Below are positions 1-40,519 of a stretch of DNA of 40,519 bases, piece by piece (position 1 is the first letter of the stretch; the number at the start of each line of letters is the position of its first letter). The stretch is from the IMG/VR virus record IMGVR_UViG_2872185964_000011; one strand, 5' to 3'. The notes under the pieces are model-generated. The model did not search any database, was not told the origin of the DNA, and saw only the letters and a list, made by a program, of their open reading frames with translations. Made by a program: the position numbers and the translations under genes. The DNA is from a virus (lineage: Duplodnaviria; Heunggongvirae; Uroviricota; Caudoviricetes).

Positions 1-270
<270 letters not shown>

Positions 271-579
271 TTACCGTTAAATCATTTTAAAATCAGTAAG
301 TTGTATCGAGTTTGTATGCTTTACTGTCATTAACTTACTGTATGTTGATCCAGTGTATTTAACCTTGATAAACTCAGTCCAGTAACACAAAGCCGCAACA
401 CATTGCATTTTGTCCCGTAGAAAAGACTTGTATGTGTGTGCTTGTTTTCTGCGCCTACGCAGATAAGGATTGAGAATGCCGCGCACTGTAACACATAATC
501 CGGATAGCCCCAATAATGACGATGTTTTAGCCGCATCTGAAAAATGGGACGCCTGTAAACCCCCTATACCAGCGCACAC

Positions 580-1872
580 ATGAAAATCTGTGTTGCTGCC
601 GCCAAAATCATCCTCGCTGCTTCCGGCGTGGCTCGCCGTTCCAAATACGAAAAAGAGAACTATCTCCGTATCGATTTCAGCAAAGCCGGTAAGGTTACAT
701 TTTACGCCGAGTTTCCAAAAAAGATGGGCCTCAAAGGTAAAAAGCTCGGCGAGTGGCCGGAGCTCGCTATCCAGCTGGCGCGCGAAAAAGCACTAGGTAT
801 GGCTGACGGTGGACTGCGGGCAGAGTCCGTACATGCAGCGCTGGAAATGTACCGGGATGACCTCAAAGCCAAAGTAGCCCGGCAGAAGCTGAGCCCGGAT
901 AGTTTCACAACCTACGGGGTGCGTATCGACCGGATTAAAGCAACGTTCGGCGAGCGCGAGGTGTTCAGCGACGTAACATACAGTCGGCTGGTGGAAGTGC
1001 TGGACGAGTGGATCTCCACTCGCTCGAACAATAACGCCCTGGAGTTGTTTGCCGAGCTCCGTCGGTTCTGGAAGTTCTGCGCACCTACTCTTTGCAACGG
1101 CCGCAATGTTGCCGCTAGTCTGCCAGATGATTATGTTTCCTCCCGCGTACAGAAACCTACCCCCACACGGCTTTTTACCGATATTGAATCAATCGCCCGA
1201 CTCTGGCTCAATGTTGCTGCCTGCACCTCTGTACACCAGAAGAATGCTGTTCGCTTCATGATCATCACTGGTGTTCGTCCGATTAATGTCCATAACCTGC
1301 GCTGGGACTACGTTCACGAGGAGACTGGCGAAATTGTTTATCCTGAAGGGGTTATCGGCATGCGAGGGGCTATGAAAACACAAAAGGCTTTCCGCCTGCC
1401 GATAACGCCTGAGATCCGGCGGATTATCGACGAGCAGAAAGCCTGGCGTGATTCAGTTCCTGAGTGCAACAGGGATTATGTATTTTTGCAGCCACGTGAT
1501 CCAATGCAGCCATTTTCAAAACGATCACTGGATAAGCTGGTGAAAACATACAGCCCGGACGGGGCTGTAAAAGGAATAAAACATGATGGGACTGTTAAAG
1601 GGAAAGACGGTGCATTTAATACGATGTGCCGTAAATTCCTTAAGAGCAATGTTATTGCCTTGATGAAGGAAAGAGGCTATTCCCGATCAGACCGAAGGGA
1701 AATCAGCCTCCTTTGCCTTCACCACTCCAGTAAGTCAGATGACCCGATGGCAGAACATTACGACTTTTCTGATGAGATTTTACAGGAAGAGATTGCGTTA
1801 AAGCGCGAAGCTTTCGAGGCTCACGAGCGGAGCATACTTGCGCAGGTGGCATTGCTACGGCGGCGAGGTTAA
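580..1872 (+). CDS. phage integrase, tyrosine recombinase (start uncertain; an in-frame GTG at 628 is an alternative)
   Basis: 430-aa ORF at prophage edge; C-terminal half has recombinase-like TGVRP, a Lys-containing hairpin region (GAMKTQKAFRLPI) and a C-terminal His/Tyr segment (LHHSSKSDDPMAEHYDF); N-terminus resembles arm-binding domain. Confidence 0.8.
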   Translation: MKICVAAAKIILAASGVARRSKYEKENYLRIDFSKAGKVTFYAEFPKKMGLKGKKLGEWPELAIQLAREKALGMADGGLRAESVHAALEMYRDDLKAKVARQKLSPDSFTTYGVRIDRIKATFGEREVFSDVTYSRLVEVLDEWISTRSNNNALELFAELRRFWKFCAPTLCNGRNVAASLPDDYVSSRVQKPTPTRLFTDIESIARLWLNVAACTSVHQKNAVRFMIITGVRPINVHNLRWDYVHEETGEIVYPEGVIGMRGAMKTQKAFRLPITPEIRRIIDEQKAWRDSVPECNRDYVFLQPRDPMQPFSKRSLDKLVKTYSPDGAVKGIKHDGTVKGKDGAFNTMCRKFLKSNVIALMKERGYSRSDRREISLLCLHHSSKSDDPMAEHYDFSDEILQEEIALKREAFEAHERSILAQVALLRRRG

Positions 1873-2069
1873 TACCGGCTGCGACACTTTTGAATAAAAG
1901 CGTCGACATTACGGCGCTCATAACGAACTACTTTTGCACTGAAACGAATTGGTGCCAGGATAGCCCGATGACGATGCTTAATATTCCACTCACATAGCGT
2001 TTTCTGTGTAATACCTAACTTTTGGCATACTTCATCCGGGGTGAGTAAATCGTCGGGTTTCTCGCTCAT
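1869..2069 (-). CDS. small HTH DNA-binding protein, excisionase/AlpA-like candidate
   Basis: 66-aa product MSEKPDDLLTPDEVCQKLGITQKTLCEWN... with HTH-like segment; ATG overlaps helicase stop (ATGA); adjacent and convergent to integrase. Confidence 0.55.
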   Translation of the reverse strand: MSEKPDDLLTPDEVCQKLGITQKTLCEWNIKHRHRAILAPIRFSAKVVRYERRNVDAFIQKCRSRY

Positions 2070-3459
2070 GCTATACCTCTCTTTTTCATGGCATTGAGCA
2101 GGATGTCCTGCACTGTTCGTTTTGAGTTGCGCCGCTCCATCACCATTTCGTCCATAGTGTCGGCGGCGATAATGTGGTGAATGAATACCGGGCGGTTGTG
2201 TCCGGCCTGAATCTGCCGGGTTGGCCCGATGCGTTCGATAATTTGTTGGTACTGCTCCAGATCCCACCAGTGCGAGAAAAACACCAGTATGTTTCCGCCG
2301 TCCTGCATGTTCAGGCCGTGGCCCGCGCTGGCTGGGTGTGCAAAGAGAACAGGAACCTTTCCTGAATTCCAGTCGCGCAGTGTCTGTGGATCCTGGTCGA
2401 GGTGACGACCGCGAGGGAATGCTTTAAGCAAGCGTTCAAGATCGTGTTTCCAGTGATAAGCAACCAGCACAGGTGCGCCAGCTGCTTCGGTCAGTATGCT
2501 GTCCAGCGCTTGTAGTTTGGTGTCATGCAGTTCTGACCAACTTCCGGTGTCGTCTGTGTATACTGCGCCACTGGCGATTTGCAGACATTTCAGTGTCTTT
2601 GCCGCGGCGTTCGGTGCTTCGATGCCTTCGCCATTCAGCTCGAGGAACATTTCCTTTTCCATTTCACGATACTGCTGACGGGCCTTCGGTGGCATATCCA
2701 CGCGGATTACGTTATGGATGGGGTCTTTGATATCGAACCAGTCGGCCGCATCCAGCGAGAGGGTTACATCGGCTAACGCTCGCTGTATTTCACCCTGTGA
2801 GTGAGCAAAAGGCTCCAGTTTGGTCCAGCTCTGCCCGGAAACTGTATCGAGTTGAACCAGCGTGAGGTAAACGCGCCGTAAGTGCGCCCGAGACGTTGCC
2901 CCTGGTCCACAAACCACGATTGTCCCCACAAATCTACCAGGCCGTTCGGTGCTGGCGTACCGGTGAGATTTATCCAGCGCCGGACATACTTATGCGCCAC
3001 TTTGCCCAGCGCCGCCGCGCGCTTACCACCACCGCGCAGCCGGAAGGATTTTAGCCGGGTGCTTTCATCTGGAATGACAGTACCGAACGGCCATCGTTCT
3101 CCCAATTCTTCAATCAGCCAGACAAGGTTATCGTAGTTGATGGTGAACACGCTTGCGTTGCTGTTCGTCAGCGCCATAGAGCGCGCTTTGGCATTACCAA
3201 TAATTGGCTGCACCTCGATATTGCGCAAATGTCCCCACTTCAGTGCTTCATCCGGCCATGTGCTGGCAGCCACGCGCAGCGGCGCGAGGACCAGTGCGGG
3301 GCATGTTTCTGCCCCTGCCATAAAGAGATCTTCCAGCGCAGTGAGCGTTGCCACGGTTTTACCCATTCCCATACCCGCCCAGATGTTGCCGCGCAGAATG
3401 TTAGTTTGGTGATTGATTATGAGGTTTTGATAAATTCTGGGGTGGAATATGCTATTCAT
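2066..3459 (-). CDS. SNF2-family DEAD/DEAH-box helicase, reading frame broken between about 2773 and 2929
   Basis: N-part has Walker A GMGMGKT and DEAH-box-like IPDEST; C-part continues in the -1 frame (LDTVSGQSWTKLEPF...); the two ORFs overlap by 157 nt. Confidence 0.75.
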
Positions 3460-3488
3460 TAATATACCTATGGTAGAATATGGTCACT

Positions 3489-3508
3489 TCTCTCTCTCTA
3501 TATATATA
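3489..3508 (+). repeat. dinucleotide repeat tract (TC)5(TA)5 just upstream of the RBS of the 3525 gene
   Basis: tctctctctc tatatatata read directly; GGAGG RBS at 3515-3519, ATG at 3525. Confidence 0.8.
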
Positions 3509-3524
3509 ACTAACGGAGGCGGGT

Positions 3525-4322
3525 ATGCCCCTGGCGAAAATATTTACAAAGCAAGTTTCTTTATTAACTATGTTTTCAGCGTTAGCTTATGCGATGGCAT
3601 ATTCTTTTCAGAAAGGTGTTGCATCGTATTATGGCTATCCAGACCTTTTTATTAAAATAGACTTAAATACGCTATTGTATTCGGCTGTGTGGCTTTTGTT
3701 TTTTAGTTTTTTATTTCTCGGCGCCTTATATGCGGCGTTGATGTTTGATTTGAAAGGGAAATATTATGTTCCATTTATTGTATTTATAGTTGTTATGCTA
3801 ATGGCTAATATTTGTATAATAGGATTTCATTGGCCTTTTGGTTATTTCTCCGAAACTTCTGTGATGAGTGTTCAGGATATTTTATTATTTGCTATGCTTT
3901 TGTTGAATTATCACAATGTGGTGTCCATGCCAATCCATAGTAAGAGACACGAACATCATATGGAGAGCATTAGAAAATTTGGGAGGCTTGCAGAGTATAA
4001 GAACGTATTTTATTATATCGATTTAAAAATCCTAAAGTCAGCTTTTCCTTTAGGGGTGATAACGTTGTTGATATTGAGCTATACATTCGGGAAGGTTACT
4101 GCATTTAAAAATAACGAATATTATATGGTAGATGGTAGTAATACTAAAGTGTTGCTCAATTCATTTGGTAGTGGTTTTGTTGTTGGTGATTGTGAGTCAA
4201 ATAGCGCAAAATTTGAATTTGTTAATGATTTAAAAGGGATGAGATTCACAATCATGTCCTCTAAAAAGGAAATAGCTAAATTAAAAGAGTGTTTCGAAAT
4301 ACGTGTTAAAAATACGGATTAA
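3525..4322 (+). CDS. hypothetical multi-pass membrane protein; AT-rich accessory gene antisense to the replication operon
   Basis: 265-aa ORF with strong RBS; about four hydrophobic helices in the N-terminal half, soluble C-terminal ~90 aa; visibly AT-rich compared with flanks; no family recognised. Confidence 0.6.
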   Translation: MPLAKIFTKQVSLLTMFSALAYAMAYSFQKGVASYYGYPDLFIKIDLNTLLYSAVWLLFFSFLFLGALYAALMFDLKGKYYVPFIVFIVVMLMANICIIGFHWPFGYFSETSVMSVQDILLFAMLLLNYHNVVSMPIHSKRHEHHMESIRKFGRLAEYKNVFYYIDLKILKSAFPLGVITLLILSYTFGKVTAFKNNEYYMVDGSNTKVLLNSFGSGFVVGDCESNSAKFEFVNDLKGMRFTIMSSKKEIAKLKECFEIRVKNTD

Positions 4323-4334
4323 AGCATAAGTCTT

Positions 4335-4547
4335 TTATCCTTTATTGCGGCTTAAAATAATGGCCTCCAGATTTTTGCTATCCAGCACCACTACGGTAAA
4401 GCCCAGCGCGCGCAACCGTCCGTGTTCGCGCAACTGGTCAGGCCGTGGTGGCTTGCCGGGGGATACGAACTTAAAGGCAACCCCGCCAGCCTTTTTTACT
4501 TCAGCGACGAGGTGCTTTTCGATTAGGTTTTCACGTTCATAGGCCAT
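4335..4547 (-). CDS. VRR-NUC domain protein, C-terminal part only in frame
   Basis: 70-aa ORF; segment AFKFVSPGKPPRPDQLREHGRLRALGFTVVVLDSKNLEAI resembles the C-terminal half of VRR-NUC nucleases; expected N-terminal PD motif region is not in this frame. Confidence 0.5.
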   Translation of the reverse strand: MAYERENLIEKHLVAEVKKAGGVAFKFVSPGKPPRPDQLREHGRLRALGFTVVVLDSKNLEAIILSRNKG

Positions 4548-4740
4548 TAGCTTTCGCCTTCCTGCTTTTTGCGTTTCTTCATGCAGATAGCGCAGTTCTC
4601 AGGATGGTCATGCCATTCATCAATCCTGATACCTATGAACATCCATTTTCCGCATAGTGATATGGCTTCCCCGAATTAAAGAAATGTGCTTTTTTTGACA
4701 GAGCGGGGAACCCCCAACCCTTATTATCGATATTAGACAT
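4547..4740 (-). CDS. small ORF with strong Shine-Dalgarno, frame-interrupted; either the 5' part of the VRR-NUC gene or a separate small Cys/His protein
   Basis: AAGGAGGTG then ATG at 4740; 35 codons to a TAG, then the -1 frame continues (...IDEWHDHPENCAICMKKRKKQEGES) to a TAA overlapping the VRR-NUC ATG. Confidence 0.25.
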
Positions 4741-4867
4741 CGTCCACCTCCTTACGCTTTTCGCGCATGTTCTGCATCAGACAAAAATCAAACCGACGTT
4801 CGCTTTGGCCCAGACCTGCATCGCCCGGTCGTACCCGCCGGACTGTTCAAGGTGCAAAGCCTCCCGC

Positions 4868-4892
4868 ACAGTCCGGTAATAAAGCGGACTGT
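4868..4892. promoter_or_regulatory. perfect 8-bp inverted repeat ACAGTCCG-9 nt-CGGACTGT in the intergenic region downstream of the TIR-like gene
   Basis: read directly; no adjoining T-tract, so more likely a protein-binding site or RNA structure than a terminator. Confidence 0.3.
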
Positions 4893-4927
4893 CCCGGTAT
4901 TTAAATGACATAGGGTTTTTATTCCCA

Positions 4928-4951
4928 AATAAAAAACCCCGCGATGCAGGG
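4928..4951 (-). terminator. rho-independent terminator candidate following the TIR-like gene
   Basis: on the minus strand CCCUGC-AUC-GCGGGG hairpin (one G-U pair) followed by UUUUUUAUUU. Confidence 0.5.
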
Positions 4952-4974
4952 TTGTAATCAACAATAAGGGGTAA

Positions 4975-5736
4975 TTACGAGGAAGCGTTAGCTATTTGAG
5001 CTTGTGTAAATTCGAAACCAGAATTTTGTAACCGTTGCACTAGACGAGGAACTGTTTCACGTACATGGTCGTTGAAATTCAGATACAAAATCCCGTTAGC
5101 ATCAGAAGGCTGTTCTAGGTGCTGTTTCTGAAGGATTGCTACATTGCTGCGCCCTAAGGACGAAAGAAGCATACCCATCTCGAGTACAACGTTCTGTCTT
5201 GCGCGGGGTTGGATTTCTGCTTCACCGGCGCGCTTTGAGTATCCCATATCATCAGGTGTCAAAAGAACAATCCCGAAACGGGTAGCAGTTTGTCCTTGCC
5301 CAATTTCACGTTCAAGCTCTTCAATAATGGTGAGTCCAGTCCCTCCCGTATTCTGCAAAATGAAATGGTCTGGTAATCCAAGTTTATGAAGGATTAGCTC
5401 AAGTTGCTCCTTTGCAGTATGGTCATGGCCGTGAACAATGAATATCTTTTTGGGGAGCTCAGATGGCTGTTCTACGGCTAGTGGTGTTGCCGTGGGCGGC
5501 GTTCCTAAATGGGTCATTATTGCAGTTTCAACATTGGGACGTTCTTGAGGGTTACCTTGAAACTGAATGGTCCGGGTGGTGTAAAGGTTAACAATTACGC
5601 CATTCGTTAAACGATAGCAGTCACAAGTCTCACGCTGTTCGTGGGAAAAATTGGTGAACCCACACTCCCTCAAAAAGTCAGGAAAAGTTTCTCTCGGGTA
5701 TGGATAGGTGATCGGCATTTCAGTTAGTTCCTGCAT
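4975..5736 (-). CDS. TIR-like domain protein: C-terminal TIR-like (predicted nucleotide-binding, NADase-type) domain fused to an N-terminal ~95-aa domain of unknown function
   Basis: C-terminal half KKIFIVHGHDH...GIVLLTPDDMGY...RARQNVVLEMGMLLSSLGRSNVAILQK...PSDANGILYL matches from memory the bacterial TIR-like family consensus including the conserved Glu; own RBS and downstream terminator. Confidence 0.6.
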   Translation of the reverse strand: MQELTEMPITYPYPRETFPDFLRECGFTNFSHEQRETCDCYRLTNGVIVNLYTTRTIQFQGNPQERPNVETAIMTHLGTPPTATPLAVEQPSELPKKIFIVHGHDHTAKEQLELILHKLGLPDHFILQNTGGTGLTIIEELEREIGQGQTATRFGIVLLTPDDMGYSKRAGEAEIQPRARQNVVLEMGMLLSSLGRSNVAILQKQHLEQPSDANGILYLNFNDHVRETVPRLVQRLQNSGFEFTQAQIANASS

Positions 5737-5800
5737 AAGTATTGTTCCTTTAATTTACTCGAATTCAGCATGTCGCCATAGCTCGATAAGGTGAGTTATA

Positions 5801-7864
5801 TCAATCTTTTTTGTAGTGGTACGCCTCAAAACCGCCAGCGTTCAGTGGGATATCGGGCGCCCATTCGGGGTCAGTGGAGAGAAGCGCGGAAAGCGCTTTA
5901 TCGTTGAAATCTTCTGTGTCAGGTGCTTCGGTGATCACCTCGTCGTGTACCGTCAGCACAATGCTGTAACCGGCATCTTCGATAAGCGGCATGTTTCCGG
6001 CCAGAATGTCGCGGGCGGCCGCCTGGGTGATGTTCTCCACCAGCTTTCCGCCGTAGGTTTTGAGTCGTTGCCATTTACGCGAATAAGAGTTAACCCCCAT
6101 GTAGGTGATATTCCCTTTTTCGATAACCGGAGACGGGTAGCATACAGCGCGTCCGGATGGTAGCTGTATGCGCAGCCACGCGCCATCGCGGCGGATTTTA
6201 AGATAACCGCAATACAATGTTTTTTGCGGTGTGGCGATTGCAGTGCGGACGGTGCGCTCCAGTTCGTACCAGAAATCACAGGTCGCGGGATGCGCCCGGC
6301 GCCAGAGACGTTTAAGTGAGTCGCAGGCGATAAATACCCGTTCAGAAAGCCCGTAGGTTGACTTGCGTTTAACCGATTCGTCGTACCAGCTTTTCGCCTC
6401 GCGGATAACATCGCGGGGAATGTTTGGTAGTGCGGCGTTCGCCAGCTCGTCGAGATCGAGACCGTAAACCAGTGCAAAAGTGATGAAGGCCGACACACCA
6501 CCACCATAACCCAGACCGAGTTCCATGACTTTACCGATCTGACGCATGTGTTTATCAACATCATCTGGTGCAATATCGAAAGCTTTTGCATACGCCAGTT
6601 TATATAAGTCCGGACCCGTTCCGGCGTCGTACTCTCTGAATGCATTCAGTTTCCATTCTTCTCCCGCCAGCCATGCCAGCATACGGCCTTCAATGTTCGA
6701 CAAGTCACTTACCACCAGCTTTTTGCCTGTTGGCGCGATAATGCAGCCACGTAACGCTGAACTGGTTAGTTCCATGATATTGTCAAACAGCAGGTCTGCA
6801 CATCCGGCTTTCAGTGCTTCGATGCCTTCGTCTATTTGTTCCTGTTTTAGTGAAGGGCGGGGAAGGTTCTGGGGCTGGAATAGCCGTCCGGCCCAACGAC
6901 CGGTACGTGACGCCCCGCAGAACTGTAGCGTACCGCGTAAGCGCCCGTCGTGGCTTACGCCTTTCATCAGTGCCTTGTATTTACTGGTGCTGGTAGTACT
7001 GGCCTGCAGGCGGATAGCCAGCAGTTCTTTCACGGCAGATGGTAAATCGGGGTCGGCAATACGACGTTCCAGAGTACTGCGTTGCATGTCTGGTAGCTCC
7101 ACACCGTAGGATTCAACAATGTGCTTAATCAACGCGTCTCGTTGTGTGGCTGCCTGCACTTCGCCATCAGTCATTTCCTGTGTACGCTTTGCCAGGCGCT
7201 TTTGTTCCTGGTCTACCGCGTCGATCGCAGCGCGTGCGAGTTCCACGTCCATGCAGACGCCCCGGTCATTGATCTGCTGATCACGATGCCAGAGCGCCAG
7301 TTCTGTCCCCTGATAATTCCACTTCGGCAGACGTTTATAGACTTCGCGCATTGCCTCGATATCCAGTCCGGCGTAAGCAACAAAGCGCCGCCATTCTTCC
7401 GGGTGGGTTTTGCTGGTGGCCCGGCGCAGTTTGCTGTTTTTCGGGCGTGGCTTACAGAACAGCTGGATCAGCGCTTTACCTTCTTTGTCCTTCGCTTTGT
7501 CTTGCGGGACGCCTAGTACTTCGCAGAGTTCCCCCAGAGACCCCGGGAGACCGTGCGCCAGCGCCTGCACCATTGTGTCGCGCCAACGTTCGACTGGCGG
7601 TGCCAGGCGCGGCATTGCATAACGCAGAACGGTGCGGTCGAAGTGAGAGTTATGGAAATAAAGCTGGGTTTCAGGGTCTGCGATTGCTTCGTATAAGCCG
7701 TGTGGAATACCACCACCGGCAGTGATATCCCACACGTTTACTGGCCCGTCGTTGATAGCCCATGCGAAAAGCATCACTTCAACGCCTTCGGCATACGCAT
7801 GGGTACCGTTCGTAATAGGGATTTCGCAATAGGTTTCCAGGTCGCCCCATAGTATATTGGACAT
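5801..7864 (-). CDS. family A DNA polymerase with N-terminal 3'-5' exonuclease domain
   Basis: 687 aa; exo motif [11 protein letters not shown]; polymerase motif [16 protein letters not shown], motif [17 protein letters not shown], motif C VHDEVI. Confidence 0.85.
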
Positions 7865-7910
7865 GTGTTTACCTTGGTTTTTATTCTATTAACTGATTAA
7901 AAGTTTAATT

Positions 7911-8540
7911 ATGCATATGATCCAATACTTGATTGACCATACAGAGCATCTGGAGAAAATAGCTGGATATATTTTTTCATGTTTGATTGTTATGGGAGTC
8001 TGGATAAGAAAGATCATTTTTAATTATAAGTATAAAGAGCCTAAATATGTCAAGAAGTTAATTTTATATTTAGTTAAGTATGAACGTTATCTGGATGAGG
8101 AGGATAAGAGTGCCATAGAAAAAAGAATAAATGATAAAATTATTCGTGATGCGCTGAAATTGCAATCCTCTTATAACCGAAGAGATGTTATTTACATTTG
8201 CAATAGATTAGAAAAAAGACAGTATATAAATCAGTTGATTAAGCTTCAGAATTATATAGAGAAAGATAACGGAGTGTTTTTTATTAATGTTGATTTTTCA
8301 GGTTTTTTATTTATTATTAGTCGTCTGTTTTCCTTTCTGTGTTTTGTGCTGTTTACCCTTTTTTCTATTATCTGCATTATTTCCATAGGGCAAAATGAAG
8401 GCCTTTTAAATTATCTTGTGTATATGGTTATGATAATAGTTTTAGAGACTGTTGGTTTTTGGATGTATGATACTTTCCCGTCTAAGAAAAAGATCTGTGA
8501 ACTAAATAAAGAATTGAGAAAGATTAAGATTCCTGAGTGA
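7911..8540 (+). CDS. hypothetical membrane protein; second AT-rich accessory gene antisense to the replication operon
   Basis: 209-aa ORF; one N-terminal and two C-terminal hydrophobic helices flanking a charged Lys/Glu-rich middle; very AT-rich; no family recognised. Confidence 0.55.
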   Translation: MHMIQYLIDHTEHLEKIAGYIFSCLIVMGVWIRKIIFNYKYKEPKYVKKLILYLVKYERYLDEEDKSAIEKRINDKIIRDALKLQSSYNRRDVIYICNRLEKRQYINQLIKLQNYIEKDNGVFFINVDFSGFLFIISRLFSFLCFVLFTLFSIICIISIGQNEGLLNYLVYMVMIIVLETVGFWMYDTFPSKKKICELNKELRKIKIPE

Positions 8541-8558
8541 TTATACGCCTAATCAGTA

Positions 8559-8577
8559 GCCCGGTGTTTAACCGGGC
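8559..8577. terminator. GC stem-loop between convergent genes (GCCCGG-tgtttaa-CCGGGC)
   Basis: perfect 6-bp inverted repeat read directly; no clear T-tract. Confidence 0.3.
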
Positions 8578-8592
8578 GTCTATGAAGTAGGG

Positions 8593-9141
8593 TTAAATTA
8601 GTGCTTCAGCATCAGCACCTTCGCTGATATCGTCGAAATCGTCAGCGCTTGCCACTCCGCCGCCAGCGAATGCATCGCCGTCTCGCAGGAACTGGACTCC
8701 GCCGAGTGAGGCATTAATGCGTTTACCGAAATTATTGTCCTGTGCCCAGATATCGATAACGGCGTTTACATAGCACCCTGCATAGGGACGTCCGTCAGCC
8801 TGAATAAGTGGCGAACGATCGCGATCAAGAACAGCTGGGCGCGCTTTGTTAGCAGCATTCAGGAAGAAATTACCGGGGAAGCCTTCATACTCTGCTTTTT
8901 CATCACCATCATGCAGGCACAGATTGAGTTTTTTCTCCAGCTGGTTATAAATGGGCTCCCACTTCTCTCCCCATTTTTCCTTCGCTACCTGCTTCATAGC
9001 TTTACGGATTTCTTCCAGTTGTGGGTGTTTGGGAGACATTAAAAATACTGCGGAGAAACGCGGATCGCCTTCGCCGTTTACAGTTTTAGCTTCAAACAGA
9101 GACGGGAAGGCCAGACGAACATTGTTCAGCTTCAGTTTCAT
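8593..9141 (-). CDS. phage ssDNA-binding-like protein (DUF2815-type, from memory)
   Basis: 182 aa starting MKLKLNNVRLAFPSLFE, acidic C-terminal tail (DDFDDISEGADAEALI) typical of SSB-like proteins; position between nuclease and polymerase. Confidence 0.55.
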   Translation of the reverse strand: MKLKLNNVRLAFPSLFEAKTVNGEGDPRFSAVFLMSPKHPQLEEIRKAMKQVAKEKWGEKWEPIYNQLEKKLNLCLHDGDEKAEYEGFPGNFFLNAANKARPAVLDRDRSPLIQADGRPYAGCYVNAVIDIWAQDNNFGKRINASLGGVQFLRDGDAFAGGGVASADDFDDISEGADAEALI

Positions 9142-9156
9142 GGGGATTTCCTTAAA

Positions 9157-10457
9157 TCAGATGAGGTCTGCGGTTAGCGTATCGTCGGATACGTCGTCGA
9201 AATCATTTACAGGGTTGATATTGAGTGCGGGGCGTGGGTCTGACTCGGGAACGATGGTGGGTTTACCATCAGCTCGTGTTATCAGTGCCTCGACTTTTGA
9301 CCAACGGCGCGGACTGGCCTTTTTGATAAGTGTTTCGGCTTTTGTGGGGCTAATAAGTTTAAAGTCGAATACTTCTTCAGTTTTGTACCTGAACTGGTCC
9401 TTCAGAAGTGCGCGAGCTGCCTCTTCATCACTCCAGGCCCGGTTACCTTGTTTTCCTGTTACCAGTTTAAACCCCGGTACCGGATGTCCGGCATTGAGTT
9501 CATTGTGAACCCGGTCTCGTACTGCCTTTAGCCAGGATTCAATAAAGTCGGCCTGGCTATAGATCTCCGCAAGCTGCTCAATGGTTAACAGAGGTAAACG
9601 TGCGCTGGCATTGGTGATTATTTCGCTGACAGGCTTTGTCAGATCTTCAAAATCGCTGGCCGCTGTTTGTAAATGCTGCATTTTCTGGGCAGTGCAAATA
9701 GCTTTTGCTTTACAGAAGCGGCACTGTTTTTCTCCAGGTATGAAGTTTTCCAGCGGTAGTGTCTCAATGCCTTCGCATTCAGCAATATTGAGAACAAGGA
9801 TCGCACTGGTTGCGGCCTCCTGTGCCCGTTCACCGAACGCCTGGAGCTCTTCCACCGTCAGAGCCCACTCTGAAACGTGGTTAAGCCGCGGCTGGTGGAT
9901 GAACAGGCGCACCGTCTCGAAGTCGTACAGCATGCTGAATTGTTCGAGCGCACCCAGAGCATACAGTTGTAGTTGCTCATTTTGTTCTGCATCAATGCGG
10001 ACGCCTTTGCCATATTTCAGGTCGTGGATTTGTAATTCGCTACCAGCAATGATTATGCCGTCGGCAGTTCCGAAAGATTCTTCCACACCCGTTATATGTG
10101 AGAAATCAACACGTTGTTCAACCAATAGTTCATTATTCTGTGCAAGAGTCCAGACCGTATCAACATACCGGCCAACGGCTTCGACCATTTCATCATCCAC
10201 CTGTGGGCCGGATGTATCATCAGGATTTTCGCGAAGGGGTATGAGCCGAGAAACATAGAAACATTGCATCCGGCGTAGTGTTCCGGGTGGCTTTGCCTGT
10301 TTCGTAGAACTTTTTCAGCAAGCGCGTGCGCTGCAGTGCCCTCGATTGCAAAAGTTGTTTCTTTATCCGGTTGTGTGGCCTCCAGCGCCAGACTTCCTGG
10401 GCAGCGCATCCATCGATGCGCTGATGATGGAGAAAGTTGTGCGTGAACGTCTGGCAT
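9157..10457 (-). CDS. PD-(D/E)XK-type nuclease (DUF2800-like, from memory), reading frame broken near 10270-10330
   Basis: N-part [26 protein letters not shown]...[13 protein letters not shown]; C-part in the -1 frame with [12 protein letters not shown] and a [10 protein letters not shown] cysteine cluster. Confidence 0.6.
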
Positions 10458-10459
10458 GA

Positions 10460-11362
10460 TTAACCCTCCAGTGCTTTTTCAGCCAGGGTGATTACTTCAG
10501 CGAGATTTTCATCCGTTACTTCACCAAGTTTCCTGGCTCCCTGTTTTTCCAGAATTGCAATAGCTTCTGCCCGGTAACCCCCTTTTGCTAACTGGAGGAT
10601 CAACCCTTCAGCTTGTTTGCGTAGTGCCGCGAAATCAATTGTATGGTCATCTTTGGCGTCATTATTCTGGCTGGAATTTGCTGCGTCTTTGCGTGCAAAT
10701 TCTTCCTGCAGCTGAAGGTACTCAACACGGTTGATCTCGATATGGCCTTTTTTAAGCATCTCGTTCAACTTGCGTAAGGTGTGGAGTTCACTGGCTGCTG
10801 TGCCGGATACATTTTTGACGTAAAACGGCCCCGTGCGTTCTCCATCTTTGTTACTGGCCTTTTTCGGCTTAACTTCATCACGCCCATCTGCAGGTGCATC
10901 AAGTAGCTGCTCGGCAAAAGCACGTCGCTCGCCGATGGTTGGCAGGTCGTCCCAGAACTTAAGAATGTTACGGGACAGGTCCAGGAGAGCAGGTTTAAGC
11001 AGCGCCCTGGCTCGTTTGACGCCCTGTAATGCGCTGTCGAGAGCATCAATCTGAACTACTCGTTTATCGCCTTCAGCATCACGGTAGGCAACAGCACGTT
11101 GCAGCATGTCTTCTGTGATAGGGGTGGCTACCGGGTAGAAACCAGCCAGTGCGATAACGTCGCTGAACTCCAGATCATCCAGTGTCATTGCCGCTGACAT
11201 GTTTTCAGCTTCAGTTGCTGTATCCCGACATTCCTGCACTCGTGAAATCGTGTCAGGATGCATAACAATACCTGATGCCATTGTGCGGATAAGACGTTCA
11301 AGCAGCGCATTATGTTGTGCCAGAAGTTGATTATTAAGTTCGAGACTGGTTTCTAAACTCAT
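10460..11362 (-). CDS. hypothetical early protein
   Basis: 300-aa ORF in the leftward early operon; acidic, helical-looking; no family recognised. Confidence 0.55.
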
Positions 11363-11508
11363 ACTGTGGTCCTCGCTACAAGGAGAATGAAAGTGATGAT
11401 CAGACCGAGCGCAGTGGCAACGGCCAGACCGGTCATCAAATCGAAGTTTTTACGGCGATAACGGAGAACATCGCGCCCCGTCAGTCGATGGATGTGTTCA
11501 GGTTTCAT
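11359..11508 (-). CDS. small hypothetical protein with C-terminal transmembrane helix
   Basis: 49 aa ([49 protein letters not shown]); AAGGAA upstream; stop overlaps next gene start (ATGA). Confidence 0.3.
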   Translation of the reverse strand: MKPEHIHRLTGRDVLRYRRKNFDLMTGLAVATALGLIITFILLVARTTV

Positions 11509-11565
11509 CGGTTGTATTCCTTTTTTCATATCGGGGAGCGCGCTGTTGCGAGTGCGCTTTCAGAC

Positions 11566-11593
11566 ATAAAAAAGCCCGTCACTTGAGGCGGGC
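11566..11593 (-). terminator. rho-independent terminator candidate after the first leftward early gene
   Basis: minus-strand hairpin GCCCGCC...GACGGGC followed by UUUUUUAU. Confidence 0.45.
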
Positions 11594-11635
11594 AAAGACT
11601 ACACACAGCAATTACATGGAGGATTCAGAGGATTG

Positions 11636-11830
11636 TTATGGGTGAAGGACGACGGTATCCATTCGGTTAAAACAAGTATTGGTCGCAGAACCTGTATGTT
11701 TGTTAACTAGAGTCAGGCTAACGTTATGCTGGTCGCGATCAGTTTTTTGGGTAATCTCCATTATCCGTTTTCCACTGAATTCAATTTTGTCGCCGATAGC
11801 CAGGTCATTAACCAGTTTATATTTAGGCAT
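11636..11830 (-). CDS. hypothetical small early protein
   Basis: 64 aa from ATG at 11830 preceded by AGGAA; first gene of the leftward transcript; not arginine-rich, so not an obvious N-type antiterminator. Confidence 0.45.
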   Translation of the reverse strand: MPKYKLVNDLAIGDKIEFSGKRIMEITQKTDRDQHNVSLTLVNKHTGSATNTCFNRMDTVVLHP

Positions 11831-12116
11831 CTTGTGATTCCTCATTCAGTTCACTTTGGTGGTTCGGCGGCTTCGACTTGTATTAATTAGACAGTGCTTC
11901 GCCGCACCCCAAAGGGAACTTACTGACCTGTATTGCCGACATCCTGTCCCGCCACGGTCCCGACGCATGGTTTAGAGTCGCGCCGTTCGACTTGTGGCTA
12001 AAGATACAATTTCAGTTGTATTGTGTAAACCGCAAATGTGGTATTTTGTGGGGTGTGAATACTACTTTATTGATATTTAAGTGAATTTAATTTGTAAGAC
12101 TTTACAAATGGGGTAA

Positions 12117-12136
12117 GGGAGGCTGTTACGCCTCCC
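12117..12136. terminator. perfect 7-bp stem-loop (GGGAGGC-tgttac-GCCTCCC) 20 nt downstream of the repressor gene
   Basis: read directly; weak U-tract on either strand. Confidence 0.35.
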
Positions 12137-12155
12137 GATATTTACGGTGGGAATA

Positions 12156-12779
12156 CTAACGTTTACGGCGGTAAATACGGTGTTCGATCATTACACCTAT
12201 GATCTGTAAGTTCATATCTGCACTACGAAAAATAGGGTAATCAGGATTTAGGGGGATTAATTCAAAGTCGTCGATGCCGATTCCTAATGGACGGTATTTT
12301 TTAAATGTAGCTTCGTGACCGTCGTTTTTGGCGACAACAAACTCCCCTGGTGCAGGACATAGATCAGGATCGATGATAACAATGTCTCCTTCTTTAAACT
12401 CTGGTTGCATGCTGTCGCCATCAATACGTAATGCGAAGCATGTTTCTGGAATGTCAGAGTCTGCCAAAATATATTCAAATTCCCCTGTCAGATCTGTTAT
12501 GTCTCTTGCTTCTGTAAGCTCTCCTGCCTGAACGTAACTTAATATAGGTATGCGTCTGGTACTTATCTCTGTGAGAGGCATAATATTTTTACCGTTCAGT
12601 AGCCAGTCTGGGCTACATTTCAAGGCCTTAGCCAAATCCAGAAGATTGCGTGGCTTTCTGGTTCGTCCACTTTCGATGGATTCTATGGATTGTTGGCTAA
12701 CCCCTGCAGAATTCGCTACTTCCACTTGAGTCATTCCTAATTCCAAACGACGTGCTTTAAAACGGGCTGCGAGAGACAT
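12156..12779 (-). CDS. CI-like repressor (N-terminal HTH, C-terminal S24 LexA-type autopeptidase)
   Basis: MSLAARFKARRLELGMTQVEVANSAGVSQQSIESIE HTH; GDSMQPEFKEGDIVIID and downstream Lys (ATFKKY) as Ser/Lys dyad; AAGGA RBS; divergent from cro-like gene. Confidence 0.85.
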   Translation of the reverse strand: MSLAARFKARRLELGMTQVEVANSAGVSQQSIESIESGRTRKPRNLLDLAKALKCSPDWLLNGKNIMPLTEISTRRIPILSYVQAGELTEARDITDLTGEFEYILADSDIPETCFALRIDGDSMQPEFKEGDIVIIDPDLCPAPGEFVVAKNDGHEATFKKYRPLGIGIDDFELIPLNPDYPIFRSADMNLQIIGVMIEHRIYRRKR

Positions 12780-12804
12780 GGGATTAGTCCTTCTGGGTTG
12801 TATT

Positions 12805-12822
12805 AATGTGTATACCCACATT
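12805..12822. promoter_or_regulatory. operator candidate: 18-bp palindrome AATGTGTATACCCACATT in the cI-cro intergenic region
   Basis: perfect dyad read directly; a TTGACA hexamer lies 20 bp to the right (12843-12848). Confidence 0.45.
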
Positions 12823-12899
12823 AAAAACAATTTTTGTTGTATTTGACAAACCTCATTTGTTGTTGCTAAATACCACTAAAATTGTATGAGGTGAAAGCA

Positions 12900-13112
12900 A
12901 TGACCTTAGCGACCCGAGTAAAAGAACGACGTAAAGAACTCAAAATGACGCAAGTTACGTTGGCTGAGCTCACAGGAGTGAGCCAGCAGGCAATAAACAG
13001 AATTGAAAGTGGTGTTATTGCTCGGCCACGTTATCTTCTTGAAATGTCTATAGCATTGGATTGCGACCCTAATTGGCTGTTGTATGGCTCACAAAACGAT
13101 AAAAAGGCTTAA
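12900..13112 (+). CDS. Cro-like HTH regulator
   Basis: 70 aa MTLATRVKERRKELKMTQVTLAELTGVSQQAINRIESG; GAGGTG RBS; divergent from repressor. Confidence 0.75.
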   Translation: MTLATRVKERRKELKMTQVTLAELTGVSQQAINRIESGVIARPRYLLEMSIALDCDPNWLLYGSQNDKKA

Positions 13113-13115
13113 CCC

Positions 13116-15307
13116 ATGTCCGATAGCAAACCATGGGGAGCTACGCCTGATGAGTGGTTTCATTTCGACCTGGTATTGGGGAGAACTGATCATCTTCTGC
13201 CAGTTGTATGTAACCCCGGTGCGACCATATCCCCTGATAGTAAACTGAAAGCGCTGGGTAAGACGCCGAGTCGCTATAACCGGGACCGCCAGGTCACCGG
13301 TATTGCTCAATGGACCGGGCATGTTGTTACTGAGCATGATTTTGCCCGCTGGTCGAATGAACCGGATTATGGCATCTGCGTGCGTACAGGCCATGGCTGG
13401 CTGGCGCTGGACTGCGATAGCGAAGATGAAGACATTCAGGCAGATATTCGCAAAACACTTGTGCAACTTCTGGGTGAGTTGCCGCCGCGACGCTGGCGAG
13501 CAAACAGTAATAAGTGTCTGTATCTGCTGGCCGTTGATGGTGATTTCCGTAAGCGTATCCATCGCTTGGCGGGGATATGGGCATTATCGAGTTGCTGGCG
13601 AACGGGCAGCAGTTCGTTGCCTGTGGTACGCACAGCAGCGGCGCGCGTATTGAATGGGACGGCGGTCTGCCGGATGAACCTCCGGCTATTACTGGTGAGC
13701 AGCTTGAAACGCTGTGGCAGCGCCTGGCTGAACAACTCCCTGTGTCGGCAACCACCGAAGCGGGCAACACGAAGATGCGCGACCGTTCAGCATTCACGCC
13801 CGGCGCGACGGATGATACAGCTGAATATCTTGATGCCAATGGCTGGACGCTGCTGGATGGTGCAAACGGTGAACGATATATCCGCTGCCCGTTTGAAGAC
13901 GGCCACAGTAGCGGGGGCGATCCGACAAGCACAGTTTATTTTCCTGCGGGGACCGCGGGTTTTGAGCAGGGGCATTTTAAATGCCTGCATGCCAGTTGTG
14001 CGCATCGTGATGACGGAGATTTCCTTAATGCCATCGGGATCCGCAACGACGATTTCGAAGATCTGACCTGCACCGAAGTGGCGGAACCTTTACCGCTGCC
14101 GGCTTTCGAGCGTGATAAATGGGGGCGTATCGAGGCAACCATCAGCAACGCAGCCAAAGCAGTAGTACGCCCTGATTTTGTGGACATCGATATTCGCTTT
14201 GACCAGTTCCGCGACGAAATCATGTTTGCCCCTGCAGGATCCGGACAATGGCGGGCATTCACCGATGCGGATTATGCGCGCCTGCGCATCACGATGGAAA
14301 AGCGGGGATTTAAACCTGTTGGTCGTGAACTTATTCGCGATGTGGTGTTACTTGCAGCCGATGAACAACCATTCGATTCAGCGATCACTTGGCTGAACGG
14401 ACTGGAGTGGGATGGCGTGCCGCGCATCGAATGTTTCTACCATACGCACTTCGGTACCGCCGACACGCCTTATACCCGTGCGGTGTCTATGTACATGTGG
14501 ACCGCGTTGGCGGGGCGAGTACTGGAGCCAGGCATCAAAGCGGATATGGTGCCTATCCTCGTTGGTCCGCAGGGCTGCGGTAAGTCTTCCGGAGTGGAGG
14601 CACTGAGCCCTGATCCTGCGTTTTTTACTGAAATCTCTTTTGCCGAAAAAGACGATGATCTCGCTCGAAAAATGCGTGGTCGGCTGGTGGCAGAGATTGG
14701 TGAACTGCGCGGACTTAATACCAAAGAGCTGGAGTCAATCAAAGCGTTTGTGACGCGTACTCACGAAAACTGGATCCCGAAATACCGGGAGTTTGCCACC
14801 CAGTTTCCTCGTCGCCTGGTGTTCGTTGGTACCACCAATGAGGACGAATTCCTTGCGGACAAGACTGGTAACCGTCGCTGGCTCCCCGTGGAAGTGTCGA
14901 AAGTCGACGTGAAAGCGATAAAAAGAGATCTCCTTTTACTTTGGGCTGAGGCTCGTGAGGTGTTTCAGCGTCTGGGGGGTATCCAGTTCCGTGAGGCTGA
15001 ACAACTGGCAGCGAGTGTCCATGAACGGTACACCATCAAGGATGCTTGGCTTGAAACGGTAGAGAAATGGCTCGACACGCCCGACCTGATGACTAATGAA
15101 CTTCCGCGAAATTGCGAATTTTTACGCGCAAGTGATGTTTTGCGTGATGCGATTGGGCTAAATCCTGACCGCATCGGAAAACGCGAAGAAATGCGAATTA
15201 GTAATGTTTTGCAAAATTGCGGGTATAAGCGCGTTCAACGTCGTGTTGACGGAAAAATGACTCGAATTTTTGAGGCGGTGTCCCAACCTGTACCAGCTTC
15301 AAAATAG
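13116..15307 (+). CDS. replication initiation protein: primase-polymerase-like N-terminus plus VirE-like P-loop NTPase C-terminus; frame broken at G-run 13571-13574
   Basis: N-part with acidic LALDCDSEDED; C-part GPQGCGKSS Walker A and VFVGTTNEDEF Walker B-like; adding one G at 13571-13574 joins ...RKRIHRLAG to DMGIIELLANG... Confidence 0.75.
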
Positions 15308-15465
15308 AGGTTGGTACATTTTAACTAATTGAATTTAAAGGTCAGTACCAACTGTACCAACTGTACCAACCTAATTACTAAGAACCCCATATATATATAT
15401 ATAAGTCGCTTGGGGAAAAGGTTTGAAAAGAGCTGGTACAGGTGGGTACAGGCTGGTACAGGCCG
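15285..15465. repeat. array of eight GTAC-core repeats in two inverted tandem triplets flanking a (TA)7 tract; candidate replication origin iterons or regulator binding sites
   Basis: CTGTACCAAC-type units with GTAC cores at 15345/15354/15363, (TA)7 at 15390-15403, reverse-complement units CTGGTACAGG at 15436/15446/15456 spaced exactly 10 bp; extra copies at 15290 and 15314. Confidence 0.7.
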
Positions 15466-15590
15466 AACAAGGAATTTTTTGCACATAACAGCGTGTAATA
15501 AGCGAATCGGAACTGCGTTATCCACACCCACGGATAAACAAACGTGGTTCTCAGAAAATTTTTTCGTAGCAAAACGTAGAGGTCAGAGCT

Positions 15591-16025
15591 ATGCGTAATA
15601 TTCAACAGGTTTTAGAGCGCTGGGGTGGCTGGGCTGTCGATAGCAACACCACAGTGAGTTGGGCTCCAATAGCGGCGGGATTTAAGGGGCTGGTAGTCAG
15701 CAGCTCGCCTGGCAGGCTGAGTTGCTGCGACGATGATGGCCTGATTATCGATGCTTGCGTCTGTCGGCTGCAGCAGGTCCGTAAGCCTGAGGAACTGGAC
15801 GTCATTATGCTGTACTACGTCTACGGGTTAAGCAAACGTGAGATAGGGCGGCGGCGTCGCTGTTCTGAAGGATTTATCCGCCAGCAGTTGCAGGTAGCTG
15901 AGGGATTCATTGAGGGGTGTCTCTGCATGCTGGGTGTGAACCTTCAGATGGATCCTGAGGTCGAAATTCAAAGGGATGAAAAAAGTATTAGTGCGCTACG
16001 CAAAAACTGCGCTACGCTGGTATGA
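15591..16025 (+). CDS. late-gene antiterminator, Q-like (933W-type from memory)
   Basis: 144 aa starting MRNIQQVLERWGGWAVDSNTTVSWAPIAAGFKG with a CCDDDG motif; position directly upstream of lysis genes. Confidence 0.6.
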   Translation: MRNIQQVLERWGGWAVDSNTTVSWAPIAAGFKGLVVSSSPGRLSCCDDDGLIIDACVCRLQQVRKPEELDVIMLYYVYGLSKREIGRRRRCSEGFIRQQLQVAEGFIEGCLCMLGVNLQMDPEVEIQRDEKSISALRKNCATLV

Positions 16026-16304
16026 GTTGAATTTCTGACCTCAACGAAGAGCTCCAAATCATTGGGGCTTTTTTAATGCTCTATTCTCAGTAAAAGTTAA
16101 TAAAACAGGGTTTTCGTCGCGAAAAAACGCTATGCAGTTTTTGCCCTTTTTTATGCACCTTTTATTCACTCGAATTTCGTCATTCTGGACCACTTAAGTT
16201 GATTAAATAGGCCTTTCATCGCAAATCTATTGCGAGCGGTGATCGTGTGGTTCCTATAACGTACATTATGTTAAATAACCTTCTTTTTTAACAAATTTAA
16301 CAAG

Positions 16305-16328
16305 GTTTGCTATGGCGAACTTTTTTTT
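16305..16328 (+). terminator. rho-independent terminator candidate (tR'-like) between Q and the holin gene
   Basis: GUUUGC-UAUG-GCGAAC hairpin (one G-U pair) followed by eight U. Confidence 0.5.
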
Positions 16329-16429
16329 GTATTCAGGGCCCACCGAAGGACGGCTCATAACCCAATCCTACGGGCGTATACGCAGGGCCCGCCTTTCAAC
16401 AACACCCCGTAATGGCGGAGGTGGGAAGT

Positions 16430-16771
16430 ATGAAAATGCACAATGCTCCTCATTCCTGGCCTGACTTACTGGAACTCTTACAAAGTTGGTGGCGTGGAGA
16501 TACGCCGTTGGGCGCAGTGGTTATGTCGATTGTTATGGCTGGTTTGCGCATTGCCTATTTTGGCGGTGGCGGCGGCTGGAAACGAAAAACGCTTGAGATT
16601 TTGCTCTGCGGCGCACTGACGCTGACCTTTGCATCCGCTCTTGAGTATGTCGGATGGCCTAAATCGCTTTCTGTTGCCATTGGTGGTGGCGTGGGGCTGA
16701 TCGGTGTCGATGCTATTCGTGGGGCTGCAATGCGAGTAATCGGTAACAAATTTGGTAGCTCGAAGGAGTAA
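16430..16771 (+). CDS. S: holin, lambda S-like, with dual-start MKM motif
   Basis: GGAGGTG RBS; starts MKMHNAPHSW; hydrophobic helices and a charged C-terminus; overall resembles lambda S from memory. Confidence 0.75.
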   Translation: MKMHNAPHSWPDLLELLQSWWRGDTPLGAVVMSIVMAGLRIAYFGGGGGWKRKTLEILLCGALTLTFASALEYVGWPKSLSVAIGGGVGLIGVDAIRGAAMRVIGNKFGSSKE

Positions 16772-16774
16772 TTT

Positions 16775-17251
16775 ATGCAGGTACTAAATCCCCAGCGTAA
16801 AGCTTTCCTTGATATGGTGGCATGGTCAGAAGGAACGGATAACGGGCGACAACCGACACGTAACCACGGTTATGATGTTATTGTTGGTGGCGAACTGTTC
16901 ACTGATTACTCCGATCACCCTCGCAAACTTGTCACGCTAAACTCTAAACTCAAATCAACAGCCGCCGGACGTTACCAGATTCTTTCCCGTTGGTGGGATG
17001 CCTACCGCAAGCAGCTTGGCCTGAAAGATTTTTCGCCAGAAAGTCAGGACTCTGTGGCGCTGCAGCAGATTAAAGAGCGTGGCGCTTTACCGATGATTGA
17101 CCGCGGCGATATTCGTCAGGCAATCGACCGTTGCAGCAATATCTGGGCGTCGTTACCTGGTGCAGGTTACGGTCAGTATGAACATAAAATCGGTGACCTG
17201 ATTTCCAGGTTTAAAGATGCTGGTGGGGTGGTAAATGAAGCTGACTTATAA
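16775..17251 (+). CDS. R: endolysin, lambda R-type lytic transglycosylase
   Basis: 158 aa; QRKAFLDMVAWSEGTDNGRQPTRNHGYDVIVGGELFTDYSDHPRKLV is near-identical to lambda R as I recall it. Confidence 0.9.
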   Translation: MQVLNPQRKAFLDMVAWSEGTDNGRQPTRNHGYDVIVGGELFTDYSDHPRKLVTLNSKLKSTAAGRYQILSRWWDAYRKQLGLKDFSPESQDSVALQQIKERGALPMIDRGDIRQAIDRCSNIWASLPGAGYGQYEHKIGDLISRFKDAGGVVNEADL

Positions 17252-17759
17252 GATTGTCATCGCGGCATTTTTCTTCACTGCCTTTGGGGCGCTCGTCTGG
17301 CTTGCAAACCATTACCATAGCAAGTATCAGGCAGAAAAGTTGCGGGCTGATAAAGCGGAAGGTGAAGCTGAATATCAAGGGAAAGTGATAGCTAATCAGG
17401 CATTCAACTTCAATCGTTTTAACCAGATAGCAGAAAACGCAAGCCGATTAAATTCTCTGGTCGACATCGGTCACGAGAAGACAGTCATCAAATACCGTGA
17501 GGTTCTGCTCCGTGAAAAGAACTGTGATTTCCCTGTTCCTGCTGATATTGCTGTCGGGTTGCTCAACTACGCGAACCGTTTACGCGCCAGCTCAGTGCAC
17601 GCCGATTCCGGGTACATTGACCCAGCCGGTGATCGTGCCACTACCACCAGAACGTTGACATATTGCCAGGCTGTTCTGTGGATTAACCCATTGTTGGCAG
17701 CCATCGAGAAGGCGAATAACCAGTTGGCTGGTGTCCGACAAATAGAACAATCCCGGTAA
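17235..17759 (+). CDS. Rz: i-spanin (Rz-like)
   Basis: 174 aa; N-terminal TM helix then charged helical region; overlaps endolysin 3' end; contains the embedded Rz1-like ORF. Confidence 0.6.
   Translation: MKLTYKIVIAAFFFTAFGALVWLANHYHSKYQAEKLRADKAEGEAEYQGKVIANQAFNFNRFNQIAENASRLNSLVDIGHEKTVIKYREVLLREKNCDFPVPADIAVGLLNYANRLRASSVHADSGYIDPAGDRATTTRTLTYCQAVLWINPLLAAIEKANNQLAGVRQIEQSR
17524..17658 (+). CDS. Rz1: o-spanin lipoprotein (Rz1-like) embedded in the +1 frame of the Rz-like gene
   Basis: own translation: (M)ISLFLLILLSGCSTTRTVYAPAQCTPIPGTLTQPVIVPLPPER; lipobox LLSGC and Pro-rich mature part; GTG start assumed. Confidence 0.55.
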   Translation: MISLFLLILLSGCSTTRTVYAPAQCTPIPGTLTQPVIVPLPPER

Positions 17760-17819
17760 TAGCATTACAGAAGCTCTTCTTGGAGGGCTTCGATAATGAC
17801 CTGATAACTGGAAAATAAA

Positions 17820-18391
17820 ATGACTAAGAAGCTGAAAGCAAAACACGAGGTGTTTTGTCGCGAGTTTCTTGTCGATCTTAATGCTACACAAGCAGCTATT
17901 CGCGCAGGCTACGCCTCCAGGCGAGCACATGTTACGGGGGCTGAACTATACGGTAAACCTGAGATACGCGCCCGCATCAACGAGCTAAAGCAGGAGCGTA
18001 TTGATCAACTGGGCATTGATGCGAATTATGTGCTGATGCGACTGGTTGAGATCGACAGGCTCGATGTGGCTGACATCCTGGAGGACGATTTAAGTATTAA
18101 GCCTCTGTCTGCGTGGCCGGAATCGTGGCGTCGGTACCTGAGTGGATTTAACCTCGCTGAAATGTTTGAGGGCGAGGAGATGACAGAGAAATGGTCGGGA
18201 TCCTTAAAAAGATTAAGTGGCCTGATAAGGTTAAAAACCTTGAGTTGCTTGGGCGTCATGTTTCTGTTCAGGCGTTTAAAGACAACGTCAAAAATGAAGT
18301 GACTGGCGCTGATGGAGGACCAGTCAGAACAGAAATTACCAACTTAACGCCGGAGCAGGCTGCAGAGGCGTATAGAAAAATAATGGGCTAA
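17820..18391 (+). CDS. terminase small subunit, frame broken at A-run 18189-18191
   Basis: [31 protein letters not shown] matches small-terminase N-terminus from memory; adding one A gives ...[30 protein letters not shown]... Confidence 0.75.
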
Positions 18392-18393
18392 GT

Positions 18394-20016
18394 ATGCCGT
18401 TACCATTCCCCTTCGATTTTAAACATCCTGATTACCAGATGGTTTTTGAATGGCGGATGGAACGCCTACAGCGCATTCGCCAGAATCCTGAAATATTGCC
18501 TGCACTAAAACAGTTTTACCGAACTAATCCGGCTCAGTTCATCATCGACTGGGGCATGACAACGGACCCGCGTAATATTGATTATGGCCTGCCGGTGACC
18601 ATTCCGTTTTTACTCTTCCCTAAGCAGGAGGAGTGGATCCACTGGATTATGGAACGCTGGAGCAATCGGGAGAATGGTATTACCGAAAAATCCCGTGAAA
18701 TGGGGCTCAGTTGGACCGCGATCGGACTGGCCTGCTCGCTTTGTCTCTTCAACAAAGAAATGGTTATCGGTTTCGGCTCCCGTAAAGAGGAATACGTCGA
18801 CAGCACTGGTGACCCGAAAGCATTGTTCTGGAAGGCGCGCAAGTTCGTGGAAACGCTACCTGTAGAGTTTCGCGGTTCGTGGAGCGAGAAGAAGCACGCG
18901 CCATATATGCGTGTTGAGTTTCCTGAAACTGGTGCCGTTATCAAAGGCGAGGCTGGCGATAATATTGGTCGTGGTGACCGTACCACGCTTTATCTGGTTG
19001 ATGAGGCTGCATTCCTTCAGCGTCCTCTGCTGATTGATGCGGCGTTGTCACAAACGACGCGTTGCCGTATCGACCTGAGTTCAGTTAACGGCATGGCTAA
19101 CCCGTTCGCTCAGAAGCGTCATGGCGGGAAGATACCGGTATTCACATTCCACTGGCGGGATGATCCTCGCAAGGATGAAGAGTGGTATCGCAGGGAATGC
19201 GAGAAAATCGATAATCCGGTGGTGGTGGCACAGGAACTTGATCTGAACTACAGCGCATCAGCGGAAGGCGTCCTGATTCCATCCGAATGGGTACAGGCTG
19301 CCGTTGATGCACATATCAAACTGGGTATCCAGCCAACAGGCAAACGACTTGGCGCGATGGATGTCGCCGACGAAGGCAGGGACAAAAATGCCTTTTCCAC
19401 CCGTCATGGCTTCCTCCTGGAAAATGTGCGGGAATGGTCCGGTGTGGGCAGCGACATTTATCAGTCAGTTGAGAAGGTTTTCGGCTTTTGCGAACAGGAC
19501 AACCTCGACGAGTTTCGCTTTGACGAGGACGGGCTGGGCGCTGGCGTTCGCGGCGATGCGCGCGCTATCAACGAACTGCGTAACGCTGCGCGTCGACCGT
19601 CAATACTCGCCACACCGTTTCGAGGTAGTGGCGCGGTATTTGATCCGGATGATGAAGCTGTTCGCGGGGACAACGGGCAAGCCGCACGTCTGAACAAGGA
19701 CTTCTTCGCTAACGCCAAAGCCCAGAGCTGGTGGCGGTTACGTAAACTTTTTCAGAATACCTGGCGCGCCGTGGTTGAAGGTATGGCTTACAACCCGGAC
19801 GAGATCATCTCAATCAGCAGTAGCATGGCACTCAAAGATAAACTCATCATCGAGCTTTCGCAGCCGACCTATTCCATTAATGGTGTGGGAAAAATCGTTA
19901 TTGATAAACAGCCTGATGGAACCCGGTCGCCAAATCTTGCCGACTCGGTGATGATCAACTATGCCCCAATGAATTCAGCCCTGAACATCTGGGAGTTGCT
20001 AGGGAGACAGGCCTGA
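18394..20016 (+). CDS. terminase large subunit
   Basis: 540 aa directly after the small subunit; Walker B-like [11 protein letters not shown] and acidic nuclease-domain residues (GAMDVADEG); Walker A is deviant. Confidence 0.7.
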
Positions 20017-21380
20017 TGGCACGAAACAAACAAGCCCTGCGGCGAACTGCGCAGGCCACAGCTGATGGTTATGAGAATTTTATCGCCCGCGTAGGGATGC
20101 AGACACCTAACCAGCACTCAGCATCCACCTACCGGGCTAATTTCACCAGTCGTAACCGCATGCTGGTGGAATGGTCCTATCGTTCATCCTGGATCATCGG
20201 CGAAGCAGTCGATGCTATCCCGGATGATATGACCCGCAAAGGCATTCGCATCACTTCGGAAATTGATGCAAAAGATCGTGGCATTCTCGAATCACAACTG
20301 GATGAGTTGCAAATCTGGGATGCGCTGAATGACGTGCTGAAATGGTCGCGCCTCTACGGCGGCGCGGTGGGTTTCATCATGATTGAGGGGCAGGCACCAA
20401 TGACCCCGCTGCGACCCGAAACCATTGGTAAGGGCAAGTTTAAGGGGATTCTCCCGCTCGACCGCTGGATGATTGACCCGGTACTGACCCGCCGCATTAA
20501 AGATATGGGGCCGGACCTGGGTAAACCTGAGTTTTACGATGTGGTGACCACAGCAACGGGAATTCCTGCCTGGCGCATTCATCACAGTCGCCTGATTCGC
20601 TTTGATGGCGTCACGCTGCCATTTCAGCAGAAGATGACCGAGAACGAATGGGGAATGTCGGTTGTAGAGCGTATCTGGGATCGTCTTACCGCGTTCGACA
20701 GCGCTACTGTCGGTGCGGCGCAGCTGGTCTACAAGGCGCATCTGCGTACCTACAGCGTGGAGAAGCTACGTGAGCTTATCGCACTTGGTGGTCCTGCGTA
20801 TGAAGCGTTGCTGAAGAATATCGACCTGATTCGACAGTTCCAGAGCAATGAAGGCATGACGCTCATGGACTCGCGGGATAAGTTTGAAACCCATCAGTAC
20901 AGCTTCAGTGGTCTGGATGACATCCTTTCACAGTTTGCAGAACAGATTAGTGGCGCTGTTGGTATCCCACTGGTGCGGTTGTTCGGACAGTCCCCGAAGG
21001 GATTTTCTACCGGCGATGCAGACCTTGCCAACTATTACGACCGGGTAAGCTCGTTGCAGGAGAGGCGTTTACGTCTTCCGGTGCGGCGGATACTGGACAT
21101 CATGCATCGTTCGGAACTTGGCAAGCCGCTCCCGGATGATTTCACGTTTGAGTTTAACCCGCTCTGGCAAATGTCTGATGTCGATCGTTCAACGGTGGCG
21201 TTAAATACCACCAACGCAATCAGTACAGCGCTGGGTGATGGTCTGATGACACTGAAAGCCGCTATGACTGATTTGCGCGAAAATTCTGACGTAACCGGCA
21301 TCGGGGCATCCATTACCGACGAGGACATCGAGAATGCCGAAGATGAAGCGCCGCCCGGCATCGGCGAACCTGATGACTAA
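20016..21380 (+). CDS. portal protein
   Basis: 454 aa after large terminase and before head-morphogenesis gene; acidic C-terminus; assigned by position and size. Confidence 0.65.
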   Translation: MARNKQALRRTAQATADGYENFIARVGMQTPNQHSASTYRANFTSRNRMLVEWSYRSSWIIGEAVDAIPDDMTRKGIRITSEIDAKDRGILESQLDELQIWDALNDVLKWSRLYGGAVGFIMIEGQAPMTPLRPETIGKGKFKGILPLDRWMIDPVLTRRIKDMGPDLGKPEFYDVVTTATGIPAWRIHHSRLIRFDGVTLPFQQKMTENEWGMSVVERIWDRLTAFDSATVGAAQLVYKAHLRTYSVEKLRELIALGGPAYEALLKNIDLIRQFQSNEGMTLMDSRDKFETHQYSFSGLDDILSQFAEQISGAVGIPLVRLFGQSPKGFSTGDADLANYYDRVSSLQERRLRLPVRRILDIMHRSELGKPLPDDFTFEFNPLWQMSDVDRSTVALNTTNAISTALGDGLMTLKAAMTDLRENSDVTGIGASITDEDIENAEDEAPPGIGEPDD

Positions 21381-22106
21381 CCGCAGGAACCGTCAGGCGG
21401 AAATCCGCTATCGAACCAGCCTACGCAGGATAGCGCGGGCGGTCGGAGACATCGTAAATGGTCGCTACGATGGTTCAAATGACAGTATCACGGAAATTAT
21501 TGAGGCGCTGGAACGCTACAGTGAAATCATCACCCCATGGGCGACAAAGGTCGCGGAAAACTTTACTGCGGACCTGACCCGGCAGAACGAGAAAGTTTGG
21601 CGGCAACACAGCAAGAACATCAGTCGCGAGCTCCGCAATCTTGTGGAAAGCGCTCCTGTGGGCCAGGTGATGCAATCCATCATCGCCGAACAGGTCAAGT
21701 ACATCAAATCGCTCCCCTCGAGGCGGCTGACAGGGTGTACGACATCCAGAATCGGGCGATAGAAGCTGTTGTGACCGGTGGGAGAGCAGAACATTTTGCT
21801 AAAGAAATTGCAGCATCGGGTGATATAGCAAAGTCCAGAGCTGACCTGATTGCCCGTACTGAACTTGGACGTGCAACCGGCGCGCTGGATCAGGCACGTG
21901 CGCTGTCAATTGGTTCGAATGGTTATATCTGGCGTACAGCCGAAGATGGTGACGTCAGGCATTCTCATCGGGAAATGGAAGGTAAATTTGTCGAATGGGG
22001 CAAACCTCCAACGCTTGACGGCATGACAGGTCACGCTGGCGAGTTCCCGAATTGTCGCTGTTATAAAGAAATCGTTTTTCCCACCTCCCATTCTTATCCC
22101 GCCTGA
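21373..22106 (+). CDS. head morphogenesis protein (Mu F / SPP1 gp7-like), frame broken at C-run 21714-21717
   Basis: C-terminal WRTAEDGDVRHSHREMEGKFVEW...HAGEFPNCRCY motif; adding one C joins ...KYIKSLP to LEAADRVYDIQNRAIE. Confidence 0.7.
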
Positions 22107-22120
22107 ATCGCAGGTAACAC

Positions 22121-23328
22121 ATGAAATATTTTTTCAATACCCGGCTGGGGAAACCCGCTATCAGCTGGCTGACGGCTCGTTGCTGTGCAAAGACGTGCCG
22201 ATAGGACGAACAGGTAAGCAGCTCTATGGTGCTGATGACCTGCCAAAACTGAAACCCGATAAGTTCGGTGAAATAGTCGTCACGCGTTCTCCTGAGCAGG
22301 TATTCCATCCGGCCACGCTTGCCTCATTCGAAGGGATGAGCATCACGATCCTGCATCCTGAAGATGAAAACGGGAATGTGCGGCTGGTAAATCCCGAGAA
22401 CTGGAAAGAGCTTGCTGTCGGGCACCTCCAGAATGTCCGGCGCGGGACGGGGGAGCAGTCTGATTTGATGCTGGCTGACCTTATCGTCAAAGACGAAAGC
22501 GCCATTCAGCTTATCGAAGATGGCCTGCGCGAAGTGTCGTGCGGCTATGACGCGGAGTATGAGCAGACCGAGCCAGGTAAAGCCGAGCAGGTCGATATTA
22601 CCGGAAACCATGTGGCTCTTGTCCCTAAAGGCAGAGCCGGAAATCGTTGTGCAATTGGAGACAGAGACACAATGGCAAATCAAAAGAAAAGCTGGTGGAC
22701 CCGCATGCGCACGGCCATCAAAACGGGTGACGCTGACACCATGAACGAACTGGTGGAGTCGGCTCCCGCATCGGTTACAGGAGATGAGGGGGATTTGCCG
22801 CAGGGCGTTAATCTCAACATCAACCTGTCCCCGCAACAACCGCTACCGGACAAAGCACCAGAGATGGGCGGAGGTCCAACCGGCGACAGTGATGATGACC
22901 TCAAAACATTACTGAAAGCCCTGCTGGCTAAGCTGGAAGGAAATGCGACGGGCGATAACGACAATAATCCGACCGGTGACGGCGAGGACGATGAAGAGGA
23001 AACCACGATTACTGGTGACTCAGCCTGGCGTGCCGAAGTTATCGTTCCGGGTATCGATCTGAGCCGTAAGATGAAACCGACCGCGTTCAAACGCGAGGTT
23101 CTGGCTTCTGCTGACAAAACGCTGGTTCGCCAGATAGTCGGTGATGCGGATATCCGCAAATTACCGAAACAATCGGTCGACATGGCGTTTAATGCCGTGT
23201 CTGAAATTGCCAAAGGGCGAAACACCCGCGCCACCACCGGCGATGCACAGCGTCCAAACATGGGCATGACCAGTATCGCTTCCCTGAACAAACAAAACGC
23301 TGAATTCTGGGCAAACCGTAAAGGGTAA
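22121..23328 (+). CDS. capsid scaffold/prohead-associated protein (DUF2213-like, from memory), frame broken near 22147-22153
   Basis: ATG at 22121 (MKYFFNTRLG...) then -1 frame continues LADGSLLCKDVPIGRTGKQLY...; acidic low-complexity middle. Confidence 0.5.
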
Positions 23329-23331
23329 AAA

Positions 23332-23838
23332 ATGAATAATGTATTTCTGTACCGGATGCCTGTTGGCATTGCCGGGGCTGTCTCTCGCCCGCAGGACTTA
23401 ACCGTCGAACCGGTGGTCCTTAAATCCGATAACGCCTTCGCTGCCTATGGGCTGGCTGGTAAATACGATGATGACGGTTTTTTCGTGCCGCTGGCAGATG
23501 GTGATACCGCAGACAAGGTGAAGGGGATCTACGTGCGCCCTTATCCGACCACTTCGCAGCCGGACATGGTTCGCCAGGTGGGGAGTGGCAAGAACTTCCC
23601 GGGCGACGCCATGAAGCGTGGCTACGTGACCGTTAATCTCGGTTCTGATTTTGATGCCAGCACCATCAAAAAAGGCGACCCGGTATACGTTGTCGTCTCC
23701 ACTGATGAATCCATCAAAGTGCCGCTGGGTGGATTCATGTCCACGTCAGTCAGTGGCAAAAACGTGGTGCTGACCAACGCTGAATTCACAGGTGCCGGTG
23801 ATGCTAACGGCAATGCAGAAATTTCCTGGAAGATTTAA
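23332..23838 (+). CDS. hypothetical head structural protein
   Basis: 168-aa ORF between scaffold-like and capsid genes. Confidence 0.5.
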   Translation: MNNVFLYRMPVGIAGAVSRPQDLTVEPVVLKSDNAFAAYGLAGKYDDDGFFVPLADGDTADKVKGIYVRPYPTTSQPDMVRQVGSGKNFPGDAMKRGYVTVNLGSDFDASTIKKGDPVYVVVSTDESIKVPLGGFMSTSVSGKNVVLTNAEFTGAGDANGNAEISWKI

Positions 23839-23849
23839 GGAACAGACGA

Positions 23850-24791
23850 ATGATTACTTTTGATCAGGCAACCGTTGACAGCTCTGGTGCCTTTCTCATC
23901 GGGGAGCTGGAGCGACTCGACCAGACGCTGAACCTGCCACTAGTGGGGTACACCTGGACCCGCGATATTCAACTGCGTGAAGATGTCTCCATCGCAGATG
24001 ACATTTCCAGCTGGACGAATACCAGCTTCGCCGCTGCGGGTACTGGTGCAAATCCGAATGGCAAAAACTGGGTAGGCAAAGACTCAACCGCTATTGCTGG
24101 CGTGAACGTGGATACCGGCAAATCCGGTAATCCGCTGAACCTGTGGGGGATGGAACTTGGCTGGACGGTCATAGAATTGCAGGCTGCTCAGCAGGTCGGC
24201 CGCCCGATTGATACGCAGAAGTATGACGGGATGCAACTGAAATGGCAGATGGATAATGATGAACAGGTATATGTTGGCGATTCCGCATTAAACCTGAAAG
24301 GCCTTGTTACCCTGGACGGCGTGCCTGTCAACAACGCTGCCAAAACGTGGGCAACCTCAACACCGGACGAAATCCGCGCAAGTATTAACCAGGTGCTGTC
24401 TGATGCGTGGGCCGCTTCTGGTTACTCTGTGGTTCCGCGTGATTTGCTGATCCCGCCTGAGCAGTTTGCTCTGTTGTCCAGCATCATCGTTTCATCTGCG
24501 GGTAACCAGTCCCTGTTGACGTACCTTCAGACCAACACCATCAGCTATCACCAGAACGGTGTTCCGCTGAATATCCGCGCGGTTAAATGGCTGAAAGGCC
24601 GTGGTGTGGGGAATAAGGATCGCATGATTGCGTATACCAACGATAAAAAATACGTCCGTTACCCGCTGGTTCCGCTTCAGAGCGTGCCGGTGCAGTATCG
24701 CGGTCTGTATCAGATCGTCACTTACTACGGCAAGCTGGGTGCAGTCGAGCCAGTGTATAAAGAAACTCTGTCCTATGTGGACGGTATCTGA
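23850..24791 (+). CDS. major capsid protein candidate (DUF2184-like, from memory)
   Basis: 313 aa in the capsid position, followed by a stem-loop. Confidence 0.6.
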   Translation: MITFDQATVDSSGAFLIGELERLDQTLNLPLVGYTWTRDIQLREDVSIADDISSWTNTSFAAAGTGANPNGKNWVGKDSTAIAGVNVDTGKSGNPLNLWGMELGWTVIELQAAQQVGRPIDTQKYDGMQLKWQMDNDEQVYVGDSALNLKGLVTLDGVPVNNAAKTWATSTPDEIRASINQVLSDAWAASGYSVVPRDLLIPPEQFALLSSIIVSSAGNQSLLTYLQTNTISYHQNGVPLNIRAVKWLKGRGVGNKDRMIAYTNDKKYVRYPLVPLQSVPVQYRGLYQIVTYYGKLGAVEPVYKETLSYVDGI

Positions 24792-24801
24792 TAACCGGAA
24801 T

Positions 24802-24816
24802 GGCCCGAAAGGGGCC
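24802..24816 (+). other. GC-rich stem-loop (GGCCC-gaaag-GGGCC) immediately downstream of the capsid gene
   Basis: read directly; no T-tract. Confidence 0.35.
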
Positions 24817-24830
24817 TGAAGGAAACTGAA

Positions 24831-25199
24831 ATGGCGAAAGAAAAACTGGTTACCATCCATGTTCACACCCCGTTTACGCTGACGCTCGGCGATCAGTCAA
24901 AACAGGAGTTTGGCCGGGGACGACATAACGTACCGGAAGAGGTCGCGTCGCACTGGTTCACCCAGGCGCACTCTGAGATTTCCGAAAGCGTGATTAGCGA
25001 CACCGATGATCTGCAACCCATTATCGACGGCCTGCAAGCGCAGATTGCCGACAAAGATAAGCTGATTGCCGATCTGAAAGATGCATTGCTCAAACTGCAG
25101 GAGCAGAACGATAGCCTGCAGGCGCAGATTACTGCCGCCCGGACTGGCGGTAATGGGGCTAAAGATGCCAAAGAATCAAAGTTTGCCAGCGGTAAGTGA
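24831..25199 (+). CDS. hypothetical virion-associated protein
   Basis: 122-aa ORF with a helical [25 protein letters not shown] segment. Confidence 0.5.
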
Positions 25200-25572
25200 T
25201 TTTCGCCGCGACTTCCCGCAGTTTGCTGACCCGGCAAAATATCCCGACGCCCAAATCGGGTTCCGTCTGAATCTGGCCGATGAACTGCTGAGCGAAAATG
25301 TCACCGGCAAAAAGTTGTTTCCGTACTTTGCCGGGTTGTTCGTTGCGCATTACATGACGCTCTGGGCGGCAGACAGCCGGGCTATTCTGGCTGGTGGTCC
25401 GGGCGGTTCAACCAATGGTGTTCAGTCCTCAAAGTCCGTTGACAAGGTAAGCGTCAGCTATGACACCAGCGCGACGCTGAATCCTGATGCAGGTTTCTGG
25501 AATAACACCCGATATGGCGCTGAATTTTATCAGTTGATCACGATGTTCGGTGCAGGCGGTCGCCAGCTATGA
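25165..25572 (+). CDS. hypothetical head-tail region protein
   Basis: ATG at 25165 ([20 protein letters not shown]...); overlaps the previous gene in the +1 frame. Confidence 0.5.
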
Positions 25573-26122
25573 GTTTCAAAAGCGGTGTAACAACGAGGGT
25601 GGATAACACTAAGGCCATTCTGGATGCGCTCAGGTCGTTAACCAAAAAAGATGTGCTGGTCGGCATCCCTTCGGAAGACAGTGGGCGGGATGATGTTCCG
25701 TTTGGTAATGCGGGCATCGGTTACCTCAACGAATACGGCTCACCAGAGCAGAACATCCCGCCACGACCTCACCTGGTCCCCGGTGTTAAATCGGCAGAAG
25801 AGCAGACGGTGCCGCAGCTCAAAGCCGCGGCGCAGGCTGCACTTGATGGTAATGCTGCGGGAGCAGAACGCGCACTCAACCGTGCCGGAACACTGGCCGC
25901 TAATGGCGTCAGGCGTTACATGACCATTACCGGCTTTACGCCGCTTGCTGACAGTACTGTTGAAGCCCGGGCTCGTCGGGGCGCAAGGGGGCAACACTGG
26001 AACTTGCCCGGCGTGCTGCTGGCGAATCCCCGGGAACCGAACTGGCGAAACCATTAATTGACACCGGGCAATATCGCAGAGCGATTACCCATGTTGTGAG
26101 GGATAAAAATGCCGACTCTTGA
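25569..26122 (+). CDS. hypothetical head-tail region protein, frame broken at G-runs 25978-25991
   Basis: -1 frame continues ...[43 protein letters not shown] to a TGA overlapping the next gene. Confidence 0.5.
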
Positions 26123-26498
26123 TGTAACAGATGTGCTTTTTGACCCCGATTTTTGCGACTTCAATTTGTGGGTAACACGCCGTGTGCAAACGGTGGATGA
26201 GGATGGGATCGGCAGCGACAGCGAAGTTAAAAAGCAGTTTGCCGGAGTCGTAACTGTTGATCGCTCTCTGGAAAACCGTCGTATGCAGGCCGGGCAGGTA
26301 ATCAGTGGTGCAATTCTGATTGTGACGACTGAGCGACTGACGCAGGGACAGACTGGCCGTGATGCCGATATCGTGACGTATCAGGGCCGTGATTATCGTG
26401 TGACTTTCGTCGACCCGTATACAGCGTATGGTGCCGGATTCGTTCAGGCGCATTGTGAGTTGCTGCCGTTTGATGGGGGAATTCCGGTTGAGCAATAA
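26109..26498 (+). CDS. hypothetical head-tail joining protein
   Basis: 129-aa ORF. Confidence 0.5.
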   Translation: MPTLDVTDVLFDPDFCDFNLWVTRRVQTVDEDGIGSDSEVKKQFAGVVTVDRSLENRRMQAGQVISGAILIVTTERLTQGQTGRDADIVTYQGRDYRVTFVDPYTAYGAGFVQAHCELLPFDGGIPVEQ

Positions 26499-27036
26499 CA
26501 CCAGCACAGAGCGCGGATGGCTGATACCAACCAGTGGCGATCCGGATTATGACGAAGCGCTCGACAGGCTGTTAAGCCAGTGGATGCGTAACGTTTCCGG
26601 TCTGTCTGCCGGGATGGTTCGTCCGCGCTGGCAGAAAGAGCAACCGCCACTGCTACCGGCTGAAACGAACTGGTGTGCGTTTGGGGTTATCGGATGGTCA
26701 GGTGATGACAGTCCGGCATTCACCAGACAGACCGATGATGGCTCTCAGCTCTGGCGGCATGAAACGATTGAGTGTATGGCTTCGTTTTATGGTCCGGCGG
26801 GGATGGTGTATGCGTCCCGGTTTCGTGACGGTATATCTGTACCGCAGAACAACGCAGCACTGAATGCGCTGGGGCTGTCTCTTGGCGATTACACAGGTCT
26901 GACTCCCTTCCCTGAACTTATTAATCAGCAATGGGTCCGCCGCTACGATATGACGGTGCGTCTGCGCCGGAAGGTTGTGCGCGAGTACGGTATTAAATCG
27001 CTGGTGGAAGCACCAGTCATCTTTTTCGGAGATTAA
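26473..27036 (+). CDS. hypothetical tail-proximal protein (start uncertain)
   Basis: ORF immediately upstream of the sheath gene; ATG at 26473 chosen. Confidence 0.45.
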   Translation: MGEFRLSNNTSTERGWLIPTSGDPDYDEALDRLLSQWMRNVSGLSAGMVRPRWQKEQPPLLPAETNWCAFGVIGWSGDDSPAFTRQTDDGSQLWRHETIECMASFYGPAGMVYASRFRDGISVPQNNAALNALGLSLGDYTGLTPFPELINQQWVRRYDMTVRLRRKVVREYGIKSLVEAPVIFFGD

Positions 27037-27039
27037 GCT

Positions 27040-28185
27040 ATGGCACAGGGCTTGCCTGTATCAAACGTTGTTAATGTTGATGTGATCATGTCGCCGCGTG
27101 CAGCATCAGGGCGAAATTTTGGTGCATTACTCATTCTCGGCCCGTCCACAATCATTCCGGTAAGTGAGCGCATTCGCCGTTATTCTGCCGCGGAAGATAT
27201 TGGAAAAGATTTTGGCGTGGAATCACCAGAATATAAGGCTGCGCAGGTGTTTTTCTCACAATCACCGAAACCTCAGGAGGTTTTTGTTGGTCGTTGGGTG
27301 AAAACGAAGGGAGACAGCGAACAGGCCACGCCTGAGACGCTGGAGCAGGCTGTGAATGCCATGCTCGATTATACTTCATGGTATGGGCTGGGGATTGCAG
27401 ACGATGAAGATATTCCGGATGCAGACTGGCTGAAAGTGGCTGCGGCGATCGAATCCTCTTCTGTAAGCCGTATTCTGGCGATTACGACAAGCGATGAGAA
27501 ATGCCTGCAGACTGCATCCAGCGATGATTTGGCATCAAAACTGAAAACCGCCGGATATTCACGCAGTTTTATTCAGTATTCATCGGGTAATAAATACGCC
27601 GCGTTATCTGCATTTGGCCGGGCATTCACGGTTAATTTCAATGGCAGTAATACCGCGATTACGCTCAAGTTTAAGCAGGAGCCGGGTGTCGGGTATGAAA
27701 CACTGACAGTCAGCCAGGCATCGGCACTTGATGCAAAAAACTGCAATGTGTTCGTGTACTACCAGAATGATACAGCTATCCTCCAGCAGGGAGTGATGGC
27801 TAACGGCGATTTCTTTGATGAACGCCACGGCCTGGACTGGTTACAGAATTATGTGCAGACCAACCTCTATAACCTGCTTTATACCAGCACCACGAAAGTT
27901 CCCCAGACTGAAGCCGGTATTACCCGACTGTTATCAAATGTTGAAAAATCACTGGATCAGGCCGTTCAGAATGGACTGATTGCTCCGGGCGTATGGAACG
28001 GGGGCGACCTTGGTCAGCTGTCATCAGGTGACACACTGCCCAAAGGTTATTACGTATACGCCCAGCCGCTGAATGAACAGGCACAATCAGAACGTGAAGC
28101 CCGTAAGGCTCCGGTGATTCAGGCTGCAATAAAACTTGCAGGCGCGGTTCATTACGCTGACGTACAGATTAACGTTGTTCGCTAA
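27040..28185 (+). CDS. tail sheath protein candidate (DUF3383-like, from memory)
   Basis: 381 aa followed by tube, chaperone and tape-measure genes. Confidence 0.6.
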
Positions 28186-28195
28186 GGGGAAGTGA

Positions 28196-28636
28196 ATGTC
28201 TACCTATTCTTTTATGGATGTCACTGCGACGCTGACCGGGCCGACCGGTTCGATTGACCTCGGGTACGGTTCTGCAAGTTCTGAAGAGGGGATTGTGGTT
28301 GCGATGGGCGGTCCTAAAAACACCATGACCATCGGTGCTGATGGCGAAGTGATGCACAGTCTCCATGCAGATAAAAGCGGGACGATTACCGTTAACCTTC
28401 TGAAGACATCACCGACAAATAAAAAATTGTCGCTGGCGTATAACGCACAGAGCCAGTCTTCTGCCACATGGGGGAATAACGTTATTGTGATCCGAAACAA
28501 GGTCAGCGGCGACATCATCACGGCACGTAGTGTTGCGTTCCAGAAACAACCGGATAATGCCAACGCTAAAACCGGTAATACGATGCCGTGGGTGTTTGAC
28601 TGCGGCAAGATTGACCAGGTTCTCGGGGAGTTTTAA
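28196..28636 (+). CDS. tail tube protein candidate
   Basis: 146 aa between sheath and chaperone genes. Confidence 0.55.
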   Translation: MSTYSFMDVTATLTGPTGSIDLGYGSASSEEGIVVAMGGPKNTMTIGADGEVMHSLHADKSGTITVNLLKTSPTNKKLSLAYNAQSQSSATWGNNVIVIRNKVSGDIITARSVAFQKQPDNANAKTGNTMPWVFDCGKIDQVLGEF

Positions 28637-28639
28637 TAC

Positions 28640-29092
28640 ATGGAATTCGAAATCAAAGGCGTGAAATATCGCGCGGCAAAACTCAGCGTTTTTGACCAGC
28701 TGAAAGTGACCCGCAAACTTCTGCCGGTGCTGGCAGGAATGATGTCAGATTTCGGGAGCATTCGCTCCCGTTTGCCTGCTGACGGCAAAATCGACACCGT
28801 GAAATTCGAGCAGTTAAAACCGGTGTTTGAAACCATGCTCCCGCGTATCGCTGAGGAATTGTCTTCCCTGACCGAAGATGACACCGATGCGATTATTCAT
28901 CCCTGTCTTGCGGTGGTATCGCGGCGTCATATGGACGGATGGGTGCCGGTATTTACCCAGGGCGAACTGATGTTTGATGATATTGACTTGCTGGTCATGC
29001 TGCAGCTGGTGGCGCGGGTGGTCGCCAATTCGCTGGGAAATTTTTTGCCTACATCCCTTACCAGCACGACGCAGAGCCTGCAACAGGGCTGA
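28640..29092 (+). CDS. tail assembly chaperone (short form); a -1 shift near 29041-29047 would extend it to 29280
   Basis: position between tube and tape measure; slippery heptamers near the 3' end; -1 frame open to a TGA at 29278-29280 overlapping the tape-measure start. Confidence 0.6.
   Translation: MEFEIKGVKYRAAKLSVFDQLKVTRKLLPVLAGMMSDFGSIRSRLPADGKIDTVKFEQLKPVFETMLPRIAEELSSLTEDDTDAIIHPCLAVVSRRHMDGWVPVFTQGELMFDDIDLLVMLQLVARVVANSLGNFLPTSLTSTTQSLQQG
29035..29047 (+). other. candidate programmed -1 ribosomal frameshift site: tandem heptamers G GGA AAT and T TTT TTG in the chaperone zero frame
   Basis: read directly; both fit the X XXY YYZ pattern in frame. Confidence 0.5.
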
Positions 29093-29269
29093 CGTTTAAC
29101 AGCCTGCCGGACGGGCTGTCCTACCTTCTCAATCCGGTTGACGCCGGGTTAATTCCTTATACAGCACTTAAAGATGGCTCTGTCGATTTGTACGATATTG
29201 CTCTCTTGAATGACCATCTGGCGGTAAAAGCGGATAACCAGCGGCGCATTGAGAAATGGAGAGAGGATA

Positions 29270-31257
29270 ATGAACGCTGAAACTATTAAAGATTTCCTCG
29301 TCTCGCTTGGCTTCAGTGTGGATGATGCTGGAGCAAAAAAATTCGGTTCTGTCCTCGCCGGTACAACTGCAAATGTCATCAAAATGGGGTTGGCCGTTGA
29401 AGGAGCTGCACTGTCCGTGGTGGCCTTTACGGCTAAGATTGCCTCCGGCCTGGATAATCTTTACTGGGCGTCACAGCGCACTGGCGCGACAGTCCAGGGA
29501 ATTCAGTCTATTGGATATGCGGTTTCGCGGGTTGGCGGCAGCGTGGACGCTGCGCGATCTTCTCTGGAAAGCCTCTCCCGGTTTATTCGTAACAATCCCG
29601 GTGCAGAGGGATTTCTGAATCGCCTGGGGTACAGACACGGGATGCCAGCGGTAACATGCGTGACATGGCCGCTATTTTTACAGGTGTAGGCCAGAAGCTC
29701 AGCGGCATGCCGTATTACCGGGCTAACCAGTATGCGCAGATGCTGGGCATTGACGAAAATACCCTTATGGCGATGCGCCGGGGTGTGGGTGGTTTCTCCG
29801 GGCAGTACAGCGCAATGGCGAAAGCTATCGGCTTCAATGCTGAAGAGGCGGCCAGAAGCTCCAACAAATTTATGACCTCCCTGCGTGAGTTTAGCGCGAT
29901 GGCAGGCATGGCCCGTGACAAAATCGGCTCTAATCTTGCGGGTGGGCTTGCGGGTTCGCTGGACACCCTGCGCCGCCATATCCTGGACAACTTCCCGCGT
30001 ATCGAGCAGACCCTGACGAAAGCCATAAAAGGCATTCTGGCGCTCGGGGATATTATCGGGCGGCTGTTCTTCAGACTGATTGAAGGAACATCAAGCCTCA
30101 TCACCTGGTGGCAATCGCTGGATAAGCAAACGCGGGAGTTGATCTCGCTGTTTGGCGCACTGACGATTGCGCTGCGCATTCTGAACAGTACGTTCTGGAT
30201 GTCGCCGATTGGCCTCATTACCGCGCTGGCGGCGGGGATTGCCCTCCTGTGGGAGGACTATCAGACCTGGAAGGAAGGCGGCGACAGCCTGATTGACTGG
30301 GGCAAGTGGAAACCGGAGGTTGATGCCGCGCTGAAGATGGTTCGTGACCTTAAAACGACCGTTAACGACCTGGTGAAAGCGCTGGCGAAACTGCTCAATA
30401 TTGACCCCAAATCATGGTCCCTGAAGTGGGATTTCAGCAACTTCATCGACCAGATGGGCGAATTCAGCAAAATGCTGAACATGATCGCCGACCTGCTCAA
30501 CGCTATCAAAGATGGCCGCTGGGTTGATGCCGTCAGCATCGGCAAACAGATACTTAATCAGGGCAGCGAAAATCCGTCAGCGATGCCGATAGTTACAGAC
30601 AGCGCTAACAGTACTGCCGACTGGATTAAAGAGCACTGGGGATTCGATCCCCGCAGCGTGGGCCGGACGGTACGCGGCTGGTTTGGTGATGATGAGCCGG
30701 AACAATATGCACAGGCTACGAAACGAGGAGAACGGAATAACAATCCGGGAAACCTTAATTTTGCTGGTCAGGCAGGGGCTTCTCTTGAACGCCCGGGCGG
30801 GCGATTTGCCAGATTTGAAACTGCTTTTGATGGATTACGGGCTCTTGCTCGTCAGTTAATGCTGTACGCCGGACGGGGAATAAACAGTGTGGAGAAAATT
30901 ATCTCTACCTGGGCACCTGCGTCTGATAATAACAACACAACTGCGTATATCAGGGCTGTATCGCAACGACTGGGAGTGGATCCCCGGGCTGCCCTGAATA
31001 TGAGCGAGCCGCAAACCATGTCAGCATTGATGAGCAGCATTATCCAGCATGAAAATGGAAGAAATATCTATTCCCGAGAGCTGATTAATAAGGCTGCCGT
31101 GGCGGGAATTAGTGGCAAAATGACAGAGGTTAATCAGCAAAATACTTACCACATTTACGGTGGCGGAGATCCGCACGCTGTCGGTAATGAGGTTGCACGT
31201 CGGCAACAGTCTGCAAATGCTCAGGTCATGCGAAGTAATCAGGTGAGGGTGGGTTAG
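29270..31257 (+). CDS. tail tape measure protein, frame broken at G-run 29626-29629
   Basis: adding one G gives ...FLNRLGVQTRDASGNMRDMAAIFTG...; long helical protein. Confidence 0.75.
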
Positions 31258-31922
31258 TGGATATTCTCTCTACACTTTTTCATCAGCAGAGCAGAAAAAT
31301 AGGAATGATTGTTCCCAGTGTTGTTATTTCAGAGAAGCATACAGATATGCTTGAAATAACAGAGCATCCGGTAGAGGTCGGGGCTGCTGTCGCTGATCAT
31401 GCCTATAAAAAACCGTCAGAAGTGGTGATGGAGGTTGGTTTCGCCGGTGGCGGCGCATTGCTGGATTTTGCCAGTAATCTGACAGCTACCAGCCTGCTCG
31501 GCCTGAGTCCTCAGCAGACGTATCAGGAGCTACTGGATCTGCAGGAAAGCCGTATCCCCTTCGATGTGGTAACCGGTAAACGACTGTACAGCAACATGTT
31601 GATCCGGGCGCTGGAAGTGACGACGGACAAGACAACCGAAAACGTCCTGTCCGCCGTTCTTACCCTGAGGGAGGTCCTTATCTCCCGGACACAGCAGATT
31701 ACCGTCGCGGATAAAACCAATATGAAGGAAGGGGCCAGCACCTCGGCGGTACAGAACAGCGGCAACAAAACCACAAAACCTCCAGATACTTCACTGCTGA
31801 AAAGCATCACGGGTAACGTGGCGTCATTACTGGGGGCGGCTAATGACAATTCAGGAAATTCCGCTGACAGCGGACAACCAGCAGTTCAGCATCGTCCTGG
31901 GTGGTGTCACCTGGCGGATTAG
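31257..31922 (+). CDS. hypothetical tail/baseplate protein; true stop probably at 31841-31843
   Basis: if one G is missing in the G-run 31832-31836 the protein ends ...SLLGGG at a TAA overlapping the next ATG. Confidence 0.45.
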   Translation: MDILSTLFHQQSRKIGMIVPSVVISEKHTDMLEITEHPVEVGAAVADHAYKKPSEVVMEVGFAGGGALLDFASNLTATSLLGLSPQQTYQELLDLQESRIPFDVVTGKRLYSNMLIRALEVTTDKTTENVLSAVLTLREVLISRTQQITVADKTNMKEGASTSAVQNSGNKTTKPPDTSLLKSITGNVASLLGAANDNSGNSADSGQPAVQHRPGWCHLAD

Positions 31923-32145
31923 CATCATATGGCGCGATCTTTACTGGATTATGGACCTGCTGAATGACAGAGGGGAGCCGGTAATCTCCGGTATTCCTCT
32001 CGTCACTGGCGCTGATCTGCTGGCGCAGTACGCCTGTATGGGACTTGGTTTTAAGCTGTTGGTGGTCTGTGATGACAACACACAGGATTATCCCACGAAA
32101 ACTGACCTGGGCGGGCGCAGTCATTTACTGGTATCAACGGAGTAA
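31843..32145 (+). CDS. hypothetical tail/baseplate protein
   Basis: 100-aa ORF MTIQEIPLTADNQQFSIVLGGVTWRISIIW... Confidence 0.5.
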   Translation: MTIQEIPLTADNQQFSIVLGGVTWRISIIWRDLYWIMDLLNDRGEPVISGIPLVTGADLLAQYACMGLGFKLLVVCDDNTQDYPTKTDLGGRSHLLVSTE

Positions 32146-32147
32146 GC

Positions 32148-33208
32148 ATGTCACAGAACTGGATGAGACATTTCGAGCTGCAGCTTGTGGACGGGAACGG
32201 TCAGGGAATTGAGCTAAGTGATTTCAAAGTCACCTTTACGATCGACTGGTTCAACATCAGCAGCGCGTCCCGGGTAGGGACTATCAAAATTTATAACCTT
32301 TCGGCAGATACTGTGAACCGAATTACCGGGCAGGAGTTTTCGAAAGTGCGTCTGATTGCGGGTTACGACGGTATCGCTCCGGAGGTGTCGGCAAGCGACG
32401 TCGGGACAGTGCGGGAAGTTGACGCGGCGAACGTGGGCCAGAGTAATGGTCGCAACTACGGACTGATTTTCAGCGGTGAAATTCGCTACTCGGTCACAGG
32501 AAAAGACAGTCCGGTTGATTCCTACGTCCTGATTCAGGCAGCAGATACTGATCTGGCTTTTGCCACCAGTATAACCTCACAGACGCTGGCTGCCGGTTAC
32601 ACGGTCGCTGATGTGAACCGTGCGCTGATGAAAGACTTCGAAGCCAAAGGTGTGACCGAAGGCCTGACGCCTGAAATGCCTGCTACTGTATTCCCCCGGG
32701 GCGGGTGCTCTTTGGCATGACGCGGCATCTAATGGATAACGTAGCCGAGCAATGTGGCGCAACATGGCAATTCGTGGACGGTCAGCGCCAGATGGTGGCG
32801 ACTAATGAATATGTTCACGAAGCGATTGTGCTCAACAGTGCTACCGGGCTTATTGGCATGCCGCAGCAGACCATCGGCAACGGCGTAAACGTCCGCGCTC
32901 TTATTAATCCGAACATCCGGGTTAACGGGCTCATTCAGCTGGATCAGGCTTCCGTCTATCGTACCGCGTTGTCGAACAACGATATTGCGATGGCTGGTGG
33001 TCAGATCACCGACCAGAACACGGACGGAAATATCACGCTCAGCGGCACCACATCGCAGCCTGCCAGCATCGCAACGGATGGCGTTTATATTGTGCGCGGG
33101 ATTATGTACAGTGGCGATACAAGGGGCCAGGCGTGGTACATGGATATGATGTGCGAAGCGCGTGGCGCGGCGGATCTGTATACGCAATCGGCTTTGCAAA
33201 GGGGATGA
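32148..33208 (+). CDS. baseplate hub / late-control-D-like tail protein, frame broken at 32693-32705
   Basis: two ORF-track pieces (190 and 167 aa) join across a C5/G4 run; position upstream of spike protein. Confidence 0.55.
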
Positions 33209-33211
33209 GCA

Positions 33212-33553
33212 ATGAGGGGTATTATTTTTCTGTTAGCTGTCTTTTCTGCGTGCAGCGCGTGGGCGGATGGCTTCACGGTTAAATGCGGTGGCTACACTAT
33301 GGTTGCAAACCAGGGCGAGTTATCGACAATCAACGGTGAAAAAGTTACCTCTCAAAAAATCACCGAACTGGGTACCAATGGTTTGAAAGTAGACATGGGG
33401 CTTATGCCTGCCAAAGACGGTAACAACTACGGCTTTGAATACATTCGTCGCCCTGGTACCGAAACGCGATTCCTGAATGTCCAACTGCTGCAGAACAGCA
33501 TGGATGCGCCGAAAATCATCGGTTCCTTTCCATGCAAAAAGATTGTTGATTAA
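33212..33553 (+). CDS. secreted small protein of unknown function (moron gene)
   Basis: 113 aa; signal peptide MRGIIFLLAVFSACSAWA; two Cys in the mature part; wedged between hub and spike genes. Confidence 0.55.
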   Translation: MRGIIFLLAVFSACSAWADGFTVKCGGYTMVANQGELSTINGEKVTSQKITELGTNGLKVDMGLMPAKDGNNYGFEYIRRPGTETRFLNVQLLQNSMDAPKIIGSFPCKKIVD

Positions 33554-33570
33554 TCACTCGTAATTATAAT
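33543..33570 (+). promoter_or_regulatory. sigma70-like promoter candidate for the 33607 gene
   Basis: TTGTTG, 16-bp spacer, TATAAT, about 37 nt upstream of the ATG. Confidence 0.4.
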
Positions 33571-33606
33571 GTGATACTTCTACTTTCACGATAAGGAATT
33601 TGTCGC

Positions 33607-33846
33607 ATGTTCGGATTTGATAAATTAATAACTCCAAAAATCATCAACGTTCTGTATGGCATCACAATGTTACTTCTGGTTGTTGCCGCCATTATAACGT
33701 TTGTTAATGGGAAGGCTGCTGGCGCTTTAGTGCTTTTGTTATGTGCTGTATTTTGCCGAATATTCTTTGAGTGCATCATGGTTTCATTTAAAAACAATGA
33801 GTATCTTCGCCGAATAGCTGAAGCGTTAGAAGCAAACAAGCAGTAA
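33607..33846 (+). CDS. small two-helix membrane protein of unknown function (moron gene)
   Basis: 79 aa with two hydrophobic helices; AAGGAA RBS; followed by a strong terminator. Confidence 0.55.
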   Translation: MFGFDKLITPKIINVLYGITMLLLVVAAIITFVNGKAAGALVLLLCAVFCRIFFECIMVSFKNNEYLRRIAEALEANKQ

Positions 33847-33863
33847 TGAAACTTCAATAATGA

Positions 33864-33888
33864 ACCCGCCACCCGGCGGGTTTTTTGC
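33864..33888 (+). terminator. rho-independent terminator
   Basis: CCCGCC-accc-GGCGGG hairpin followed by TTTTTT. Confidence 0.7.
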
Positions 33889-33905
33889 TTTCTGGAGCCT
33901 ACTAA

Positions 33906-34657
33906 ATGGCAGTATCTGACCAGACCCGCAGCGGCGACCTTGCCGAAACATTCAAATCTGAACGGGAAACAACAAAGAACCAGATCCGTGTCGCCTTGCC
34001 TGGCATTGTTCAGTCATTCGATCCCGACGCGGTGACGGCGGTTGTGCAGCCAGCTATCCGTTCGGTTGAAAAGGATAACGACGGTAACCGCATTACCAAA
34101 AATTACCCGTTGCTGGTGGATGTGCCAGTGGTATTTCCGCGCGGCGGAGGCTGTACGTTGACTTTTCCGGTTAAAGCCGGGGATGAGTGTCTTGTCGTTT
34201 TTGCCGATCGTTGTATTGATTTCTGGTGGCAGAGCGGTGGGATACAGGAGCCGGTCGATGACAGAATGCATGATTTATCGGATGCGTTTTGTATTGTCGG
34301 TCCCCAGTCGCAGGCGAGGAAGATTAGCGGTATTAATACCAGTGCCACACAGTTGCGTAGTGACGACGGCAGCACCTATTTTGAGCTTAATCCTGATACC
34401 CGGAAAATTAAAATTGTCGTCCCGGGTGGTCTTGATGTGGTTGCCCCTCTGGCTGATTTTTCTGAGAAAGTAACCATTCATGGCCTGTTAACCTGGATGG
34501 GGGCATGGTGGGGTCTGTTGTTTCTGGTGTGGCTTCAAAAATCACTGGTGCTGTTGAGTTCTTGGGGAGCGTTAAGGCTAACGGCAAGCCAATCGATGAT
34601 ACGCACACTCATGGCGGTGTTCAGCGCGGTGGAAGCAATACCGATGGGGTAAACTGA
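33906..34657 (+). CDS. baseplate spike protein (gpV / Mu gp45-like), frame broken near 34481-34505
   Basis: -1 frame gives C-terminus ...GSVVSGVASKITGAVEFLGSVKANGKPIDDTHTHGGVQRGGSNTDGVN ending at a TGA overlapping the next ATG. Confidence 0.6.
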
Positions 34658-35010
34658 TGCGATACAGACGTGAAGACGCCGATGGTGATTACACCTTTGG
34701 CAGCGGTGATGACACCTGGCTGATTAACTCACCGGAGGCCGTGGCGCAGGCGGTAAAAACGCGATTCGAATTGTGGTATGGGCAATGGTTTCTCGACACC
34801 ACCGAAGGGACTCCATGGATCCAGTCCGTGCTGGGCAGGCAGAAGCCGGAAACCTACAACCTGGCGATCCGTAAGCGCATTCTGGAAACGCAGGGCGTTA
34901 AATCAATCCTCTCTTTCAATACGACGGTGGATACCACGACCCGACGTGTCATGTTTTCCGCTGAAATCGACACTCTTTATGGAATAACGACTGTTACATC
35001 GGAGGCGTAA
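34657..35010 (+). CDS. baseplate protein (gpW / Mu gp46-like candidate)
   Basis: 117-aa ORF between spike and J-like genes. Confidence 0.5.
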   Translation: MRYRREDADGDYTFGSGDDTWLINSPEAVAQAVKTRFELWYGQWFLDTTEGTPWIQSVLGRQKPETYNLAIRKRILETQGVKSILSFNTTVDTTTRRVMFSAEIDTLYGITTVTSEA

Positions 35011-36208
35011 TGGCTCTGAACCTTGATTCTCTCGGTTTATCTGCAAAGGTAACCGCGGAGGGGATCAGTGCGCCTGATTATCAGACGATACTCAGCACCC
35101 TGATTAGCTATTTTCAGCAGATTTATGGTAGTGATGCCTACCTCGAACCGGACAGCAAAGACGGTCAGATGGTGGCTCTGATGGCGCTGGCGATTCATGA
35201 TGCCAATAATACGGCGATAACTGTCTACAACTGTTTTTCACCGGCAACCGGCTATGGGGCTGCACTGACCAGTAACGTGAAAATAAATGGTATTTCACGT
35301 AAAGGCGCGACGAACTCTACGGTTGATTTGCTTCTTACAGGAACTGCCGGAACAACCATCATTAATGGCAGCGTGAAAGACAGTAATAATGTGATATGGC
35401 GTTTGCCTGCTTCAGTGGTGGTAGGCGTGGATGGTACAGTGATGGTGACCGCAACATGTTCCGTCAGTGGTGCAGTGGCGGCGCTGGCTGGAACTATCAC
35501 TGAAATTAATACGCCAACCCGTGGCTGGGTTTCGGTAACCAATCCTGCTGCAGCCACTGTGGGCACTCCGGCAGAAACTGATGCGGAGTTACGTATCCGC
35601 CAGTCGCAAAGTGTTGCGTTGCCATCAATAACCCCATTTGAAGCACTGGATGGTGCTGTTTCTAATGTTGCCGGTGTAACACGCCACAAACTCTATGAAA
35701 ATGATACTGGTTCGGAGGACGGTAACGGGTTACCGCCACACTCTGTTGCTGTGATTGTGGATGGCGGTGATGTGACGGATATTGCTCAGGCTATCAGAGG
35801 GAATAAAGGTCAGGGGACAGCCACTCACGGTACAACATCCGTTACGGTTCCGGATAAATACGGCAATCCCCATGTAATCAAGTTCTCGCGTTCCAGTGAT
35901 GTACCTGTTTATGCCCAGATCAAATTAAAAGTTTTTACGGGTTATACCTCACAGATAGGGCAGCAGATCCAGCAGGCTATTTCCGACTATATCAATAGTC
36001 TGACGATTGGTGATTCGATCCTTTTGAGTCGCATTTACTCACCGGCAAATCTTGGCGTGGTGAGTGGCGGGAATGCACGCTATTACGATATTCAGGAACT
36101 GACGATTGGGAAATCCCCGGGGCTTTGTCGCCATCAAACATTGATATCAGATATAACGAATCTGCGTCCTGTACCCCGGAAAATATCGTTATAACGGTGG
36201 AGTCATGA
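35010..36208 (+). CDS. baseplate J-like protein, frame broken near 36108-36122
   Basis: -1 frame gives natural C-terminus ...[28 protein letters not shown] with a TGA overlapping the next ATG. Confidence 0.6.
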
Positions 36209-36885
36209 GCAAATACACCGAACTAATCACGAACTACCACGCCACCAAACCTAAATTTCTTGCACATGTTGATCTGATGACCCGGCCGCTTATTGATGTT
36301 GCGGCTGCCACCAGCGGGCTGATTACTGCATTTGATATTGACTCTGCGGTTGGTGTGCAACTTGACATTCTGGGATTGTGGATCGGACGTAGCCGTGTTG
36401 TCAGCCAGCCTATTTCAGGTGTCTATTTCAGCTTGGATACCGACGGGCTTGGATATGATCAGGGGGTATGGCAGGGACCATACGATCCTGATTCCGGATA
36501 CATGTACCTCAGCGATGAAACTTATCGTGTCATTCTTAAAGCGAAGATTGCGATTAATAACTGGGATGGACGGAATGATTCGCTTCCGGCAATTCTTGAC
36601 GCTGCAACAGCAGGATCCGGGCTGCGAATGCAGATAGTCGATAACCAGGACATGACGATATCGGTCTGGGTCTTTCCTGATACTGATATTTCAGATGTAT
36701 CGCGTGAGTTAATTGCGGCAATTAAACAGGGGTATCTCACAGTTAAAGCCGCCGGGGTATGGGCGGGTGGCATTGAAACACCTTCGGTGGAAACTCCATC
36801 GGAAGGTTCAAAATTTTTTGGTTTTGATATGGATAACGAATTTATCAGTGGTTTTGATGTAGGGGCATGGGGAGTATTACTCTGA
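36205..36885 (+). CDS. baseplate/tail protein (gpI / Mu gp48-like candidate)
   Basis: 226-aa ORF; stop overlaps the tail fibre start. Confidence 0.5.
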
Positions 36886-37981
36886 TGGCAAAAAATGACT
36901 TTAAAACATTCGCAACGGGTAAAAATGCCAATGTTATGTCGCAGGAGGAATGGGAAGCGTTGCCTGCGCTTTTATCCGGATTTACAGCAGGGAAAGCATC
37001 CAGTGCGCAAGTCAATAAGGTTATTCGGCAGGCCAGCTTTATTGCATCTGCAATAGCACAATATACAGCAAATGAAAGTGGACTGGATGTACAGGACGAT
37101 GGCGATCAGGCCGGCTTTATCGCAAAAATGTCGTCTGCATTAGATAAGAACTATCAGAGAATTAATGCCATACTTACCGCACTTGCTAATCTTTCAGCAT
37201 CCGAAAACAAATTACCGTATTTTACCAATCAAGATACCGCTAATTTGGCTGACCTGACACAGGTTGGGCGAGATATTTTGGCAAAAAGCTCTGTTGCTGA
37301 TGTCCTTAAATATCTTGGTTTGGAAAATAATTCGACCTTTCCTGTAGGTGCCCCGATCCCGTGGCCATCAGATACAGTTCCATCTGGTTATGCTCTGATG
37401 CAGGGACAGACTTTTGACAAGTCTGCATACCCGAAACTTGCAGCCGCTTATCCGTCAGGCGTGATCCCTGATATGCGTGGCTGGACAATCAAAGGTAAGC
37501 CTGCAAGTGGACGTGATGTTCTTAGCCAGGAACAGGACGGCATTAAATCGCACACCCACAGCGCCAGTGCTTCAAATACAGATTTAGGGACAAAAAACAC
37601 ATCATCGTTTGATTATGGAACTAAATCTACGAATAACACTGGTGCGCATACCCATAGCGTTAGCGGAACAGCAGCTTCAGCAGGTGCACATACGCATCCG
37701 ATATCTCAGGGGATAATGCTAACGTTAGCTCCGGTAGAGTAGCTTCGTCGAACTCTGCTCAAACTCACTTAGGTGCAACGAATTCTGCTGGCGCGCATAC
37801 CCACTCAGTATCAGGTACTGCAGCAAGTGCTGGGGCGCATACACATACTGTCGGTATTGGTGCTCATACGCACTCCGTTGCGATTGGCTCACATGGACAC
37901 ACCATCACCGTTAACGCTGCTGGTAACGCGGAAAACACCGTCAAAAACATCGCATTTAACTATATTGTGAGGCTTGCATAA
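36885..37981 (+). CDS. tail fibre protein, frame broken at G-run 37709-37712
   Basis: repeated GAHTHS motifs; -1 frame continues through more of them to ...[11 protein letters not shown], a tail-fibre C-terminus I recognise. Confidence 0.75.
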
Positions 37982-38553
37982 TGGCATTCAGAATGAGTGA
38001 ACAATCACGAACCATCAAAATTTATAATCTGCTGGCCGGAACTAATGAATTTATTGGTGAGGGTGACGCATATATTCCACCTCATACAGGTCTGCCAGCA
38101 AACAGTACCGATATTGCACCGCCAGATATTCCTGCAGGCTTTGTGGCTGTTTTCAACAGTGATGAGGCATCGTGGCATCTCGTTGAAGACCATCGGGGTA
38201 AAACCGTCTATGACGTGGCTTCCGGCGACGCGTTATTTATTTCTGAACTTGGCCCATTACCGGAAAATGTCACCTGGTTGTCGCCGGATGGGGAGTTTCA
38301 GAAGTGGAACGGCACAGCTTGGGTGAAAGATGCAGAAGCAGAAAAACTCTTCCGGATCCGGGAGGCGGAAGAGAAAAAGACAAGATTAATCCAGGAAGCG
38401 ACTGATAACATAACAATTCTGCAGGATGCTGTTAATTTTGAAATGGCAACTGATGAGGAAATCTCGATGCTATCTTCCTGGAAAAAATACCGGGTATTAG
38501 TGAGTCGGATTGATATAAATACAGCCCCGGATATCGTATGGCCAGAGCTGTGA
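37981..38553 (+). CDS. tail fibre assembly protein
   Basis: 190 aa directly after the fibre gene; C-terminal ...[10 protein letters not shown] typical of this family. Confidence 0.7.
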
Positions 38554-38563
38554 TTAAACGGAA

Positions 38564-39109
38564 TTATGTGTGAGATGAGTTATAAATAATTTCAGAGTGA
38601 AATTTAGTAATGAATGTGGAGTCATCAGGAATGTCATGCAGTACCAATGCATGAGCTCCTATTTTTACATTATTCCCTATATGCACTTTGCCACCAAGGA
38701 TGGTGGCGTTACAGCCAATGGTTACATTATTTCCTATGACAATATCCATATCATTAAATTCACCGCGAAGTCCAATAGTTACCCCTGGCTTAATTGAACA
38801 ATTTTCACCTATTGTAACTTTGTGACCGATAACAACGCCATTGAGATAAGATATGTCGAACCCTTTACCAATATTTACAGTTAAGGGAACGGTTACATTG
38901 TATTTATCAAGAATGAAGCGTTCTATTTTTCCTGCAATCTTTCGCCGGTATCCTCCTTTATCAAAAAGATATTTTGCTACGCGCCACCAAAATAAATAAC
39001 GTAATCTTCTGTGTTTTATTGCGCGAACAATTGCTTTTCGCCAGGAGAAAGGGCGTTTATAACCTATTACTTCATAGTGTATACAGTTTTTAAGTTCACT
39101 AATATTCAT
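38564..39109 (-). CDS. hexapeptide-repeat acetyltransferase (serine-acetyltransferase-like left-handed beta-helix fold); cargo gene
   Basis: 181 aa with tandem hexapeptide repeats (VIGHKVTIGENCSIKPGVTIG...IGNNVTIGCNATILGGKVHIGNNVKIGAHALVL); AT-rich; antisense to tail genes. Confidence 0.7.
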   Translation of the reverse strand: MNISELKNCIHYEVIGYKRPFSWRKAIVRAIKHRRLRYLFWWRVAKYLFDKGGYRRKIAGKIERFILDKYNVTVPLTVNIGKGFDISYLNGVVIGHKVTIGENCSIKPGVTIGLRGEFNDMDIVIGNNVTIGCNATILGGKVHIGNNVKIGAHALVLHDIPDDSTFITKFHSEIIYNSSHT

Positions 39110-39190
39110 ATGTCTATTATTCAGTAAAGATAATTCTGTAACTTATTATTATATTAAGTTTAATGAGATTTTTCTACAGTTTACTGTCTT

Positions 39191-39322
39191 ACTCTCACGC
39201 CGGAGCAATGGGCGCAGGCTGGACGACAAATTGCATCAGGAGTTTCTCGCCAGAAAATGGCGATCATCTATGATGTTGGCGTATCGACTTTGTATAAGAA
39301 GTTTCCGGTCGGAGATGAATGA
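39191..39322 (+). pseudogene. 3'-terminal remnant of a Gin/Pin/Hin-family DNA invertase gene (HTH domain only)
   Basis: own translation TLTPEQWAQAGRQIASGVSRQKMAIIYDVGVSTLYKKFPVGDE resembles the Gin/Hin C-terminus; upstream is AT-rich with no catalytic domain. Confidence 0.6.
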
Positions 39323-39403
39323 AACCGTGGCACGTCGTATGCAAGAACGTGCCACGGCTGGCTGATAAGCTTGTAAAAATCTTGAACAGGGAGTGGAGCA
39401 TTT

Positions 39404-40051
39404 CTATGAAGCTAATTTGTTTAATTTCATTTGTAGCGACTTTACTTCTTGGTCGATAATGTTGAATCCCTTATTGACTGCATCTCTTAGTTCTGCATCA
39501 ATATTTTTTATCCCTTGAGCATAATCTACCATTACATCTATTTTTTCATCATGTAATCTCTTATACATGGTTTTATCTTTGTTATTGTCAGCCATACCAA
39601 TAAGTATTTTTTCATAATCCTCAATGAGTTTGTTGTTTCCTTTAAATGATTGTATTAATGACCGTGAATATGTGTAGATATTAATTATTGAGTCTCTGGC
39701 AGAATCATTTAGTTTTGCAATGACATTCGCATTTTGCTCATAGAATGTGAAATTATCATCCCCTACAGGGAAAGTGAGAATTAATATCTGTCCGGGTTTG
39801 ATATTATCAATGTGTGTTTTCATCCTTTTATTATATAAATTGATTAGGGTGAAAACTTCTCCCTTAACACCTTTTAATACTGAAAGTTGCAATTCAAGGG
39901 ATTCTCTTTCTGTCTCTACTTTAGACAGCTTAGCTTGTTGGGTAACTCCTTTTAGGGTAAACCATCCGCCAATAAGAGTACCAACTAGAGCTGTGAGGGA
40001 GGAGGATAACCATCCAGGAATGCTATTTAAAAAATTACTAAATTCACTCAT
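39404..40051 (-). CDS. hypothetical membrane-anchored protein; cargo gene at the right end
   Basis: 215 aa; N-terminal hydrophobic helix (LSSSLTALVGTLIGGWFTL), then helical and globular segments; AT-rich; no family recognised. Confidence 0.55.
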   Translation of the reverse strand: MSEFSNFLNSIPGWLSSSLTALVGTLIGGWFTLKGVTQQAKLSKVETERESLELQLSVLKGVKGEVFTLINLYNKRMKTHIDNIKPGQILILTFPVGDDNFTFYEQNANVIAKLNDSARDSIINIYTYSRSLIQSFKGNNKLIEDYEKILIGMADNNKDKTMYKRLHDEKIDVMVDYAQGIKNIDAELRDAVNKGFNIIDQEVKSLQMKLNKLAS

Positions 40052-40076
40052 TATAAGTACTCGCTAATATTGAACG

Positions 40077-40086
40077 ATATATATAT
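40077..40086. repeat. (AT)5 dinucleotide repeat 26-35 nt upstream of the 39404-40051 gene start
   Basis: atatatatat read directly. Confidence 0.7.
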
Positions 40087-40188
40087 CAAATTATTATAAA
40101 ACTCGTCAGCTACTGGAGAAGGCTACCTGAACTTCGATCTATTCCTGCATCCATATAGTTGATGGTCTTCTGGAGCTCTTCGATTAGG

Positions 40189-40519
40189 GGTGATGCTGCC
40201 AACTTACTGATTTAGTGTATGATGGTGTTTTTGAGGTGCTCCAGTGGCTTCTGTTTCTATCAGCTGTCCCTCCTGTTCAGCTACTGACGGGGTGGTGCGT
40301 AACGGCAAAAGCACTGCCGGACATCAGCGCTATCTCTGCTCTCACTGCCGTAAAACATGGCAACTGCAGTTCACTTACACCGCTTCTCAACCCGGTACGC
40401 ACCAGAAAATTATTGATATGGCCATGAATGGCGTTGGATGCCGGGCAACTGCACGCATTATGGGCGTTGGCCTCAACACGGTTTTACGTCACTTAAAAAA
40501 CTCAGGCCGCAGTCGGTAA
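40189..40519 (+). mobile_element. IS1 insertion sequence, left end and insA (partial; continues beyond window)
   Basis: starts GGTGATGCTGCCAACTTACTGATTTAGTGTATGATGGTG, the IS1 terminal inverted repeat as I recall it. Confidence 0.9.
40244..40519 (+). CDS. insA: IS1 InsA protein
   Basis: 91-aa product [43 protein letters not shown]... matches InsA. Confidence 0.9.

Follow-up and report, generated by a model that had tools for sequence, protein, structure and literature searches.

Seroconverting enzymes of the acyltransferase-3 type, including those of Sf6 (Oac), phiV10, and D3, are carried by prophages as cargo that modifies the O-antigen of the host and blocks superinfection. Receptor-blocking genes in several phages likewise adjoin receptor-binding genes, as illustrated by llp-oad of T5, cor of phi80, and Z/fun of P2. 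For Sf6, the role of Oac as a seroconverting O-acetyltransferase carried as prophage cargo has been described (PMC3630932). A surface polysaccharide is also altered by NeuO, the K1-capsule O-acetyltransferase of prophage CUS-3, which is a soluble protein of the hexapeptide-repeat class and is likewise encoded by a phage. A further relevant paradigm is provided by the invertible segments of the Gin/Cin/Pin type (G of Mu, C of P1, and P of e14), and it is in a module of this type that the gene considered here is found.

The window, that is, the whole 40,519-nt stretch of viral DNA that was analyzed (IMG/VR record IMGVR_UViG_2872185964_000011), is a prophage of Escherichia coli, about 40 kb long and integrated at a site flanked by yfhL and yfhH. 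Its sequence agrees with that of NZ_CP116169.1 at 99.9% identity, and the 18 gap openings that nonetheless separate the two over 40 kb may be homopolymer sequencing errors in one of the assemblies, so that calls of single frameshifts in either must be treated with caution. The prophage encodes an integrase, a replication module with a DNA polymerase and VapE, lysis genes, and the head, tail, and baseplate genes of a myovirus. Given the integrase, DNA polymerase, and VapE, the prophage as a whole is not Mu-like, and the Mu/P1/e14 type extends to its fibre/invertase module only. In the reference genome, yfhH follows the right end of the prophage, where the following features are found.

36867 to 37981, plus strand: tail-fibre gene, with a Collar domain and fibre repeats
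37981 to 38553, plus strand: tail-fibre assembly (chaperone) gene tfa, from the annotation and a Caudo_TAP match (E=4.5e-38)
38564 to 39109, minus strand: acetyltransferase-like gene of PHROG 2154, an open reading frame with a Hexapep match, named "serine acetyltransferase" by PGAP
39148 to 39176, minus strand: putative sigma-70-like promoter TAGAAA-17-TATAAT, from a pattern match (10/12) and conservation
39194 to 39322, plus strand: remnant of a Pin/Gin/Cin-family DNA invertase, C-terminal HTH only (about the last 43 of 184 residues)
39404 to 40051, minus strand: low-GC open reading frame of 215 aa, with no family match
40190 to 40519, plus strand: left end of IS1 with insA, at the border between prophage and yfhH

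The acetyltransferase-like gene had been described in a first-pass annotation, made from the sequence alone, as an AT-rich, antisense hexapeptide-repeat gene directly after the tail fibre genes, where Mu-like phages carry alternative inverted fibre genes. Most of this description holds. The reading frame, with the boundaries originally given, encodes 181 aa from an ATG start; its GC content of 35.7% compares with 49.4% in the window as a whole and 45.9% in the neighboring tfa, with which it is convergent across an interval of only 11 bp, and it is antisense to the late operon. The slot of the alternative fibre genes is likewise borne out by the layout of a sister prophage at the same yfhH site, described below; a Mu-like character of the prophage overall is not.

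Other parts of the prophage also bear description. In the tail-fibre gene the frame shifts near 37715, at a point flanked by two copies of a repeat, and PGAP calls the gene a pseudogene in two independent genomes, one of them the reference genome; the shift could be genuine or could be the scar of recombination between the His-rich repeats. The portal (DUF1073) reading frame at 20016-21380 (plus strand) ends about 100 nt short of the span that PGAP, reporting an internal stop, marks in the reference as a pseudogene. Taken with the fibre frameshift, this early end of the portal frame suggests a defective prophage. At the far right, the 215-aa reading frame has a GC content of 33% and encodes a hydrophobic segment at the N terminus and then a long helical stretch. 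In about 700 E. coli genomes it is the gene after pin where the prophage ends, and searches of Pfam, NCBIfam, PHROGs, and PADLOC returned no family for it, apart from one noise-level PADLOC match. The IS1/insA element beyond it interrupts a small hypothetical gene, an insertion missing from NZ_CP116169.1, and an Rfam search of 38300-40519 gave no match. In the early region, a 253-aa TIR-domain protein encoded at 4975-5736 (minus strand) matches the PADLOC candidate PDC-S35 (E=6.8e-109) and the Pfam family CAP12-PCTIR_TIR, from which it is probably a prophage-borne anti-phage gene. Two further reading frames of that region, at 3525-4322 (265 aa) and 7911-8540 (209 aa), both on the plus strand, lie within low-GC pockets (28-38%); neither has a Pfam or PADLOC match, and they may be additional morons.

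How the acetyltransferase-like gene came to occupy its position can be read from the sister prophage at the same yfhH site in strain Ecol_542 (L168). There the invertible host-range switch is intact and of the classical kind: the right end runs through fibre and tfa (plus strand), tfa' and fibre-tip' (minus strand), pinE (plus strand), the same 215-aa gene, and yfhH, with crossover sites of the Gin/Pin type at 3662-3679 and 5496-5513. Homology between it and the window extends up to position 37045, covering the first 60 or so codons of the fibre gene, and begins again at 39194, with the last 43 or so codons of pin. Between 37045 and 39194 the window carries another fibre body and tip, another tfa, and the acetyltransferase-like gene instead. 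The fibre-to-pin interval of the window contains no AAACCNNGGTTT-type crossover site, the Pin remnant has no catalytic domain, and the single fibre cassette has no alternative, so that an active invertible switch in the window can be rejected; lacking crossover site and invertase catalytic domain, the switch is frozen. Comparison of the two sequences indicates that the acetyltransferase-like gene took the place of the alternative fibre cassette and of most of the invertase in a Pin-type switch. A third prophage, from strain 93_0495 (L169), agrees with the window in layout and in the break-point within pin but carries another allele of the gene, which is frameshifted. In the P1-like phage-plasmid JL22 (L005, 3327-8790), a homologue named sacF lies between the 602-bp inverted repeats of the C segment and beside an intact cin, and thus inside a segment that should be actively invertible. 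From this arrangement, sacF would be expected to flip together with the alternative fibre cassettes.

The gene also has the features of an independent cargo unit. A promoter-like element, running from 39176 to 39148 on the minus strand, lies about 40 nt 5' of the start codon, and its -35 and -10 hexamers are kept in the alleles of about 90% identity, with unrelated DNA upstream of the -35 hexamer. As the sequence common to the alleles runs from the start codon to just beyond this sigma-70-like element and is unrelated farther out, the unit of transfer appears to be promoter plus reading frame. The promoter scan as a whole was not enriched (12 found vs 8.1 expected), and only its top match, backed by conservation, is used here as the putative promoter of the gene. 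A terminator-like match at 38634-38654 (plus strand) was at chance level for the region (1 found vs 1.1 expected) and was set aside. Phase variation of the kind known from NeuO was considered and rejected, as Tandem Repeats Finder detected no tandem or heptanucleotide repeat tract in 38400-39400, in agreement with the first-pass annotation, which had seen no such tract 5' of the gene. The gene is missing from the sister prophage of strain Ecol_542 at the same att site. By its composition, its promoter-like element, and its presence or absence between sister prophages, it is best described as a self-contained moron, and it is intact even though the fibre gene is frameshifted and the portal reading frame ends early.

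The encoded protein matches Pfam Hexapep (E=1e-13) and has the hexapeptide repeats of a left-handed β-helix (LbetaH). Its top matches in NCBIfam and the PDB are serine acetyltransferases (SATs) and EpsC, and to that extent the serine-acetyltransferase-like label first given to it was apt. It is read as a soluble and probably trimeric protein with the left-handed β-helix of the SAT fold, and was modelled with AlphaFold as a monomer from 73 sequences. PHROGs places it in phrog_2154, listed there as "unknown function."

That the gene might encode a genuine serine O-acetyltransferase, serving as an auxiliary metabolic gene that raises cysteine synthesis, is the reading suggested by these top sequence and fold matches and by the name used in PGAP and in phage records. 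It is nevertheless scarcely credible once the protein is compared with curated SATs, reaching only about one-third of their cutoffs: 77.6 vs 210.65 for TIGR01172 (cysE), 52.7 vs 397 for NF008349, and 85.4 vs 150 for NF041874 (EpsC). No NCBIfam model gave a score above its cutoff. Alignment to K-12 CysE by BLASTP covers only CysE residues 111-235. The N-terminal domain consists of about 70 aa in four helices, as against about 140 aa in eight helices in SATs, and is thus some 70 residues short; at the other end, the protein stops about 14 residues past the β-helix, with no C-terminal tail for docking to CysK (OASS). The roles of CysE residues Asp92, Asp143, Asp157, His158, Arg192, and His193 have been described (PMC8786284), and all are replaced in the 181-aa protein: the serine-binding residues Asp92, Asp157, Arg192, and His193 correspond to R19, S87, M121, and D122, and the catalytic pair Asp143/His158 to T73/Y88. 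A control is provided by short Firmicute EpsC/CysE SATs from the same homology search, which retain the complete residue set, so that the replacements are real rather than an artefact of alignment. Orthology to a housekeeping SAT with intact cysteine-synthase interaction motifs, the outcome that the first-pass annotation had named as fatal to its own proposal, was looked for and is clearly absent. On sequence grounds, the name given in databases is mistaken, and the protein is no serine acetyltransferase.

The remodelling of the catalytic center is not peculiar to this allele. Homology searching recovers a close-knit family from enterobacteria, with identities of 38-93%, beyond which similarity falls off to generic relatives; within the family, two clades can be told apart. 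At column 88, the position of CysE His158, the clade that includes the window's allele has Tyr in 13/13 protein clusters and 20/20 distinct DNA-derived alleles (the Tyr clade); its sister has His in 84/84 distinct loci-derived sequences (the His clade), and more distant homologues have His in 107/107. Two other columns differ in concert: column 73, the position of CysE Asp143, is Glu or Asp in the His clade and Thr, Lys, or Val in the Tyr clade, and column 108 is Gln or His in the former and Pro in the latter. The sacF gene of JL22 falls in the His clade. The window's allele has T73, Y88, H96, and P108; WcaB, the colanic-acid O-acetyltransferase of E. coli, and CysE both keep acid and His at the dyad columns. 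In a profile search of 1.84 billion representatives, His was found in 138 of the 150 best matches, and Tyr at column 88 occurred among these 150 only in the same clade and in one unrelated lineage. The conserved active-site His that acts as general base in the LbetaH superfamily is thus missing from the entire Tyr clade.

Judged from its alleles, this clade is not decaying but is under strong purifying selection, with dN/dS of about 0.1 (0.07-0.12 at dS 0.44-0.65 between alleles of the window type and of the 613R2 type). That Tyr88 is invariant while its acid partner drifts among Thr, Lys, and Val is read here as a sign that the former dyad has been lost and Tyr88 serves some purpose of its own, in catalysis or in binding. 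The chief alternative to the reading preferred below, somewhat doubtful but not to be neglected, is that the Tyr clade is a neofunctionalised or non-catalytic LbetaH protein acting by binding or by different chemistry. As a binding protein it may sequester a lipid-linked or nucleotide sugar or acetyl-CoA, or poison a host LbetaH trimer; as an enzyme it could use Tyr as the base or carry out an N-acylation that needs no base. The concerted changes at columns 73, 88, and 108 and their persistence at low dN/dS despite loss of the dyad favor such an explanation, as do the structural neighbors of the protein, which include the N-acetyltransferases QdtC and WlbB, enzymes that work without a catalytic base. 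Against it, the Tyr clade retains every LbetaH and CoA-groove motif found across the family, no partner protein is consistently encoded nearby, and the strict conservation of the Tyr, which does not drift, suggests that the residue functions in the active site and that the site is not dead.

The distribution of the family was surveyed in about 160 fetched loci, with lineages defined as clusters at 90% identity (68, of which 28 are phage-borne). Of the Tyr-clade loci with flanks in this survey, all but one converge on tfa, at distances of -36 to +36 bp, and the exception (L125) abuts a baseplate-J gene; in the His clade, some 40 loci likewise converge on tfa, at 4-50 bp. Convergent adjacency to tfa within 100 bp was counted in at least 17 of the 68 lineages and at least 13 of the 28 phage-borne ones, counts that are lower bounds as the ad-hoc tfa profile probably misses divergent assembly proteins; adjacency by chance was estimated by the authors at about 4% for a 50-gene phage. 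Some other lineages directly abut a fibre or baseplate gene, and about half are not beside fibre genes, especially in chromosomes other than those of E. coli. Linkage to tfa is seen again in Escherichia phage 613R2, in Hafnia phage yong2, in Citrobacter phiNP, where hicAB adjoins the homologue, and in two plasmids, one a P1-like IncY plasmid and the other a phage-plasmid of 47 kb. The homologue of P2-like ESSI2 phages is placed after the integrase instead. Acetyltransferase and tfa alleles co-diverge (Spearman 0.55), with exceptions in JL22 and L148, where tfa is 80-82% identical to that of the window and the acetyltransferase only 37-40%, so that the slot is conserved and its occupant exchangeable.

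DNA-level relatives of the gene are present in 315 of 5426 complete E. coli genomes (about 6%), with 58 matches on plasmids; the carriers span many serotypes, and some of them have the Tyr clade. Not all copies are associated with phages. In E. coli O145:H28 RM12581, a lone Tyr-clade copy (L172, 4956-5507; 183 aa, 75% identical) lies between the core genes rcdA and ybjL, with a GC content of 41% against 51% for its flanks and no mobile-element genes nearby; the band of about 71% DNA identity that includes this copy comprises 71 records. Another Tyr-clade member is found in a non-phage context beside a transposase, and His-clade members also occur in non-phage islands.

This distribution bears on two other explanations. 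If the protein had a phage-structural role in virion assembly, with the tail fibre or the fibre chaperone as the partner that it acetylates or assists, its gene would be expected to be tightly linked to tfa and fibre genes, as it is in many phages, and to co-diverge with tfa in its alleles, as it does. Such a role is very improbable, however, for a gene that is encoded on the strand opposite to the late operon behind its own promoter-like element, is dispensed with by sister prophages, and occurs in the non-phage contexts just described. Its stand-alone chromosomal copies without phage genes and its integrity where the fibre gene is a pseudogene and the portal reading frame ends early point to a role at the level of the host rather than the virion.

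An intracellular acetyltransferase acting on a non-glycan target (a small molecule, an antibiotic-like compound, a nucleotide, or a component of an incoming phage), and hence a defence or fitness gene, is less implausible, if still unlikely. Consistent with it are the variable cargo regions that hold toxin-antitoxin or defence-like genes (hicAB in phiNP, the integrase side of ESSI2), the PDC-S35 TIR gene elsewhere in the same prophage, the swapping of divergent alleles beside near-identical tfa genes in the manner of defence hotspots, and a weak similarity to xenobiotic acetyltransferases. That similarity amounts to about 22-29 bits against the Vat and CatB models, which have cutoffs of 300-475; no PADLOC model matches the gene, and the repeated and specific convergence with tfa would be left unexplained.

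Starting from the established fold, non-SAT active site, position, cassette mobility, and purifying selection, the most likely reading, held tentatively and at somewhat less than an even chance, is that the gene encodes a WcaB-like modifier of envelope sugars that is expressed in the lysogen and rides with tail-fibre cassettes. Expressed from the prophage, the protein would work at the cytoplasmic face, where it would bind acetyl-CoA together with a sugar belonging to the precursor of an envelope glycan (LPS core, O-unit, ECA, or colanic acid) and would modify that sugar. The surface would then be altered as seen by phages whose fibres use the structure, giving an exclusion or conversion phenotype. 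Modification of a receptor sugar would explain why the gene travels with fibre and assembly cassettes. The diverse serotypes of the carriers argue against an O-antigen-specific target, though not against a conserved one.

The role proposed in the first-pass annotation, acetylation of a surface polysaccharide so as to change the phage receptor, fits the WcaB-like architecture, the link to host-range genes, the moron features, and three pairings with glycosyltransferase genes. The first of these pairings is a two-gene island next to yejM, in which a His-clade homologue accompanies a GT8 enzyme with an LPS-core-type C-terminal domain, GT8C (L013, 5872-7693); the second, in a Buttiauxella MAG (L018, 5971-11000) whose mltF-yfhB-yfhH site, the same as here, is occupied by a related prophage, has a His-clade homologue with a GT17 gene at that prophage's end; and the third (L051) again has a GT17 neighbor. 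A search for glycosyltransferases near all family members found them in these 3 of 68 lineages only, all of the His clade, and no general operonic link is claimed on this account. Their rarity and their restriction to the His clade count against the envelope-sugar reading, as does the location of about half of the lineages away from fibre genes. So does the fact that the classical seroconverting acetyltransferases are membrane proteins of another fold. Most directly, the Tyr clade lacks the His and Asp thought to be needed for O-acetylation by enzymes of the SAT and WcaB types, and this loss weakens a simple O-acetyltransferase reading for the window's allele. The first-pass interpretation is accordingly retained for a SAT-like fold that is not a SAT and for cargo in the slot of the alternative fibre genes, and is qualified for the chemistry.

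Two observations are central: the dyad has been replaced in a coordinated way under purifying selection, and an invertible-fibre slot has been occupied repeatedly. They may be brought together in a more speculative proposal. The Tyr clade could work by a catalytic solution undescribed for the superfamily, or it could be a pseudoenzyme whose binding blocks a pathway of envelope glycans; either would make it a phage-borne receptor-masking device riding with the tail-fibre cassettes that set host range. The proposal is possible, but the balance is presently against it.

In the literature, a search for biochemical or phenotypic work on the family returned name-level mentions only. The JL22 paper calls the role of its homologue unknown (PMC9603915), and the paper on the phiNP prophage of C. 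rodentium lists its homologue as a "fitness" gene (PMC6456863). One paper on accessory genes that affect the O-antigen deals with small proteins unrelated to this one. Even so, the family is labelled "serine acetyltransferase" in hundreds of E. coli genomes and in numerous records of phages and phage-plasmids, and publications count it among metabolic fitness genes. Should it modify envelope sugars, it would represent a widespread class of soluble conversion or exclusion genes, so far overlooked, which move with tail-fibre cassettes, and it would matter for serotyping, for phage therapy, and for phage host range; lacking a surface phenotype, it would be one more uncharacterised moron. In either case, the Tyr-for-His clade offers a convenient natural test of whether LbetaH acetyltransferases need the canonical base.

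Comparison with known systems places the protein most closely beside WcaB. Homology and structure searching, the means first suggested for separating sugar O-acetyltransferases from SATs, returned on one side the non-SAT residues and scores given above and on the other a sugar O-acetyltransferase, WcaB, which by sequence is the nearest characterised architecture to the 181-aa protein. Both combine a short helical N terminus with a left-handed β-helix (162 aa in WcaB vs 181 aa here), they are 31% identical over nearly their full length (residues 19-167 of the protein and 6-152 of WcaB), and both lack the serine-binding Arg-His of SATs. WcaB, a cytoplasmic enzyme that works on lipid-linked colanic-acid units, is likewise soluble, and neighboring K-12 enzymes are annotated for O-acetylated Und-PP-linked units. 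The likeness has clear limits. The protein scores 59 bits against the WcaB equivalog models, far below their cutoff of about 195, and so is not a WcaB orthologue; at the dyad columns WcaB has His and Glu where the protein has Tyr and Thr; and WcaB belongs to the wca cluster, whereas the gene described here lies in a prophage, outside any polysaccharide gene cluster.

CysE differs in each of the six active-site residues (D92, D143, D157, H158, R192, and H193), in its longer N-terminal domain, and in its OASS-binding tail. NeuO, also phage-borne and the functional model behind the first-pass annotation, is only a remote match to the protein. The Gin/Cin/Pin segments provide the module in which the gene sits, but in the window the switch is dead. 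The enzymes of Sf6, phiV10, and D3 are integral membrane proteins of an unrelated fold, and Pfam finds no Acyl_transf_3 match in the soluble β-helical protein described here; the biological logic proposed for it is nonetheless alike.

Follow-up and report, generated by a model that had tools for sequence, protein, structure and literature searches.

A remnant of a Pin-family invertase gene in an SEN34-like prophage of Escherichia coli, the probable scar of an overwritten tail-fibre switch

The right end of the prophage

The window analysed here, a single stretch of 40,519 nt, is Escherichia coli chromosome (99.9% identical to NZ_CP116169 over 1-40189) and carries a roughly 40-kb SEN34-like myovirus prophage located between yfhL and yfhH, whose functions include an integrase, a DNA polymerase, a VapE primase, a DUF3383 protein and baseplate J, among others. 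The nearest isolated phages are the induced E. coli phages vB_EcoM-689R2 and vB_EcoM-611R5 (97%) and Salmonella phage SEN34 (83%). The window departs from NZ_CP116169 at 40189 because of the insertion of an IS1 element, whose left end (the inverted repeat GGTGATGCTGCCAACTTACTGAT, then insA) is found at 40189-40519 within the 88-aa phrog_17793 gene; in relatives, this gene follows the 215-aa ORF described below and precedes yfhH. Two other genes of the prophage are worth recording. A TIR-domain protein gene at 6277-7038 of the NZ_CP116169 locus (about 4980-5740 of the window, minus strand), flanked by the genes for VRR-NUC and DNA polymerase, may be a defence or counter-defence gene carried by the phage. 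Moreover, a DUF1073 portal-like gene (21320-22786 of the same locus) is called a pseudogene by PGAP, with an internal stop at codon 455 of 489 that is also present in the window (21378-21380); this stop may mean a shorter C-terminus rather than inactivation.

The features on which this study is focused are listed in Table 1; known RNA families were also sought in 36000-40519, and none was found at gathering thresholds.

Table 1. Features at the right end of the prophage, with positions in the window.
Feature	Position	Strand	Evidence
Chimeric tail fibre gene	36867..37981	+	Homology boundaries; Collar, Phage_fiber, tail fibre PHROGs
Fibre N-terminus, common to switch-bearing sister prophages	36867..37045
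Fibre shaft, lineage-specific	37046..37340
Relic crossover (pix/gix-like) site inside the fibre gene	37303..37328	+	17/26 match to pixL of sister prophage L002
Fibre C-terminus, lambda Stf-like, receptor-binding	37341..37981
Tail fibre assembly (chaperone) gene tfa, single copy, lambda Tfa-like	37981..38553	+	Pfam Caudo_TAP, 130.8 bits
Hexapeptide-repeat acetyltransferase, 181 aa, AT-rich cargo gene	38564..39109	-	Pfam Hexapep, PHROG
AT-rich spacer in place of the catalytic domain; 5' flank of the acetyltransferase cassette	39110..39193	.	GC 0.30-0.36
Invertase stub, 3' end of a Pin-family serine invertase gene	39194..39322	+	BLASTP, Pfam, tblastn, blastn
Conserved hairpin just past the invertase stop codon	39325..39364	.	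MFE -25.6 kcal/mol, z -4.8
215-aa ORF, AT-rich, membrane-anchor-like N-terminus	39404..40051	-	ORF; GC 28-36%

In the fibre gene, homology to the tips of Stf-type fibres starts at 37338-37356, about 10 nt to the right of the relic crossover site, a boundary seen in about 3,500 E. coli genomes as well as in comparators of the lambdoid, P1-like and P2/Mu-like types, and this point is the usual constant/variable junction of Stf-type fibres. The nucleotide identity to lambda is about 83% for tfa, and likewise for stf/tfa. As it stands in the window, the fibre gene is broken at 37709 by the deletion of one nucleotide in a G run (G4 where relatives have G5), and in NZ_CP116169 it is an intact ORF of 371 aa. 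In comparison with this nearly identical genome, the window shows 17 single-base deletions, every one in a G or C run (positions 560, 2834, 4669, 10236, 13571, 17785, 18170, 21714, 22147, 24804, 25978, 29626, 31832, 32698, 34499, 36119 and 37709), which is the signature of homopolymer assembly errors. These errors give false frameshifts in the fibre gene, in baseplate J and in other genes. A dead or phase-variable fixed fibre, as the frameshift might indicate, was rejected, the change at 37709 being one of the 17 homopolymer deletions and the ORF being intact in NZ_CP116169. An earlier note on this DNA, made from the letters alone, had proposed that a single fibre variant has been fixed, and this agrees with the one Stf-like tip, the one tfa and the intact ORF of the near-identical genome.

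The cargo gene differs in composition from its neighbours, with a GC content of 0.36 compared with 0.46-0.50 in the fibre and tfa genes, and encodes a left-handed beta-helix enzyme, CysE/EpsC/WcaB-like and without the N-terminal domain of CysE. It scores 50.6 bits against Pfam Hexapep and matches phrog_2154 over its full length (E 8e-78); the NCBIfam scores all remain below the equivalog cut-offs (EpsC 85 vs 150, CysE 78 vs 211, WcaB 59 vs 195), and the serine acetyltransferases of the PDB align to it over the beta-helix part only. The cassette is polymorphic in presence and absence, being missing in the switch-bearing sisters and present in lambdoid, P1-like and other phages. By its distinct composition and this polymorphism, the AT-rich cargo would fit a moron or lysogenic-conversion cassette, and the enzyme might tentatively be regarded as a putative lysogenic-conversion product that O-acetylates a surface polysaccharide. 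In the adjoining spacer, a consensus scan, the only evidence used for this type of signal, picked out a minus-strand site resembling a promoter (-35 from 39176, -10 to 39148; 10/12 match), and no terminator-like site downstream of the acetyltransferase gene on its own strand. Homology to the acetyltransferase cassettes of phage vB_EcoM-613R2 and of a P1-like plasmid stops within the spacer, at about 39177-39183.

On the other side of the stub, the GC-rich hairpin (40 nt) is the right edge of a block common to lambdoid prophages, and homology to the lambdoid prophage of ETEC H10407 stops at 39364. The hairpin is found without the stub in Stx phages, HK97, HK106, phiP27 and Rac (90-98% identity, near the fibre or the right end), phage matches reach the hairpin stretch only, and it has no entry in Rfam. 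The hairpin may serve to terminate transcription of the convergent gene, or it may be a conserved sequence at a module boundary. The 215-aa ORF that comes next, whose N-terminus is hydrophobic, is the constant right-hand neighbour of pin in the SEN34-like prophage family, with pin intact or truncated. It belongs to no family of Pfam, NCBIfam or PHROG, and PADLOC gave one weak, non-significant match (E 0.003); its assignment to a defence system or to a known family was dropped, nothing significant having been found, and it is a possible moron or exclusion gene.

The invertase stub and the lost switch

The coding content of the stub consists of the last 42 codons of the gene, which include the helix-turn-helix (HTH) domain, and of the stop codon (TGA at 39320-39322); the translation of this frame ends in LTLTPEQWAQAGRQIASGVSRQKMAIIYDVGVSTLYKKFPVGDE, also written DFSTVYCLTLTPEQWAQAGRQIASGVSRQKMAIIYDVGVSTLYKKFPVGDE. 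The residues LTPEQW...GDE correspond to aa 143-184 of the 184-aa PinE of a syntenic prophage, with 36 of 42 residues identical (86%; BLASTP E 9e-27), and the peptide scores 35.8 bits against Pfam HTH_7 (PF02796; cut-off 23.8), indicating that the C-terminal DNA-binding domain is present. The proposal of the earlier note that only about 43 C-terminal codons of a Gin/Pin/Hin-type invertase survive is confirmed. By contrast, the start that it had placed at 39167 has to be corrected: by blastn, homology to pinE begins at 39194 (nt 427 of the gene), or possibly at 39188, and about 27 nt of unrelated AT-rich DNA had been included. That AT-rich DNA abuts the stub in place of the catalytic domain, as had also been noticed, is evident from the GC content, which is 0.30-0.36 just upstream and 0.50 within the stub.

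When full-length PinE was compared by tblastn with the whole 40.5-kb window, the sole significant match was again aa 143-184, at 39194-39319 (E 1e-20); no other PinE segment was found in any frame of the whole window, the remaining matches all having E ≥ 0.2, and therefore no catalytic domain is hidden in another frame. In the same way, the resolvase catalytic domain (PF00239) with its active-site serine, sought in the window by tblastn and Pfam, is absent, and Pfam gives HTH_7 only; for comparison, the intact PinE of the sister prophage L002 scores 175.5 bits for Resolvase in addition to HTH_7. Three in-frame stop codons are located directly upstream of the stub, and no ATG, GTG or TTG in its frame would give 30 aa or more, the sole in-frame ATG leaving 22 aa. 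The first 426 nt of the invertase gene are missing from the window. In the Din family, the recombinational enhancers are located in the 5' part of the invertase gene (Gin/Hin/Cin); any enhancer situated there must therefore have gone together with these 426 nt, the enhancer being placed by position.

In the 99.9% identical genome, PGAP/RefSeq labels this stretch as 'helix-turn-helix domain-containing protein, incomplete, missing N-terminus', and for some copies adds the remark 'internal stop'. In particular, a TGG>TAG premature stop occurs in the stub copies of L006 and of six IMG/VR loci (L021, L040, L041, L043, L051 and L064), and a CAG>TAG premature stop in those of L003 and L053; these TAG codons are signs of neutral decay. 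The homology to part of the gene only, and the intact orthologue that close relatives have at the syntenic position, define the stub as a pin pseudogene. Without a start codon, the catalytic domain, the enhancer region and pixR (the crossover site adjacent to intact pin), it has no enzymatic function.

The working form of the locus can be seen in L002 (NZ_CP018970), which occupies the same host-gene interval with an intact switch. Here, the order of the genes is fibre gene, forward tfa, reverse tfa, reverse fibre C-terminal fragment and intact pinE, the classic Din-family arrangement, and an 18-nt inverted repeat (AAACCTTGGTTTGGGAGA) has one copy within the fibre gene (3662-3679 of this locus) and the other 62 nt before the ATG of pinE (5496-5513). 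In sister prophages, the 26-bp crossover site is located 55-80 nt upstream of pinE, with its inverted partner within the fibre gene; the site at -80 to -55 is present in all of the 28 readable intact-pin IMG/VR loci (26 with TTCTCCCAAACCAACGTTTATGAAAA and two with one substitution), a count that leaves out three further intact-pin loci (two with single substitutions and one with an N run). Alignment to these intact fibre-invertase loci, which had been proposed as a check, maps the replaced interval: the match to L002 breaks off at 37045, after the first 179 nt of the fibre gene, and resumes at 39194, and the 2.1 kb in between hold a different fibre shaft, the Stf-like tip, one tfa and the minus-strand AT-rich acetyltransferase gene. 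The suggestion that the phage once had an invertible host-range segment is well supported by the sister prophages at the same site, which keep pinE, the two sites and the opposed arms.

The search for a gix/hix-like site in the fibre gene, the other check proposed at the outset, was positive and returned one degenerate site, with sequence TCCTTAAATATC TT GGTTTGGAAAAT. The agreement shown in Table 1 is with pixL of L002 (CTCTCGAAAACC TT GGTTTGGGAGAG), which lies at the homologous fibre position; a core of 10 nt, CTTGGTTTGG, is identical in the two sites, occurs only once in the window and has its counterpart at the corresponding place in the fibre genes of L002 and L042. In the left half-site, the conserved AAACC has degenerated to ATATC. 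This similarity could partly reflect protein constraint, since the site also encodes a conserved LGL peptide motif. No partner crossover site was found in 36800-39400, nor was AAACCNNGGTTT found in the region at ≤ 1 mismatch. A working switch requires two inverted 26-bp sites; intact relatives have both, and the window has a single degenerate one.

Origin of the truncation

The most probable explanation of these observations, to which we assign a probability of about 0.85, is that 39194-39322 is a dead Pin-family stub marking an invertible tail-fibre switch that was overwritten, with one Stf-like tip being fixed. The ancestral layout would have comprised the constant part of the fibre gene, pixL, an invertible segment in which fibre tip A and tfa A faced tfa B and fibre tip B, then pixR and pin. 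In the window, the AT-rich acetyltransferase cassette, in opposite orientation, takes the place of the right arm, of pixR and of the first 426 nt of pin. A single lambda Stf-like tip with a single tfa is left and, these being the only ones, the host range would be fixed in one state.

Where this occurred can be approached from the distribution of the block 37341-39364, which comprises the fibre tip, tfa, the acetyltransferase, the stub and the hairpin (up to 42 nt past the stop codon). This block is 97% identical to part of the lambdoid prophage located beside prfC in ETEC H10407, in which the order is gpJ, lom, stf, tfa, acetyltransferase, HTH pseudogene and dinI-like, and the sequence of the acetyltransferase/stub junction is identical. 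At ≥ 95% identity, 64 E. coli chromosomes have the acetyltransferase with the window-type junction (40 of 40 among the matches listed carry both annotations), and only 11 genomes have the full context of the window; the block is also present in an SEN34-like prophage at another chromosomal site, next to pphA. The stub has the allele RQIASGVS...KKFPVGDE, which is the same in the lambdoid copy and in the intact pin of the P2-like phage L047, and in the SEN34-like family every intact pin sampled has RLIASGVP. The identity of the stub is 89-91% with the intact pins of the family and 95% with the lambdoid copy, compared with about 96-97% between L002 and the DNA that follows the stub on the right. 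Four synonymous changes in the first 12 nt are common to all window-type stubs. The acetyltransferase was never found beside an intact or longer pin among the 40 E. coli matches listed, the phage matches and the plasmid matches. The stub is present in the eight fetched loci with the window-type shaft (8/8), and no genome of the sample combines this shaft with an intact switch. P1-like phage-plasmids have the same Stf tip, tfa and acetyltransferase without any invertase remnant.

Because the lambdoid prophage shares the junction at 97%, and the stub allele was not seen in the intact pins of the family, an import is favoured, and the block was probably assembled elsewhere and entered the SEN34-like prophage by homologous recombination. 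The left crossover would have occurred in the fibre gene and the right one in the conserved 3' end of pin or in the hairpin. As regards the direction of transfer, the truncation could also have arisen in an SEN34-like prophage, followed by export to lambdoid phages. According to the earlier note, the switch was deleted or replaced when the AT-rich cargo arrived: the replacement of the switch region stands, but the truncation itself most likely took place in another phage, in view of the same junction in the lambdoid prophage and of the foreign pin allele.

Alternatively, the switch could have been lost in place: the ancestor of this lineage would have had a full switch with the Stf-like tip, insertion of the cassette would have removed the other arm together with pixR and the first three quarters of pin, and the result would later have been exported to lambdoid phages. 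We regard this course of events as rather unlikely. In its favour, the relic pixL immediately precedes the Stf-like tip on its left, which is where it should be if this tip had once formed an arm of an invertible segment; the same locus holds the switch in sister prophages, and the loss of pin is frequent in the family: 80 complete E. coli genomes have the pin 3' end with the family-specific 215-aa neighbour, 46 with intact pinE and pixR, and roughly 34 of the 80 would thus have lost the intact gene. On the other hand, the stub allele is unlike those of all the intact pins seen in the family and matches the lambdoid copy and the intact P2-like pin, and the window-type junction is more common in other settings (about 64 chromosomes) than in the present prophage context (11).

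The pin gene has been truncated independently in different phages, in five classes starting at aa 122-149 (122-, 130-, 143-, about 144- and 149-184). In the same family as the window, L003 and L053 break within about 3 nt of the window breakpoint, next to a second hexapeptide acetyltransferase (36% identical), and the SEN34-like prophage L042 keeps PinE aa 149-184, with a 116-aa PagK-like secreted protein and a DUF1353 gene against the truncated pin. Among P2-like phages, L022 and L050 keep aa 130-184, the cargo being a 341-aa gene (GC 0.31) for an Acyl_transf_3 (Oac-like) membrane acyltransferase, and in the L049 group, with aa 122-184, the fibre gene directly abuts the stub. In phage vB_EcoM-611R5, at 3944-4258, an annotated 'DNA invertase' in an invertible-segment layout abuts a different 281-aa minus-strand gene; it looks truncated from the opposite (3') end, since only 104 aa are kept. 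The IMG/VR search pattern, pin nt 462-488, forces the recovered remnants to include the HTH, and E. coli genomes also hold shorter remnants (from about nt 492) and hairpin-only versions; non-random clustering of breakpoints at the catalytic/HTH boundary is not claimed, since it would be, at least partly, ascertainment by this pattern.

Although their cargo flanks look unrelated, the junctions of the window type and of the L003 type nearly coincide, and one possible reading is that the junction is old and the interior has been kept similar to live pin genes by recombination. This coincidence, in which two types of cargo break within about 3 nt, together with an 8-nt match to a pix half-site, also speaks for an aberrant Pin-catalysed recombination at a quasi-crossover site (TCCCAAAC TT ACACC, pin nt 420-434) lying exactly at the breakpoint. 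Such a mechanism is nevertheless improbable, and by a wide measure: the half-site scores 8/12, tied with nine other positions of the gene, and 1999 of 2000 shuffled genes reach the same score; neither junction shows a pix half-site on its cargo side, and the other truncations break at nt ~364-404 and ~443-492. The quasi-pix site is thus not supported as evidence of Pin-catalysed deletion, being chance-like by mismatch scoring.

Even more improbable is that the stub is a small HTH gene or regulatory element under selection, for example one encoding a peptide that binds DNA and keeps other invertases of the Pin family from acting at pix sites. In its favour, just the HTH end has been kept in several truncations that arose independently in different phages, but the stub frame has no start giving at least 30 aa, copies with premature stops exist, E. 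coli genomes also have shorter remnants and hairpin-only versions, and the recurrence of this end is partly produced by the search pattern. Finally, an intact invertase hidden by assembly frameshifts, which the 17 G/C homopolymer deletions of the window might have suggested, has a negligible probability and is refuted by the tblastn search and by the same junction in the independently sequenced NZ_CP116169, with no difference within 38038-40189, and in dozens of other genomes.

Going back to the overwritten switch, it is tempting to view the stub plus hairpin as a portable right homology arm, and the Stf-type junction by the old crossover site as the left arm, of a block that joins a tip, its chaperone and a surface acetyltransferase and repeatedly overwrites switches in SEN34-like, lambdoid, P2-like and P1-like backbones, coupling one receptor specificity to an enzyme that modifies the receptor or the polysaccharide; this generalization is tentative, and we hold it rather doubtful. 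On this view, the independent truncations with different acyltransferase or virulence cargo would suggest that lysogenic-conversion genes land preferentially in the arm of the switch next to pin.

Comparison with known systems

The scar does not change the current understanding of invertases and phage mosaicism. It accounts for the single fibre tip in a prophage whose relatives flip between two, it offers a clean natural example of the loss of a phage host-range switch and of a fibre-tip/acetyltransferase block moving between unrelated phages via short conserved arms, and it is a warning for annotation, in that a pseudogene labelled 'HTH domain-containing protein' is an invertase scar. The main biological question of weight concerns the target of the recurrent acetyltransferase cargo and its link to the accompanying fibre tip.

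Acetyltransferase genes in comparable positions are found in other phages. NeuO of CUS-3 is a phage lysogenic-conversion acetyltransferase. Oac of Sf6 is another, of the Acyl_transf_3 type (PMC3630932), and these morons are, likewise, AT-rich, independently transcribed-looking genes of the acetyltransferase class located by the tail fibre genes at the prophage end; in the P2-like phage L022, an Acyl_transf_3 gene lies in the equivalent slot beside the truncated pin. Unlike these enzymes, the 181-aa hexapeptide protein reaches no curated equivalog threshold. A further parallel is the P1-like phage-plasmid JL22, in which the cin/C-segment region is replaced by tfa and a serine acetyltransferase gene, the role of the latter being called unknown (PMC9603915); a literature search for this exact scar returned only this note. 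In P1-like replacements of this type, the same acetyltransferase family is found at the switch position, with 82-89% nucleotide identity across Stf tip, tfa and acetyltransferase. In contrast to the window, the P1-like plasmid L008 (NZ_CP122941) has no invertase remnant but a group II intron fragment next to the acetyltransferase. This fragment (domains D1-D4, 6094-6363, minus strand; Rfam RF02001 104 bits and RF01998 47 bits) is located between the acetyltransferase and holin genes, where P1 would carry cin, in a 1-kb gap without annotated gene.

Among invertases, the stub is closest to the Din family, which includes Pin of the P segment of the E. coli element e14 (pinE), Gin of Mu, Cin of P1 and Hin of Salmonella: it shares HTH_7 and the 86% identity given above with a protein named pinE in RefSeq, and the sister prophages have the canonical layout of this family, in which one site lies within the fibre gene and the other just 5' of the invertase, and the fibre-tip/tfa arms are opposed. 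In comparison with working systems, the window has no catalytic domain, start codon, pixR, second arm or 5' gene region, and is left with one degenerate site. E. coli K-12 has an invertase pseudogene of its own, pinH, a pin-type fragment in a cryptic prophage without an associated invertible segment. The stub described here is, in this respect, an ordinary and recurrent kind of phage genome scar and a new instance of a Din-family invertase pseudogene; it differs from pinH in its locus and prophage, in that the lost switch can be reconstructed from sister prophages, and in that the scar travels with a defined block of cargo.

Follow-up and report, generated by a model that had tools for sequence, protein, structure and literature searches.

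Genes and features at the right end of the prophage

A gene encoding a 215-amino-acid protein lies near the end of the window, by which we mean the entire 40,519-nucleotide stretch of viral DNA that was analyzed, and is carried there by a non-P2 myovirus prophage of Escherichia coli (Table 1). The gene is AT-rich, with a GC content of 32.9% compared to 49.4% for the whole window. Both its composition and its location at the right end of the prophage agree with an earlier note on this DNA, which had also placed the gene between the remnant of a DNA invertase gene and an insertion sequence. This order is correct, but the gene and the insertion sequence are not immediate neighbors, as 80 nucleotides left over from an 88-amino-acid phage gene separate them. 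The truncation of this phage gene by the inserted element, IS1, had been overlooked.

The undisturbed arrangement is seen in relatives that lack IS1, such as E. coli DETEC-P1056, which is 100% identical over 890 nucleotides. There the 88-amino-acid gene is carried on the same strand as the 215-amino-acid gene and ends 58 nucleotides upstream of it, and beyond the 88-amino-acid gene the prophage ends within the host gene yfhL, adjoining yfhH. Because the insertion of IS1 in the 88-amino-acid gene abolishes read-through from upstream, expression of the 215-amino-acid gene in the window must start in the short remaining upstream region or in IS1, and this copy of the gene may therefore be poorly expressed.

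Table 1. Genes and sequence features at the right end of the window, with positions counted from its first nucleotide.
Feature	Position	Strand	Remarks
Hexapeptide-repeat acetyltransferase, 181 aa, neighboring cargo	38564..39109	-	35.7% GC; unlinked to the 215-aa gene elsewhere
Pseudogene remnant of a DNA invertase (Pin/Gin type), C-terminal HTH part	~39194..39322	+	RefSeq annotation of a 100%-identical relative; translation
215-aa CDS, uncharacterized; predicted membrane-anchored helical-bundle protein	39404..40051	-	ATG start; same as RefSeq WP_134804676.1, "hypothetical protein"
Long antiparallel helical bundle, predicted cytoplasmic	39410..39931	-	codons 41-214
FPVGDDNFTFYEQNA, most conserved segment	39728..39772	-	codons 94-108; predicted irregular, packed against helices
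Predicted single transmembrane helix WLSSSLTALVGTLIGGWFTL	39953..40012	-	codons 14-33; GxxxGG motif; hydropathy, family comparison, invariant columns
(AT)5 microsatellite ATATATATAT	40077..40086		26-35 nt upstream of the ATG
Perfect TATAAT, candidate -10	40093..40098	-	directly after the stop codon of the upstream 88-aa gene
Remnant of 88-aa phage gene (phrog_17793, WP_001253101.1)	40110..40189	-	80 nt, 3′ part: 26 codons plus stop; cut by IS1
IS1, left end: inverted repeat and insA	40190..40519	+	continues outside the window; junction uncertain by 1 nt (40189/40190)

Conservation of the gene

Identical or near-identical copies of the 215-amino-acid gene are present in 80 to 83 of 5426 complete E. 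coli genomes, and all of these copies are chromosomal. The gene is real and under purifying selection: none of its 13 distinct E. coli alleles has an internal stop codon, the mean pN/pS among them is 0.10, and 26 codons differ by synonymous changes only compared to 17 with an amino-acid change.

A total of 216 homologues of the protein were found. Orthologues of 215 to 223 amino acids that share 60 to 74% identity occur across the Enterobacterales, where the hosts include Dickeya, Enterobacter, Salmonella, Yersinia, Providencia, Serratia, Morganella, Klebsiella, Proteus, Pantoea and Erwinia, among others. Every one of these Enterobacterales orthologues is annotated as hypothetical and none carries a precomputed Pfam domain. 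An alignment of 32 sequences contains 66 invariant positions. Among the species-representative genomes of GTDB, just seven carry a close relative of the gene, which confirms that its distribution is sporadic and accessory.

A large family absent from domain libraries

The family reaches well beyond the Enterobacterales. When 1.84 billion cluster representatives were searched with a profile, 667 clusters (50% identity) were recovered at E ≤ 1e-3, of which 254 were recovered at E ≤ 1e-10. Nearly all of them comprise proteins of 190 to 230 amino acids that match from end to end. Positions G24, E65, Y73, F101, Y126, N139, N140 and Y177 are kept even in distant relatives.

Searches of Pfam, NCBIfam, PHROGs and PADLOC with the 215-amino-acid protein returned only noise below threshold. 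The best scores against Pfam-A were 14 bits for DUF7201 (cut-off 27) and 13 bits for ORF45, and the best hit in PADLOC-DB v2.0.0 was a non-significant match to CARF6 (E = 0.0032, 14.7 bits). A scan of 54 diverse relatives, 19 to 55% identical to the window protein, yielded matches to 15 Pfam families, each by a single member, and to no PADLOC family by more than two members. The Pfam families of the exclusion proteins SieB, RexB and T4 Imm, as well as LemA and 4HB_MCP, did not attain the gathering score. The size of the family, taken together with the lack of any consistent Pfam or PADLOC match, indicates that the protein belongs to a large unnamed family.

Comparisons with known structures gave a similar result. 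A profile search of PDB sequences produced chance matches only, and Foldseek gave no match at E ≤ 1e-3 in either PDB or BFVD. The earlier note had named homology to a structural or housekeeping protein as an outcome that would speak against its proposal, and no confident match of this kind was obtained in Pfam, NCBIfam, PHROG, PDB or BFVD. Likewise, the protein has no homology to a validated defense or exclusion protein in PADLOC, Pfam, PHROG or NCBIfam, or by Foldseek in PDB and BFVD, and literature searches by RefSeq accession or by keyword found no report on it.

Predicted structure and membrane topology

An AlphaFold2 model built with a 32-sequence alignment (pLDDT 84, pTM 0.71) predicts a first helix at residues 13 to 82, which takes in the hydrophobic segment and continues as a long stalk, followed by further long helices at residues 116 to 154 and 160 to 214. 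The irregular stretch at residues 83 to 115 holds the most conserved motif of the family, FPVGDDNFTFYEQNA, for which the family consensus is QDYFTVY and in which F101 is invariant even in relatives that are only 20 to 30% identical. A description of the protein as helical and globular segments, offered previously from its translation, is borne out as to the helices, but the model gives one all-helical bundle. Fold comparisons of the model returned generic four-helix bundles and no more specific match. The bundle displays no obvious effector chemistry and no catalytic signature.

The protein has one hydrophobic segment, and the chain ends at residue 215. This segment had been proposed to be an N-terminal transmembrane anchor. 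The window allele gives marginal support for this assignment, with a best Kyte-Doolittle 19-mer of 1.35, but the equivalent segment scores 1.6 to 2.5 in most members of the family, and it is for this reason that we predict a transmembrane helix. The Gly-rich G-x3-G-G pattern of the segment is kept across the family, and G24, G28 and G29 are invariant in the Enterobacterales alignment.

Among the 54 diverse members, the 15 residues preceding the transmembrane segment carry on average 0.6 lysine or arginine residues compared to 2.9 in the 15 residues that follow it. Moreover, four longer members have an N-terminal signal peptide and approximately 70 amino acids ahead of the family transmembrane helix. 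This charge bias and the relatives bearing signal peptides suggest an N-out/C-in orientation with the helical bundle facing the cytoplasm, and we therefore predict that the protein is a single-pass inner-membrane protein.

The closest structural analogies are the four-helix bundles of the chemoreceptors Tsr and Tar (4HB_MCP) and the DUF3829 lipoproteins, although with these the protein shares only 10 to 12% identity, lacks a Pfam match and gives no significant Foldseek result. Chemoreceptor bundles are periplasmic, lie between two transmembrane helices and are followed by HAMP and signaling domains. In contrast, the 215-amino-acid protein has a single predicted transmembrane helix, no HAMP or signaling domain and a bundle that is predicted to be cytoplasmic rather than periplasmic. 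It also differs from 4HB bundles in that a conserved irregular segment takes the place of one of the four helices.

Genomic locations of the family

In a qualitative survey of about 15 distinct contexts, the 215-amino-acid gene was solitary everywhere, with neighbors that change from one context to the next. It is a self-contained accessory ("moron") gene that moves alone between temperate phages, satellites, ICEs and phage-plasmid-like replicons. The slot that it occupies in E. coli, between the 88-amino-acid gene and the invertase, is variable, as the 88-amino-acid gene is present in 125 genomes and the 215-amino-acid gene in about 80. In that slot, phage vB_EcoM-611R5 and the strain E. coli O111:H11 8D have a different gene, for an uncharacterized protein of 281 amino acids, and in E. 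coli IAI1 the 215-amino-acid gene adjoins an Acyl_transf_3 acyltransferase that belongs to another family than the acetyltransferase of the window. The 281-amino-acid alternative cargo was considered as a homologue of the family and was ruled out because no homology was found, as was the second cargo gene of the P2 S-V slot described below.

Relatives in other genera are found on a wide range of elements. In a Providencia lambdoid prophage, the relative is located directly 3′ of the genes for cI (HTH plus Peptidase_S24) and HSDR_N on the same strand, and downstream of it come a GC-rich hairpin and a run of T residues. The position directly downstream of cI is that of rexAB in lambda. In Citrobacter, the relative is at the end of another myovirus-type prophage (with Mu-type baseplate genes) and adjoins an icd fragment, whereas in Pantoea-type elements it shares one accessory region with a prophage integrase and a SieB-family gene. 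The Dickeya relative is ICE cargo beside ccdAB, that of Enterobacter is in a small islet beside higBA, and that of Budvicia is near a P4-type primase. A 31%-identical paralogue is carried by phage-plasmid-like replicons of 107 to 122 kb that contain phage genes.

Three distant homologues are encoded on usable contigs. One of these is encoded two genes away from a full-length ThsB-like TIR protein, another comes immediately after the genes for an AAA_15/SMC_N ATPase and a GmrSD_N/HNH protein, and the context of P0279 is uninformative. In one IMG/VR P2-like prophage, a relative lies between gpA and the portal gene beside a KAP-family NTPase, and in two others a relative lies between gpS and gpV. 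The gpA-gpQ interval of P2 is described as an anti-phage hotspot in the main text of Rousset et al. 2022 (PMC9122126), and the main text of a second paper presents Reve as a validated single-gene KAP system and reports that six of eight randomly chosen loci of unknown function from the P4 hotspot protected against phages (PMC13586616).

The family is cargo of variable, defense-associated slots. For any single locus, location is weak evidence of function. The earlier note had called the right end of the prophage a typical slot for defense or conversion cargo, and the first of these descriptions finds support in that the slot is variable and relatives occupy anti-phage hotspots. A part in conversion together with the adjacent acetyltransferase is not supported, since this pairing is not conserved.

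A candidate phage exclusion protein

Movement as a solitary gene, usually into slots known for anti-phage genes, makes the 215-amino-acid gene a good candidate for phage exclusion. Strong conservation, solitary occurrence, AT-richness, hopping between elements and residence in anti-phage slots together form the pattern that is used to nominate defense genes. The result for the P4 hotspot also gives uncharacterized genes in such slots a high prior. On balance we consider it most likely, with a probability of roughly 45%, that the protein protects its host and the resident element against incoming phages by superinfection exclusion or abortive infection. Points against this reading are the lack of homology to validated defense or exclusion proteins in the libraries searched, a bundle with no obvious effector chemistry, the weak hydrophobicity of the transmembrane segment in the window allele, the lack of tblastn matches in 50,697 deposited phage genomes, and the possibly poor expression of a copy cut off from upstream read-through by IS1.

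Every step of the mechanism by which such protection might operate is one that we infer. The gene is probably expressed from the resident element, and its product would present a periplasmic N-terminus of ~12 amino acids, a Gly-rich transmembrane helix and then a cytoplasmic antiparallel bundle of ~175 residues that includes FPVGDDNFTFYEQNA. Positioned at the inner face of the membrane, the bundle may recognize a component of the infecting phage, such as an ejection protein, a tape-measure protein or an early phage protein. Recognition could lead to either of two outcomes. Entry of the phage genome might be blocked, resulting in superinfection exclusion, or the GxxxG-bearing transmembrane helices might self-associate and breach the membrane, resulting in abortive infection.

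A more specific version of this proposal holds that the protein is the first recognized member of a large family of stand-alone anti-phage proteins of ~200 residues, in which a sensor bundle is joined to a self-associating transmembrane helix without an enzymatic domain, so that one short chain would both sense the phage and act on the membrane by blocking entry or by depolarization, and that its expression in E. coli is tuned by the slippage-prone (AT)n tract (see below). We regard this combination as possible, though somewhat unlikely in all of its parts.

Several known exclusion proteins share features with the candidate. Lambda RexB (with RexA), P22 SieA and SieB, HK97 gp15 and lactococcal proteins of the Sie2009 type are likewise small, anchored in the inner membrane and encoded by temperate elements, and both they and the 215-amino-acid family occupy accessory slots by repressor genes, att sites or tail genes. 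The Providencia relative directly downstream of cI recalls rexAB, and another relative is found near a SieB-family gene. However, the protein shows no resemblance in sequence or profile to the Pfam models for SieB, RexB and T4 Imm, nor to other models in Pfam or PADLOC, and in this company it is set apart as one predicted transmembrane helix followed by a large cytoplasmic helical bundle.

A second set of analogies is provided by transmembrane effectors, including the TM-Macro ThsA of type II Thoeris, those of CBASS and Pycsar, and the TIR plus transmembrane proteins of the P2-like phage AC1. In each case an anchor is combined with a cytoplasmic sensor-like domain, and the distant homologue two genes from a ThsB-like TIR protein adds to the likeness with Thoeris. 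Nevertheless, members of the Enterobacterales subfamily differ from these effectors because they occur alone with no cyclase or TIR partner, and they have no recognizable nucleotide-binding domain. The relatives located at the gpA-portal interval beside KAP (compare Reve) and near a P4-type primase resemble the cargo of P2 and P4 hotspots (PMC9122126, PMC13586616). The window copy departs from such cargo in that it resides in a non-P2 myovirus prophage, and none of the systems named in keyword-matched passages of the main texts of these two papers has the architecture of the 215-amino-acid protein.

The main rival to an anti-phage role is that the gene is a moron without a function in defense, whose product is a membrane-tethered modulator of host physiology that acts in envelope or membrane stress, on a host membrane complex or in maintenance of the element. 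Mobility and slot preference fit any beneficial accessory gene, helical bundles are typical of interaction or sensor modules rather than effectors, and neighbors such as ccdAB and higBA are markers of defense islands and of generic accessory islets alike. What makes this reading unlikely in our judgment is the recurrence of the family in anti-phage settings, namely the P2 gpA-portal interval with KAP, the ThsB-like TIR protein, GmrSD/AAA_15 and SieB, along with the statement in the main text of PMC13586616 that P2 and P4 elements are reported without other kinds of accessory genes.

Roles tied to particular partners or to the phage itself are less probable still. The protein would serve the phage's own cycle if it were an anti-defense factor or a membrane-anchored regulator that times lysis or controls the ejection or entry of DNA, as might be suggested by the prevalence of the family in prophages, sometimes inside tail-gene regions (the S-V slot), and by a membrane anchor like that of holin and antiholin regulators. 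We consider such a role quite improbable. No lysis cassette adjoins the gene in the loci examined, transcription is often opposite to or apart from structural operons, and members of the family occur in an ICE and in chromosomal islets that lack phage genes. Furthermore, tblastn searches with the 215-amino-acid protein and one distant relative found no match in 50,697 deposited phage genomes, which include close relatives of the prophage that carry the 88-amino-acid gene.

The adjacent hexapeptide acetyltransferase in the window and the Acyl_transf_3 gene in IAI1 could instead imply a lysogenic-conversion module that modifies a surface polysaccharide (O-antigen or capsule), and both window genes are AT-rich. 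Yet the invertase remnant separates the acetyltransferase from the 215-amino-acid gene, the type of acetyltransferase varies by strain with none at most family loci, and the globular part of the protein is predicted to be cytoplasmic and has no enzyme-like fold. Since the pairing is not conserved, we reject a conversion role with the acetyltransferase, which we judge to be very improbable. An equally slim chance is assigned to a two-gene module with the upstream 88-amino-acid gene, either toxin-antitoxin-like or sensor-effector, that would have been inactivated here by IS1. These two genes are on the same strand and 58 to 62 nucleotides apart in every IS1-less E. coli copy examined, but 40-odd E. 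coli genomes as well as sequenced phages carry the 88-amino-acid gene without its neighbor, the 215-amino-acid gene occurs without the 88-amino-acid gene in every other genus examined, and the open reading frame upstream of the Dickeya relative is unrelated. An obligate partnership is therefore rejected, as the two genes occur independently. The own-cycle, conversion and two-gene proposals are each poorly supported for the same reason, which is that the proposed partners are not conserved.

If phage exclusion is indeed the function, a compact, widespread and unannotated single-gene system would be added to the anti-phage repertoire, and a protein with one transmembrane helix and a helical bundle would offer a tractable model of a membrane-tethered sensor that stops infection. 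Neither Pfam nor PADLOC v2.0.0 detects the family, whose carriers are P2-like, lambdoid and other myovirus prophages, P4-like satellites, ICEs and phage-plasmid-like replicons. The functional class, that of an accessory gene of prophages and mobile elements encoding a candidate exclusion protein, is a familiar one, and the large family itself is absent from the libraries queried and from keyword-matched passages in the main texts of the hotspot papers. If the protein has no anti-phage activity, it would be one more conserved hypothetical moron and an ordinary finding. The gene is also a useful marker of variable cargo slots in prophages.

The upstream (AT)n tract

The (AT)5 tract upstream of the gene is located exactly where the earlier note had placed it, and the variation in repeat length that was proposed there as a check does exist. 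Alleles with (AT)5, (AT)6 and (AT)7 are found among E. coli strains, with flanks that are otherwise identical in seven aligned alleles. Among 58 full-coverage rows, approximately 34 have (AT)5, 21 have (AT)6 and 3 have (AT)7; these counts were read from match lengths, and the extra length is located in the tract for every allele that was read, seven in the alignment and two more directly. Because (AT)5 and (AT)6 are each present on both of two SNP backgrounds, the length of the tract has changed more than once. The tract is missing upstream of orthologues in other genera (four sequences) and is specific to E. coli.

The tract had been assigned to the likely promoter region. This remains plausible in that two weaker pairs of hexamers, TTTATA-N15/17/19-TATCGT and TTGATA-N12/14/16-AATATT, span the tract with spacers that change with its length. 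However, the best candidate -10, a perfect TATAAT, is upstream of the tract. This hexamer aligns with TATAGT- or TATAAT-like hexamers in Dickeya, Enterobacter and Citrobacter (three of the four other-genus sequences), while the upstream sequence from Providencia has none at the aligned position. The best invariant pair, TTCTCC-N16-TATAAT, matches the consensus at 9 of 12 positions. A scan for strong consensus sigma-70 promoters in the 58-nucleotide gap, requiring at least four of six matches in each hexamer, passed none.

With transcription driven by the TATAAT, the tract would coincide with the start site or directly follow it. Because this best -10 is upstream of the tract and is aligned with counterparts in genera that lack it, the tract probably belongs to the 5′ UTR, where it may tune expression of the 215-amino-acid gene. 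Formation of RNA structure by the tract in the 5′ UTR was considered and discarded, as z-scores were positive compared to shuffled sequences for all three alleles.

A stronger proposal is that the tract acts in phase variation, switching the gene on and off through changes in promoter spacing. Contingency loci carry a length-polymorphic repeat in the promoter or 5′ region, as is the case for (AT)5-7 here, slippage or recombination in the tract is recurrent, and the two weak hexamer pairs across it are well spaced at some lengths alone. Five to seven units are nonetheless short for high-frequency slippage and too few for a classical switch, the best -10 is upstream of the tract and has counterparts in tract-less genera, and neither RNA structure beyond chance nor a promoter passing the consensus scan was found. 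We therefore find a switch improbable.

Repeats of this kind are not expected from the composition of the DNA. The window contains two tracts matching ATATATATAT, compared to 0.04 matches expected from dinucleotide-preserving shuffles, and the second of these is an (AT)7.5 tract at 15389-15403.

Family members beside defence-type genes

Several members of the 215-aa family, the large unnamed protein family around the 215-aa gene, lie close to genes of defence type. A P2-like prophage carries a family gene in the gpA-portal defence hotspot (PMC9122126), where a single small 65-aa ORF separates it from a 713-aa KAP-family P-loop NTPase that resembles Reve, a recently validated single-gene system (PMC13586616). 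Of two distant members, one (20-28% identity) is found two genes away from a TIR protein resembling ThsB, and the other comes directly after genes for an AAA_15/SMC_N ATPase and a GmrSD_N/HNH protein. It may be that some subfamilies act together with partners.

A 200-aa paralogue is present in 107-122 kb replicons of Enterobacter, Citrobacter, Salmonella and E. coli, nearly all of which (27 of 29) are typed as non-mobilizable. Phage genes were found in both replicons inspected (2 of 29), with the Salmonella replicon encoding, for example, Rha, a Dam-like methylase, DHFR and thymidylate synthase. These replicons are probably phage-plasmids.

Variable cargo at the prophage right end

In the window, IS1 has disrupted the 88-aa phage gene (phrog_17793, WP_001253101.1), of which only the last 26 codons remain, and the insertion cuts the 215-aa gene off from everything upstream. 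The 88-aa gene is intact in L001, an E. coli relative lacking IS1. There, the host's ferredoxin-like gene yfhL is broken where the prophage ends on the right, and reads for 16 residues before a stop; the element therefore integrates inside yfhL, adjoining yfhH.

The slot between the 88-aa gene and the invertase remnant is occupied in phage vB_EcoM-611R5 and E. coli O111:H11 8D by a 281-aa protein (WP_001039129.1), which is another candidate cargo gene. This protein matches nothing in Pfam or PADLOC and shows no similarity to the 215-aa family. At the place equivalent to that of the AT-rich hexapeptide acetyltransferase gene, E. coli IAI1 carries an Acyl_transf_3 family acyltransferase instead, which makes this a second variable cargo position.

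Both the 88-aa and 215-aa genes are kept in E. coli A34, where an 18-nt tandem duplication (TACTTATAATGAGTGAAT x2) spans the 215-aa start codon and is accompanied by (AT)7. Inward of the 215-aa gene, where the window has the invertase remnant and acetyltransferase, the annotation shows ferritin-like and general-stress genes in place of prophage genes.

Coordinates of features in the window and comparison loci
Feature	Sequence	Coordinates	Remarks
Hexapeptide acetyltransferase	window	38564-39109	phrog_2154, EpsC/CysE-like; after tail-fibre assembly gene
88-aa gene remnant	window	40110-40189	
IS1	window	40190-40519	
88-aa gene, intact	L001	12811-13077	
yfhL interruption	L001	about 13280-13335	
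281-aa protein	L026; L028	3133-3978; 2365-3210	
Acyl_transf_3 acyltransferase	L027	1164-2231	E. coli IAI1
Start-codon duplication	L029	1560-1600	E. coli A34
gpA-portal family gene region	L052	5974-9299	
TIR-associated member	L020	5707-7723	
ATPase-associated member	L064	705-5676	
200-aa paralogue	L059; L060	5977-6579; 5968-6570	31% identity
576-aa ORF	window	13577-15307	
GTACCAACT x3	window	15345-15370	one flank of (AT)7.5
(AT)7.5	window	15389-15403	
GGTACAGGC-like x3	window	15435-15463	other flank of (AT)7.5
(CT)6-(AT)4	window	3488-3510	

Other AT-type tracts in the window

A second AT microsatellite, (AT)7.5, is flanked by triplicated repeats, and the whole repeat region (15345-15463), which begins shortly after the 576-aa ORF ends, has the look of an iteron or origin-type region. 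The tract that the earlier note likened to the one upstream of the 215-aa gene consists of a (CT)6 run with (AT)4 directly after it, and precedes the ATG at 3525 by approximately 19-37 nt.
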